The notes under the pieces: generated by a model
Told to the model about the DNA's origin: nothing
Seen by the model: the letters and a program-made list of their open reading frames with translations, nothing else
The model's database searches: none
Assembly (NCBI GenBank): GCA_048939465.1
Contig: JBHLPL010000013.1
Coordinates: forward strand, 1 to 26,755
Direction of reading: 5' to 3'
DNA: 26,755 bases
Source of the DNA: Promethearchaeota archaeon
GTDB lineage: Archaea > Asgardarchaeota > Odinarchaeia > Odinarchaeales > JBHLKK01
Program-made: the position numbers and the translations under genes
In this document: one piece after another, positions 1-26,755 of the stretch
How positions within the stretch are numbered: the first letter of the stretch is position 1
How the letters are laid out: each line of letters opens with the position of its first letter

Positions 1-146
1 ATACTTGTGGGGGGAACTCCTGCTTCCTTGGCTGTTTTGGGAGCATTTGATGGACCCAGTCCGATCAGTGCATAGTATGTCCTTGCTGCGTAGTCGCTCA
101 ACCCTAGTTCTTTTAGTGTCTGAAGAATTTCAGTTTTTGACAACAT
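1..146 (-). CDS. TrmB-family transcriptional regulator, N-terminal wHTH (partial, runs off window start)
   Basis: Not in the ORF track. Hand translation from ATG at 146 gives MLSKTEILQTLKELGLSDYAARTYYALIGLGPSNAPKTAKEAGVPPTS, matching the TrmB pattern LGLS.Y.A..Y.AL...GP..A...A...GVP. Confidence 0.8.
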   Translation of the reverse strand, partial: MLSKTEILQTLKELGLSDYAARTYYALIGLGPSNAPKTAKEAGVPPTS

Positions 147-277
147 CTTTGACCACAATGTTTAATTAGTAGTCACAGCTAATAATCTTTGCCATAACCC
201 AACAGTAGGAACAGGGAAAATCAGAAATAGTTATGAGGGACCAGAGGCAAGAATAGATGTTCGCAAGGTGAAATTGG

Positions 278-445
278 ATGAAGATTGATCGCGAAAAATG
301 CGGGGTCTGCTTTGGATGTGCTTGCGTCTGCCCGAGAGAGGCCTTAACAGCCACTGATTATGCGATCTATGTTAATGAAAAATGCAATAATTGTGGGATC
401 TGTGAGAAGATCTGTCCAGTGGGGGCTATATCAATTGAAGATTAA
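278..445 (+). CDS. 2x[4Fe-4S] bacterial-type ferredoxin, 55 aa
   Basis: Not in the ORF track. MKIDREKCGVCFGCACVCPREALTATDYAIYVNEKCNNCGICEKICPVGAISIED has two CxxCxxCxxxCP motifs. GGTGA RBS at 267-271. Confidence 0.92.
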   Translation: MKIDREKCGVCFGCACVCPREALTATDYAIYVNEKCNNCGICEKICPVGAISIED

Positions 446-1655
446 AACAGATATTGTTGTGGTTGGAGCAGGACCGGCTGGCAGTTCAGCTGCAATATCG
501 GCGGTTCGCCATGGCGGGAAAGTGCTGATCCTAGATAGGAAACAAAATGTGGGAATACCGGTTCAGTGCGGGGAAGCCATCGGAAAGGTTGGTCCTGGAA
601 TAGCTGAAATCGATATTCCGAAAGATTCTATCAGAAATCCAATAAGAGGCTTCAGAGTTTACAGCCCAGGATTGCTGAAGGTGGACTACAAAAAACCGGA
701 ACATGACGGGTACATTGTTGATCGAAGAGTTTTCGACAAGGAACTTCTTGCAAGGGCGGCGGAGTCAGGAGCGGATGTGTTAGTTGACACCAACGTTACC
801 GATCTAATATGGGACAATGGTCAGGTGAAGGGTGTTACAGCAAGAAGTAAGGGCGAGCAAGTTGAGATTAGAGCAGATATTGTTGTTGGGGCAGACGGTG
901 CCAATAGCATCATAGCTAGGTTGACGGGCCTAAGGAAATTCTTCAAACTGAAGGATTTGGATTCGAGTGTTGGTTACGAAATGACAGGTGTTCAGATTGA
1001 CGATCCAGATCTTATGGAGTTCTACATGGGAAGGAAGGTCGCGCCCAGAGGATATGTTTGGATTTTCCCGAAAGGAGATAGCAGAGCAAATGTGGGTATT
1101 GGTGTTGGGGGGGGATACGGAGAGAAAACTGCTTTAGAATATCTTCGGTCGTTCATCAAGGACCACGAGCTGGGAAAAGAGAAATTGGGGAAAGCAAAGA
1201 TAATAGAGTTCCGCGTTGGGGCGATACCGGTGGGCGGGCCCAATGAGAAAAACATAGCCGACGGCGTGATGCTTGTGGGAGATGCTGCAGGACAGATCCA
1301 TCCGATTACTGGTGGAGGCATTGGCTACGCTATAGTCTGCGGCAGTATTGCAGGAAAAGTAGCAGTAGAGTGTATATCTGACGCAGATACGAGTGGGACA
1401 GCATTAATGAAATATGAACGTTTGTGGCGGGAAAGATATGGAGAAGAGTTCGCAAGAATGCTCGAACTTAGAAGGCTTCTTGAAGAAACCGATGATGAGA
1501 CTCTTGATAAATTGGGAGAGGTGCTCAGTGGTAAGAATATAGTAGATTTGACCGCGGGCAAGAAGATATCAATACTTTTTAGGGGAATAGCTAAGAGAAG
1601 CAGAAAACTCTTGAAGCTGCTTAATGCCTTCCGACGGCTAAGATTAATATCATGA
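435..1655 (+). CDS. Geranylgeranyl reductase / digeranylgeranylglycerophospholipid reductase (FAD)
   Basis: GAGPAGS Rossmann motif, QCGEA, GADG, PRGYVWIFPKG (PxxYxWxFP GGR motif), LVGDAAG..HPITGGGI. In-frame TTG at 435 overlaps the ferredoxin end. The track start at 360 lies inside the ferredoxin and is probably spurious. Confidence 0.9.
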   Translation: MKIKTDIVVVGAGPAGSSAAISAVRHGGKVLILDRKQNVGIPVQCGEAIGKVGPGIAEIDIPKDSIRNPIRGFRVYSPGLLKVDYKKPEHDGYIVDRRVFDKELLARAAESGADVLVDTNVTDLIWDNGQVKGVTARSKGEQVEIRADIVVGADGANSIIARLTGLRKFFKLKDLDSSVGYEMTGVQIDDPDLMEFYMGRKVAPRGYVWIFPKGDSRANVGIGVGGGYGEKTALEYLRSFIKDHELGKEKLGKAKIIEFRVGAIPVGGPNEKNIADGVMLVGDAAGQIHPITGGGIGYAIVCGSIAGKVAVECISDADTSGTALMKYERLWRERYGEEFARMLELRRLLEETDDETLDKLGEVLSGKNIVDLTAGKKISILFRGIAKRSRKLLKLLNAFRRLRLIS

Positions 1656-1725
1656 AATGTCTCCTTCTTCAGTTGCTTAAGGAGCTCCTTCACAGACTGT
1701 GTGCGGGATTTAGGAGGGTTAGTAA

Positions 1726-2310
1726 TTGGGGTTTGCAAGAATATTGGGTAGCAGCTTGATAATGATAATTCTGGCTAGTATTCTTGTGTATTTTGTTTTA
1801 CCGCACGTCGTGCTGCAAGTGATCCAACAGAAGTATCCTACCGAGGGAGAAATTGGAGTGTTAGCAGCAATTGTGGATGTGGTACTCCTACCCCTTGAAA
1901 CTCAGGTTCCGGTAAACCTGTCAATCATATTCTTCTCCGCATTTGTAAGTGGAGCAATAGCAAGAGGAAAAAACAGTATTGCGGTAGGCATCTCAGCAGG
2001 ACTTATTTTGGCACTTTTCACCGTTTTCATCATAAGTCGTTACATGCCGACAGTTTGGTCTTCATTAACCTCAAAAGGCGTTTGGGATCCGATTCTCATT
2101 TACCTCGGGAGAGGGTTGGTATTTGCAGGCATAACGACCATCACAAGCATAATTGGGGGAATCATGACTAGGAAGAAGAGCCTGACCATCATTTATCCTT
2201 CAGGTGAGGAGGAACCGCCCAAGATTGGAGTGATATGTCCGCACTGCGGATCAGAATACGCTTCTAACCCCTTATACTGCGGACAATGTGGAAGGAGAAT
2301 CGAGGAATAA
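1726..2310 (+). CDS. Hypothetical multi-pass membrane protein with C-terminal zinc ribbon
   Basis: About 5 hydrophobic segments, then CPHCG...YCGQCG. TTG start with AGGAGGG RBS about 8 nt upstream. Confidence 0.75.
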   Translation: MGFARILGSSLIMIILASILVYFVLPHVVLQVIQQKYPTEGEIGVLAAIVDVVLLPLETQVPVNLSIIFFSAFVSGAIARGKNSIAVGISAGLILALFTVFIISRYMPTVWSSLTSKGVWDPILIYLGRGLVFAGITTITSIIGGIMTRKKSLTIIYPSGEEEPPKIGVICPHCGSEYASNPLYCGQCGRRIEE

Positions 2311-2470
2311 TCTTAATGCAACTGACGATATGGACTTTTCCTATGCGAGATTTGAGAATTGTCGATTTCTCTATTATGTAACATCCATAGATTGTTCTGT
2401 GTTTTAGTGCGCTTTACTCAACATTCGTTTCGGATACATTAAAAATCATGTGTTCTTTTTGCGATTATTA

Positions 2471-2484
2471 GAAAAATTTATAAG
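2471..2484 (+). promoter_or_regulatory. BRE/TATA-like promoter with no annotated downstream CDS
   Basis: GAAAAA (2471-2476) directly followed by TTTATAAG (2477-2484). Expected start of transcription about 2507-2509. Confidence 0.5.
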
Positions 2485-2506
2485 TTAGAAGAGACTATAA
2501 CTAAAT

Positions 2507-2656
2507 ATGGCGGAGCCAGCGGAGTGTGCTGATTTTATATAAAAGGCTCTCCCTCTTCCCTCCTCACCCTCCTCGCCCTCCTCCCCCCAAAAAGGCTGGC
2601 GATGACGCCCCCCGCCCTTAATACGCGGAAGACACTAGTCCGTATCATCATTTTTT
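2507..2656 (+). ncRNA. Candidate small non-coding RNA (unassigned)
   Basis: Upstream TATA/BRE, GC-rich body with complementary segments GGCGG 2509-2513/CCGCC 2612-2616 and GCCAGC 2515-2520/GCTGGC 2595-2600, and a T6 tract at 2651-2656. No match to tRNA, 5S, SRP or RNase P recognised. Confidence 0.3.
2547..2588. repeat. 42-nt polypyrimidine/polypurine tract with 3 tandem 9-nt units
   Basis: Only 2 purines in 42 nt on the + strand. Units are CCTCCTCAC, CCTCCTCGC, CCTCCTCCC. Confidence 0.85.
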
Positions 2657-2687
2657 CAAGAAGCACAAAGAAAATAAAGAAGAAAAG
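2657..2687 (-). terminator. T-rich archaeal terminator after cdc48
   Basis: Minus strand reads CTTTTCTTCTTTATTTTCTTTGTGCTTCTTG immediately after the cdc48 stop. Confidence 0.5.
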
Positions 2688-4955
<2,268 letters not shown>

Positions 4956-4975
4956 TTATCAATTTTCTCGTCTCT

Positions 4976-5377
4976 TTAGAGATCCTCCATTATACGTTTC
5001 AAGGATTTGAAATTCTTTTCTACTATCCTAAAAATCTTTTCAAATATGCCTGTCCAGCTCTCAGTCATTGCCTTTACTAGTAGCTCACCGGTATTTGTTA
5101 CTTCATAAATCTTTCTCTCGGGTCCTTTTTCTCCTTCCGGGACTCCTGTTGTTGTTTCTTCTATCCATCCATCCCCTTCCAGTCTTTTTAGCAGAGGATA
5201 TATTGTTCCTGGCTTAATATTGATGAGACCTCTAGACCAATCCAAGAGAATCTTGCACAGCTTTGCACCATACATAGGTTCCTCATTTAGGAGCGTAAGG
5301 ACCCAAAATTCAAGAGTGCCTCTTCGCATTTCCTTTAACCATTTGTCTAATTTCTTCTCTACTAAGTCCGTCGTCAC
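4976..5377 (-). CDS. PadR-family transcriptional regulator
   Basis: RRGTLEFWVLTLL..EPMYG, PGTIYPLLKRLE.DGWI, GPERKIYEVT..G. GTG start with GGTGA RBS. Confidence 0.9.
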   Translation of the reverse strand: MTTDLVEKKLDKWLKEMRRGTLEFWVLTLLNEEPMYGAKLCKILLDWSRGLINIKPGTIYPLLKRLEGDGWIEETTTGVPEGEKGPERKIYEVTNTGELLVKAMTESWTGIFEKIFRIVEKNFKSLKRIMEDL

Positions 5378-5392
5378 TTAGAATCACCGAGT

Positions 5393-5448
5393 TTGTGATT
5401 GGGCAATATATGGTGTAACAATATATAGTATCACAATACATATAAACA
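5393..5448 (-). promoter_or_regulatory. padR-cdc48 promoter with repeated candidate operator
   Basis: Minus-strand TTTATATG TATA near 5446-5439. Direct repeats CAATATAT 5404, CAATATAT 5419 and CAATACAT 5434 at an exact 15-nt period. Inverted pair TTGTGAT 5393-5399 / ATCACAA 5430-5436. Confidence 0.5.
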
Positions 5449-5452
5449 ACGC

Positions 5453-6277
5453 CTATTTAAACTTGATGGTTTTCGCTCCTGTGGTCTCTTCCAGGCTCCC
5501 CGATCTATAACCCTCCATATCAAGGACAACATAACGATATCCTAGACTCTTCAACCTTCTGGTAATGTTACTCATTGAATTCAGATTGAGCATTTTATTT
5601 AGCTCGTCAAGAGCTACTTCAATTCTCGCGATATTGCCGTGGTCTCGGACTCTAAGTTGTTTAATCCCTGTAAGCCCACGAATCCTTTGCTCTGCCTTTC
5701 CTACTCGAATAAGTCTTTCCTTCGTAATCTTCTGATCGTGTGATATTCTCGAAGAAAGACAAGCCATTTGGGGCTTATCTGCAACATCAGGAACAAGTAT
5801 CTTTGCGATCTCCCTGACTTCTTTCTTGGAGAGACCTACGTCCGCCAATGGAGTGAAGATACCGTCTTCGCTCAGTGCACGGCTTCCCGGACGATATCGC
5901 CTCAAATCGTCGGCATTCAGACCATCTACGATGGCTGCTTTATTCTCCTTCTCTGCAATCTTCTGAAGTTTTGATATCAACTCCTTCTTGCAATAGTAGC
6001 ATCGCATGGGGGAGTTCATAACAAAGTCCTTGTTTTTCAACTCATTAGTTCTTATTACTAGATGCTTAATCCCGATGTCCTTGGCGACGCGTTTTGCATT
6101 TTCGAGCTCCTCTGGCGGTAAGTTAGCTGAATTCGCTGTGACTGCCAGCACTCTTCCATCCAACGCGATTTTGGCTGCTGCAGCCAAGACTGAGCTATCA
6201 ACCCCCCCAGAAAACGCAACCAGAGCACTTCCCATTCTTCGCAATTCATCCAAAAGTTGAGCGAATTTGCCTTTCAA
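5453..6277 (-). CDS. larE: LarE-family ATP-dependent sulfur transferase (PP-loop)
   Basis: VAFSGGVDS PP-loop, RCYYCK, RPG..A, PQMACLSSRI, LRVRDHG, LDMEGYRSGS. Likely TTG start at 6277 after GGAG; track start is 6370. Start is uncertain. Confidence 0.88.
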   Translation of the reverse strand: MKGKFAQLLDELRRMGSALVAFSGGVDSSVLAAAAKIALDGRVLAVTANSANLPPEELENAKRVAKDIGIKHLVIRTNELKNKDFVMNSPMRCYYCKKELISKLQKIAEKENKAAIVDGLNADDLRRYRPGSRALSEDGIFTPLADVGLSKKEVREIAKILVPDVADKPQMACLSSRISHDQKITKERLIRVGKAEQRIRGLTGIKQLRVRDHGNIARIEVALDELNKMLNLNSMSNITRRLKSLGYRYVVLDMEGYRSGSLEETTGAKTIKFK

Positions 6278-6413
6278 AGCTCCTTTGAGTTGAACGGAGA
6301 TACTCTCCCTACATGAAGTATTCAATTGGAAATCCCTCAATAACGCTGAAAATTGAACTCCACAAAACATATAAATATTGTTGATTTTTCTACTGGATAC
6401 CGTAGCGTATTAT

Positions 6414-6487
6414 GCCGGGATAGCCAAGCAGTTAGGCAGCGGACTGCAGATCCGCGTACCTGGGTGCAAATCCCAGTCCCGGCTCCA
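6414..6487 (+). tRNA. tRNA-Cys (anticodon GCA), CCA encoded, no intron
   Basis: Acceptor stem GCCGGGA/TCCCGGC, D stem GCC/GGC, anticodon stem GCGGA/TCCGC with loop CT-GCA-GA, T stem CTGGG/CCCAG, discriminator T then CCA. TATA near 6370 and T-run after the gene. Confidence 0.97.
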
Positions 6488-6776
6488 GTTTTTGCCTTCT
6501 ATCGCAGGCTTTCAGCGTATAATACAATGAATTTGTGACAAGGGGGGATTCCATATCCAGCAACTAAAGAGATTTTCGGATCAACCTTACAGACGAAACA
6601 AATCTTTTATCAAACTGAATACGAACTGATGGATCTTTTGCGTGTGCACTCCTCACAGACATTTGCCGCACTTACCATACAGGAAGAAAACCAGGAAGTT
6701 CTCTTTCACGAAAGCGAGTTTGTGTGATTTGAGAAAGCAGGATTCTGTCTTCAGAACGCGCCTTTTAGACAGGAGG

Positions 6777-7013
6777 TTATTTGACGAATTTGCTACCGGA
6801 AGCCCGCAATATACATCCATAGGGCAGGGAGCAAAGAAGTCTCGCAGTTTCTTTTGGATAAATGAATTTCCCGTCCTCATCGATATATCTCATAAACACA
6901 CTTAGCGCTTTGGTGAGTAGTTTACACGCTCCATCAAAATCTCCTTCTTTGCAGAGCGTCAGACCTTCTTCTGTCATTCTTCTGGCTTCAACTACCTCTT
7001 CTGGATCTGACAT
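6777..7013 (-). CDS. Short hypothetical protein with one TPR-like helical hairpin
   Basis: ARRMTEEGLTLCKEGDFDGACKLLTKALSVF resembles a TPR repeat. ATG at 7013 follows a G-rich RBS-like tract. The C-terminal half is not recognisable. Confidence 0.45.
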   Translation of the reverse strand: MSDPEEVVEARRMTEEGLTLCKEGDFDGACKLLTKALSVFMRYIDEDGKFIYPKETARLLCSLPYGCILRASGSKFVK

Positions 7014-7139
7014 GCTAAAGCCCACCCCCGAACAGATCAATCACTTGGATAGATCATAGTTTCTATGCCTCGACCAAGAAGCGTAAGATAGAGCATAGAA
7101 CGTGAGACTATGACATTTCAACATTGATTTTCGGCCCCT

Positions 7140-7379
7140 TCACTTCTTTCTTATGTAATAGCGAGTGAAATCTCCTTCATCCACAACCCTTAGGAGCTCA
7201 TGGCCAGTACGATTTGACCACCTGGGAAAATCCTCCTTTGCACCGGAATCATTCGATAATACCTCCAAGATATCTCCGGAATCTAGCTCATCCATGGCTT
7301 TCTTGGCTTTAATTATGGGCAAAGGACATTTTAGGCCCCTAGTATCTATTGTCTTTGTGGAATCCAGCTTGTCGCTCAC
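7140..7379 (-). CDS. tusA: TusA/SirA-family sulfur carrier, 79 aa
   Basis: IDTRGLKCPLP (CPxP motif), DILEVLSND.GA..DFP.W....GHE, YYIRK. GTG start at 7379 after AAGGAGGG. The track start at 7463 is over-extended. Confidence 0.93.
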   Translation of the reverse strand: MSDKLDSTKTIDTRGLKCPLPIIKAKKAMDELDSGDILEVLSNDSGAKEDFPRWSNRTGHELLRVVDEGDFTRYYIRKK

Positions 7380-7457
7380 CGCTCCACCCTCCTTATCGCT
7401 TCTCGGACTGCAAGAGTCCCGTCCACCAACAGCTTTCTGGAAAACCCAACCATATTT

Positions 7458-7525
7458 GGTCAAAATCTGTCAAAGATATTTAAATTTTGCCATAAAAAAA
7501 CTTAAATAATCCTTTCAATTTGACA
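7458..7525. promoter_or_regulatory. Divergent tusA/dsrE promoters with TTTGAC boxes
   Basis: Minus TATA TTTAAATA about 7484-7477 and plus TATA CTTAAATA 7501-7508. GTCAAA at 7459 and 7469, TTTGAC at 7519. Confidence 0.4.
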
Positions 7526-7550
7526 TACGAAACTGATCCGTAAGCGAGGG

Positions 7551-7919
7551 ATGTCTATGGGGAAAATCGGCTTCGTGTTAACTTTGGGTCCATATACCCA
7601 CCAAAACACGGATACAACCCTCAGAATGGTAAATGCAGCATTAGAGGAAGGGCATGAAGTGGTCGGAGTATATCTGTATGTAGACGGTGTTTATAATGTC
7701 TCAAACAGAATAGATCCGAAATCTGAGGAGGAACGAAATATCGCTCGAATGTTCGAACGGTTGGCTACTCGGGGGGTTCCTGTAAAGGTCTGTCCAGTAT
7801 GCGGTCATTATAGAGGCATAAATGACGAGAAGATTATGGTAAAGGGTGTTGAATTCGATGGGCTTGGCGCACTTGCCGAAATATTTGAAGCTGCGGATAA
7901 AGTGGTTGCATTAACGTAG
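7551..7919 (+). CDS. dsrE: DsrE/TusD-family sulfurtransferase subunit
   Basis: VLTLGPY, GHEVVGVYLYVDGV, VKVCPVCGHYRG carrying the persulfide-site Cys. First gene of the EFH trio. Confidence 0.85.
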   Translation: MSMGKIGFVLTLGPYTHQNTDTTLRMVNAALEEGHEVVGVYLYVDGVYNVSNRIDPKSEEERNIARMFERLATRGVPVKVCPVCGHYRGINDEKIMVKGVEFDGLGALAEIFEAADKVVALT

Positions 7920-7932
7920 AAGAGGAATAAAT

Positions 7933-8286
7933 ATGAACAAGGTCTTGGTTGTTTTTAGGCAGGGTCCCTATGGAAGTGTTTACCCCATAGAGGCTGCGAG
8001 AGTGATTCAAGGATTATTTGTAATGGACTTGAAGGTCATGGCAGTCTTCATCGATGATGGAGTATACTCACTTACCAAGAATCATAATACTGAAGGAATA
8101 AATATGCAGCCGGTCAAGTTGGCAATTGAGAATATGATAGCAATAGATGTGCCTTTGTACGTAATAAGAGAGTCTCTAGAGGAGAGGGGCTTAGCAAGTG
8201 AAGATTTGGATTTTGAGCCTGAAATTGTCGATCTGGAGACCTTCTCAGAGCTAATACTTGATGCAGATTCAACCATATCCTTTTAG
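7933..8286 (+). CDS. dsrF: DsrF/TusC-family subunit
   Basis: VVFRQGPYG, AVFIDDGVYSL.K, YVIRESLEERGL, D.TISF. Confidence 0.85.
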   Translation: MNKVLVVFRQGPYGSVYPIEAARVIQGLFVMDLKVMAVFIDDGVYSLTKNHNTEGINMQPVKLAIENMIAIDVPLYVIRESLEERGLASEDLDFEPEIVDLETFSELILDADSTISF

Positions 8287-8298
8287 CGAGGCGAGACT

Positions 8299-8622
8299 AT
8301 GGTTTCAGTATTATATTTGCTATTTAAGTCACCCTACAAGAACTTCAACGGAATGGACGCTCTGATGAGAGTTGTCAAATCACAATCAGTCAAAAGCAAA
8401 GTAGGAGTAGCCCTGCTTCAGGACGCCGTTGTTTCCTTGAGGGGGGTTTTAAGTGAGAAAATCGTAGAACTGGCGAAGGAGGGCATTCATGTTATCGCCC
8501 TATCAGAGGATCTTAAGGCAAGGGGGATAGGTTCTACTGTCGACGGGGTTCAACAAGTCAGTTACAGAGAAATAATTAACATAATTATGAACGATTACGA
8601 TAAAGTTGTGTCTTGGGGATAA
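8299..8622 (+). CDS. dsrH: DsrH/TusB-family subunit
   Basis: LFKSP, LLQDAV, ALSEDLKARGI, VSY......I......VVSW. Confidence 0.85.
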   Translation: MVSVLYLLFKSPYKNFNGMDALMRVVKSQSVKSKVGVALLQDAVVSLRGVLSEKIVELAKEGIHVIALSEDLKARGIGSTVDGVQQVSYREIINIIMNDYDKVVSWG

Positions 8623-8624
8623 GT

Positions 8625-8643
8625 GAACAACACTGAGTTGTTC
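8625..8643. other. Perfect 7-bp hairpin just after dsrH stop
   Basis: GAACAAC-ACTGA-GTTGTTC. Confidence 0.6.
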
Positions 8644-8863
8644 GGCGTATCAACGGCCTGAAGTTTTCGGTTCTGGCAAGAATCAGAATTAGCTTCCACA
8701 TTAGAAACGAGCCAGGGTATTTGGAACGATCCTCAGGACCAAGATTAGGGGCTCTTATCGAATTCTGGAATCAAACGAGTTTTCGGCAGGTCCGTAAGGT
8801 TCTTTGGAATGACTTGCGTAATTTTTTTAATATTGCGTTGGATAATATACCTTAGGTGATTAT

Positions 8864-9244
8864 ATGTCGGAGAACCCAAAGTCCAGTCCCGCGAAATCGA
8901 GAAGAAAGACCAGAGGAGCAGGACCTAGACAGCCAATTCATCAAGAATCAGAATCAATCGAGAAACAACCCGAGCGCGTAGAAGAAAAAACATCCACGGA
9001 AAAATCGGATCAGATAGAGAAGCCAACTCCTGGGGAGGAATCCTCGGAGGAGAGGTTAAATGGTGATGCGCGAATTGGAGAAATCATTGAAACATGTCCT
9101 GAGGCAGAACGTATTTTAGAAAAACATTTTAGGGCGTGCGCAAAATGTCCAGCAATTGCGGCAGAAACCATCAGTTTTCAGGTATCAATTCACGGCGCAG
9201 ATCTCAAATCAGTCCTTGACGAACTTGACAAACTGTGCCGGTAA
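8864..9244 (+). CDS. DUF1858-like CxxC domain protein with long disordered N-terminus
   Basis: C-terminal IGEIIETCPEAERILEKHFRACAKCPAIAAETI...VSIHGADLKSVLDELD fits the DUF1858/ScdA_N-like pattern. About 64 low-complexity charged residues precede it. AGGTGA RBS. Confidence 0.7.
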   Translation: MSENPKSSPAKSRRKTRGAGPRQPIHQESESIEKQPERVEEKTSTEKSDQIEKPTPGEESSEERLNGDARIGEIIETCPEAERILEKHFRACAKCPAIAAETISFQVSIHGADLKSVLDELDKLCR

Positions 9245-9334
9245 TCGCCAAAATCCTACTTCTGAGTCTTTTGGGCAATTGTCTTAAAGGGACGTTTAGG
9301 CCCAGGGCTCGCGTAGAAAAGCAACATTTATTAA

Positions 9335-9349
9335 TATAACAATGTTATA
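9335..9349. promoter_or_regulatory. Perfect palindrome at copA promoter (candidate operator)
   Basis: TATAACA-A-TGTTATA immediately 3' of TTTATTAA (9327-9334). Confidence 0.6.
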
Positions 9350-9411
9350 GTCTGAGTAGTGGTTTAGTTTCTTCTATTCAGATTACTGATTAGACTGAAA
9401 GGTCGGTACTT

Positions 9412-11646
9412 ATGGGAAGAGGTTCGAAGTCATCAGAAAAAGAGAGGAAATCTCTGCAAATTGGGGGTATGCATTGCGCAACATGCGTATTGACTGTAGA
9501 GAAGGCTCTGAAGAAACTGGACGGGGTCTACAATGCTACAGTCAATCTTGCCACTGGAAAGGCGTTGGTAGACTATGATCCGAACAAGGTGTCTGATCCG
9601 AAATTCGAAGAAGCGGTACACGATGCCGGATATGAAGTTGTAACAGAGCCAGACAGTGAACAAGTCTCAAGAAGGAAAGAAGTTCGAATGCAAAAACGAC
9701 TCTTCATTTTCAGTCTCGTTTTGAGCATACCTATAGTCCTATACAGCTACAGCGATATTCTACCGTTCATTCTCCCCGAGATTATTCCACGGGCAATACT
9801 GTTGTTTATCTTGACCACACCCGTTCAATTCATAGGTGGATATCAATTCTACAAGGGAGCATATTCTGCACTGATGAACAGAACTGCAAACATGGATGTA
9901 TTGGTTGTCCTAGGCACTTCAGCTGCCTATTTTTACAGCATTGCTGCCACTTTCTTTATTAAAGGACCTTTGTTTTACGAAACATCAGCTTTGTTAATAC
10001 TATTCATTACACTTGGAAGGATGCTTGAAACAATCACAAAGGGCAAGACTTCTGAGGCTATTAGAAGCCTAATGAGACTGAGACCGAAAACTGCAAAGAT
10101 CATAAAAAACGGCGAGGAAACGACTGTTTTGATAGATGATGTTCAAGTTAAGGACATACTTGTTGTCAGACCCGGAGAAAGAATCCCAGTCGATGGTGAA
10201 GTTTTGGACGGGCATTCATCTGTAGATGAGTCCATGATAACCGGGGAATCTATGCCTGTCGAAAAGAAAAAGGGGGACACAGTAATAGGAGCAACGTTGA
10301 ATACTTCTGGTATGTTAAAAATCAACGCAACCAAAGTCGGGAAAGATACCTTGCTAGCCCAGATAATAAAACTAGTTGAGGAAACCCAGGCATCAAAACC
10401 CCCGATACAAAGATTTGCAGATAGAGTTGCGGCTCGTTTTGTGCCTGCAGTCGTAGTCTCGGCCCTAATTACATTCCTTACTTGGACACTAATCGGCATG
10501 GAGTTTTTGTTCTCTTTCATAGTCACGATTTCAGTTCTAGTTATTGCTTGCCCGTGCGCCTTGGGTCTGGCCACACCTGCAGCAGTAACGGTCGGCACAG
10601 GAAAAGGGGCAGAAAATGGGATACTAATAAAAAGCGGAGAAGCTTTGGAAACTGCCCGCAATCTTACTACCATTGTGTTTGATAAGACGGGTACTCTAAC
10701 TGTTGGCAAACCTCACGTTACCGATATAGTTCCGATTGAGGATGGTGCAACAAATTCAACCGAGAGAGATGTGATAAGAACTGCCGCAATTTGCGAAAAA
10801 TTCTCAAATCATCCTTTATCTCTTGCTATAACGGAAAAGGCAAAAGAGATGGGAATAGATATTCCGGATCCGTCGGAATTCAACTATGTTGCCGGACAGG
10901 GGAACGTAGCAAGATTTGACGATAGAAAGATACTGAGCGGTAATAAGAAACTGCTTGCCGGTAGCAAAATAGTCCTTAACGGAGAAGACGAGAGGCTTAT
11001 GAAAAAGCTAGAATCCCAAGGCAAAACGGTAACACTGGTTGCGGAAAACAGCCTGCTAATAGGATTAGTAGCTATGGCAGACACTCTGAAGGAGCATGCG
11101 AAAGACGCAGTGGGTTCACTCAAGAAAATGGGATTAAAAGCAGCTATATTGACAGGAGATAACGAGAGAACAGGCAAAGCTATCGCCCAAGAACTTGGGA
11201 TCGATCATGTTTTGGCTGAAATTCGTCCAGAGGACAAAGCAAAGGAGATAAGAAAGCTGCAAGATATGGGAGAGACGGTAGCCATGGTTGGAGATGGAAT
11301 AAATGATGCCCCGGCCTTAGCCCAAGCCGACATTGGCATCGCCATAGGAAGTGGAACTGATGTCGCCATTGAAACCGGGGAAATAGTGTTAATCAAAGGG
11401 GATCTGAGAGACGTGCCAGCAGCCATTCTTTTAAGCAAGCAGACTGTAAGAAAAGTCAAGCAAAACCTGTTCTGGGCGCTGGCTTACAACGTAGCTGCCA
11501 TACCGATAGCAGCTGGTCTTTTGTTCCCCATAATCGGGCTTCTCCTAAGACCAGAAATAGCTGCATTTGCTATGTCCATGAGTTCGGTGACCGTTGTTAC
11601 AAACTCCCTGTTGCTAAAAAGATATAATCCGAAAATACAAGACTGA
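9412..11646 (+). CDS. copA: Cu(I)-translocating P1B-1 ATPase
   Basis: HMA domain GMHCATC, TGES, TM motif [17 protein letters not shown] phosphorylation site, [12 protein letters not shown] and MSMSS Cu(I) ligands. Confidence 0.96.
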
Positions 11647-11651
11647 AATCA

Positions 11652-12821
11652 TCAGAATTCTATTATCTCAGCGGTTTCAATCGAATCACTGATCAGACTT
11701 CCCAATTCAGCTTCCCTCTCGACATCAAGGATATCGTTCAGATTAGCCGATGTAAGAGGATATTTGGGAACTGCTGTGCAACACGAAGCAGGTCGAATTG
11801 ACAGCTCATAAGTATTTATCCTTTTTGCAATCTGTTCAATCTCAATCTTGTCTAGTCCTATTAAGGGCCGGAAAATGGGTAGTTTCATGCCATAAGTTTC
11901 GACAAAAAGGTTTCTCAGGGTTTGACTTGCCTTCTGACCTAGGCTTTCTCCTGTGACAATGGCCTCGGCTCCCTCTTTTTCTGCTATTTGCTCAGCCAGA
12001 CGGTACATTGACCTACGGCATAGAATGCACAGCATTTTTTGAGGGGCTCTTTCTGTGAATGCCTTCAATATTCTTCCTTGAGGAACAATATACATCCTGA
12101 TTCTATATCCCGAAGCGTACTCCTTTAGTTTATTCGCTACACTGATTACTCTTTTCTTTGGCGACTCATCAACATACGGATGACTGTGGAAAAAAACATA
12201 TACTGGAAGACTGCCTCGTTTCATAATAAGATAGCTTGCAACGGGCGAATCTATGCCACCGGAGAGCATGCAGACAACTTTTCCTTGGGTATTCAGGGGA
12301 AGACCGCGAAGGCCAGCCATTATTTCATGATAAATATAAGCCTTATCTTCTCTAATTTCAGCGTAAATGGTATTTTCCGGTTTGTTGAGATTCACAACTA
12401 TCTCGTGATCAAATGCTTTCAGAATAGCTTCGCCTGCAACCGTCTCCACATCTTTGCTTGTGTATGGATGGGCTCCTGCTCTTCTGGCTCTTACTGCAAA
12501 AGTCTGGCCAGGGACGAATATGGTCTTGGCGTACTCAACAAGCCCCCTAACTACTTCACTGAGCCCGACACTGGAAAGCACGGCAGCAGGAGAGAAAGAC
12601 ATTATGCCAAAAATCTTTCCGAGTGAAGAGCAGAGCCTACCAGCGCTTGGAGAGTCTACAAATATCCGTCCTCTTTCTTTTCGAATACTGTAAGCATTCT
12701 TTTTTTCCTTTAGGGCCGCACGGATACCCTTGATCAGAATCTTTTCAAATCTCTTGCGAGTACTGTCAGATTTTATTCCCATTTCCCCGTATCTTATGAT
12801 TATTGTATCATAAGCGGACAT
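11652..12821 (-). CDS. thiI: tRNA 4-thiouridine synthase ThiI (THUMP + PP-loop, no rhodanese domain)
   Basis: IIRYGEMGIKS, TFAVRARR, LSGGIDSPVA, CILCRR, TGESLGQKASQTL.NL, RPLIGLDK.EI, ASCC. Confidence 0.94.
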   Translation of the reverse strand: MSAYDTIIIRYGEMGIKSDSTRKRFEKILIKGIRAALKEKKNAYSIRKERGRIFVDSPSAGRLCSSLGKIFGIMSFSPAAVLSSVGLSEVVRGLVEYAKTIFVPGQTFAVRARRAGAHPYTSKDVETVAGEAILKAFDHEIVVNLNKPENTIYAEIREDKAYIYHEIMAGLRGLPLNTQGKVVCMLSGGIDSPVASYLIMKRGSLPVYVFFHSHPYVDESPKKRVISVANKLKEYASGYRIRMYIVPQGRILKAFTERAPQKMLCILCRRSMYRLAEQIAEKEGAEAIVTGESLGQKASQTLRNLFVETYGMKLPIFRPLIGLDKIEIEQIAKRINTYELSIRPASCCTAVPKYPLTSANLNDILDVEREAELGSLISDSIETAEIIEF

Positions 12822-12919
12822 TCTGCTTTCCTCATATCAAGAGTCTCTTTTTCTACTTTAACCAGTAGTAGATGAGGCTTGCTACCTAAAAAGCTTAAAT
12901 ATAGCAACACATTAAGAAT

Positions 12920-12934
12920 TATAGCAGTGTTATA
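12920..12934. promoter_or_regulatory. Near-palindrome at HTH regulator promoter (candidate operator)
   Basis: TATAGCA-G-TGTTATA, 13/15 identical to the copA palindrome. Lies over the expected start of transcription downstream of CTTAAATA 12894-12901. Extra half-site TATAGCA at 12900-12906. Confidence 0.55.
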
Positions 12935-12961
12935 TTATCATGATCCCGCCGGTGCTGAATT

Positions 12962-13300
12962 ATGAGTCTTCCTTGTGAAAAAGTGGTAAGTGCGATTCTT
13001 CCTCTGATAAGGGCAGAGATAGCAAAAAGCCTAGTTACGGATTTCAAACTAACCCAAGTAGAAGCTGCAAGGATCCTGGGTCTAACTCAGGCCGCGGTAA
13101 GTCAATATGTCACATCAAAGAGGGGATATAAACTAAGAATTGCTAAATCATCTGCTGCGGCTCGATCCATCAAAAAAACCGCAAAGGAATTGTCAGAGGC
13201 AAGGCTCTCCGAAGAAGAGATCCAGGAGAGGCTTTGCGAGATCTGTCGTATGATAAGAAGAGACTCCAAAGGAATTCGGGCAAAGAAAGTGACAGATTGA
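12962..13300 (+). CDS. XRE-type HTH regulator (COG2522-like) with Cys motifs
   Basis: LPCE....ILP.IRA.IA..L....LTQ.EAARILGLTQAAVSQY...KRG and C-terminal LCEICR. Confidence 0.85.
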   Translation: MSLPCEKVVSAILPLIRAEIAKSLVTDFKLTQVEAARILGLTQAAVSQYVTSKRGYKLRIAKSSAAARSIKKTAKELSEARLSEEEIQERLCEICRMIRRDSKGIRAKKVTD

Positions 13301-13311
13301 TCATTACTCTC

Positions 13312-15300
13312 TCAGCTGTCTTTCCCATAAATGATCATGCCAGTCTTATTATCGGGAGCGAGACCTGCTTTCCTTCGTAGCTCCTCTTTGAATGTTCTGG
13401 AACTAAGTACGGTTATGAATTTCTTTATCCAAGGTTTTTCCAGACTATTATTAAGGATGACAAAATCAAACTTCTCCTGAGCTATCGGAATGAAGTCAAG
13501 ATCATGACTCCTGGCTGCGGCTTCTGTGCCTAGACCTGTATCGACTTTGTTATGCAGGACCGCAGCAGCAACAGCAGAATGGGTTTTTGCTTCCGTTTCA
13601 AAACCTTTAATTCTTTCGGATATCGGTTTGAAGGTTTGATGATTACCTTTGCGAAGTCCGTTGAGCGCCTTCTCCAGTAAAAGTCTCGTACCAGAACCTT
13701 GAATTCTATTGATGAAAACCACATCATCACGCAGTAAATCATCAAGACCGCGAATTTGCTTGGGATTTCCCTTTGGTACAATCAATCCTTGTTTTCGGTT
13801 ATATCCACGAACGATGACAACTTTGCCTGTTAATCCATATTTGCCAACAAAAGGTATATTATACTCTCCGGTTTCAGCATCAAGGAGGTGAATTCCAGCA
13901 ATATCAGCTTCCTCTCTCTTAAGGGCCCTTAATCCTCCAATCGATCCTGCATTTATTGTTTTTGCATGGAATCCGCCGTGACGATCAAACAGCAGAGAGA
14001 GAATCAAATCAACGCCTGCACAATGACTGCCAATAATAATAATGTCAGCCGGTTTCAGCTCATCTCCAAACAGACTGACCTCAACTGGGTCTTGTGGGAA
14101 GAGGAGTTCTTTATTCTCCGGTATTTGTATGAAGCCGTCAGCTTCTGCTAGCGTAGTGATAGCGCCGGATCCTTTCAGCGAAGGATAAACCACATATCCC
14201 TCCCTTGTCTCAACGATATTTACGGGTAGAAATTGCCTTCTTCCCGAAACGGAGTGGATTTTTGTGGCGAGTCTGGCAGATATCTTAGCTGTTGGCTTAT
14301 CGATAATTCCCGCAAGACTGTGTATTGCCGGACGGACAAATATATTAAACAGGGTTAAGGCAGAGGTGGGGTATCCCGGAAGCCCAAAAACAGGTTTGTC
14401 ATCCACAACTCCGATAATGGTGGGCTTACCCGGTTTCACAGCAATCCCATGAATGAGAATTCCCGGTTTTCCAAGTTCATCGATTATATTGTATAACATA
14501 TCCCCCATACCGGCGGATGTACTACCGCTTGTTAGAACCATATCTGCCTTGGCAAGTCCTTGACCAAGCTTCTCCTTCAATTCTTCTTCGTTATCTCGGC
14601 TTATTCCCAGAAGAATTGGAAGGCCGCCACTTTCCTCCACGGCTGCAGCCATTGAATATGAATTAACATCGAATACTTTTCCGTAATCAAGAGATTCACC
14701 AGGCGGCATGATTTCGCTGCCTGTAGAGAGAATGGCCACTCTTGGCTTGCGAAAAACCTCAACTTCGGTCATTCCCACCGCCGCCAAAACACCAATTTCT
14801 CTAGAAGTTAAGACTTGTCCTTTCCTTAGAATTAGTTCTCCCGTCATGATATCGGAGCCTGCTGCCGTTATGTTCTCCATAGGCCGAATCGACTTGTAGA
14901 TGTCTACAGTCCCCTGAGTCTGAGATGTGTATTCAACCATCACTACAGCAGTGGCACCTTTAGGCAGTGGTGCACCAGTTGAAATCTCGAAGGCCTCACC
15001 ACTTCTAATCTCGGATTCAGGCACTTCTCCTGCTTCCACCCTGCCTACAACTTTGAGCCTCCTTGGCTCTGTTTCTTCGGCTCCAAATGAATCATCAGCC
15101 AAAATAGCGAATCCGTCCATACTAGCCCGGTCAAATCCCGGAACATCGACCGATGAGACAATATTCTCCGCAAGAACCCTCTTGAACGCGGCAACTAAGG
15201 ATACCCTCTCAACGGTAGGAACCAGTCTGAGGTGTTTCTTCAATATCTTGCGAGCTTGCTCCAAAGTAACTAGGTCCTTGAAAATCTTTCGTTTCTTCAA
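13312..15300 (-). CDS. moeA: Molybdopterin molybdotransferase MoeA fused to C-terminal periplasmic-binding-protein-like domain
   Basis: PGFDRASMDGFA, ISTGAPLP.GA.AVVMVE, STGSEI, VKPGKP, GLPGYP, then GSHC, SIGGL.AL....ADIAGIHL, INRIQGSGTR, THSAVA..V. TTG start overlaps the upstream stop by 4 nt. Confidence 0.93.
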   Translation of the reverse strand: MKKRKIFKDLVTLEQARKILKKHLRLVPTVERVSLVAAFKRVLAENIVSSVDVPGFDRASMDGFAILADDSFGAEETEPRRLKVVGRVEAGEVPESEIRSGEAFEISTGAPLPKGATAVVMVEYTSQTQGTVDIYKSIRPMENITAAGSDIMTGELILRKGQVLTSREIGVLAAVGMTEVEVFRKPRVAILSTGSEIMPPGESLDYGKVFDVNSYSMAAAVEESGGLPILLGISRDNEEELKEKLGQGLAKADMVLTSGSTSAGMGDMLYNIIDELGKPGILIHGIAVKPGKPTIIGVVDDKPVFGLPGYPTSALTLFNIFVRPAIHSLAGIIDKPTAKISARLATKIHSVSGRRQFLPVNIVETREGYVVYPSLKGSGAITTLAEADGFIQIPENKELLFPQDPVEVSLFGDELKPADIIIIGSHCAGVDLILSLLFDRHGGFHAKTINAGSIGGLRALKREEADIAGIHLLDAETGEYNIPFVGKYGLTGKVVIVRGYNRKQGLIVPKGNPKQIRGLDDLLRDDVVFINRIQGSGTRLLLEKALNGLRKGNHQTFKPISERIKGFETEAKTHSAVAAAVLHNKVDTGLGTEAAARSHDLDFIPIAQEKFDFVILNNSLEKPWIKKFITVLSSRTFKEELRRKAGLAPDNKTGMIIYGKDS

Positions 15301-16568
15301 ATGCCCTCACCTTCGATTTGCTCTCGAATCAGAAGAACCTCCACCTCTTCGCCTTCTTCAATTCCTTCCTTATTCTCAGGTATGATGACAATGCCGTTTG
15401 CCTTCACCATGCTTGAGAGTATGGCCGACCCAGCCACTCTAACGGGTTCAACAAGATATTCTCCCTTCACACGTTTAACAAGGACTCTAGCAAAGTCTCG
15501 TCTACCGACGTTCGAGGGTATGCGTCTGGTGATCCTCCCTTTAACTAGCGGTAATATCTGGCCGGGAGTCTGACCAGATATTCTTTGAATTACTTTGTGA
15601 CCAAAGACATATACGCTGATCATTGCAGCTACGGGATTTCCAGGAACCAGGATTACCGGTTTATTCTTGACTAGTGCCAGCCCAGTAGGTTTGCCAGGTC
15701 GCATAGATATGCCGTGAACGACTAATTCCCCCACGGAGGCTACTACTTCGGGAGCCAAATCTTTTTTGCCCACTGATGTTCCACCCATAAGAATTACCAT
15801 ATCCGCTTTGATTGTTCCTTCCAGCAGTTTGGCTTTTATTTTGACGGCGTCATCTTGAACGATTCCTAAATTCACCGGAACCCCGAGCATTTCCCTTACG
15901 AGGGCTGAAATCGTGGGCGCGTTTGTGTTAACGATCTTTCCAGGAGAAGGGACATCTTCTGGTTCTATCAATTCATCCCCTATGGAGACTATTGCAATAC
16001 GAGGCTTTCTGAAAACCTTGATCGAATGGACGTTGATAGCATACAGTATACCTATGTCTTGAGGTTTTAGTATTGTACCTCGCTTCAAAACCAAATGGCC
16101 TTTTCGAACATCTTCTCCTGCCAACGAAACGTTCTCTTTTGGTACTGACGGTCTATAAATCTCAATATTGGTTTCATCCAATTTGTTTATATATTCAAGC
16201 ATAACTACTGCATCCGCCCCAGGAGGCAACTGTCCTCCGGTCATTATCAGTATGGCTTGGTTCTCTTTTACACCAGTGTCAGGGATTTGTCCCGCAGTTA
16301 TTGAGTCGACGACGGAGAAGGTTAGAGGGTTGGTCTCCGATGCTCCAAACGTATCTTTTGCTCTAACGGCGTAACCATCCATAGCAGATCTATTGAAACT
16401 AGGAACATCTGACGCTGATTGAATATCCTCAGCTAGGATACGATTTAGTCCATCAATTGCTTTGATTTCTTCAGTTTCACAGAGGAACTCAATTAAGGGA
16501 AGAAAGGTTTCTAGAGCGATCTTGACATCCGTTGTTTTGTCAAAACCCCTCATCTGAACGTCCTTCAT
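15297..16568 (-). CDS. moeA: Molybdopterin molybdotransferase MoeA
   Basis: PSFNRSAMDGYA, IMTGGQLP.GADAVVMLE, SIGDEL, MRPGKP, PGNPVAA, GSAILSSM..ANG. ATG at 16568 after AGGAG. The track start at 16727 is over-extended. Confidence 0.93.
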   Translation of the reverse strand: MKDVQMRGFDKTTDVKIALETFLPLIEFLCETEEIKAIDGLNRILAEDIQSASDVPSFNRSAMDGYAVRAKDTFGASETNPLTFSVVDSITAGQIPDTGVKENQAILIMTGGQLPPGADAVVMLEYINKLDETNIEIYRPSVPKENVSLAGEDVRKGHLVLKRGTILKPQDIGILYAINVHSIKVFRKPRIAIVSIGDELIEPEDVPSPGKIVNTNAPTISALVREMLGVPVNLGIVQDDAVKIKAKLLEGTIKADMVILMGGTSVGKKDLAPEVVASVGELVVHGISMRPGKPTGLALVKNKPVILVPGNPVAAMISVYVFGHKVIQRISGQTPGQILPLVKGRITRRIPSNVGRRDFARVLVKRVKGEYLVEPVRVAGSAILSSMVKANGIVIIPENKEGIEEGEEVEVLLIREQIEGEGI

Positions 16569-16630
16569 ATGGCATCTCCTACCAAAGATAATAAATATTC
16601 GAAGAAGGAGAATAAAAATCTTAATTCGAA

Positions 16631-16649
16631 TTCCTGAGACACTCAGGAA
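16631..16649. promoter_or_regulatory. Perfect 8-bp inverted repeat between divergent moeA and speB
   Basis: TTCCTGAG-ACA-CTCAGGAA. Confidence 0.5.
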
Positions 16650-16697
16650 GTCCTTAAGAACACAATATCTGTATCTAAAACTAGGAGAGGAGCATTC

Positions 16698-17588
16698 ATG
16701 GATAGAAGTTTCTACACATCGCCTCACAACACGTTCATGGGAAGTTCAAGCTCATTTGATAAGGCCCGATATGTGGTGATCGGAGTTCCATTTGACGGAA
16801 CAAGTACCTACAGACCCGGTTCACGATTTGGTCCAAGAGCAGTAAGAGAAGCCTCCAATAACATCGAAGGATTTAGCTTACGAGCCAAGAGAGGATTGGC
16901 CAGCTATGAAATACACGATATGGGCGATGTCGACGTAATCCATGGCAACACGAAAGAAACACTTGAGCGTGTTGAGAAGGTTGTCAAGGAAGTTCTAGAA
17001 GCATGCAAAACACCAATATTGATTGGTGGAGAGCATACTCTGAGCTACGGAGTAATGAAGGCATTAAGGGATAATGTTGCATTGATTCATTTTGATGCAC
17101 ACATGGATTTTAAGGACTCTTACATGGGTCAAAAGCTCTCCCATTCAACAGTCATGCGAAGAATATCCGAAATAGCAGGTATTGGAGCGATTATTCAGCT
17201 TGGAATTAGAAGTGGCTCCAAGGAAGAATATGAATTTGCCAGAGGAAAGATGATTCAATATTCCTCTCATGATATTCAAGAAAAAGGCGTTCATAATGTA
17301 ATCAATTTAGTAAAGAGAACGTTAAAAGATTTTGACGGAGCCTACTTGACAATTGACATGGATGTTCTGGATCCTGCTTATGCCCCAGGTGTCGGGAATC
17401 CAGAGCCCGGAGGATTGAGCTTCTCCACTTTGCTGGAACTTGCCTTGGGTATCTCTGAGACCTCCAAAAGAGTGGTTGGCCTAGATGTTGTTGAGATTGC
17501 TCCAGAATATGATAATGGAGTTACTGCGGTTTGCGCCGCAAAGATAATCTTTGAGCTTCTCTGTACGCTATCTCTGAGATCAAGGTAA
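16698..17588 (+). CDS. speB: Agmatinase (ureohydrolase family)
   Basis: GVPFD.TSTYRPGSRFGP, GGEHTLS, HFDAHMD, TIDMDVLDP..APGVG.PEPGG, DVVE..P.YD. Confidence 0.92.
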   Translation: MDRSFYTSPHNTFMGSSSSFDKARYVVIGVPFDGTSTYRPGSRFGPRAVREASNNIEGFSLRAKRGLASYEIHDMGDVDVIHGNTKETLERVEKVVKEVLEACKTPILIGGEHTLSYGVMKALRDNVALIHFDAHMDFKDSYMGQKLSHSTVMRRISEIAGIGAIIQLGIRSGSKEEYEFARGKMIQYSSHDIQEKGVHNVINLVKRTLKDFDGAYLTIDMDVLDPAYAPGVGNPEPGGLSFSTLLELALGISETSKRVVGLDVVEIAPEYDNGVTAVCAAKIIFELLCTLSLRSR

Positions 17589-18089
17589 AGGTGCTCCCTG
17601 GAGGTATACAAACGCCACGACGACACTGCCGAATTTGTCCTTAGGAACTTCCATCTGCTCAGCACGAGTATGAATCTCTAGAAGCTTCATGTTTCTTATG
17701 CTGGCCATCTCCTTGAGCTTCTTCTCAAGTTCTGCTTTAATTAGGTCGGGATCCCTAGAACCTGTCTCCTCTTTCACAACGATTCCAAGACGCTTGCCGG
17801 TACTCAATATTCCCCAGGCCCAGCCTATGCCCGCTCCAATAGCTTCCTCAGATTTTCCGTCCTTCCGAGCGATTATAGCAAAAACGACAATCCCGGCAGG
17901 TATTTCTATCAATCTGTGTACCTGTTTGGCGTCCGGCGGAATGATTGAGGACACCTCAACCAGATTGTACTGGCCTATACCGGCATTAAGCAGAGCCTCA
18001 TCAAAGGCGTTGGTAATGGACGTGCTACTTGAGGCCTTTCCGCTGGTAACAAAAAACCTCTTTGGTAAAAGGACTGAAGTCTCAGACAT
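17580..18089 (-). CDS. pdaD: Pyruvoyl-dependent arginine decarboxylase
   Basis: NAFDEALLNAGIGQYNLVEVSSIIPP with the Ser-Ser self-cleavage site, AGIGWAW, and G.VV.A.VY C-terminus. Confidence 0.88.
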   Translation of the reverse strand: MSETSVLLPKRFFVTSGKASSSTSITNAFDEALLNAGIGQYNLVEVSSIIPPDAKQVHRLIEIPAGIVVFAIIARKDGKSEEAIGAGIGWAWGILSTGKRLGIVVKEETGSRDPDLIKAELEKKLKEMASIRNMKLLEIHTRAEQMEVPKDKFGSVVVAFVYLQGAPLP

Positions 18090-18215
18090 TCCAAAATCCT
18101 CCCAGCAAATCAGACTGAAAGTAGACTTGGCTTTTATCTTTTTTAAGATTTATCTAGTTTTGGATAATCTTCTTCATCAGGCATAGATTTAAATATGTGA
18201 TATCTATCAGCATAA

Positions 18216-18260
18216 TTTTGGTGAATTCAGCGATTCTTGCTGATGAATGATTCACCAAAA
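18216..18260. promoter_or_regulatory. Long inverted repeat / leader hairpin upstream of TFS-like gene
   Basis: TTTTGGTGAAT 18216-18226 and ATTCACCAAAA 18250-18260 are perfectly complementary. Inner stem TCAGC 18227-18231 / GCTGA 18239-18243. Confidence 0.6.
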
Positions 18261-18279
18261 AATCTGAGGGGAAAACGGG

Positions 18280-18561
18280 ATGGAATTCTGTCCGGAATGT
18301 GGAGCTCTCCTCGTGCCCAAAAAGAAGGGGGAAAAAACCCTCCTTGCTTGTCGAAAATGTGGTTTTACAAAGGAAGTCCACGATAAGCTTCTGGATTATA
18401 GGATTGTTTACCGAATTCCTCACTCTGAGAAGGAACGTCTGGCAATCGTTGAAGGGCCCTTAAGACAGAAGGTAAGTAAAGAAGAGAGAGAGGCCTTTGA
18501 GGACTTCTATGGAACTGGAGAGACCGAAGAGAGCGATACGGAAACGGAAGGAGAAGACTAG
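18280..18561 (+). CDS. TFS/RpoM-like protein with N-terminal zinc ribbon only and acidic tail
   Basis: MEFCPECGALLVP...LACRKCGF. No second CxxC pair and no ADE motif. Ends GETEESDTETEGED. Confidence 0.82.
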   Translation: MEFCPECGALLVPKKKGEKTLLACRKCGFTKEVHDKLLDYRIVYRIPHSEKERLAIVEGPLRQKVSKEEREAFEDFYGTGETEESDTETEGED

Positions 18562-18653
18562 TTTCATCTTTCACAGACTAACGCTTATATTCTTGGAAGT
18601 CTATTTTCTATCTGGTTTAAGATGTTTTATTTAGTAAAGGAGGAGGCTTCCTT

Positions 18654-18902
18654 TTGGAAGATAAGATTACAGCTTTCATAAGCATTACAACAGAGCACAC
18701 AACCCCGGAGAGTATCAGGGATCAACTGCTGAAGGTTGCAAGAATCGAGTGGCTGTACTTTGTCACCGGGGATTATGACTACATTATGAAGATTGCGTGC
18801 AAAGATATGGATGAGTTAAAAACCGCTGTGGTTGAGATTCGGAAGATTAAAGGTGTCAAAATATCAAACACCTCGATTATTCTAAGGAAACTAACTGACT
18901 AG
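18654..18902 (+). CDS. Stand-alone Lrp/AsnC ligand-binding (RAM) domain
   Basis: TAFISI, YFVTGDYDYIMKI...DMDELK..V..IRKIKGV..SNTSIIL. No HTH. TTG start after AGGAGGAGG. Confidence 0.85.
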   Translation: MEDKITAFISITTEHTTPESIRDQLLKVARIEWLYFVTGDYDYIMKIACKDMDELKTAVVEIRKIKGVKISNTSIILRKLTD

Positions 18903-19038
18903 ATTCCCAAAAGAAAGGATAACGATAGCGGGGCTAGAAACAGGAAGACATATACTCTGCAGGATGGGAGATCTGCCGAGTCGCAGTGTTTCTTTCATAT
19001 TTACCTTTTAGAAGGATCTGATCTGAGGTAATACATGC

Positions 19039-19050
19039 AAAAAAAAAGAG
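19039..19050 (-). terminator. Oligo-T terminator after the TrmB-rod gene
   Basis: Minus strand CTCTTTTTTTTT begins 2 nt after the TAA stop. Confidence 0.6.
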
Positions 19051-19052
19051 GG

Positions 19053-21563
19053 TTACGCAAGGTCTCTCAGCTTGATCTCTCTTGAAGATGCCATCCACAT
19101 AGGACCAAAGATTTTGTGAAACAGCTCTACGTATCCAGGATGTTCAGATATTGTGGCAACGATTCTTTGAGGTTCACCTACCGCGGGGGCAAGCATTACC
19201 TCCTCAGCATCTCTTGCACATCCGAAAGAATCGCGAGCGGGGCGATCCCACACACGTATATTGCCTTTCTCCAGCAATCGCTTAATCTTCGGCACATCCT
19301 TAGTCATGTCGATTCCAGTAACCACGTGGACTCTGATTTGGGGCCGTGTTGCTAGCAGGTTCTCGATGGGTACATCTGCCAATTCTGGGATAACGATTGT
19401 TATTGTGGATTTTGTCCTCAGCAGCATATCGGTGATATGAACGAGTATGGCCGTCTTAGTTACCAAATGCCAGGATTCTTGAGCTTCGGATAGGGCGGTT
19501 CTGGACACTTCATTCCATGCAGCCATCAGCATTTCTTCATTGTTTTTGGCATCAGCACCAATTAGATTCATGCTTTCACCAGCTTTTCTGTTAATATCAT
19601 TGCTGGTTGATTTAATTACATCTATAACGGAGTCAACGTTTCCTACTAACTTGGATTTAAGTTCCTTACTGTTATCAATGTACTGTGACTCGTGGGAGGC
19701 CAACATATCGGCGTTATTACTTATGAGCCTCTCTACGCTTTCTGTAAGTTTTTCTCCCAGACTGCTGTTCACCTCTTTGGCAAATGCTGCAAAGCTCTTT
19801 GCATGCTCACTTCCAAGGGTTTTGACATCTGATTTCATTGTCTCGGTTAGTTCTCTAAATCCCTCTGAAAATGCCTTAGACGACCCTTCTACAGAGGTCT
19901 TGCTATTACTATTGTCAGCAGTGTATTTCTGAATAGCTGCCGAGGTTTTCTCTTCAATCCTGCCTTTTGATTCTTCTATTGCCGAAGATATCTGTTCAGC
20001 ATCTGTGTTCAGCTTTGAGCTCACGTCATTCTCCAAGTTCAGTAGAGCTGATTCAAACTCTGATAAGGTATCTTTTATCGTACGTGCATATGCGGTCTGT
20101 AGTAGTTTAACAGCCGTCTTGAGTTTTTTATTCTGCCCGGTAATCGTTGCCGTAATAGCTTCCTTGCTCTGATCGCTGCTCTTCGCAAGTTCTTGAAGAT
20201 AACTACTTGTGGCCGTGGTGAAATTCTCACTTGCCGCAGCTACTTCCTCCGAAATCTTGGTTTGGACCTTATCTAAGGTATCCACAGAGCTTTGCTGTAT
20301 TTCTCCGATGCTGGTCTCGTACCAATCAGTATGCTTGTCCATTGCCGAAAGCACATCTTTCTTAAAATCTTCTGATAATTTGGAATACTGATCTAATTGG
20401 GATTGGAATGTTTCCGAAATCAGCTCAATTAGCTTTTCCTTTGTTTCTGAAAGGCTATTCTCAAAGGAACCCTTGTATTGAACTAGCACCTCAGAAAGAG
20501 TCTCCTTGAGGTTTGCTGTTTCGGTTCTTAATTCGTCGTGGCTTGCGGAGAGGGTCGTATTTATAGCATATTTCAAACTGTTTGCGCTCTCATCTACACT
20601 ATTCTTCATTGAGTCGACAGTCTCAGAAAAATACTTACAGCGTTGGGATGACATATCTTGGTGTTTGGACGACCATTCAACAAAATCCTGGGAGATCTTG
20701 TCGAGAAAACCAGTCATATCGCTCTTCAGTTTCTCCCTGAAGTCTGTAACAGCAGTGTTCAGATTCTTCTGGAGGTCAGAGAATTGCTCTTTATGGTGAT
20801 CAACGCTTGAGCTCAAAACGCCTTTGAGATATGTCAAGAGTTGGTCGGAAGTATCGTCGAATGAGCCTTTGCTCTCATCCAGAACACCTACCGTTTCGGC
20901 CTTCTGTGAAGTTATTTCTCTGGAAACATCTTCCAGATTTTTATCTAAATACGAGTCTAGCTCCTCTTTGAGACTAACAGCATCTGATTCGAATCTATCC
21001 AGCAGTGCGGACATTTCCCCTACAGCTGAATTTACGAAGGCATCTGTTTCAGTTTTATCACCTTTTACACGAGAGTCAATACCAGAAGACAGATGGGATT
21101 TGGATGACTCGAGGACCTCTTGGAGAGAAACTGTCGTGTCATCCTTTGTCTTCTGAATTTGCTCTTTGGCTTTGTTTACCTGTAGATTTACTGCATTTGA
21201 AAGGGATACCTTCCATTGTGAAACATCAGTTGTTAGCTTCTTCAGGAAGGATTTGATTACTGTATCTACATCATCCCTTATCCGAACAAGTCGACCTTGA
21301 AATGCTTGAAGTTGCTTGGCAAATCCCTCATATGGTGCTACGGCAGAAAATCGAGCAACCAAGCCGGGCGTCTCTTTTGCCATATGTCTTTCCTTCAGTT
21401 TTCCGAGAATCTCAATAGTCGTATCGTAGGGTATTTCAGTGTATAGAGAAACCTCGCTAGCGGTTAGTTGTCCTACTATAAGAAGATACACATACGTTTT
21501 GGCTTCTTCCTCTGACAGATTCAGCATATCCTTCAAAATTGCTTTTAGAGTAGGTTTTTCCAA
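19053..21563 (-). CDS. TrmB-type wHTH + about 615-aa helical repeat + TrmB C-terminal-like domain (836 aa)
   Basis: N-terminal LNLSEEEAKTYVYLL..G.LTASEVS..T.IP...RFSAVAP. Central proline-free 11-residue-periodic helix. C-terminal WHL....I...I.DML...K..I.IVIP, RVHVVT, ARD.EEV.LAP, A.ISEHP.YVELF...W. TTG start after AAGGTGA. Confidence 0.85.
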   Translation of the reverse strand: MEKPTLKAILKDMLNLSEEEAKTYVYLLIVGQLTASEVSLYTEIPYDTTIEILGKLKERHMAKETPGLVARFSAVAPYEGFAKQLQAFQGRLVRIRDDVDTVIKSFLKKLTTDVSQWKVSLSNAVNLQVNKAKEQIQKTKDDTTVSLQEVLESSKSHLSSGIDSRVKGDKTETDAFVNSAVGEMSALLDRFESDAVSLKEELDSYLDKNLEDVSREITSQKAETVGVLDESKGSFDDTSDQLLTYLKGVLSSSVDHHKEQFSDLQKNLNTAVTDFREKLKSDMTGFLDKISQDFVEWSSKHQDMSSQRCKYFSETVDSMKNSVDESANSLKYAINTTLSASHDELRTETANLKETLSEVLVQYKGSFENSLSETKEKLIELISETFQSQLDQYSKLSEDFKKDVLSAMDKHTDWYETSIGEIQQSSVDTLDKVQTKISEEVAAASENFTTATSSYLQELAKSSDQSKEAITATITGQNKKLKTAVKLLQTAYARTIKDTLSEFESALLNLENDVSSKLNTDAEQISSAIEESKGRIEEKTSAAIQKYTADNSNSKTSVEGSSKAFSEGFRELTETMKSDVKTLGSEHAKSFAAFAKEVNSSLGEKLTESVERLISNNADMLASHESQYIDNSKELKSKLVGNVDSVIDVIKSTSNDINRKAGESMNLIGADAKNNEEMLMAAWNEVSRTALSEAQESWHLVTKTAILVHITDMLLRTKSTITIVIPELADVPIENLLATRPQIRVHVVTGIDMTKDVPKIKRLLEKGNIRVWDRPARDSFGCARDAEEVMLAPAVGEPQRIVATISEHPGYVELFHKIFGPMWMASSREIKLRDLA

Positions 21564-21675
21564 AGTATATCACCTTTTAGAACCAGTAATTCCGGGGTAA
21601 AAGATCATTTTTAATATTCTTTTATTGATTTATATTAATTCCTATCACAACTGCAGTAAGGCAGGGGACATAGGG

Positions 21676-22728
21676 CTAGCTCTTGGGTTTGCTGAGATCT
21701 TTTGATTTGCCCTTAGTCTCTTTGCCCTTGGGCAACCTTTCTTCTTTTTCTTTGTCTTCGGTTCTTTTGCCCTCGGATTTCTTCTCTTCGGAGTCTTTCT
21801 CAAGTGTTTGGAAAGCTTCTTGGACTAATTCAAATATCTTGTTCAAAGTTCCCGTTTTTATGCCTTTTCCCAGTGGACTTTTCCCAGGAGGTTTAACATC
21901 AACTAATAGATACAGCTTTGTCCCATCCAAACGGTAAGTGACGTAGTCAGAGTACGGCTCTAGAGAAGTCATGTAATGTTTCAGTGAGTTCACAGTCTCT
22001 TTGGGTAGACTGGTACATTTGTCCTTAATCAGGAAGCTCAAGTACCAAAAGCCATACATCTCTTCGATAATGTCTACGTCCAAGTTGCTTATCTTGGCTA
22101 GATGACGTATTAGTAGCCTCAGTTTGCCTTCCGAATCCACGGGATCATTCAGTGGGTTTATCGTTGCAATTCCATTTTCAAGATCTAGATAAAGGAGCTT
22201 ACCATCTACTGAGACAAACATCATTTTCTCCGATATATTTGGGGAATTCTCGTCATCACCTTCGTCCGGAGTTATAGTCATTTCCTGAAAGTTCCTCTTG
22301 AACTCGTCCTTTAGAACCTCAACTAACTCTTTAGGATTCTTGGGAACAAACAGAGGAAGGGAACGAGCTTTCGGAATAATCTCCAGAAACAACTTGAGAG
22401 GCATCTTTGCATCTCTTAATGAGAGATACTTGATTTTTCCGTGCAGGTAGCGTTTAATCAGACTCGTACGCTGCTGAAGGCAATACTGAGGAAGGTCATC
22501 TAATGACATACCAAGGTCGATCATCACATTGAGGAATGGACGAGAGGAGCCGCATATGGGTTTAAAGGCACACTTTATGCGGTCAGACTCACATTCAACA
22601 CAGACTTCACAAATGTGTGAGAGCAGCTCTTCGACTAGAGAGAGTACACGCTCTCGGTTATCCTCTGATGAAATGAATCCTACCAGTTTTTCGCCGTATT
22701 TTTCTATGAAGTCTTTCTCTTTGATCAT
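21676..22728 (-). CDS. Hypothetical protein with N-terminal six-Cys cluster and charged C-terminal tail
   Basis: ICEVCVECESDRIKCAFKPIC-x23-C. Lys/Glu-rich disordered tail. 350-aa open frame. Confidence 0.8.
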   Translation of the reverse strand: MIKEKDFIEKYGEKLVGFISSEDNRERVLSLVEELLSHICEVCVECESDRIKCAFKPICGSSRPFLNVMIDLGMSLDDLPQYCLQQRTSLIKRYLHGKIKYLSLRDAKMPLKLFLEIIPKARSLPLFVPKNPKELVEVLKDEFKRNFQEMTITPDEGDDENSPNISEKMMFVSVDGKLLYLDLENGIATINPLNDPVDSEGKLRLLIRHLAKISNLDVDIIEEMYGFWYLSFLIKDKCTSLPKETVNSLKHYMTSLEPYSDYVTYRLDGTKLYLLVDVKPPGKSPLGKGIKTGTLNKIFELVQEAFQTLEKDSEEKKSEGKRTEDKEKEERLPKGKETKGKSKDLSKPKS

Positions 22729-22928
22729 CCGATATTTCTCTATTGATATCCCCTCAGTATTCAGAGGCCCTACATACTAACAGAATAGACCTGAAACATC
22801 AACTATGAGCCGAAAATAGGGCAATCTCTCTTTATGGATTGGCTGGTGGCAGTTTGCCAGGATTAACTCGATCATTTCCGATCCTGATGTCTTTTATTCC
22901 AGCCCATTTATCTTGCGAAATGCAGTTT

Positions 22929-22978
22929 CCGAACTAGTGTCTGAGTTCGGGTCTGCGGGTACATGAAGATACCCACAG
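22929..22978. other. Two adjacent hairpins in a 320-nt intergenic region
   Basis: CCGAACT-8nt-AGTTCGG (22929-22950) and CTGCGGGTA-8nt-TACCCACAG (22953-22978). The second is fully paired with one U-G wobble on the minus strand. Confidence 0.5.
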
Positions 22979-23047
22979 TTATATGTAGGCAATGCTTATT
23001 AAAAAGTATCGAAATTCACTCAGAATCTGAAGAGGCGGACTTCTCGA

Positions 23048-23734
23048 ATGGTGAAGATGAAATTCTACGGTCACTCAGCGTTTAGGCTGACTGGCGAAAA
23101 AAGTATAGTTCTCGACCCAGGCATTGTTAAAGGGAAGGCATTAGTTCCTTATGAGGAAAAGACCGACGCAGTCTGTATCACGCACAGACATAAGGATCAT
23201 TTTGGTAACGCTGTACAGATAGCAGAAAAGCACAAAGCCTACATAGTGGGAAATGAACAGACGATCGCTGTTGCATATAAGAAAGGAGTGACAGCGAAAT
23301 CATTGAAATACCTACGAGACAGCAGAACTCTAGTATTCGATGGAGTCTCAATTACAGGATATTCCCTAAGGCACGGCTTTCCTCTTATGAGATTCATTGT
23401 AAAAGTCATGGGATTTGTGATAAGTATGGGGGGAGTGTCTCTTGCGCATTTGGGAGACACCGTTTGGTGTGAGAATTTGAGGAGAATCAATGCAGATATT
23501 CTGCTCATACCGATAGGTGGAATCGTTACATTCAACATCAGGGAAGCTGCAGAAGCTGTGAAGATAATTAGACCAAAATTAGTCGTGCCTATTCACGCCG
23601 AAACATCAATTTCCACTACAGATTTTCGCCTCTTTGAACAAATGATAAGAGAAAAAACCCAAGGAATATATGTAAAAGCCATGAAAATTGGCGAAACGGT
23701 GGACTTAGGAGACATCATAAGAAAAAAATGGTAG
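23048..23734 (+). CDS. Metallo-beta-lactamase-fold metal-dependent hydrolase (UPF0173-like)
   Basis: FYGHSAF, IVLDP, THRHKDH (HxHxDH), HLGDT, PIGG..T...EA, PIH. Confidence 0.88.
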   Translation: MVKMKFYGHSAFRLTGEKSIVLDPGIVKGKALVPYEEKTDAVCITHRHKDHFGNAVQIAEKHKAYIVGNEQTIAVAYKKGVTAKSLKYLRDSRTLVFDGVSITGYSLRHGFPLMRFIVKVMGFVISMGGVSLAHLGDTVWCENLRRINADILLIPIGGIVTFNIREAAEAVKIIRPKLVVPIHAETSISTTDFRLFEQMIREKTQGIYVKAMKIGETVDLGDIIRKKW

Positions 23735-23743
23735 ATTATGCGA

Positions 23744-24130
23744 TCATATTTCAACAATTGTGACGCCTAAGAATGTTGTGGTTACCAAGTTCAGTATAAG
23801 AATTATCAGCAGGCACATAAATGATATCCATATAGCGTGCGAATGTGAGATATTTTGTCCCTTCTGGATCTCCACGATATATCGTACCGAATATATCAGC
23901 ACAATAAATGCAATTATGGGTGCGAGTTGAGGTATGCTAAGCCTACTTGCTATGGTTGATAAAGCAGGAATAGCAAAAACTGCAATTACAGCAACAACCA
24001 GTAGACGAAGGAGAAATGGAGCATCGGTTGTTTTCCGTCCGGCCACCAATCTTACTGAAATATATAGAGCTGCCAGTACCACCGCGATAGCAACAATATA
24101 CCATACAGCTGTATCAAGTGTTAATTGCAT
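23744..24130 (-). CDS. Hypothetical 4-TM membrane protein
   Basis: Four clear hydrophobic segments in 128 aa. GGAAG RBS-like site upstream. Confidence 0.7.
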   Translation of the reverse strand: MQLTLDTAVWYIVAIAVVLAALYISVRLVAGRKTTDAPFLLRLLVVAVIAVFAIPALSTIASRLSIPQLAPIIAFIVLIYSVRYIVEIQKGQNISHSHAIWISFMCLLIILILNLVTTTFLGVTIVEI

Positions 24131-24225
24131 ACTTCTTCCCCTCTTTTTGAATCAGGTATATACTGAGAGGTTTCAAATTAAGCTTTCCGTACGCAGGAAT
24201 GTTAAAACTGTGGAGAGAGCTTTTT

Positions 24226-25380
24226 TCACGTAACTATTGCCTTCAGCAAATCTGCATCAATGGCCCTTTTAATCTCAAAGATTGTCCTTCTTCCTGTAGA
24301 CATCCTTTCCCTCCATAACACATTTCCATACGGAGCACCATTCCACATATGGACATTTGTCCCGCCACCAACCCTTGTGGCTATATCGTATATTACCGGC
24401 TTCATGTCGCTTTTTATTATCGTCTGAATAGTAAATGACCCGACCATTCCCGGTGAGAAGTATTCCCTAGTGGCCTTCACGAATTTCTCTGCCAGTGGAA
24501 ATATGTTTCTCAGAAGACTTTCTCGTATCGTACAGTTGTTGTGACCAACAACAGTCATTATAGGATTCTTCTGATGCTCTGGAAGAGTTAATTGTTGGGC
24601 CGCAGGTATTCTAACCAATCCATCCAGCGAAGATTCAAAACGCCAGTCAATTCCCATAAGTTCTATCGGTTCTTCACCTAGTTCTTCTGACACAGGAGAG
24701 TAGAAGAAGTTGAAATTCATCACAGGGCCGATGGCATACTCCTCAATCCTTGCTTTTTTGAGGTCTTCCGGGGTTATGATTCCTTGCCGGATTAACTCGT
24801 CCGATTTCTTTCTGTACTCTTCAGGACTGCCTGTAGTAAAGAATCCTCTTTCCAGTTTCATTTGGGCATGGTGAAGTTTTACCATTACCAATCTGTCAAT
24901 TTCGTCAGGATCATCAATCTTCTTCGGGATCGGAAGGCCAGCCTTCTCACATACCCAATAATAACTCCTTTCCTCTTCTCGTTCTTCCATACGGAGGAGA
25001 TTCCGACTTCCTACGTAGGGTACACGAAAATCATTCTCCACAGCGTCGATACCACAGTAACAGACGAAGGATCTGTTGGGAATCCAGAGAATGTTCTTTT
25101 CACGTACGAACTTCTCATATTCCAATATCTCTTTGAAAGATTCGAGAACAATAGGATGATCAACGCATCCTTTCACAAGCGCATCATCGTGATATTTGGA
25201 TTTGAAATACCTTGTATATGGCTCATCCCTTCCCTTTTCGCACCACACATATGTTTCAAAACCCTCATCCTTTGCCCCATCTGCTATATCCAGAGCAGAG
25301 TGCGAACCTATACACCCAATGGCAATTTTCCCTTTGTCGTATTCACCTAGAATCTCCCAGATTTCCTCTCTCTCGATCAA
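24226..25380 (-). CDS. purP: PurP-like ATP-grasp protein (FAICAR synthetase family, DUF1246/DUF1297)
   Basis: IGSHSALDIADGAKDEGF, PNRSFV.Y, IEEY.IG, YSP, FESSLDGLVRIPA..QL, IRESLL, RVGGGTN, MSTGRR...EI. TTG start at 25380 after GGAGG. Paralogue subtype uncertain. Confidence 0.85.
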   Translation of the reverse strand: MIEREEIWEILGEYDKGKIAIGCIGSHSALDIADGAKDEGFETYVWCEKGRDEPYTRYFKSKYHDDALVKGCVDHPIVLESFKEILEYEKFVREKNILWIPNRSFVCYCGIDAVENDFRVPYVGSRNLLRMEEREEERSYYWVCEKAGLPIPKKIDDPDEIDRLVMVKLHHAQMKLERGFFTTGSPEEYRKKSDELIRQGIITPEDLKKARIEEYAIGPVMNFNFFYSPVSEELGEEPIELMGIDWRFESSLDGLVRIPAAQQLTLPEHQKNPIMTVVGHNNCTIRESLLRNIFPLAEKFVKATREYFSPGMVGSFTIQTIIKSDMKPVIYDIATRVGGGTNVHMWNGAPYGNVLWRERMSTGRRTIFEIKRAIDADLLKAIVT

Positions 25381-25650
25381 AGCGCAACCTCCTATGTTTT
25401 TTGCCTTTTTTATGATTATGCACACGTTTTTTATATCGTTTTTCCAATAATAGGGTAATCTCCCCAAACTCGATGAGGAGAACTGGCAAGAATGACCTTT
25501 TTTGGAATGACTTATTATAGTTACTCCGAGAGGGGGAATAGAACCAAAGCAGAAGACATCATCGGAGAATCATCTTATGCCTTCTCAATCCAATAGCGAG
25601 AGTTAAACTTTTATTTTGATTCATTACGTTCAGTAAGAAGGAGAGGAATC

Positions 25651-26550
25651 ATGTTTCTTTTTAAGAGAGAACAGAAAGTCTTTGATATAAACGGAATTAA
25701 GGTTGGCGGTCAACCTGGACAGCTTCCAACAGTTCTTATTGGAAGTGTTTTCTATAAGGGGATGAAGCAGGTAAGAAATCACGAGAAAGGGATTTTTGAG
25801 CGGGACAAAATCGAGAATTATATTAAAAAAGCGGATAGCTTGTCGGAGGAGACGGGCAATCCCCATTTTCTTGACGTAATCGCTTCTTCTCGAGAGGCAA
25901 TGATTAAGTATCTAAGTTTTGTGTCTGAAATTACGGAGGCCCCATTCCTCATCGATGGTACTACCAAGGATGTGAGGATTGCTGGAGCAGAATATGTGAA
26001 CGAGGCAGGACTTGCCAACAGGGCAATATGGAACTCAATCTCTCTCGAAACTACAAGACGCGAACTGTCAAGTCTTAGAGATTATAAGATAAAATCAGCC
26101 ATTCTTTTGACATTCAATCCGCTGAATTACAGGTCAGAAGGAAGAATTGAAGTCCTTAGAGGACTACTTGAATTGGCCGAGAGAGGCAGTGTTGAGAATA
26201 CTCTTGTCGACACCACGGTCCTCGATATGCCAAGTATCGGATTCGCAGCCCAGGCAATACGCTCTGTAAAAGAGATTTATGGGCTGCCGAGTGGTTGTGC
26301 TCCTGCGAATGCAACATACATGTGGAAAAAAAAGAAGCAGGACTTTCTTGCGGGGGCTTTCAAGGTGTGTGATTCGGCAACACATGCGTTTCTTGAGGCA
26401 ATGACCGCCGACTTCCTAATATATGGACCGGTTAGATCATGCAGACGTGTCTTCAAAGTTTCAGCTATGACAGATGCGCTAATCGCCCACTACATGAGTC
26501 AGTTCACAAAACCTTTGACAAAGAACCATCCCTTTTACTGCATCTTTTGA
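25651..26550 (+). CDS. mtrH: MtrH-like pterin:corrinoid methyltransferase
   Basis: MFLFKREQKVFDINGIKVGGQPGQLPTVLIGSVFY, FERDK.E..I......SEETGNP, PFLID.T....RIAG, IWNSI, GLPSGCAP.NA, ADFLIYGP. No other mtr subunits adjacent. Confidence 0.85.
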   Translation: MFLFKREQKVFDINGIKVGGQPGQLPTVLIGSVFYKGMKQVRNHEKGIFERDKIENYIKKADSLSEETGNPHFLDVIASSREAMIKYLSFVSEITEAPFLIDGTTKDVRIAGAEYVNEAGLANRAIWNSISLETTRRELSSLRDYKIKSAILLTFNPLNYRSEGRIEVLRGLLELAERGSVENTLVDTTVLDMPSIGFAAQAIRSVKEIYGLPSGCAPANATYMWKKKKQDFLAGAFKVCDSATHAFLEAMTADFLIYGPVRSCRRVFKVSAMTDALIAHYMSQFTKPLTKNHPFYCIF

Positions 26551-26610
26551 AACAAAGCGTATTGTGAGTCTAGATAGATTATGACAAAAAAGGAATAATG
26601 GTGATCTGCT

Positions 26611-26755
26611 ATGGACAGATTAACTTCATGGTGCGTTATATTCACTGCAGGATTAGTCCTAATAAGTCTTGGATCAACGTTAATCAAAGGAATTCTTGTT
26701 CCAATGCCCGCGATAAGCATAGGGGACATGATAGACCTCGTCCTAATGGCCCCCT
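26611..26755 (+). CDS. Hypothetical membrane protein (partial, runs off window end)
   Basis: Not in the ORF track. ATG at 26611 after GGTGA gives MDRLTSWCVIFTAGLVLISLGSTLIKGILVPMPAISIGDMIDLVLMAP, open to the window end and hydrophobic. Confidence 0.65.
   Translation, partial: MDRLTSWCVIFTAGLVLISLGSTLIKGILVPMPAISIGDMIDLVLMAP

Follow-up and report, generated by a model that had tools for sequence, protein, structure and literature searches.

To what acceptor does a TusA–DsrEFH relay pass its sulfur when the genome encodes no DsrC? This question is raised by a 26,755-nucleotide stretch of DNA (the window) from an Asgard metagenome-assembled genome (MAG), 91% complete; among its named relatives, the closest is one labelled Candidatus Hodarchaeota, also a MAG. 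Positions 5453–16568 carry larE, tRNA-Cys(GCA), tusA divergent from dsrE-dsrF-dsrH, thiI, and two moeA genes. An initial annotation of this sequence saw here a sulfur-relay island in which TusA and DsrEFH supply the Fe-S sulfur insertases next door. The usual company of these carriers in other genomes, a DsrE2-type carrier and heterodisulfide-reductase (hdr) genes, points instead to a job other than supplying ThiI, LarE, or MoeA. We give roughly even odds (about 0.5) to the reading that tusA and dsrEFH encode a DsrC/TusE-independent persulfide relay, most likely serving an Hdr-type reductase.

Gene content of the locus

5453–6370, minus strand: larE-family PP-loop sulfur insertase (TIGR00268, 290 bits; cut-off 150)
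6414–6487, plus strand: tRNA-Cys (GCA), a neighbor (ARAGORN)
7140–7379 (ORF to 7463), minus strand: tusA, single-Cys sulfur carrier (Pfam PF01206, 92.3 bits)
7557–7919 (ORF from 7551), plus strand: dsrE, active-site subunit (Pfam DsrE, 84.6 bits)
7933–8286, plus strand: dsrF, non-catalytic subunit (Pfam DsrE, 69.3 bits)
8299–8622, plus strand: dsrH, non-catalytic subunit (Pfam DsrH, 41 bits; TIGR03011, 50.3 bits, cut-off 49.2)
8864–9244, plus strand: small protein whose DUF1858-like domain is of the hybrid-cluster-associated redox-disulfide kind (PF08984 and TIGR03980, each scoring under its cut-off)
9412–11646, plus strand: CopA-type heavy-metal P1B ATPase (HMA, E1-E2_ATPase, and Hydrolase domains)
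11652–12821, minus strand: thiI/ttuI, rhodanese-less [4Fe-4S] type (TIGR00342, 335 bits; cut-off 264.5)
12962–13300, plus strand: small HTH protein with cysteines, encoded divergently from thiI
13312–15300, minus strand: moeA fused to a PBP-like domain, for Mo/W insertion (NF011068, 822 bits; cut-off 534)
15297–16568 (ORF to 16727), minus strand: second moeA (MoeA_N, MoCF_biosynth, and MoeA_C domains); the relative's protein has 423 aa

Profile matches and ARAGORN agree with the initial annotation on every gene that it named and on their positions. They also bear out its account of the two insertases. LarE combines the PP-loop motif SGGVDS with a CxxC pair (Cys124/127) and a distal Cys204. ThiI, a rhodanese-less protein with the domains ThiI_fer, THUMP, and ThiI, has Cys265/268 and Cys347/348, of which Cys265/268/348 make up the [4Fe-4S]-type set; the numbering is the same in Methanococcus maripaludis TtuI (PMC9825150). 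What does not hold is the purely sulfur-related character of the island, since three further genes, for the DUF1858-like, CopA-type, and HTH proteins, lie between dsrH and moeA. The CopA-type ATPase gene itself breaks up the proposed island. The DUF1858-like protein (Cys78/92/95/125) is restricted to the genus, its homolog adjoining dsrH solely in a same-genus MAG, and Pfam and NCBIfam searches with the HTH protein returned zero matches.

A proposed relay with one active cysteine per carrier

TusA, which probably starts at the GTG at 7379 to give 79 aa as in relatives, has its cysteine in the motif GLKCPLP, invariant in 31 of 31 Asgard TusA sequences. DsrE, DsrF, and DsrH each find their best solved-structure match in the corresponding Allochromatium vinosum DsrEFH chain of PDB 2HY5. 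Cys81 of DsrE (122-aa ORF numbering) aligns with Cys78 of 2HY5_A and is present in all 41 Asgard DsrE sequences; it is the predicted transfer residue. DsrF (2HY5_B, 6.7e-15) and DsrH contain no cysteines, and neither has a conserved one across the sampled Asgard proteins; DsrH aligned to 2HY5_C carries Ala at the position of A. vinosum Cys20. The DsrE tree divides into two major clades, A and B (split support 100/99). The window's DsrE belongs to clade B, which has an extra invariant cysteine that clade A lacks (Cys84 of the CPVC motif, found in 21 of 41 Asgard sequences) and may therefore differ from clade A in chemistry.

The classical partners of such a relay are missing. Pfam searches found DsrC neither in this genome nor in any of 400 Asgard genomes, 165 of which have a DsrH match (∼235 do not). 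DsrC-less DsrEFH is thus a phylum-wide feature, and the relay must end on some other acceptor. The genome also has no NIR_SIR sulfite reductase and no true MnmA, the sole hit (27 bits) being an Ncs6/TtuA-like protein. No DsrC, MnmA, DsrAB, or cysteine desulfurase turned up among the remaining genes of the window, as the initial annotation had said. On other contigs, the genome does have cysteine desulfurases, namely SufS and a NifS/IscS-like enzyme, as well as SepCysS.

Two further groups of genes lie elsewhere. One contig (C33) carries a second tusA together with the gene for a DsrE2-type single-Cys carrier, whose cysteine is invariant in 27 of 27 Asgard sequences. Another (C56) has a ten-gene hdrCB/hdrA/mvhD cluster with two HdrC-HdrB pairs and HdrA.

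Conserved neighbors of dsrEFH

We sampled 40 Asgard loci in a first batch and 20 in a second, in which the helper locus L199 was incomplete. The order dsrE-F-H is contiguous in 38 of 40 and 20 of 20, respectively; at L065 and L084, DsrH was missed by clustering and recovered with phmmer. Among the first 40 loci, the most frequent neighbors were TusA (30), DrsE_2 (27), and AsnC (20), followed by HdrB (16) and HdrC (13), with HdrA, MvhD, a hydrogenase-small-subunit-like gene, and an FrhB/GltD fusion at 12 each. These can form a single co-directional cluster, tusA-dsrEFH-drsE2-hdrC-hdrB-hdrA-mvhD-...-tusA, with two more genera supplying examples in the second batch. Adjacent hdrCBA-mvhD occurs in about 8–10 of 26 sampled Asgard genera. 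The nearest non-Asgard relatives of DsrE (38%–44% identity), in Anaerolineae, other Chloroflexota, one Spirochaetes MAG, and one further MAG, are encoded in the arrangement dsrEFH-tusA-drsE2-hdrC(B)-hdrA-mvhD. The Hdr operon is found mainly in clade A. In clade B, tusA, drsE2, and dsrEFH mostly stand without an adjacent enzyme gene (among them the window's sisters in family f2 and the families f13 and f28), and one Helarchaeota locus has drsE2-hdrC-hdrB divergent from asnC-dsrEFH.

These conserved partners, DsrE2, AsnC, and HdrC-HdrB-HdrA-MvhD, make Hdr the most likely delivery point. The gene identities, the conserved cysteines, the lack of DsrC, the unconserved island, and the DsrE2/Hdr neighborhood of other lineages are observations; the direction of sulfur flow, the sulfur source, and Hdr as the terminal partner in this genome are inferred. 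The single cysteine of TusA would carry sulfane sulfur to Cys81 of DsrE within the DsrEFH complex, whose Cys-free F and H subunits would be structural, and the DsrE2-type protein would act as the third single-Cys carrier. An Hdr-type reductase would then most likely receive the protein-bound sulfane sulfur at its CCG-domain site and reduce it to sulfide using low-potential electrons. Hdr would in this way take the place held by DsrC and DsrMK or DsrAB in Dsr organisms. For D. vulgaris, an interaction between DsrC and FlxABCD-HdrABC has been reported, in work cited in PMC10504309.

The basis of the Hdr link is gene neighborhood in other lineages. In this genome, each of dsrEFH, tusA2-drsE2, and hdr has a contig of its own, which leaves no operon evidence here. 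Asgard genomes commonly have hdr genes whether or not they encode DsrEFH, so co-occurrence of the two is itself weak evidence.

Other destinations for the sulfur

It is possible, if on the unlikely side, that the module is a general cytoplasmic sulfane-sulfur buffer or carrier downstream of the cysteine desulfurases, with no dedicated reductase partner and with SepCysS, the Ncs6/TtuA-type thiolase, or Fe-S assembly as candidate acceptors. The desulfurases on other contigs, the solitary clade-B modules, and the pleiotropic nature of E. coli TusA all agree with such a role. So does the second tusA-drsE2 pair, which converges on SepCysS-DUF169; this arrangement fits a biosynthetic role and counts against the Hdr reading. 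However, the Asgard genomes without a DsrH match still need the same biosyntheses, no biosynthetic acceptor is conservedly adjacent in the 60 Asgard loci, and Hdr is the recurrent operon partner wherever there is one.

The initial proposal, in which TusA-DsrEFH gives persulfide sulfur directly to the adjacent [4Fe-4S] ThiI and LarE and to molybdopterin synthesis, so that the island is a biosynthetic supply unit, we regard as unlikely. In its favor, the genome has no DsrC/TusE acceptor, and for the three-Cys LarE of Thermotoga maritima the persulfide of a protein, IscS, serves as sulfane-sulfur donor where Na2S does not (PMC9283937), which makes a persulfide carrier chemically plausible. Nevertheless, free sulfide suffices for [4Fe-4S] ThiI in vitro (PMC9825150), and the neighborhood on which the proposal was built is not conserved. 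We found dsrEFH beside thiI, larE, or moeA in the same-genus MAG alone, where synteny extends over >20 kb and takes in unrelated genes; the adjacency occurs in 0 of 59 other Asgard loci and 0 of 79 other prokaryote loci and is already gone in a relative with a 78%-identical DsrE. In closed same-order genomes, ∼0.93 Mb separates thiI from dsrH. ThiI and DsrEFH are phyletically uncoupled as well: ThiI is common in Asgard families that lack DsrH (27/31 genomes in f8, 20/22 in f11, and 16/19 in f14), and in one Asgard genus DsrH is widespread and ThiI occurs in few genomes. A palindrome in the intergenic region common to thiI and the HTH gene (12920–12934) has matches at the copA and thiI/HTH promoters and none at the tusA/dsrE promoter. 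MoeA inserts the Mo or W metal and does not handle sulfur, and the window has no moaD, moaE, or moeB; for LarE, the genome search did not find LarC. A further point against the proposal is that cysteine desulfurases and SepCysS are encoded elsewhere in the genome. The presence of larE, tRNA-Cys, thiI, and moeA beside tusA-dsrEFH is best read as genus-specific synteny and not as a functional unit.

We consider it quite improbable that thiosulfate or sulfane sulfur bound by the carriers is passed to an Hdr-like complex for oxidation, as in sHdr-LbpA systems or with M. cuprina DsrE3A/TusA. sHdr is typically accompanied by TusA and a DsrE2-type carrier (PMC11094781), the C56 cluster has its two HdrC-HdrB pairs with HdrA, and two GcvH-family proteins are candidate LbpAs. 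Against this, the Hdr clusters carry MvhD and additional HdrA copies, unlike classic sHdr, the gcvH genes lie away from hdr, a genome search found no YeeE/YedE transporter, and the organism is apparently an anaerobe with no obvious electron acceptor. Finally, a classical TusBCD role in tRNA 2-thiouridine (s2U34) synthesis, suggested by NCBIfam TusD, TusC, and TusB being the top-scoring named models, is already contradicted by the missing TusE and MnmA and by TusD and TusC scores under the equivalog cut-offs, and we hold it to be extremely improbable.

Comparison with known sulfur relays

It is useful to set the preferred reading, a DsrC-independent relay to Hdr, beside the systems that it resembles. 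Like the E. coli TusA-TusBCD-TusE-MnmA relay (PDB 2D1P), the locus pairs TusA with a DsrE/F/H heterotrimer-type complex that has one active Cys, on the D/E subunit; unlike it, TusE and MnmA are missing, and TusA also falls under its NCBIfam equivalog cut-off. Sulfate reducers and cable bacteria have DsrEFH type II, the YTD cluster (yeeE-tusA-dsrEFH), which likewise joins TusA to a DsrEFH-like trimer with one active Cys and also occurs in anaerobes (PMC13293266). It co-occurs with reductive DsrAB, DsrC, and a YeeE/YedE transporter, none of which is present here, and the window proteins match ordinary DsrE and DsrH models, closest to type I.

The sHdr transferases TusA, DsrE2, and DsrE3, encoded with sHdrC1B1AHC2B2, provide the precedent for TusA- and DsrE-family carriers beside an Hdr-like complex, to which they feed protein-bound sulfur (PMC11094781; M. 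cuprina, PMC4175335). Those systems use homotrimeric DsrE3 and not DsrEFH, need LbpA, and oxidize sulfur; the clusters of Asgard archaea and Chloroflexota include MvhD and an FrhB/GltD-type module. The same idea, Hdr acting on TusA- and DsrE-bound persulfides in an Asgard archaeon, has been proposed before; it is stated only in the legend of a figure and for a single species, and no operon survey, DsrEFH/DsrC analysis, or test was reported with it.

The closest counterpart is DsrEFH of A. vinosum (PDB 2HY5/2HYB, type I). The three adjacent genes keep the E-F-H order, all three subunits match it best among solved structures with the active-site DsrE Cys retained, and tusA alongside, with a DsrE2-type carrier in the genome, recalls its Rhd-TusA-DsrE2 relay; identity to the DsrE of proteobacterial sulfur oxidizers is ∼35%–40%. 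The differences are that the host here is an apparently anaerobic Asgard archaeon whose genome lacks DsrC, DsrAB, and DsrMK, that DsrH has no Cys20 equivalent and DsrE has an extra Cys (CPVC), and that in relatives the cluster runs on into hdrCBA-mvhD rather than into dsrC.

Genes of the Window

Every gene named by the initial annotation, from LarE and tRNA-Cys through tusA divergent from dsrE-F-H to ThiI and two MoeA proteins, was recovered by listing ORFs, scanning for tRNAs, and searching protein families.

Features from larE to the second MoeA gene (positions on the window)
5453–6370, minus strand: larE (TIGR00268, 290 bits against a cut-off of 150; PP-loop SGGVDS; Cys124/127 as CxxC, plus Cys204)
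6414–6487: tRNA-Cys(GCA), from the tRNA scan
7140–7463 (ORF), minus strand: tusA; the likely start at 7379 gives 79 aa, the length of its relatives
7551–7919, strand opposite to tusA and divergent from it: dsrE (Pfam PF02635 above cut-off)
7933–8286, divergent from tusA: dsrF (Pfam PF02635 above cut-off)
8299–8622, divergent from tusA: dsrH (Pfam PF04077 above cut-off)
8864–9244: small DUF1858-like gene
9412–11646: CopA-type ATPase
11652–12821, minus strand: thiI (TIGR00342, 335 bits against 264.5; 389 aa; Cys265, Cys268, and Cys348)
12962–13300: Cys-bearing HTH gene, 112 aa
13312–15300, minus strand: MoeA-PBP fusion
15297–16568, minus strand: second MoeA

The cysteine patterns originally read from the sequence, a CxxC with a distal Cys both in LarE (Cys124/127/204) and in a ThiI without rhodanese (Cys265/268/348), are borne out. 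By its equivalog score, PP-loop, and CxxC-plus-Cys ligands, LarE is of the [4Fe-4S] type. In family searches, ThiI consists of ThiI_fer, THUMP, and ThiI domains only, with no rhodanese; its score, domain content, and CxxC-plus-Cys place it in the rhodanese-less [4Fe-4S] ThiI/TtuI class, and its three cysteines carry the same numbering as those of the [4Fe-4S] enzyme MmTtuI of M. maripaludis (PMC9825150). The rest of the window is housekeeping (including geranylgeranyl reductase, CDC48, PadR, agmatinase, pyruvoyl arginine decarboxylase, PurP, and MtrH). Family searches of its ORFs found no relatives of DsrC/TusE, MnmA, DsrAB, or cysteine desulfurase, in agreement with the first reading. An MtrH-family methyltransferase subunit homolog lies at 25651–26550 in this non-methanogenic Asgard genome. 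Between tRNA-Cys and tusA, ∼650 bp (6488–7139) hold only short, unassigned minus-strand ORFs at 6653–6880 and 6777–7040. Since larE and tusA are only ∼180 bp apart in the same-genus metagenome-assembled genome (MAG), this gap looks like an insertion.

The trio lies side by side, with one gene each from the DsrE, DsrE(F), and DsrH families, as in the DsrEFH/TusBCD complex, and homology to the A. vinosum DsrEFH structure (2HY5) predicts a heterohexameric E2F2H2 assembly. NCBIfam equivalog scores fall under cut-off for TusD (68.1 vs. 89.25), TusC (61.0 vs. 94.15), and TusA (46.7 vs. 78); the TusB domain model alone passes (50.3 vs. 49.2). The cysteines of DsrE are Cys81 and Cys84, in VCPVCGHYRG. 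Cys81 aligns with the sulfur-binding Cys78 of A. vinosum DsrE and E. coli TusD and is invariant in all 41 aligned Asgard sequences, as are the TusA Cys (31/31) and the sole Cys of DsrE2-type proteins (27/27). Of the 41 sequences, 21 share Cys84, and 20 have Trp at that position; within clade B, the one of the two major Asgard DsrE clades that contains the window's protein, this second Cys is invariant in the alignment (CPVC; window 7791–7802). The CxxC of this clade resembles that of E. coli YchN, and Cys84 could act as a resolving cysteine, altering carrier chemistry. The window's DsrF and DsrH contain no cysteine, and neither protein has a conserved one across the 41 Asgard sequences; unlike A. 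vinosum DsrH, which has Cys20, the window's DsrH has Ala there.

Conservation of the Neighborhood

When ±10 kb around dsrEFH were queried with the window's proteins in 60 Asgard loci from 26 genera, LarE, ThiI, and MoeA appeared near dsrEFH at the same-genus locus only. Among the best 80 DsrE loci across prokaryotes, taken at one genome per species, a LarE/ThiI/MoeA neighborhood occurs once. The same-genus MAG is syntenic over >20 kb, including CDC48, PadR, and agmatinase among other unrelated genes; thus, this synteny is expected from shared ancestry alone. A relative with a 78%-identical DsrE keeps tusA divergent from dsrEFH between flanks of IleRS, an AsnC regulator, and BacA, and thiI lies ∼0.93 Mb from dsrH in two closed same-order genomes (G300 and G303). 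ThiI is encoded by 302 of 400 Asgard genomes, and several families have ThiI with no DsrH at all (f8, 27/31; f11, 20/22; f14, 16/19; f15, 5/5; f27, 5/5); in one Asgard genus, most genomes have DsrH and few have ThiI.

The proposed larE-to-moeA island is therefore not a functional unit. The colocalization of dsrEFH with thiI, larE, and moeA is conserved in neither Asgard nor wider prokaryote loci, and the idea that it reflects sulfur supply to ThiI and LarE finds no support there. Nor does supply of molybdopterin synthesis through MoeA hold, since MoeA inserts metal and transfers no sulfur, and MoaD, MoaE, and MoeB, which belong to the sulfur steps of that pathway, are not encoded within the window. 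In effect, a persuasive "functional island" of one MAG vanishes upon comparison with its relatives, which is a caution for similar readings.

A search for the palindrome TATAAC-N3-GTTATA gave two matches, both intergenic: TATAACAATGTTATA, exact, at 9335–9349 upstream of copA, and TATAGCAGTGTTATA, with one mismatch, at 12920–12934 in the region separating thiI from the small HTH gene with cysteines. Neither the tusA/dsrE nor the larE/tRNA-Cys intergenic region contains it, and two matches are within chance expectation for the window (0.88 expected; 23 of 100 shuffles reach 2). Thus, the palindrome does not tie dsrEFH to thiI by shared regulation. Another CopA homolog is found within ∼1 kb of a dsrEFH copy in an unrelated Asgard genus (L185:12296, genome G320), a single case that is probably coincidence.

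DsrEFH Without DsrC

The claim that this DsrEFH has no DsrC/TusE partner holds genome-wide and beyond. A search for DsrC (PF04358) that detects it in E. coli gave no match in the window's own genome or in 400 Asgard genomes, including 90 high-quality ones. DsrH homologs occur in 165 of the 400 and in 44 of the 90, and DsrH without a DsrC match was also seen in the control genomes of Thermotoga maritima and Methanosarcina acetivorans. Thus, DsrC-less DsrEFH is real and phylum-wide in Asgard archaea, and it is not confined to them. The DUF1858-like protein was dropped as a substitute for DsrC because it stands beside dsrH only in the window's genus.

A 1.96-Mb MAG (91% complete, 3.8% contamination) contains the window as its contig 11. 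Genome-wide searches found neither DsrC/TusE nor, by the sulfite reductase family PF01077 (NIR_SIR), DsrAB. True MnmA was not found in the genome; the sole PF03054 match (27 bits) is a 339-aa protein with a higher score for ATP_bind_3 (Ncs6/TtuA-like). A YeeE/YedE thiosulfate importer (PF04143), considered as a sulfur source, was not found in the genome. The genome does carry SufS, a NifS/IscS-like desulfurase, a third SufS-like protein, two tandem-domain rhodanese proteins, and SepCysS (TIGR02539, 395 bits). With no LarC (PF01969) match in this genome, which is 91% complete, the LarE-family gene seems orphaned; the nickel-pincer role of LarE is putative, and LarE may thiolate something else.

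A dsrEFH-hdr Gene Cluster

All ORFs of a first batch of 40 Asgard loci were clustered, and 20 further loci formed a second batch. By clustering, 38 of the first 40 loci have dsrE, dsrF, and dsrH side by side (DsrH of L065 and L084 was recovered by phmmer only), as do all 20 loci of the second batch, of which L199 is truncated. Of the first 40, 30 carry TusA, 27 a DrsE_2/DsrE2-type protein, 20 an AsnC-type regulator, 16 HdrB with two CCG domains, and 13 HdrC; HdrA, MvhD, a hydrogenase-small-subunit-like protein, and an FrhB/GltD fusion each occur in 12. In families f22, f23, and part of f31, these genes form the co-directional cluster tusA-dsrE-dsrF-dsrH-drsE2-hdrC-hdrB-hdrA-mvhD-(small-subunit-like)-(frhB/gltD)-tusA, with asnC divergent from it (L078:8790–18676 in G242; L066–L069, L071, L073, L076, L077, L082, L085, L200, and L202). 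The second batch added two more genera with the cluster. No hydrogenase large subunit was seen inside it, which is why the name Mvh hydrogenase operon is avoided here.

Outside Asgard archaea, the nearest relatives of the window's DsrE (38–44% identity) come from Anaerolineae, other Chloroflexota, a Spirochaetes MAG, and one further MAG, and their loci read dsrEFH-tusA-drsE2-hdrC(B)-hdrA-mvhD in one direction (L107:9998–17005 and L108:9998–17113 in Chloroflexia and Anaerolineaceae MAGs; L106; L119). Thus, the link between DsrEFH and Hdr is not confined to Asgard archaea. A cross-prokaryote contig scan with a DsrE peptide pattern returned, by the pattern chosen, mostly proteobacterial type I DsrE, along with the Chloroflexota loci, and a word-based homolog search gave 10 matches only.

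In the DsrE tree, Asgard sequences form two clades (split support 100/99), and most Hdr operons fall in clade A. The window's DsrE, whose closest homologs are labeled Candidatus Hodarchaeota (83% identity) and then Odinarchaeia (59%), lies in clade B, where its sister group is family f2 of the same order (support 95/87). Clade B also contains f13 and f28, in which tusA, drsE2, and dsrEFH have no enzyme gene beside them; an f31 group that stands alone; and a Helarchaeota locus in which drsE2-hdrC-hdrB diverges from asnC-dsrEFH. At six stand-alone f31 loci (L184, L187, L188, and L196–L198), neither tusA nor drsE2 was found near dsrEFH, and an FrhB/GltD-like oxidoreductase gene lies ∼2.3–3.7 kb from dsrE; at L183 of the same family, such a gene lies ∼7.5 kb away, together with tusA. 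Because the window belongs to clade B and most Hdr operons to clade A, an Hdr link for the window is indirect, resting on the Helarchaeota locus, the Chloroflexota relatives, and the presence on other contigs of all the parts. Among these parts, contig 56 carries a ten-gene hdrC-hdrB/hdrA/mvhD cluster with two hdrC-hdrB pairs, hdrA genes, and MvhD modules, to which tusA and dsrE are not adjacent. Two GcvH-family genes lie at other places than this cluster.

Discussion

From the gene identities, cysteines, missing acceptors, and neighborhoods observed, we infer a DsrC-independent persulfide relay, with an Hdr-type reductase as its best candidate partner, and give this reading a probability of roughly 0.5. 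Sulfane sulfur, whether released by a desulfurase or rhodanese or derived from environmental polysulfide, would bind to TusA as a persulfide and move on to Cys81 of DsrE within DsrEFH, which may exchange sulfur with a DsrE2-type carrier. Taking the place of DsrC, the carrier would present its persulfide to an HdrB-type subunit at the CCG-domain site, where low-potential electrons would reduce it to sulfide. The relay itself we consider probable; that Hdr is its partner we rate at slightly under even odds. More tentatively still, TusA-DsrEFH-DsrE2 may replace DsrC across Asgard archaea and some anaerobic Chloroflexota and Spirochaetota and be the protein-bound sulfur substrate of HdrABC-MvhD, the window's module being a dispersed form.

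The strongest rival is a general biosynthetic carrier role of the relay. On contig 33 (L094:8141–11465), SepCysS, which a DUF169 gene overlaps, is faced by a convergent pair of genes, a second tusA (91 aa) and one of DsrE2 type (142 aa), and this pair possibly supplies persulfide for tRNA-dependent cysteine synthesis. A tusA-drsE2 pair stands beside dsrEFH in other Asgard families, whereas in the window's genome it stands beside SepCysS. Direct feeding of ThiI and LarE by TusA-DsrEFH, as first proposed, is chemically possible for LarE: there is a three-Cys-type precedent in T. maritima LarE, which takes the sulfane sulfur of IscS persulfide and not sulfide (PMC9283937). However, it is without comparative support for either enzyme, and [4Fe-4S] ThiI is active with sulfide in vitro (PMC9825150). 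An oxidative sHdr-like role is unlikely, as the Hdr cluster comes with MvhD modules and no YeeE/YedE was found. A classical Tus role in an E. coli-type s2U34 pathway is also unlikely in a genome with neither TusE/DsrC nor true MnmA.

The module matters in several ways. DsrEFH has previously been tied to DsrC in the Dsr pathway or to TusE in tRNA thiolation, TusBCD being described with TusE. In the Asgard phylum, which has neither, DsrEFH is widespread and repeatedly shares a gene cluster with subunits of heterodisulfide reductase. Full-text literature searches found no published description of such a cluster in anaerobes. The substrate of Hdr in non-methanogenic archaea is a long-standing question, for which the dsrEFH-hdr operon offers a concrete, testable candidate. 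If the reading is true, carrier persulfide or polysulfide would be the physiological substrate of heterodisulfide reductase in non-methanogens, defining a cytoplasmic, possibly electron-bifurcating, sulfane-sulfur reductase. Hydrogen–sulfur syntrophy is central to models of eukaryote origin from Asgard archaea.

Finally, the system can be set beside those already known. DsrEFH has been described with DsrC (PMC3397948), and type II DsrEFH with reductive DsrAB/DsrC and YeeE (PMC13293266). Judged by partner genes, the window's system differs from type II/YTD, whose partners PF04143, PF01077, and PF04358 all lack a match in the genome, and from Dsr oxidation/reduction, whose DsrAB was not found there. 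Systems of the sHdr kind use TusA, DsrE2, and DsrE3 (PMC11094781). Set against the shdrC1B1AHC2B2 cluster of sHdr-LbpA, the two hdrC-hdrB pairs and the hdrA genes of the window's genome come with MvhD modules and lie away from tusA and dsrE.

Follow-up and report, generated by a model that had tools for sequence, protein, structure and literature searches.

A predicted palindromic operator joins copA to sulfur, cysteine and Fe-S supply genes in an Asgard archaeon

The locus analyzed here lies in a 26,755-nt stretch of DNA from a Promethearchaeota archaeon (the window), where almost the same 15-bp palindrome is found at the promoter of a copper-exporting ATPase gene (copA) and upstream of a gene for a small helix-turn-helix (HTH) protein with cysteine motifs at both ends. 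From the sequence alone it had been proposed that the two sites define a new copper regulon under an autoregulated metal or sulfur sensor, which would repress copA and possibly the divergent thiI. This raises the question of which promoters carry the palindrome, which protein is likely to bind it, and whether copper is the signal. The features of the locus are listed in Table 1. The copA product has the motifs of a P1B-1 Cu(I) ATPase: an HMA domain with CxxC, the transmembrane CPC (at 380), YN (at 692), MxxSS (MSMSS at 721) and DKTGT.

Table 1. Features of the copA-thiI-regulator locus (coordinates within the window)
Feature	Coordinates	Strand	Remarks
Probable TATA box TTTATTAA	9327..9334	+	directly abuts the copA operator; preceded by an A-rich BRE-like stretch
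Predicted operator TATAACAATGTTATA at the copA promoter	9335..9349	.	conserved in orthologous promoters
copA, P1B-1 Cu(I)-exporting ATPase	9412..11646	+	TIGR01511, 627.7 bits (cut-off 397)
thiI, tRNA 4-thiouridine sulfurtransferase	11652..12821	-	TIGR00342, 334.9 bits; divergent from the regulator gene
Conserved TATA-like element CTTAAATAT	12894..12902	+	17 nt upstream of the operator at 12920; TTAAATA invariant
Predicted autoregulatory operator TATAGCAGTGTTATA	12920..12934	.	thiI/regulator intergenic region; invariant in orthologues
Cys3 HTH regulator (P0001), 112 aa	12962..13300	+	N-terminal PCE, HTH with TQAAVSQY, C-terminal CxxC

Predicted operators in the window and their conservation

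A sequence check found both 15-mers where they had been described, with 13 out of 14 arm positions identical between them. Judged against the window sequence by itself, the pair is only slightly out of the ordinary, since two matches were obtained in 4 of 100 shuffles. Both sites are invariant blocks in the orthologous promoters of three related genomes, whose regulators show 74-75% identity to the one studied here. In the promoter alignment the block AACATTTATTAATATAAC around the copA TATA box and operator is invariant in four genomes. The assignment of the copA TATA box is probable from its letters and position, and the same abutting layout recurs at other regulon promoters.

At the regulator promoter the TATA-like element probably drives the gene itself. 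The palindrome had been placed over the predicted start of the gene; it instead ends 27 nt before the ATG, where it overlaps the likely transcription start, and it differs from the consensus TATAAC-N3-GTTATA (see below) by one mismatch. An extra half-site, TATAGCA at 12900-12906, is present as originally noted, but orthologues keep only the TTAAATA core of the TATA-like element that it overlaps, and the half-site was dropped. The TATAGC variant of the operator is common to the window regulator and to the thiI-linked homologues of genomes G003-G005, where it lies before those genes. thiI and the regulator gene also form a divergent pair in G003, G004 and G005, which belong to a second Asgard lineage, and this makes thiI a plausible co-target as had been suggested.

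Genome-wide occurrence and regulon content

The strict form of the pattern occurs four times in the whole genome, while the better consensus, TATAAC-N3-GTTATA, has 10 exact copies in this 1.96-Mb Asgard MAG (91% complete) versus 0.31 expected (Poisson 1.5e-12). All 10 are intergenic, and reversed or permuted control patterns give 0-2 copies. The consensus occurs 10, 13, and 13 times in the three genomes of the genus and the reversed pattern 0 times. Genome-wide, the palindrome is therefore far more frequent than chance would give. Validated one-mismatch copies are also found in the MAG. One-mismatch scans are noisy (28 matches vs 13 for the control in the complete genome G003), so that the edges of the regulon are uncertain, and the G003 scan was set aside for regulon calls. 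A further match, TATAACGTTGTTATA at position 89 of three G009 contigs, resembles the end of a repeated element rather than an operator.

The predicted operator marks about 20 promoters, most of which, as judged from the gene families encoded, appear to belong to genes for moving sulfur, making cysteine and assembling Fe-S clusters. The sulfur-relay targets are a cysteine desulfurase-like gene, tusA-dsrE, a rhodanese gene, a ThiS-like gene and the thiI/regulator pair; the cysteine synthesis target is cysE-cysK, with a paralogue of the regulator gene coming next. Fe-S and iron targets include a DUF59 gene, an FTR1 permease gene, a hemerythrin-PAS gene and a small desulforedoxin-like protein, and hsp20 and copA (with CopB in sister species) make up a damage-protection group. 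Pfam and NCBIfam matches identify the target families as Aminotran_5, TusA, DrsE_2, Rhodanese, ThiS, FeS_assembly_P, hexapeptide/SATase plus PALP, HSP20, FTR1, DUF438-Hemerythrin-PAS and CopA. For some targets (fasciclin, ARMT1-like and DUF6512-MFS) a connection to sulfur is not evident. G000, G001 and G002 share orthologous sites at the cysteine desulfurase-like gene, tusA-dsrE, cysE, the ThiS-like gene, a 172-aa gene, the rhodanese gene and the DUF438 gene. Genomes titled Odinarchaeota carry the site at cysE-cysK, tusA-dsrE-cysteine desulfurase, DUF438, copA and the regulator. A division of the sites into an ACA-N-TGT class (copA, regulator, hsp20) and a class with a GC-rich centre, one for each regulator paralogue, was rejected because the centre of the copA site varies among orthologues (AAT, GAT, AAC).

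The notion of a new copper regulon is thus not borne out by this target set: the regulon seems to be mainly one of sulfur, cysteine and Fe-S supply, with the copper pump as one conserved member. Copper export does belong to it. CopA has a site in two Asgard lineages (exact at G001 copA, and with one mismatch 6 nt before the copA ATG in the Odinarchaeota-titled genomes), and a CPH-type CopB pump has one in the two sister species G001 and G002. These pump sites, together with the copA-thiI-regulator synteny in four genomes of the genus, would also fit a copper-specific system, in which the thiI-linked protein would take up Cu(I) with its three cysteines, leave the DNA and derepress copA (and copB), the sulfur genes forming a secondary response for copper repair. 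As is known from CsoR and CopY, a set of three thiolates could plausibly hold Cu(I), and no gene of the CopR TRASH (PF08394) or CsoR (PF02583) family was found in the whole 91%-complete genome. The original statement that the window contains no CopR/CopT, CsoR or CopY gene holds; the CopY model (PF03965) gives only marginal winged-helix matches, all of them elsewhere in the genome. We nevertheless consider a copper-specific system unlikely. Most of the targets are sulfur, cysteine or Fe-S genes; no site was found at the G007 copA or at a Zn/Cd-type ATPase gene; and the regulator and copA are more than 1 Mb apart in G003. Among 80 archaeal loci, CopA adjoins a family member only within the genus of the window. 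Moreover, the cysteine triad gives no sign of Cu(I) sensing, since it is a trait of the whole archaeal family, thiamine-type fused forms included. Of the earlier alternatives, a metal or a sulfur sensor, the latter lies closer to the evidence.

The candidate regulator and its link to the operator

Translation of the regulator gene confirms the cysteine motifs, LPCE at residues 3-6 and CEIC at 92-95, the latter CxxC (Cys92, Cys95) lying in the last helix. In length, PCE, TQAAVSQY-like helix and CxxC, P0001 agrees with a stand-alone Cys3 HTH family (COG2522-like) that has no Pfam model. More than 1,000 representative homologues were found (1,098 at E<=0.001), nearly all of about 100-130 aa; some longer members have an extra CxxH...CxxC module that resembles a zinc ribbon. 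In an alignment of 53 members C5, E6 and C92 are invariant and C95 nearly so. The HTH type had been described as the N-terminal domain of ThiR, and this homology is borne out: residues 1-100 of P0001 align with ThiN-fused, ThiR-like proteins (E 6e-17 to 2e-6, 31-40% identity), with C5, E6, C92 and C95 invariant.

Other searches point only to a general HTH. No Pfam family matched P0001 above its cut-off, the CsoR, CopR TRASH and CopY families included; HTH_3 (PF01381, gathering cut-off 23) scored 19.1 bits with P0001 and 23.5 with the paralogue. Sequence and profile searches of the PDB gave generic HTH matches, and Foldseek against the PDB returned nothing at E<=0.001. By structure comparison (VIA-align) matches to DeoR/SorC, sigma region 4 and ParB-type domains were confined to the HTH part (residues 7-54), the nearest being the DeoR/SorC type (Z 7.2, rmsd 1.6, 47 residues), while the C-terminal hairpin had no specific match in the wide comparison. 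Homodimer prediction with two copies of P0001 scored 0.21 against a mark of 0.42, which is evidence in neither direction.

Of the possible binders of the palindrome, this small HTH protein with its cysteines is the best candidate, given its linkage to the operator across the family. A palindrome lies within 250 nt upstream of the family gene in 21 of 80 loci (26%) from many phyla, versus 0.5% of 1,445 control windows. Family genes in g1, g2, G007 and G010 also have the site upstream. Three randomly drawn distant members all have an upstream site, one with N4 spacing. Together with the near-consensus site at the window regulator's own promoter, this supports the proposed autoregulation, and the site conservation and the family-wide linkage support the palindrome as a predicted operator shared by the copA and regulator promoters. 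Members with a different recognition helix (SPAAITQY, TEATISHY) have TTAAC-type half-sites instead. The neighbours at the 80 loci include ThiI (8), NifS (5), ThiS (3), CysK (2), CysS (2) and TusA (1), and FdhD, NifU_N and TusA lie beside the member P0014.

It could be argued that another transcription factor binds TATAAC-N3-GTTATA, or that the motif is a special promoter element, the HTH genes being mere members of the regulon: the outer TATA of each arm overlaps TATA-box-like sequence, and the pairing of protein and operator is deduced from sequence. This appears very improbable to us, as the gene-operator linkage extends across phyla despite unrelated neighbourhoods, the half-site and the recognition helix change together, the perfect dyad symmetry suits a dimeric HTH protein, and no other regulator gene recurs beside the sites.

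Two family members are encoded in the MAG, the thiI-linked protein and the paralogue whose gene closes the cysE-cysK operon of a different contig. As their recognition helices hardly differ, one of the two proteins or both may occupy the sites. Only one member is found in the Odinarchaeota-titled genomes, and its gene does not adjoin cysK. A tree of 20 homologues did not resolve the deep branches, and the thiI-linked forms are therefore taken as orthologues on the basis of synteny and of the shared TATAGC operator variant.

Proposed mechanism and relation to known systems

We favor the following model, which we regard as probable as a whole: a dimeric small HTH protein of an archaea-wide family would bind TATAAC-N3-GTTATA, repress transcription and report the sulfur or Fe-S state of the cell. 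The operators either abut or overlap the TATA box or cover the start site, 17-22 nt downstream of the box; with this geometry the bound protein should act as a repressor by blocking assembly of the pre-initiation complex, also at its own promoter. The signal is most likely the state of the Cys3(+Glu) site, either a bound Fe-S cluster or a thiol/persulfide state, which would report sulfur or Fe-S sufficiency and whose loss would release the DNA. Co-regulation of the copper pumps would be explained if copper acts through the same cysteine site or through Fe-S damage. As to transcripts, no RNA run was found that accompanies this DNA, the matching runs being mangrove and sediment metagenomes.

The triad may also be a fixed structural metal site (for example for Zn) and not a sensor, because it is kept in ThiN-fused proteins, which have their own effector domain and sense through it. 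The signal would then come from a small-molecule effector or a partner protein, in the manner of CymR: repression would depend on CysK, and O-acetylserine would break up the complex. The paralogue gene directly follows cysK in G000 and G010, and the separate module of the longer members is zinc ribbon-like. Against this, the window protein is linked to thiI and not to cysK, the only member in the Odinarchaeota-titled genomes is not beside cysK, and a protein of 112 aa, made up of the HTH and a helical hairpin, shows no obvious further part that could form a ligand pocket. We judge this explanation doubtful, about on a par with the copper-specific one.

ThiR is reportedly an archaeal thiamine regulator in which an HTH is fused to a ThiN domain. 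P0001 shares its N-terminal DNA-binding module, PCE and CxxC included, and ThiN-fused homologues carry related palindromes in their own promoters, e.g., TACAACGGCGTTGTA. P0001 differs in having no match to ThiN (PF10120) and in ending 17 residues after the CxxC, and the predicted regulon covers sulfur, cysteine, Fe-S, copper and stress genes and not thiamine, to which only thiI has a link. The model shares its logic with IscR, SufR and NsrR (Rrf2 and related Fe-S cluster-sensing repressors) and CymR-CysK: an autoregulated small repressor, a palindromic operator over the promoter, three cysteines with one non-Cys ligand candidate, and control of genes for cysteine desulfurase, for Fe-S assembly and for making cysteine. 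No relationship in sequence or fold was detected, however (Rrf2 was not matched by Pfam, PDB profile or fold search), cluster binding is here a candidate property, and copper pumps are not usual in those regulons.

Sensing through cysteines is also known from CsoR/CstR, CopY and archaeal CopR (TRASH), which repress copA or, in the case of CstR, sulfurtransferase genes of the rhodanese, TusA and DsrE types. Both kinds of target occur together in the predicted regulon, but these families are unrelated to P0001. SurR of Thermococcales has a CxxC redox switch of DNA binding and responds to elemental sulfur. It resembles the candidate as an archaeal regulator with CxxC-switched DNA binding and sulfur chemistry, and differs in its greater size, its winged-helix architecture, its GTTn3AAC-type site and its regulon of hydrogenase and sulfur-reduction genes; P0001 showed no detectable homology to it. 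SurR is mentioned in PMC10746257. The literature covered by the searches yielded no characterised counterpart of IscR, SufR or CymR in archaea, and nothing usable on COG2522, an archaeal cysteine/sulfur regulon or the ThiR operator.

The regulation of cysteine synthesis, sulfur relay and Fe-S assembly in archaea is largely unknown. This locus offers a regulator family, a precise operator found across phyla, a regulon conserved between species and, for Asgard archaea, an unexpected coupling of copper export to the supply of sulfur. A broader reading, which we put forward tentatively, is that the stand-alone Cys3 HTH proteins are pan-archaeal master regulators of sulfur trafficking, the counterpart of bacterial IscR/CymR/CstR, with an operator conserved from Asgard archaea to Bathyarchaeia, Aenigmatarchaeota and Korarchaeia and with a Cys3-Glu cluster or persulfide switch; in Asgard archaea they might also gate copper export, and ThiR might be a derived fusion of the ancestral module. 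Because the operator is so widely conserved, a cultured archaeon with a family member could be used for genetics, and the Cys3-Glu site would be a defined target for spectroscopy and mutagenesis.

A probable palindromic operator in the window and across the genome

The original prediction placed a 15-bp palindrome at the copA promoter and a near copy of it at the promoter of an HTH regulator gene, and both 15-mers lie in the sequence exactly where it had put them. Measured against the window by itself, the pair departs only mildly from chance. We scanned the whole genome assembly (1.96 Mb, 43% GC, 91% completeness), where the pattern first proposed, TATARCA-N-TGYTATA, occurs four times, always between genes. 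The near matches define TATAAC-N3-GTTATA as the constrained part; it has 10 exact copies where base composition predicts 0.31 (Poisson 1.5e-12), all 10 of them intergenic, far above control patterns in the same genome (none for the reversed pattern, 0-2 for permuted or re-spaced ones). Two sister genomes (G001 and G002) carry 13 consensus copies each versus none for the reversed pattern. When the orthologous copA and regulator promoters of three related genomes (regulator 74-75% identical) were aligned, both palindromes stood out as invariant blocks. The extra half-site proposed at 12900 is unconserved; what is conserved there is a TATA-like core, TTAAATA. One candidate operator was rejected: the 15-mer TATAACGTTGTTATA is identical on contigs C7, C22 and C39 of genome G009 and sits at position 89-103 on each, so it looks like a repeated mobile-element end.

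Features discussed in the text (positions in the window unless a contig is named)
Feature	Position	Remarks
Palindrome TATAACAATGTTATA	9335-9349	copA promoter
Palindrome TATAGCAGTGTTATA	12920-12934	regulator/thiI gap
copA, P1B-1 copper ATPase	9412-11646	passes TIGR01511; HMA with CxxC, CPC, YN, MSMSS, DKTGT
thiI	11652-12821 (-)	
Regulator, 112-aa HTH protein	12962-13300	LPCE at residues 3-6, CEIC at 92-95
126-aa ORF	8864-9244 (+)	weak redox-disulfide/DUF1858-type match (TIGR03980, E 1e-7, below cut-off)
MoeA fused to periplasmic-binding-protein-like domain	13312-15300 (-)	
Second MoeA	15297-16727 (-)	
PadR-family gene	4976-5377 (-)	
CDC48	2688-4928 (-)	
54-aa Cys-rich ORF (L001)	G000:C52:4855-5019	seven cysteines; weak desulforedoxin match (PF06397, E 0.005, below cut-off)
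CopB-fasciclin loci (L022, L019, L066, L067)	G001:C19:7037-11322; G002:C43:1988-6409	

Other window genes were also inspected. The 126-aa ORF lies just 5' of copA, and relatives have a 124-125-aa gene at the equivalent position. The two MoeA genes are convergent with the regulator gene in an order kept in relatives, and no operator was found at the pair (13312-16727). The PadR-family gene lies directly 5' of CDC48, also in an order kept in related genomes and reminiscent of Phr/HSR1-type heat-shock units in other archaea; no TATAAC-N3-GTTATA was found there (2688-5377). In the Odinarchaeota-titled (Odin-type) genomes CDC48 is divergent from a DUF438-hemerythrin gene, with an operator in between.

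Candidate binder and promoter layout

From the placement of the sites, the small HTH family to which the regulator belongs is the clear candidate for binding the palindrome. The palindrome lies 27-30 nt before the ATG of family genes in the window's genus and, as TATAGCGGTGTTATA, 2-4 nt before the family gene in Odin-type genomes; at the thiI-linked regulator the autoregulatory-position site is a conserved TATAGC variant. It is found 15 nt 5' of a cysK-linked member in genome G010 and, in the more distant Asgard genome G007, in the gap between a family gene and a SufC-like ABC ATPase gene. Distant members picked from an exhaustive search have it in 3/3 cases, one with N4 spacing. Among 80 family loci (Bathyarchaeia, Aenigmatarchaeota, Korarchaeia, Thermoproteota, Thorarchaeota and others), a copy with no more than one mismatch stands in the 250 nt before the gene in 21 (26%), versus 0.5% of 1,445 control windows. 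Sites also change with the protein: members with an altered recognition helix have TTAAC-type half-sites, and ThiN-fused members have TACAAC/GTTGTA-type sites. This genome encodes two family members, the thiI-linked regulator and a 38%-identical paralogue after cysE-cysK on another contig; their recognition helices are almost identical, and thus either is a candidate at copA.

At most targets the operator immediately follows an A-rich stretch and TTTAWA, its left arm contributes to the TATA box, and 12-20 nt separate the site from the start codon. In front of the regulator gene, hsp20 and tusA, a TATA-like element stands 17-22 nt before the operator, which covers the expected start site. Both layouts look like those of archaeal repressors, and a bound regulator would block recruitment of TBP/TFB or polymerase.

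Two side observations concern family members. The G007 locus (C17; L016, L028) has an exact operator and a 130-aa member, followed by a gene whose product contains a 'putative Fe-S cluster' domain (PF04060). Members with 42-43% identity occur on bacteria-titled contigs (L145, L161, L169, L177; Bipolaricaulia/Bipolaricaulota, Thermotogae and Pelodictyon MAGs), which could reflect gene transfer or binning contamination.

Target genes and the place of copper

Target genes were named by Pfam/NCBIfam matches. Exact sites precede copA, a class-V aminotransferase (cysteine desulfurase-like) gene, tusA with a DsrE-like gene, a two-domain rhodanese gene, a ThiS/MoaD-like gene, hsp20 (plus a second, weaker site), a divergent DUF169/ARMT1-like pair, a DUF3795 region, the 54-aa ORF (61 nt past its operator) and a 167-aa gene of no assigned family. 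One-mismatch sites mark the regulator/thiI pair, a DUF59 Fe-S assembly gene, DUF6512 with an MFS transporter, cysE-cysK followed by the paralogue (two sites), the cysS/CoA-transferase gap and an FTR1 iron permease gene; a DUF438-hemerythrin-PAS gene has a two-mismatch site. Orthologues in both sister genomes retain the site at the desulfurase-like gene, tusA-dsrE, cysE, the ThiS-like gene, the 167-aa gene, rhodanese, DUF438 and copA. The Odin-type lineage has one detectable family member, and its sites precede cysE-cysK, tusA-dsrE-cysteine desulfurase, the DUF438 gene and the regulator; copA there has a one-mismatch site. The regulon is one of sulfur trafficking, cysteine and Fe-S genes, with copper export and stress genes attached.

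The copper link is real and not exclusive. The site is kept at CopA in the window's genus, lies 6 nt 5' of the ATG of Odin-type CopA (with a YHS/TRASH-like N-terminus in place of HMA), and occurs as an exact copy 30 nt upstream of a His-rich CPH-type CopB in G001 and G002; none was found at the gene for a Zn/Cd-like SCPC ATPase or at G007 copA. The absence of CopR and CsoR genes from the window extends to the 91%-complete genome, where neither CsoR nor archaeal CopR(TRASH) was found and a CopY model gave marginal winged-helix matches only. The family's Cys site may sense Cu(I) directly. A copper-specific reading is opposed by the >1 Mb between regulator and copA in the closed genome G003, and by the 80 family loci of many phyla, in which CopA adjoins a family gene solely in the window's own genus; recurring neighbours are ThiI (8), NifS (5), ThiS (3), CysK (2), CysS (2) and TusA (1). 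The predicted operator, regulator and autoregulation are retained, and the dedicated copper regulon gives way to sites that mark mainly sulfur, cysteine and Fe-S genes.

About 2 kb from CopB, both sister genomes have a fasciclin-domain gene that carries a tandem pair of operators; a further fasciclin copy in G002 (L047) likewise has tandem sites.

The cysteine site and its possible signal

C5, E6 and C92 are invariant in the family and C95 nearly so, and longer members have an additional CxxH...CxxC module. ThiN-fused, ThiR-like proteins keep the identical Cys triad, which makes it a family trait and not a copper signature. In the predicted structure of the regulator (pLDDT 88.6) an HTH is joined to a helical hairpin; the HTH has DeoR/SorC-type likeness, and no solved counterpart was found for the remainder of the model. 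In the stand-alone proteins the Cys site is the sole candidate sensor, and because of the target genes we favour the view that it signals whether sulfur or Fe-S supply is sufficient. With its three Cys and a carboxylate the site would be apt for an Fe-S cluster, as in IscR and NsrR, both unrelated to the family, and copper would act via the Cys site or via Fe-S damage. Alternatively, the Cys site may be a fixed structural site with the signal coming from outside, for which a CymR-like dependence on CysK is suggested; the cysK linkage of the paralogue is in its favour.

The DNA-binding module shares homology with that of ThiR, the archaeal thiamine regulator, whereas the regulator lacks both the defining ThiN domain and the thiamine regulon. 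IscR, CymR, CstR and CsoR have a similar working logic and no relationship to it. We concluded that the regulator belongs to an uncharacterised family whose operator and regulon are well defined and which merits bench work, chiefly for the identity of its signal.

Follow-up and report, generated by a model that had tools for sequence, protein, structure and literature searches.

A TrmBL2-type protein with a long hendecad rod and a conserved partner gene in Asgard archaea

The rod gene and its surroundings

The window analysed here, a stretch of 26,755 nucleotides from a Promethearchaeota archaeon of the Odinarchaeales, carries on its minus strand a gene whose product, hereafter the rod protein, consists of a winged helix and a C-terminal globular domain joined by some 620 residues of helix. 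The features discussed below are the following.

19039..19047, minus strand: run of nine T (T9), 5 nt past the stop codon of the rod gene, resembling an archaeal oligo-T terminator
19053..21563, minus strand: rod gene (P0001), an open reading frame of 836 aa with a TTG start, encoding the TrmBL2-like hendecad rod protein
19056..19451, minus strand: C-terminal PLD-like domain of TrmBL2 type, residues 705-836, placed by alignment, AF2 and Foldseek
19452..21332, minus strand: residues 78-704, an amphipathic helix of about 57 hendecads without proline and with a net charge of -31
21333..21536, minus strand: TrmB-type winged helix-turn-helix, residues 10-77 (Pfam PF01978)
21564..21675, minus strand: intergenic region between the P5 gene and the rod gene, read from sequence
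21676..22728, minus strand: partner gene P5 (P0005), 350 aa, cysteine-rich, directly upstream of the rod gene on the same strand

The open reading frame is a real gene, and its product belongs to a family spread across the Asgard archaea and descended from TrmBL2-type proteins, with a TrmB winged helix at one end and a PLD-like domain at the other. Orthologues of the same length (836 aa, 69-83% identity) have N-termini that align at residue 1 of the rod protein and so match the position of the TTG start. A GGTGA Shine-Dalgarno sequence is found at 21570-21574, 6 nt before the TTG, and an AT-rich TATA-like box further upstream (about 21629-21640, as read from the sequence) may act as the promoter, with the T9 run as a putative terminator. 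Among the public sequencing runs containing the stretch no RNA run is listed; the DNA runs are labelled mangrove or sediment metagenome.

End domains of TrmBL2 type

The N-terminus had been taken in an earlier note on this DNA for a TrmB winged helix-turn-helix, and this assignment holds. The Pfam TrmB family (PF01978) matches residues 10-77 with 40.7 bits against a cut-off of 25.6, with the same coordinates in the whole-genome scan, the family profile of the domain retrieves TrmB (3qph, E 9e-16) and TrmBL2 (5bpd, E 2e-15) from the PDB, and the region aligns ungapped to TrmBL2 residues 5-93 (E 1.6e-6). The net charge of the recognition helix and wing, however, is +1 here and +1.3 in the family average, compared with +5 in TrmBL2 and with +4 in a short paralogue from the same genome. 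In this surface only the wing residue R71 is conserved in the rod family, and the start of the recognition helix is acidic throughout it. Of the "DNA-binding rod" proposed in the earlier note, the TrmB-family winged helix is borne out, and its basic contact surface is depleted. With most of the basic residues of TrmBL2 gone from it, the DNA anchor that had been supposed may not exist; the putative DNA binding of the rod protein is less safe than it had seemed, a caution against presuming TrmBL2-like DNA binding for the rod family.

From about residue 700 onward the chain forms the C-terminal globular domain, which comprises about 135-155 aa and closes the protein. In an alignment of 104 homologues E788 is invariant and R716, P726, R784 and D785 are near-invariant. 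The AF2 model of the domain (pLDDT 93) finds TrmBL2 (5bpi, E 7e-8) as its best Foldseek match together with TrmB (2f5t, TM 0.71, rmsd 2.4), followed by the PLD-family proteins Nuc, Zucchini, F13 and FAM83. Profile searches with the domain give weak TrmBL2 matches (E 0.07), and in residues 680-836 neither a Pfam family match nor a sugar-binding subdomain was found. By predicted fold the domain is confirmed as a PLD-like subdomain matching TrmBL2, as the N-terminal winged helix does in its sequence. The earlier description of a "TrmB effector-domain-like C-terminus" is thus accurate for the TrmB-family PLD-like fold and inaccurate if a sugar-sensing effector domain is meant. The protein as a whole stays far below the cut-offs of the NCBIfam TrmBL2 equivalog (NF041141, 29.2 bits against 530) and of NCBIfam TrmB (NF040851, 27.4 bits against 600).

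The closest known architecture is that of TrmBL2 (TK0471 / PF0496), a chromatin protein of Thermococcales (PDB 5bpd, 5bpi, 5box, 5bqt). Both proteins possess a winged helix, an amphipathic pairing helix and, after it, a PLD-like end without a sugar-binding subdomain. The pairing helix of the TrmBL2 type is short (about 30-40 aa, roughly 35 in TrmBL2 itself), whereas the one found in the same place here extends over about 620 residues, and the rod protein differs further from TrmBL2 in the weaker charge of its recognition helix and wing and in having a conserved partner gene, P5. The sugar-sensing TrmB regulators (3qph, 2f5t) match the rod protein in the winged helix and in the PLD-like portion with which their effector domain begins, but they possess a C-terminal sugar-binding subdomain that is missing from the rod protein. 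On DNA, TrmBL2 forms a coat in the shape of a stiff filament, and it stalls SMC (PMC11840125); the rod protein is not known to do either.

The rod, its family and its partner gene

Prolines occur in the rod protein only at residues 4, 45, 66 and 77 and then from residue 726 onward, which bears out the long proline-free segment noticed earlier between the termini and sets it at 648 aa (residues 78-725). When the hydrophobicity of residues 81-696 is Fourier-transformed, a single peak dominates, at the anticipated 3.67 residues and with a power of 613, compared with a power of 2 at 3.5 residues; in 500 shuffles the maximum power at any period was 58 ± 12 on average and never above 109. The 11/3 phase remains within -19 to +94 degrees in every 44-residue window of residues 67-704 (phase coherence R = 0.86), while in the end domains the periodicity breaks down. 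With the sequence arranged in 56 rows of 11, large hydrophobics occupy position 9 in 79% and position 5 in 59% of the rows, positions 1 and 2 in about 40% each (41 and 38% for the pair), and positions 3, 4, 7 and 11 in 0-9%, amounting to about 2.9 per 11 residues on an arc of about 100-130 degrees. The rod has an a/d/e/h hendecad core with 4-4-3 spacing and shows the marks of the hendecad coiled-coil class, an 11/3 period with this core and a phase kept over many repeats; about 56-58 hendecads are in register, a wider run than the at least 17 consecutive 11-mers first counted. Its charge is made up of 76 Lys and Arg versus 107 Asp and Glu.

Tandem Repeats Finder reported no repeats in the DNA of the rod gene, and rod residues spaced by a multiple of 11 are identical in 9-13% of cases against a background of 7.6%, on which grounds a recent tandem duplication was rejected as the origin of the rod. 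Because the repeat is preserved at the level of pattern only, it is kept by selection. A single-alpha-helix domain was also rejected, as charged residues make up only 29%, despite an enrichment in opposite-charge i/i+4 pairs (43 versus 25.8 ± 4.4). Flank-charge analysis of parallel versus antiparallel pairing favours neither direction, the two halves of the rod giving different results. The full-length AF2 monomer (12 sequences, pLDDT 51.5, pTM 0.28), used for secondary structure only, forms helix from residue 77 to 692, interrupted at 167-173, 338-344 and 551-554, in polar hendecads containing glycine; given these three short breaks in a low-confidence model, the rod may contain joints or fold back on itself. 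Pfam and the same model agree with the earlier note in that the centre is an all-helical hendecad segment and not a compact known domain.

The family had been suspected to be undescribed, and in the literature searched no description was found of it, of its function or of long TrmB-type rods. It comprises 283 clusters, nearly all with a winged helix, a hendecad centre and the C-terminal domain, with periods of 3.65-3.68, spacers of 108-1701 aa and reading frames of up to about 2000 residues. The end-domain profile matched 195 of the 201 Asgard genomes sampled, among them 84 of the 86 of high quality, at 1-7 places per genome, which supplies the taxonomic distribution and paralogue count called for earlier; the search for related loci used a 24-sequence alignment. 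All named members are Asgard, and outside this group the family was found on one contig only, which is probably mis-binned. Homologues also carry precomputed PF25974 and PF27984 matches.

Sequence conservation across the family is confined to the end domains, as is expected if the rod matters as length and seam. Measured in 97 homologues, the P77-W698 distance falls into every residue class modulo 11 and is not quantised in 11s, so that a fixed angular relation between the rod ends was rejected, and about half of the members show phase shifts within their rods. The Odinarchaeum orthologue (1028 aa) is 192 residues longer than the rod protein; BLAST alignments anchored at the N- and C-termini both run deep into the rod and do not place the indel, for which reason an argument from a one-sided indel was dropped. 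Paralogues in the source genome share both end domains, are normal-sized and TrmBL2-like, and have short linkers, the helix between the end domains measuring about 35 residues in one of 250 aa. Besides the rod protein the source genome encodes no other long rod, and a single one is likewise present in another genome (G053) and in the complete Odinarchaeum genome, so that even the smallest complete Asgard genome (1.4 Mb) has retained one.

P5, which the earlier note overlooked, is a conserved partner of the rod gene. It adjoins a rod gene, directly upstream, in at least ten Asgard families (f1, f2, f6, f7, f8, f15, f17, f19, f20 and f26), overlapping its start by 4 nt in one genome (G006), and it is matched in 143 of the 201 Asgard genomes, almost always once in each. 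Residues H38, C43, C46, C53, C59 and C83 are invariant, and a Lys/Glu-rich tail is found only in the source genus. Searches for P5 in Pfam and NCBI found no relative, a PDB profile search gave chance-level matches only, PADLOC returned nothing, and the ESM Atlas held no usable match and no model. A complex prediction combining the N- and C-domains of the rod protein with P5 (score 0.11, mark 0.32) carries no weight either way. Among P5-linked rods the rod protein is the shortest, with 836 aa versus about 1030-1300; since it is also the only long rod in its genome and its partner gene is present, it is the easiest member to express, image and test. New here are P5 as a conserved partner, the single long rod per genome in the source and in Odinarchaeum, and a winged helix without the basic surface of TrmBL2.

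Possible roles of the rod

The identity and architecture described above can be held with high confidence, and among the functions considered a homo-oligomeric coiled-coil spacer or tether is the most likely. TrmB and TrmBL2 subunits pair through the helix that corresponds to the rod, and the 4-4-3 seam of ZorA builds a homo-oligomer; for these reasons the narrow, unbroken hydrophobic seam would be buried by self-association. This would yield a stiff coiled coil, straight or with a slight right-handed twist and about 90 nm long if extended and unbroken. Its winged-helix ends would hold a ligand, DNA or protein; something else would be held or sensed by P5 and by the PLD-like ends, in which the R-D-x-E-E site is invariant. 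The rod protein would then have a structural role, as a spacer, tether or scaffold whose length is set, and would not be a sugar-responsive transcription factor. We advance the spacer or tether mechanism itself tentatively, and the explanation as a whole, a TrmBL2-derived self-associating rod serving in this way, falls just short of an even chance.

The cytoplasmic tail of ZorA forms a right-handed coiled coil of about 70 nm (PMC11946911). As in the rod, a long helix with 4-4-3 hydrophobic spacing is involved, homo-oligomeric in ZorA and with Leu at 250/254/258/261 there, and PADLOC ZorA models match rod residues 230-696 with E-values of 1e-14 to 1e-8. The likeness is nevertheless one of repeat pattern only: ZorA is bacterial and part of the Zorya defence motor, whereas the rod protein is archaeal and cytoplasmic, has TrmB end domains and comes with neither a MotA-like membrane domain nor ZorB, ZorC or ZorD. 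Other very long coiled coils set chromosome or cell distances, such as the arms of SMC, Rad50 and MukB or Scy and FilP, the latter two containing hendecads. The rod protein differs from all of these in having no ATPase head, hinge or zinc hook, and no homology to them was detected; Pfam and NCBIfam found no ABC ATPase head or hinge in it, in keeping with the early judgement that it is not an SMC protein.

The rod might instead resemble the SMC, Rad50 and MukB arms by folding back, the helix reversing near its middle and pairing with itself or antiparallel with a second chain to form a coiled-coil arm of about 45 nm on a TrmBL2-like head in which the winged helix and the PLD-like domain lie side by side. 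This would keep the head geometry of TrmBL2, in which two domains flank a short helix, and the glycine-containing breaks of the low-confidence AF2 model could be read as turns. The same breaks, however, divide the helix into unmatched arms of 261 and 348 residues, and no hinge, zinc hook or conserved apex motif is present, the end domains alone being conserved. Moreover, the 11-residue phase shows no jump at the midpoint, both here and in relatives of 1300 residues (R 0.86-0.98), which argues against a reversal, as a loop has no reason to preserve phase. A folded-back arm is the best-surviving alternative, and we regard it as unlikely.

The 11/3 period is also the lipid-surface repeat of the apolipoprotein (A-I/A-IV/E), perilipin, alpha-synuclein and group-3 LEA families, and the Pfam family Apolipoprotein A1/A4/E (PF01442) matches residues 306-474 and two further stretches of the rod, a match that its homologues carry in precomputed form. 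A lipid-binding amphipathic helix tethering DNA to membrane, as the earlier note had suggested, could be proposed on this basis. The match, however, scores 59 bits and lies below the Pfam cut-off of 90, the hydrophobic face is narrow, and the rod is acidic, with no lysine collar at the polar/apolar border. It lacks proline-punctuated 22-mers and any 22-residue signal beyond the 11-residue one, it is flanked by globular TrmB ends, and no membrane-related genes were found near the rod gene; a tether to lipid is accordingly very improbable. The same low probability attaches to an ordinary TrmB-type transcription regulator with the long helix as a tolerated linker lacking a function of its own. 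In its favour, both TrmB-family functional domains are present, and database entries for members read HTH-domain protein or "sugar-specific transcriptional regulator TrmB". Against it, hundreds of lineages keep the hendecad seam through 600-1700 residues whose sequence is not conserved, which implies that the rod itself is under selection. There is also no sugar-binding subdomain, the surface that would contact DNA is poor in basic residues, and normal-sized TrmBL2-like paralogues are kept in the same genome.

To our knowledge, little is known about how the cell interior and the chromosome are organised in Asgard archaea. If the spacer or tether reading is right, a small chromatin protein or regulator would have become a long structural element in those prokaryotes that stand closest to eukaryotes. 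A bolder and rather doubtful extension is that the P5-rod pair forms a core pan-Asgard device of cell architecture, a forerunner of nucleoskeletal or chromatin-tethering scaffolds. In such a device the TrmBL2-derived head would attach to chromatin or to a partner, the stiff right-handed coiled coil would serve as a molecular ruler that keeps another cellular structure at a set distance (about 16 to about 250 nm across paralogues, 90 nm here), and the cysteine-rich P5 would sense or regulate. If this is true, it would represent a prokaryotic forerunner of chromatin-tethering scaffolds in the lineage closest to eukaryotes.

Architecture of the rod protein

The TrmBL2-like rod protein is encoded by a single open reading frame of 836 codons on the minus strand (window 19053-21563), and the gene is real, as several assemblies carry 836-aa orthologues (69-83% identity); orthologues of the same length start at the identical residue. 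As read from the sequence, GGTGA precedes the TTG start with a spacer of 6 nt, an AT-rich box lies ~70 nt upstream of this start, and a T9 run lies downstream of the stop codon. Public sequencing runs yielded no RNA data for the stretch. Downstream of the gene are encoded a one-ribbon TFS/RpoM-like protein and an 82-aa stand-alone Lrp/AsnC ligand-binding domain (window 18280-18561 and 18654-18902), whose genes hold the same place relative to the rod gene in Odinarchaeum.

The TrmB winged helix claimed for the N-terminus in the earlier note is borne out by a Pfam match at residues 10-77 (40.7 bits, cut-off 25.6), by a gapless alignment of residues 5-93 to the Thermococcales chromatin protein TrmBL2 (E 1.6e-6) and by a 70-sequence N-domain profile, which matches TrmB 3qph and TrmBL2 5bpd at about 1e-15. 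For the C-terminal 156 residues neither Pfam nor a direct sequence comparison with the PDB gives a match; a 104-sequence C-domain profile gives weak, correctly placed matches to TrmBL2, TrmB and the PLD-fold protein FAM83B. AlphaFold models this domain with confidence (pLDDT 93), and the model comes structurally closest to TrmBL2 5bpi (E 7e-8) and to the TrmB effector domain 2f5t (TM 0.71, rmsd 2.4), with the phospholipase-D superfamily next. As in TrmBL2, the chain ends after the PLD-like domain and therefore, unlike TrmB proper, has no sugar-binding subdomain, so that the proposed TrmB effector-like C-terminus holds for its PLD-like part only. Across the 104 aligned sequences E788 never varies and R716, P726, R784 and D785 hardly do, which points to a conserved site, putatively for a ligand.

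Prolines occur at residues 4, 45, 66 and 77 and then not until 726 onward. A single peak, at 3.67 residues, stands out in the hydrophobicity spectrum of residues 81-696; its power is 613, against 2 at 3.5 residues, while in 500 shuffled sequences the maximum over all periods averaged 58 +/- 12 and reached 109 at most. Followed along the chain in sliding windows of 44 residues, the 11/3 wave keeps its phase to within about a quarter turn between residues 67 and 704 and loses it in the end domains. The suspected proline-free hendecad segment is thus confirmed, and its at least 17 consecutive 11-mers grow, by phase and register table, to ~57 hendecads. In this table (56 rows x 11 positions), large hydrophobic residues occupy position 9 in 79% of rows, position 5 in 59% and positions 1 and 2 in ~40% each, and are almost absent from positions 3, 4, 7 and 11; the resulting 4-4-3 spacing is the a/d/e/h core of hendecad coiled coils. 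The DNA of the rod gene contains no tandem repeat and residue identity at 11n lags is only 9-13%, compared with 7.6% elsewhere, which rules out recent duplication as the source of the register and indicates that it is held as a pattern by selection.

Nature of the hendecad segment

The full-length AlphaFold monomer has low confidence (pLDDT 51.5). In it residues 77-692 form helix, briefly interrupted at 167-173, 338-344 and 551-554, and the predicted centre is not a compact known domain; the model is compatible with an extended rod as well as with a folded one. PADLOC models of the Zorya motor protein ZorA match residues 230-696 (E down to 1e-14). For the ZorA tail, with Leu at 250/254/258/261, experiments support a pentameric right-handed coiled coil of ~70 nm (PMC11946911); the common 4-4-3 spacing is a likeness of pattern, not homology, and does show that long parallel homo-oligomers can be built from such a seam. 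As the main rival, a fold-back arm would have the helix reverse as a hairpin and pair with itself, or antiparallel with a second chain. The evidence leans against it, as the 11/3 phase runs unbroken through the midpoint (R = 0.86, and 0.87-0.98 in 1300-aa relatives) and no apex is conserved in the rods linked to the upstream gene P5, where sequence conservation is confined to the end domains.

Lipid binding of the apolipoprotein type, an option raised in the earlier note, would agree with a Pfam apolipoprotein match that stays below threshold (59 vs 90 bits). It has become less likely, since the seam is narrow (~2.9 large hydrophobic residues per 11) and the helix is Ser/Thr-rich and acidic, with a net charge of -31 over 628 residues and no lysine collar; a seam buried between helices fits better than one lying on a lipid surface. 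A plain transcription regulator with a long linker is likewise less likely.

Partner gene, paralogues and distribution

The genes discussed here are:
window 21676-22728, same strand as the rod gene and directly upstream of it: P5 (P0005), a cysteine-rich protein of 350 aa
contig C69, L087:1480-2232, minus strand: TrmBL2-sized paralogue, 250 aa
contig C23: second TrmBL2-sized paralogue
contig C79, L002:1492-2877, minus strand: 461-aa paralogue

P5 has no relative in Pfam, PADLOC or the PDB, and its invariant residues are H38, C43, C46, C53, C59 and C83. Its C-terminal 30 residues form a Lys/Glu-rich low-complexity tail (window 21676-21765), found only in the source genus and absent from the homologues in Odinarchaeum and in the genome G006. 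A P5 homologue lies directly upstream of the rod gene in the source genus, in Odinarchaeum (35% identity), in a third family, with a 4-nt overlap between the two genes, and, by coordinates or sampled loci, in Asgard families f6, f8, f15, f17, f19, f20 and f26; a different gene follows it in samples from f9, f12, f18, f21 and f23. Of 201 Asgard genomes, 143 carry the P5 family, nearly always as a single-copy match. The P5-linked rod is the only long one in the source genome, its sister genome and the complete 1.4-Mb Odinarchaeum genome, and is 836 aa long in the first and 1028 aa long in Odinarchaeum; elsewhere the P5-linked rods reach about 1180-1310 aa.

The source genome (1.96 Mb, 91% complete) provides an internal short-form comparison in its two TrmBL2-sized paralogues (open frames of 250 and 269 aa), whose winged helix is basic and whose match to the end domain of the rod protein is weak. 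Given these same-genome relatives, the 836-aa protein is a TrmBL2-type protein whose ~35-residue pairing helix has grown to ~620. The 461-aa paralogue, likewise encoded in the source genome and with near-identical 457-460-aa versions in Odinarchaeia, consists of a ~130-residue N-terminal extension without Pfam match, a TrmB winged helix, a ~110-residue helix and the same PLD-like end domain as the rod protein.

An exhaustive HMMER search returned 283 clusters (126 at E <= 1e-10) of 320-1907 aa, nearly all combining the N-domain and C-domain with a proline-poor centre in which a period of 3.65-3.68 residues dominates; between the conserved anchors lie spacers of 108 to 1701 residues, whose lengths show no quantisation by 11. 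All organism-named members come from Asgard archaea (Hod-, Heimdall-, Atabey-, Frey-, Sigyn-, Njord-, Odin-, Hermod-, Hel-, Thor- and Wukongarchaeota). When 185,579 species genomes were scanned by motif, 36 loci were confirmed, 35 of them Asgard; the exception, L064 (DATKTP010000090.1), comes from a 13-kb contig in a MAG that bears the label of the bacterium Candidatus Deferrimicrobium and, the other 35 all being Asgard, probably reflects mis-binning rather than transfer. The C-domain profile matched 195 of 201 sampled Asgard genomes (84 of 86 high-quality ones) in 1-7 places each, with frames up to 2092 aa; in family f9, many ~760-aa matches show one TAA or TAG within the C-domain match, perhaps their true stop codon where the profile runs past it. 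As far as searched, the family is specific to Asgard archaea, and no description of long TrmB-type rods was found in the literature searched. Labels conflict: NCBI calls relatives of the source genome Hodarchaeota or Promethearchaeota, and the taxonomy used here places the source genome itself in the same order as Odinarchaeum yellowstonii (1,418,269 bp).

The non-basic head and possible roles

Over the recognition helix and wing (residues 45-77) the rod protein has a net charge of +1, compared with +5 over the aligned stretch of TrmBL2; the 250-aa paralogue has +4. The mean in 60 long family members is +1.3 and their whole winged helix is slightly acidic on average, the recognition helix typically starting with S/P-[YL]-[DE] and R71 in the wing being the sole conserved residue noted on the DNA-contact surface. 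Of the DNA-binding rod proposed earlier, the hendecad architecture stands, and the expected DNA-contact surface is depleted of basic residues. DNA binding, assumed in the earlier note and in database names, can therefore be regarded as no more than possible; the names that databases give to family members are 'helix-turn-helix domain-containing' or 'hypothetical'. Winged helices can bind proteins too.

That the protein is a hendecad rod derived from TrmBL2, with P5 as its conserved partner, is well supported. We infer that its chains would form a homo-oligomeric coiled coil, straight or slightly right-handed and up to about 90 nm long, which may act as a spacer or tether between whatever the two kinds of end domain hold. 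In Thermococcus, TrmBL2 makes DNA stiffer and stands in the way of SMC (PMC11840125), which makes a possible role in chromosome architecture attractive for the rod protein too; the depleted basic surface of the head makes such a role more doubtful. What the window newly contributes is P5 as a conserved partner gene, together with this non-basic head.
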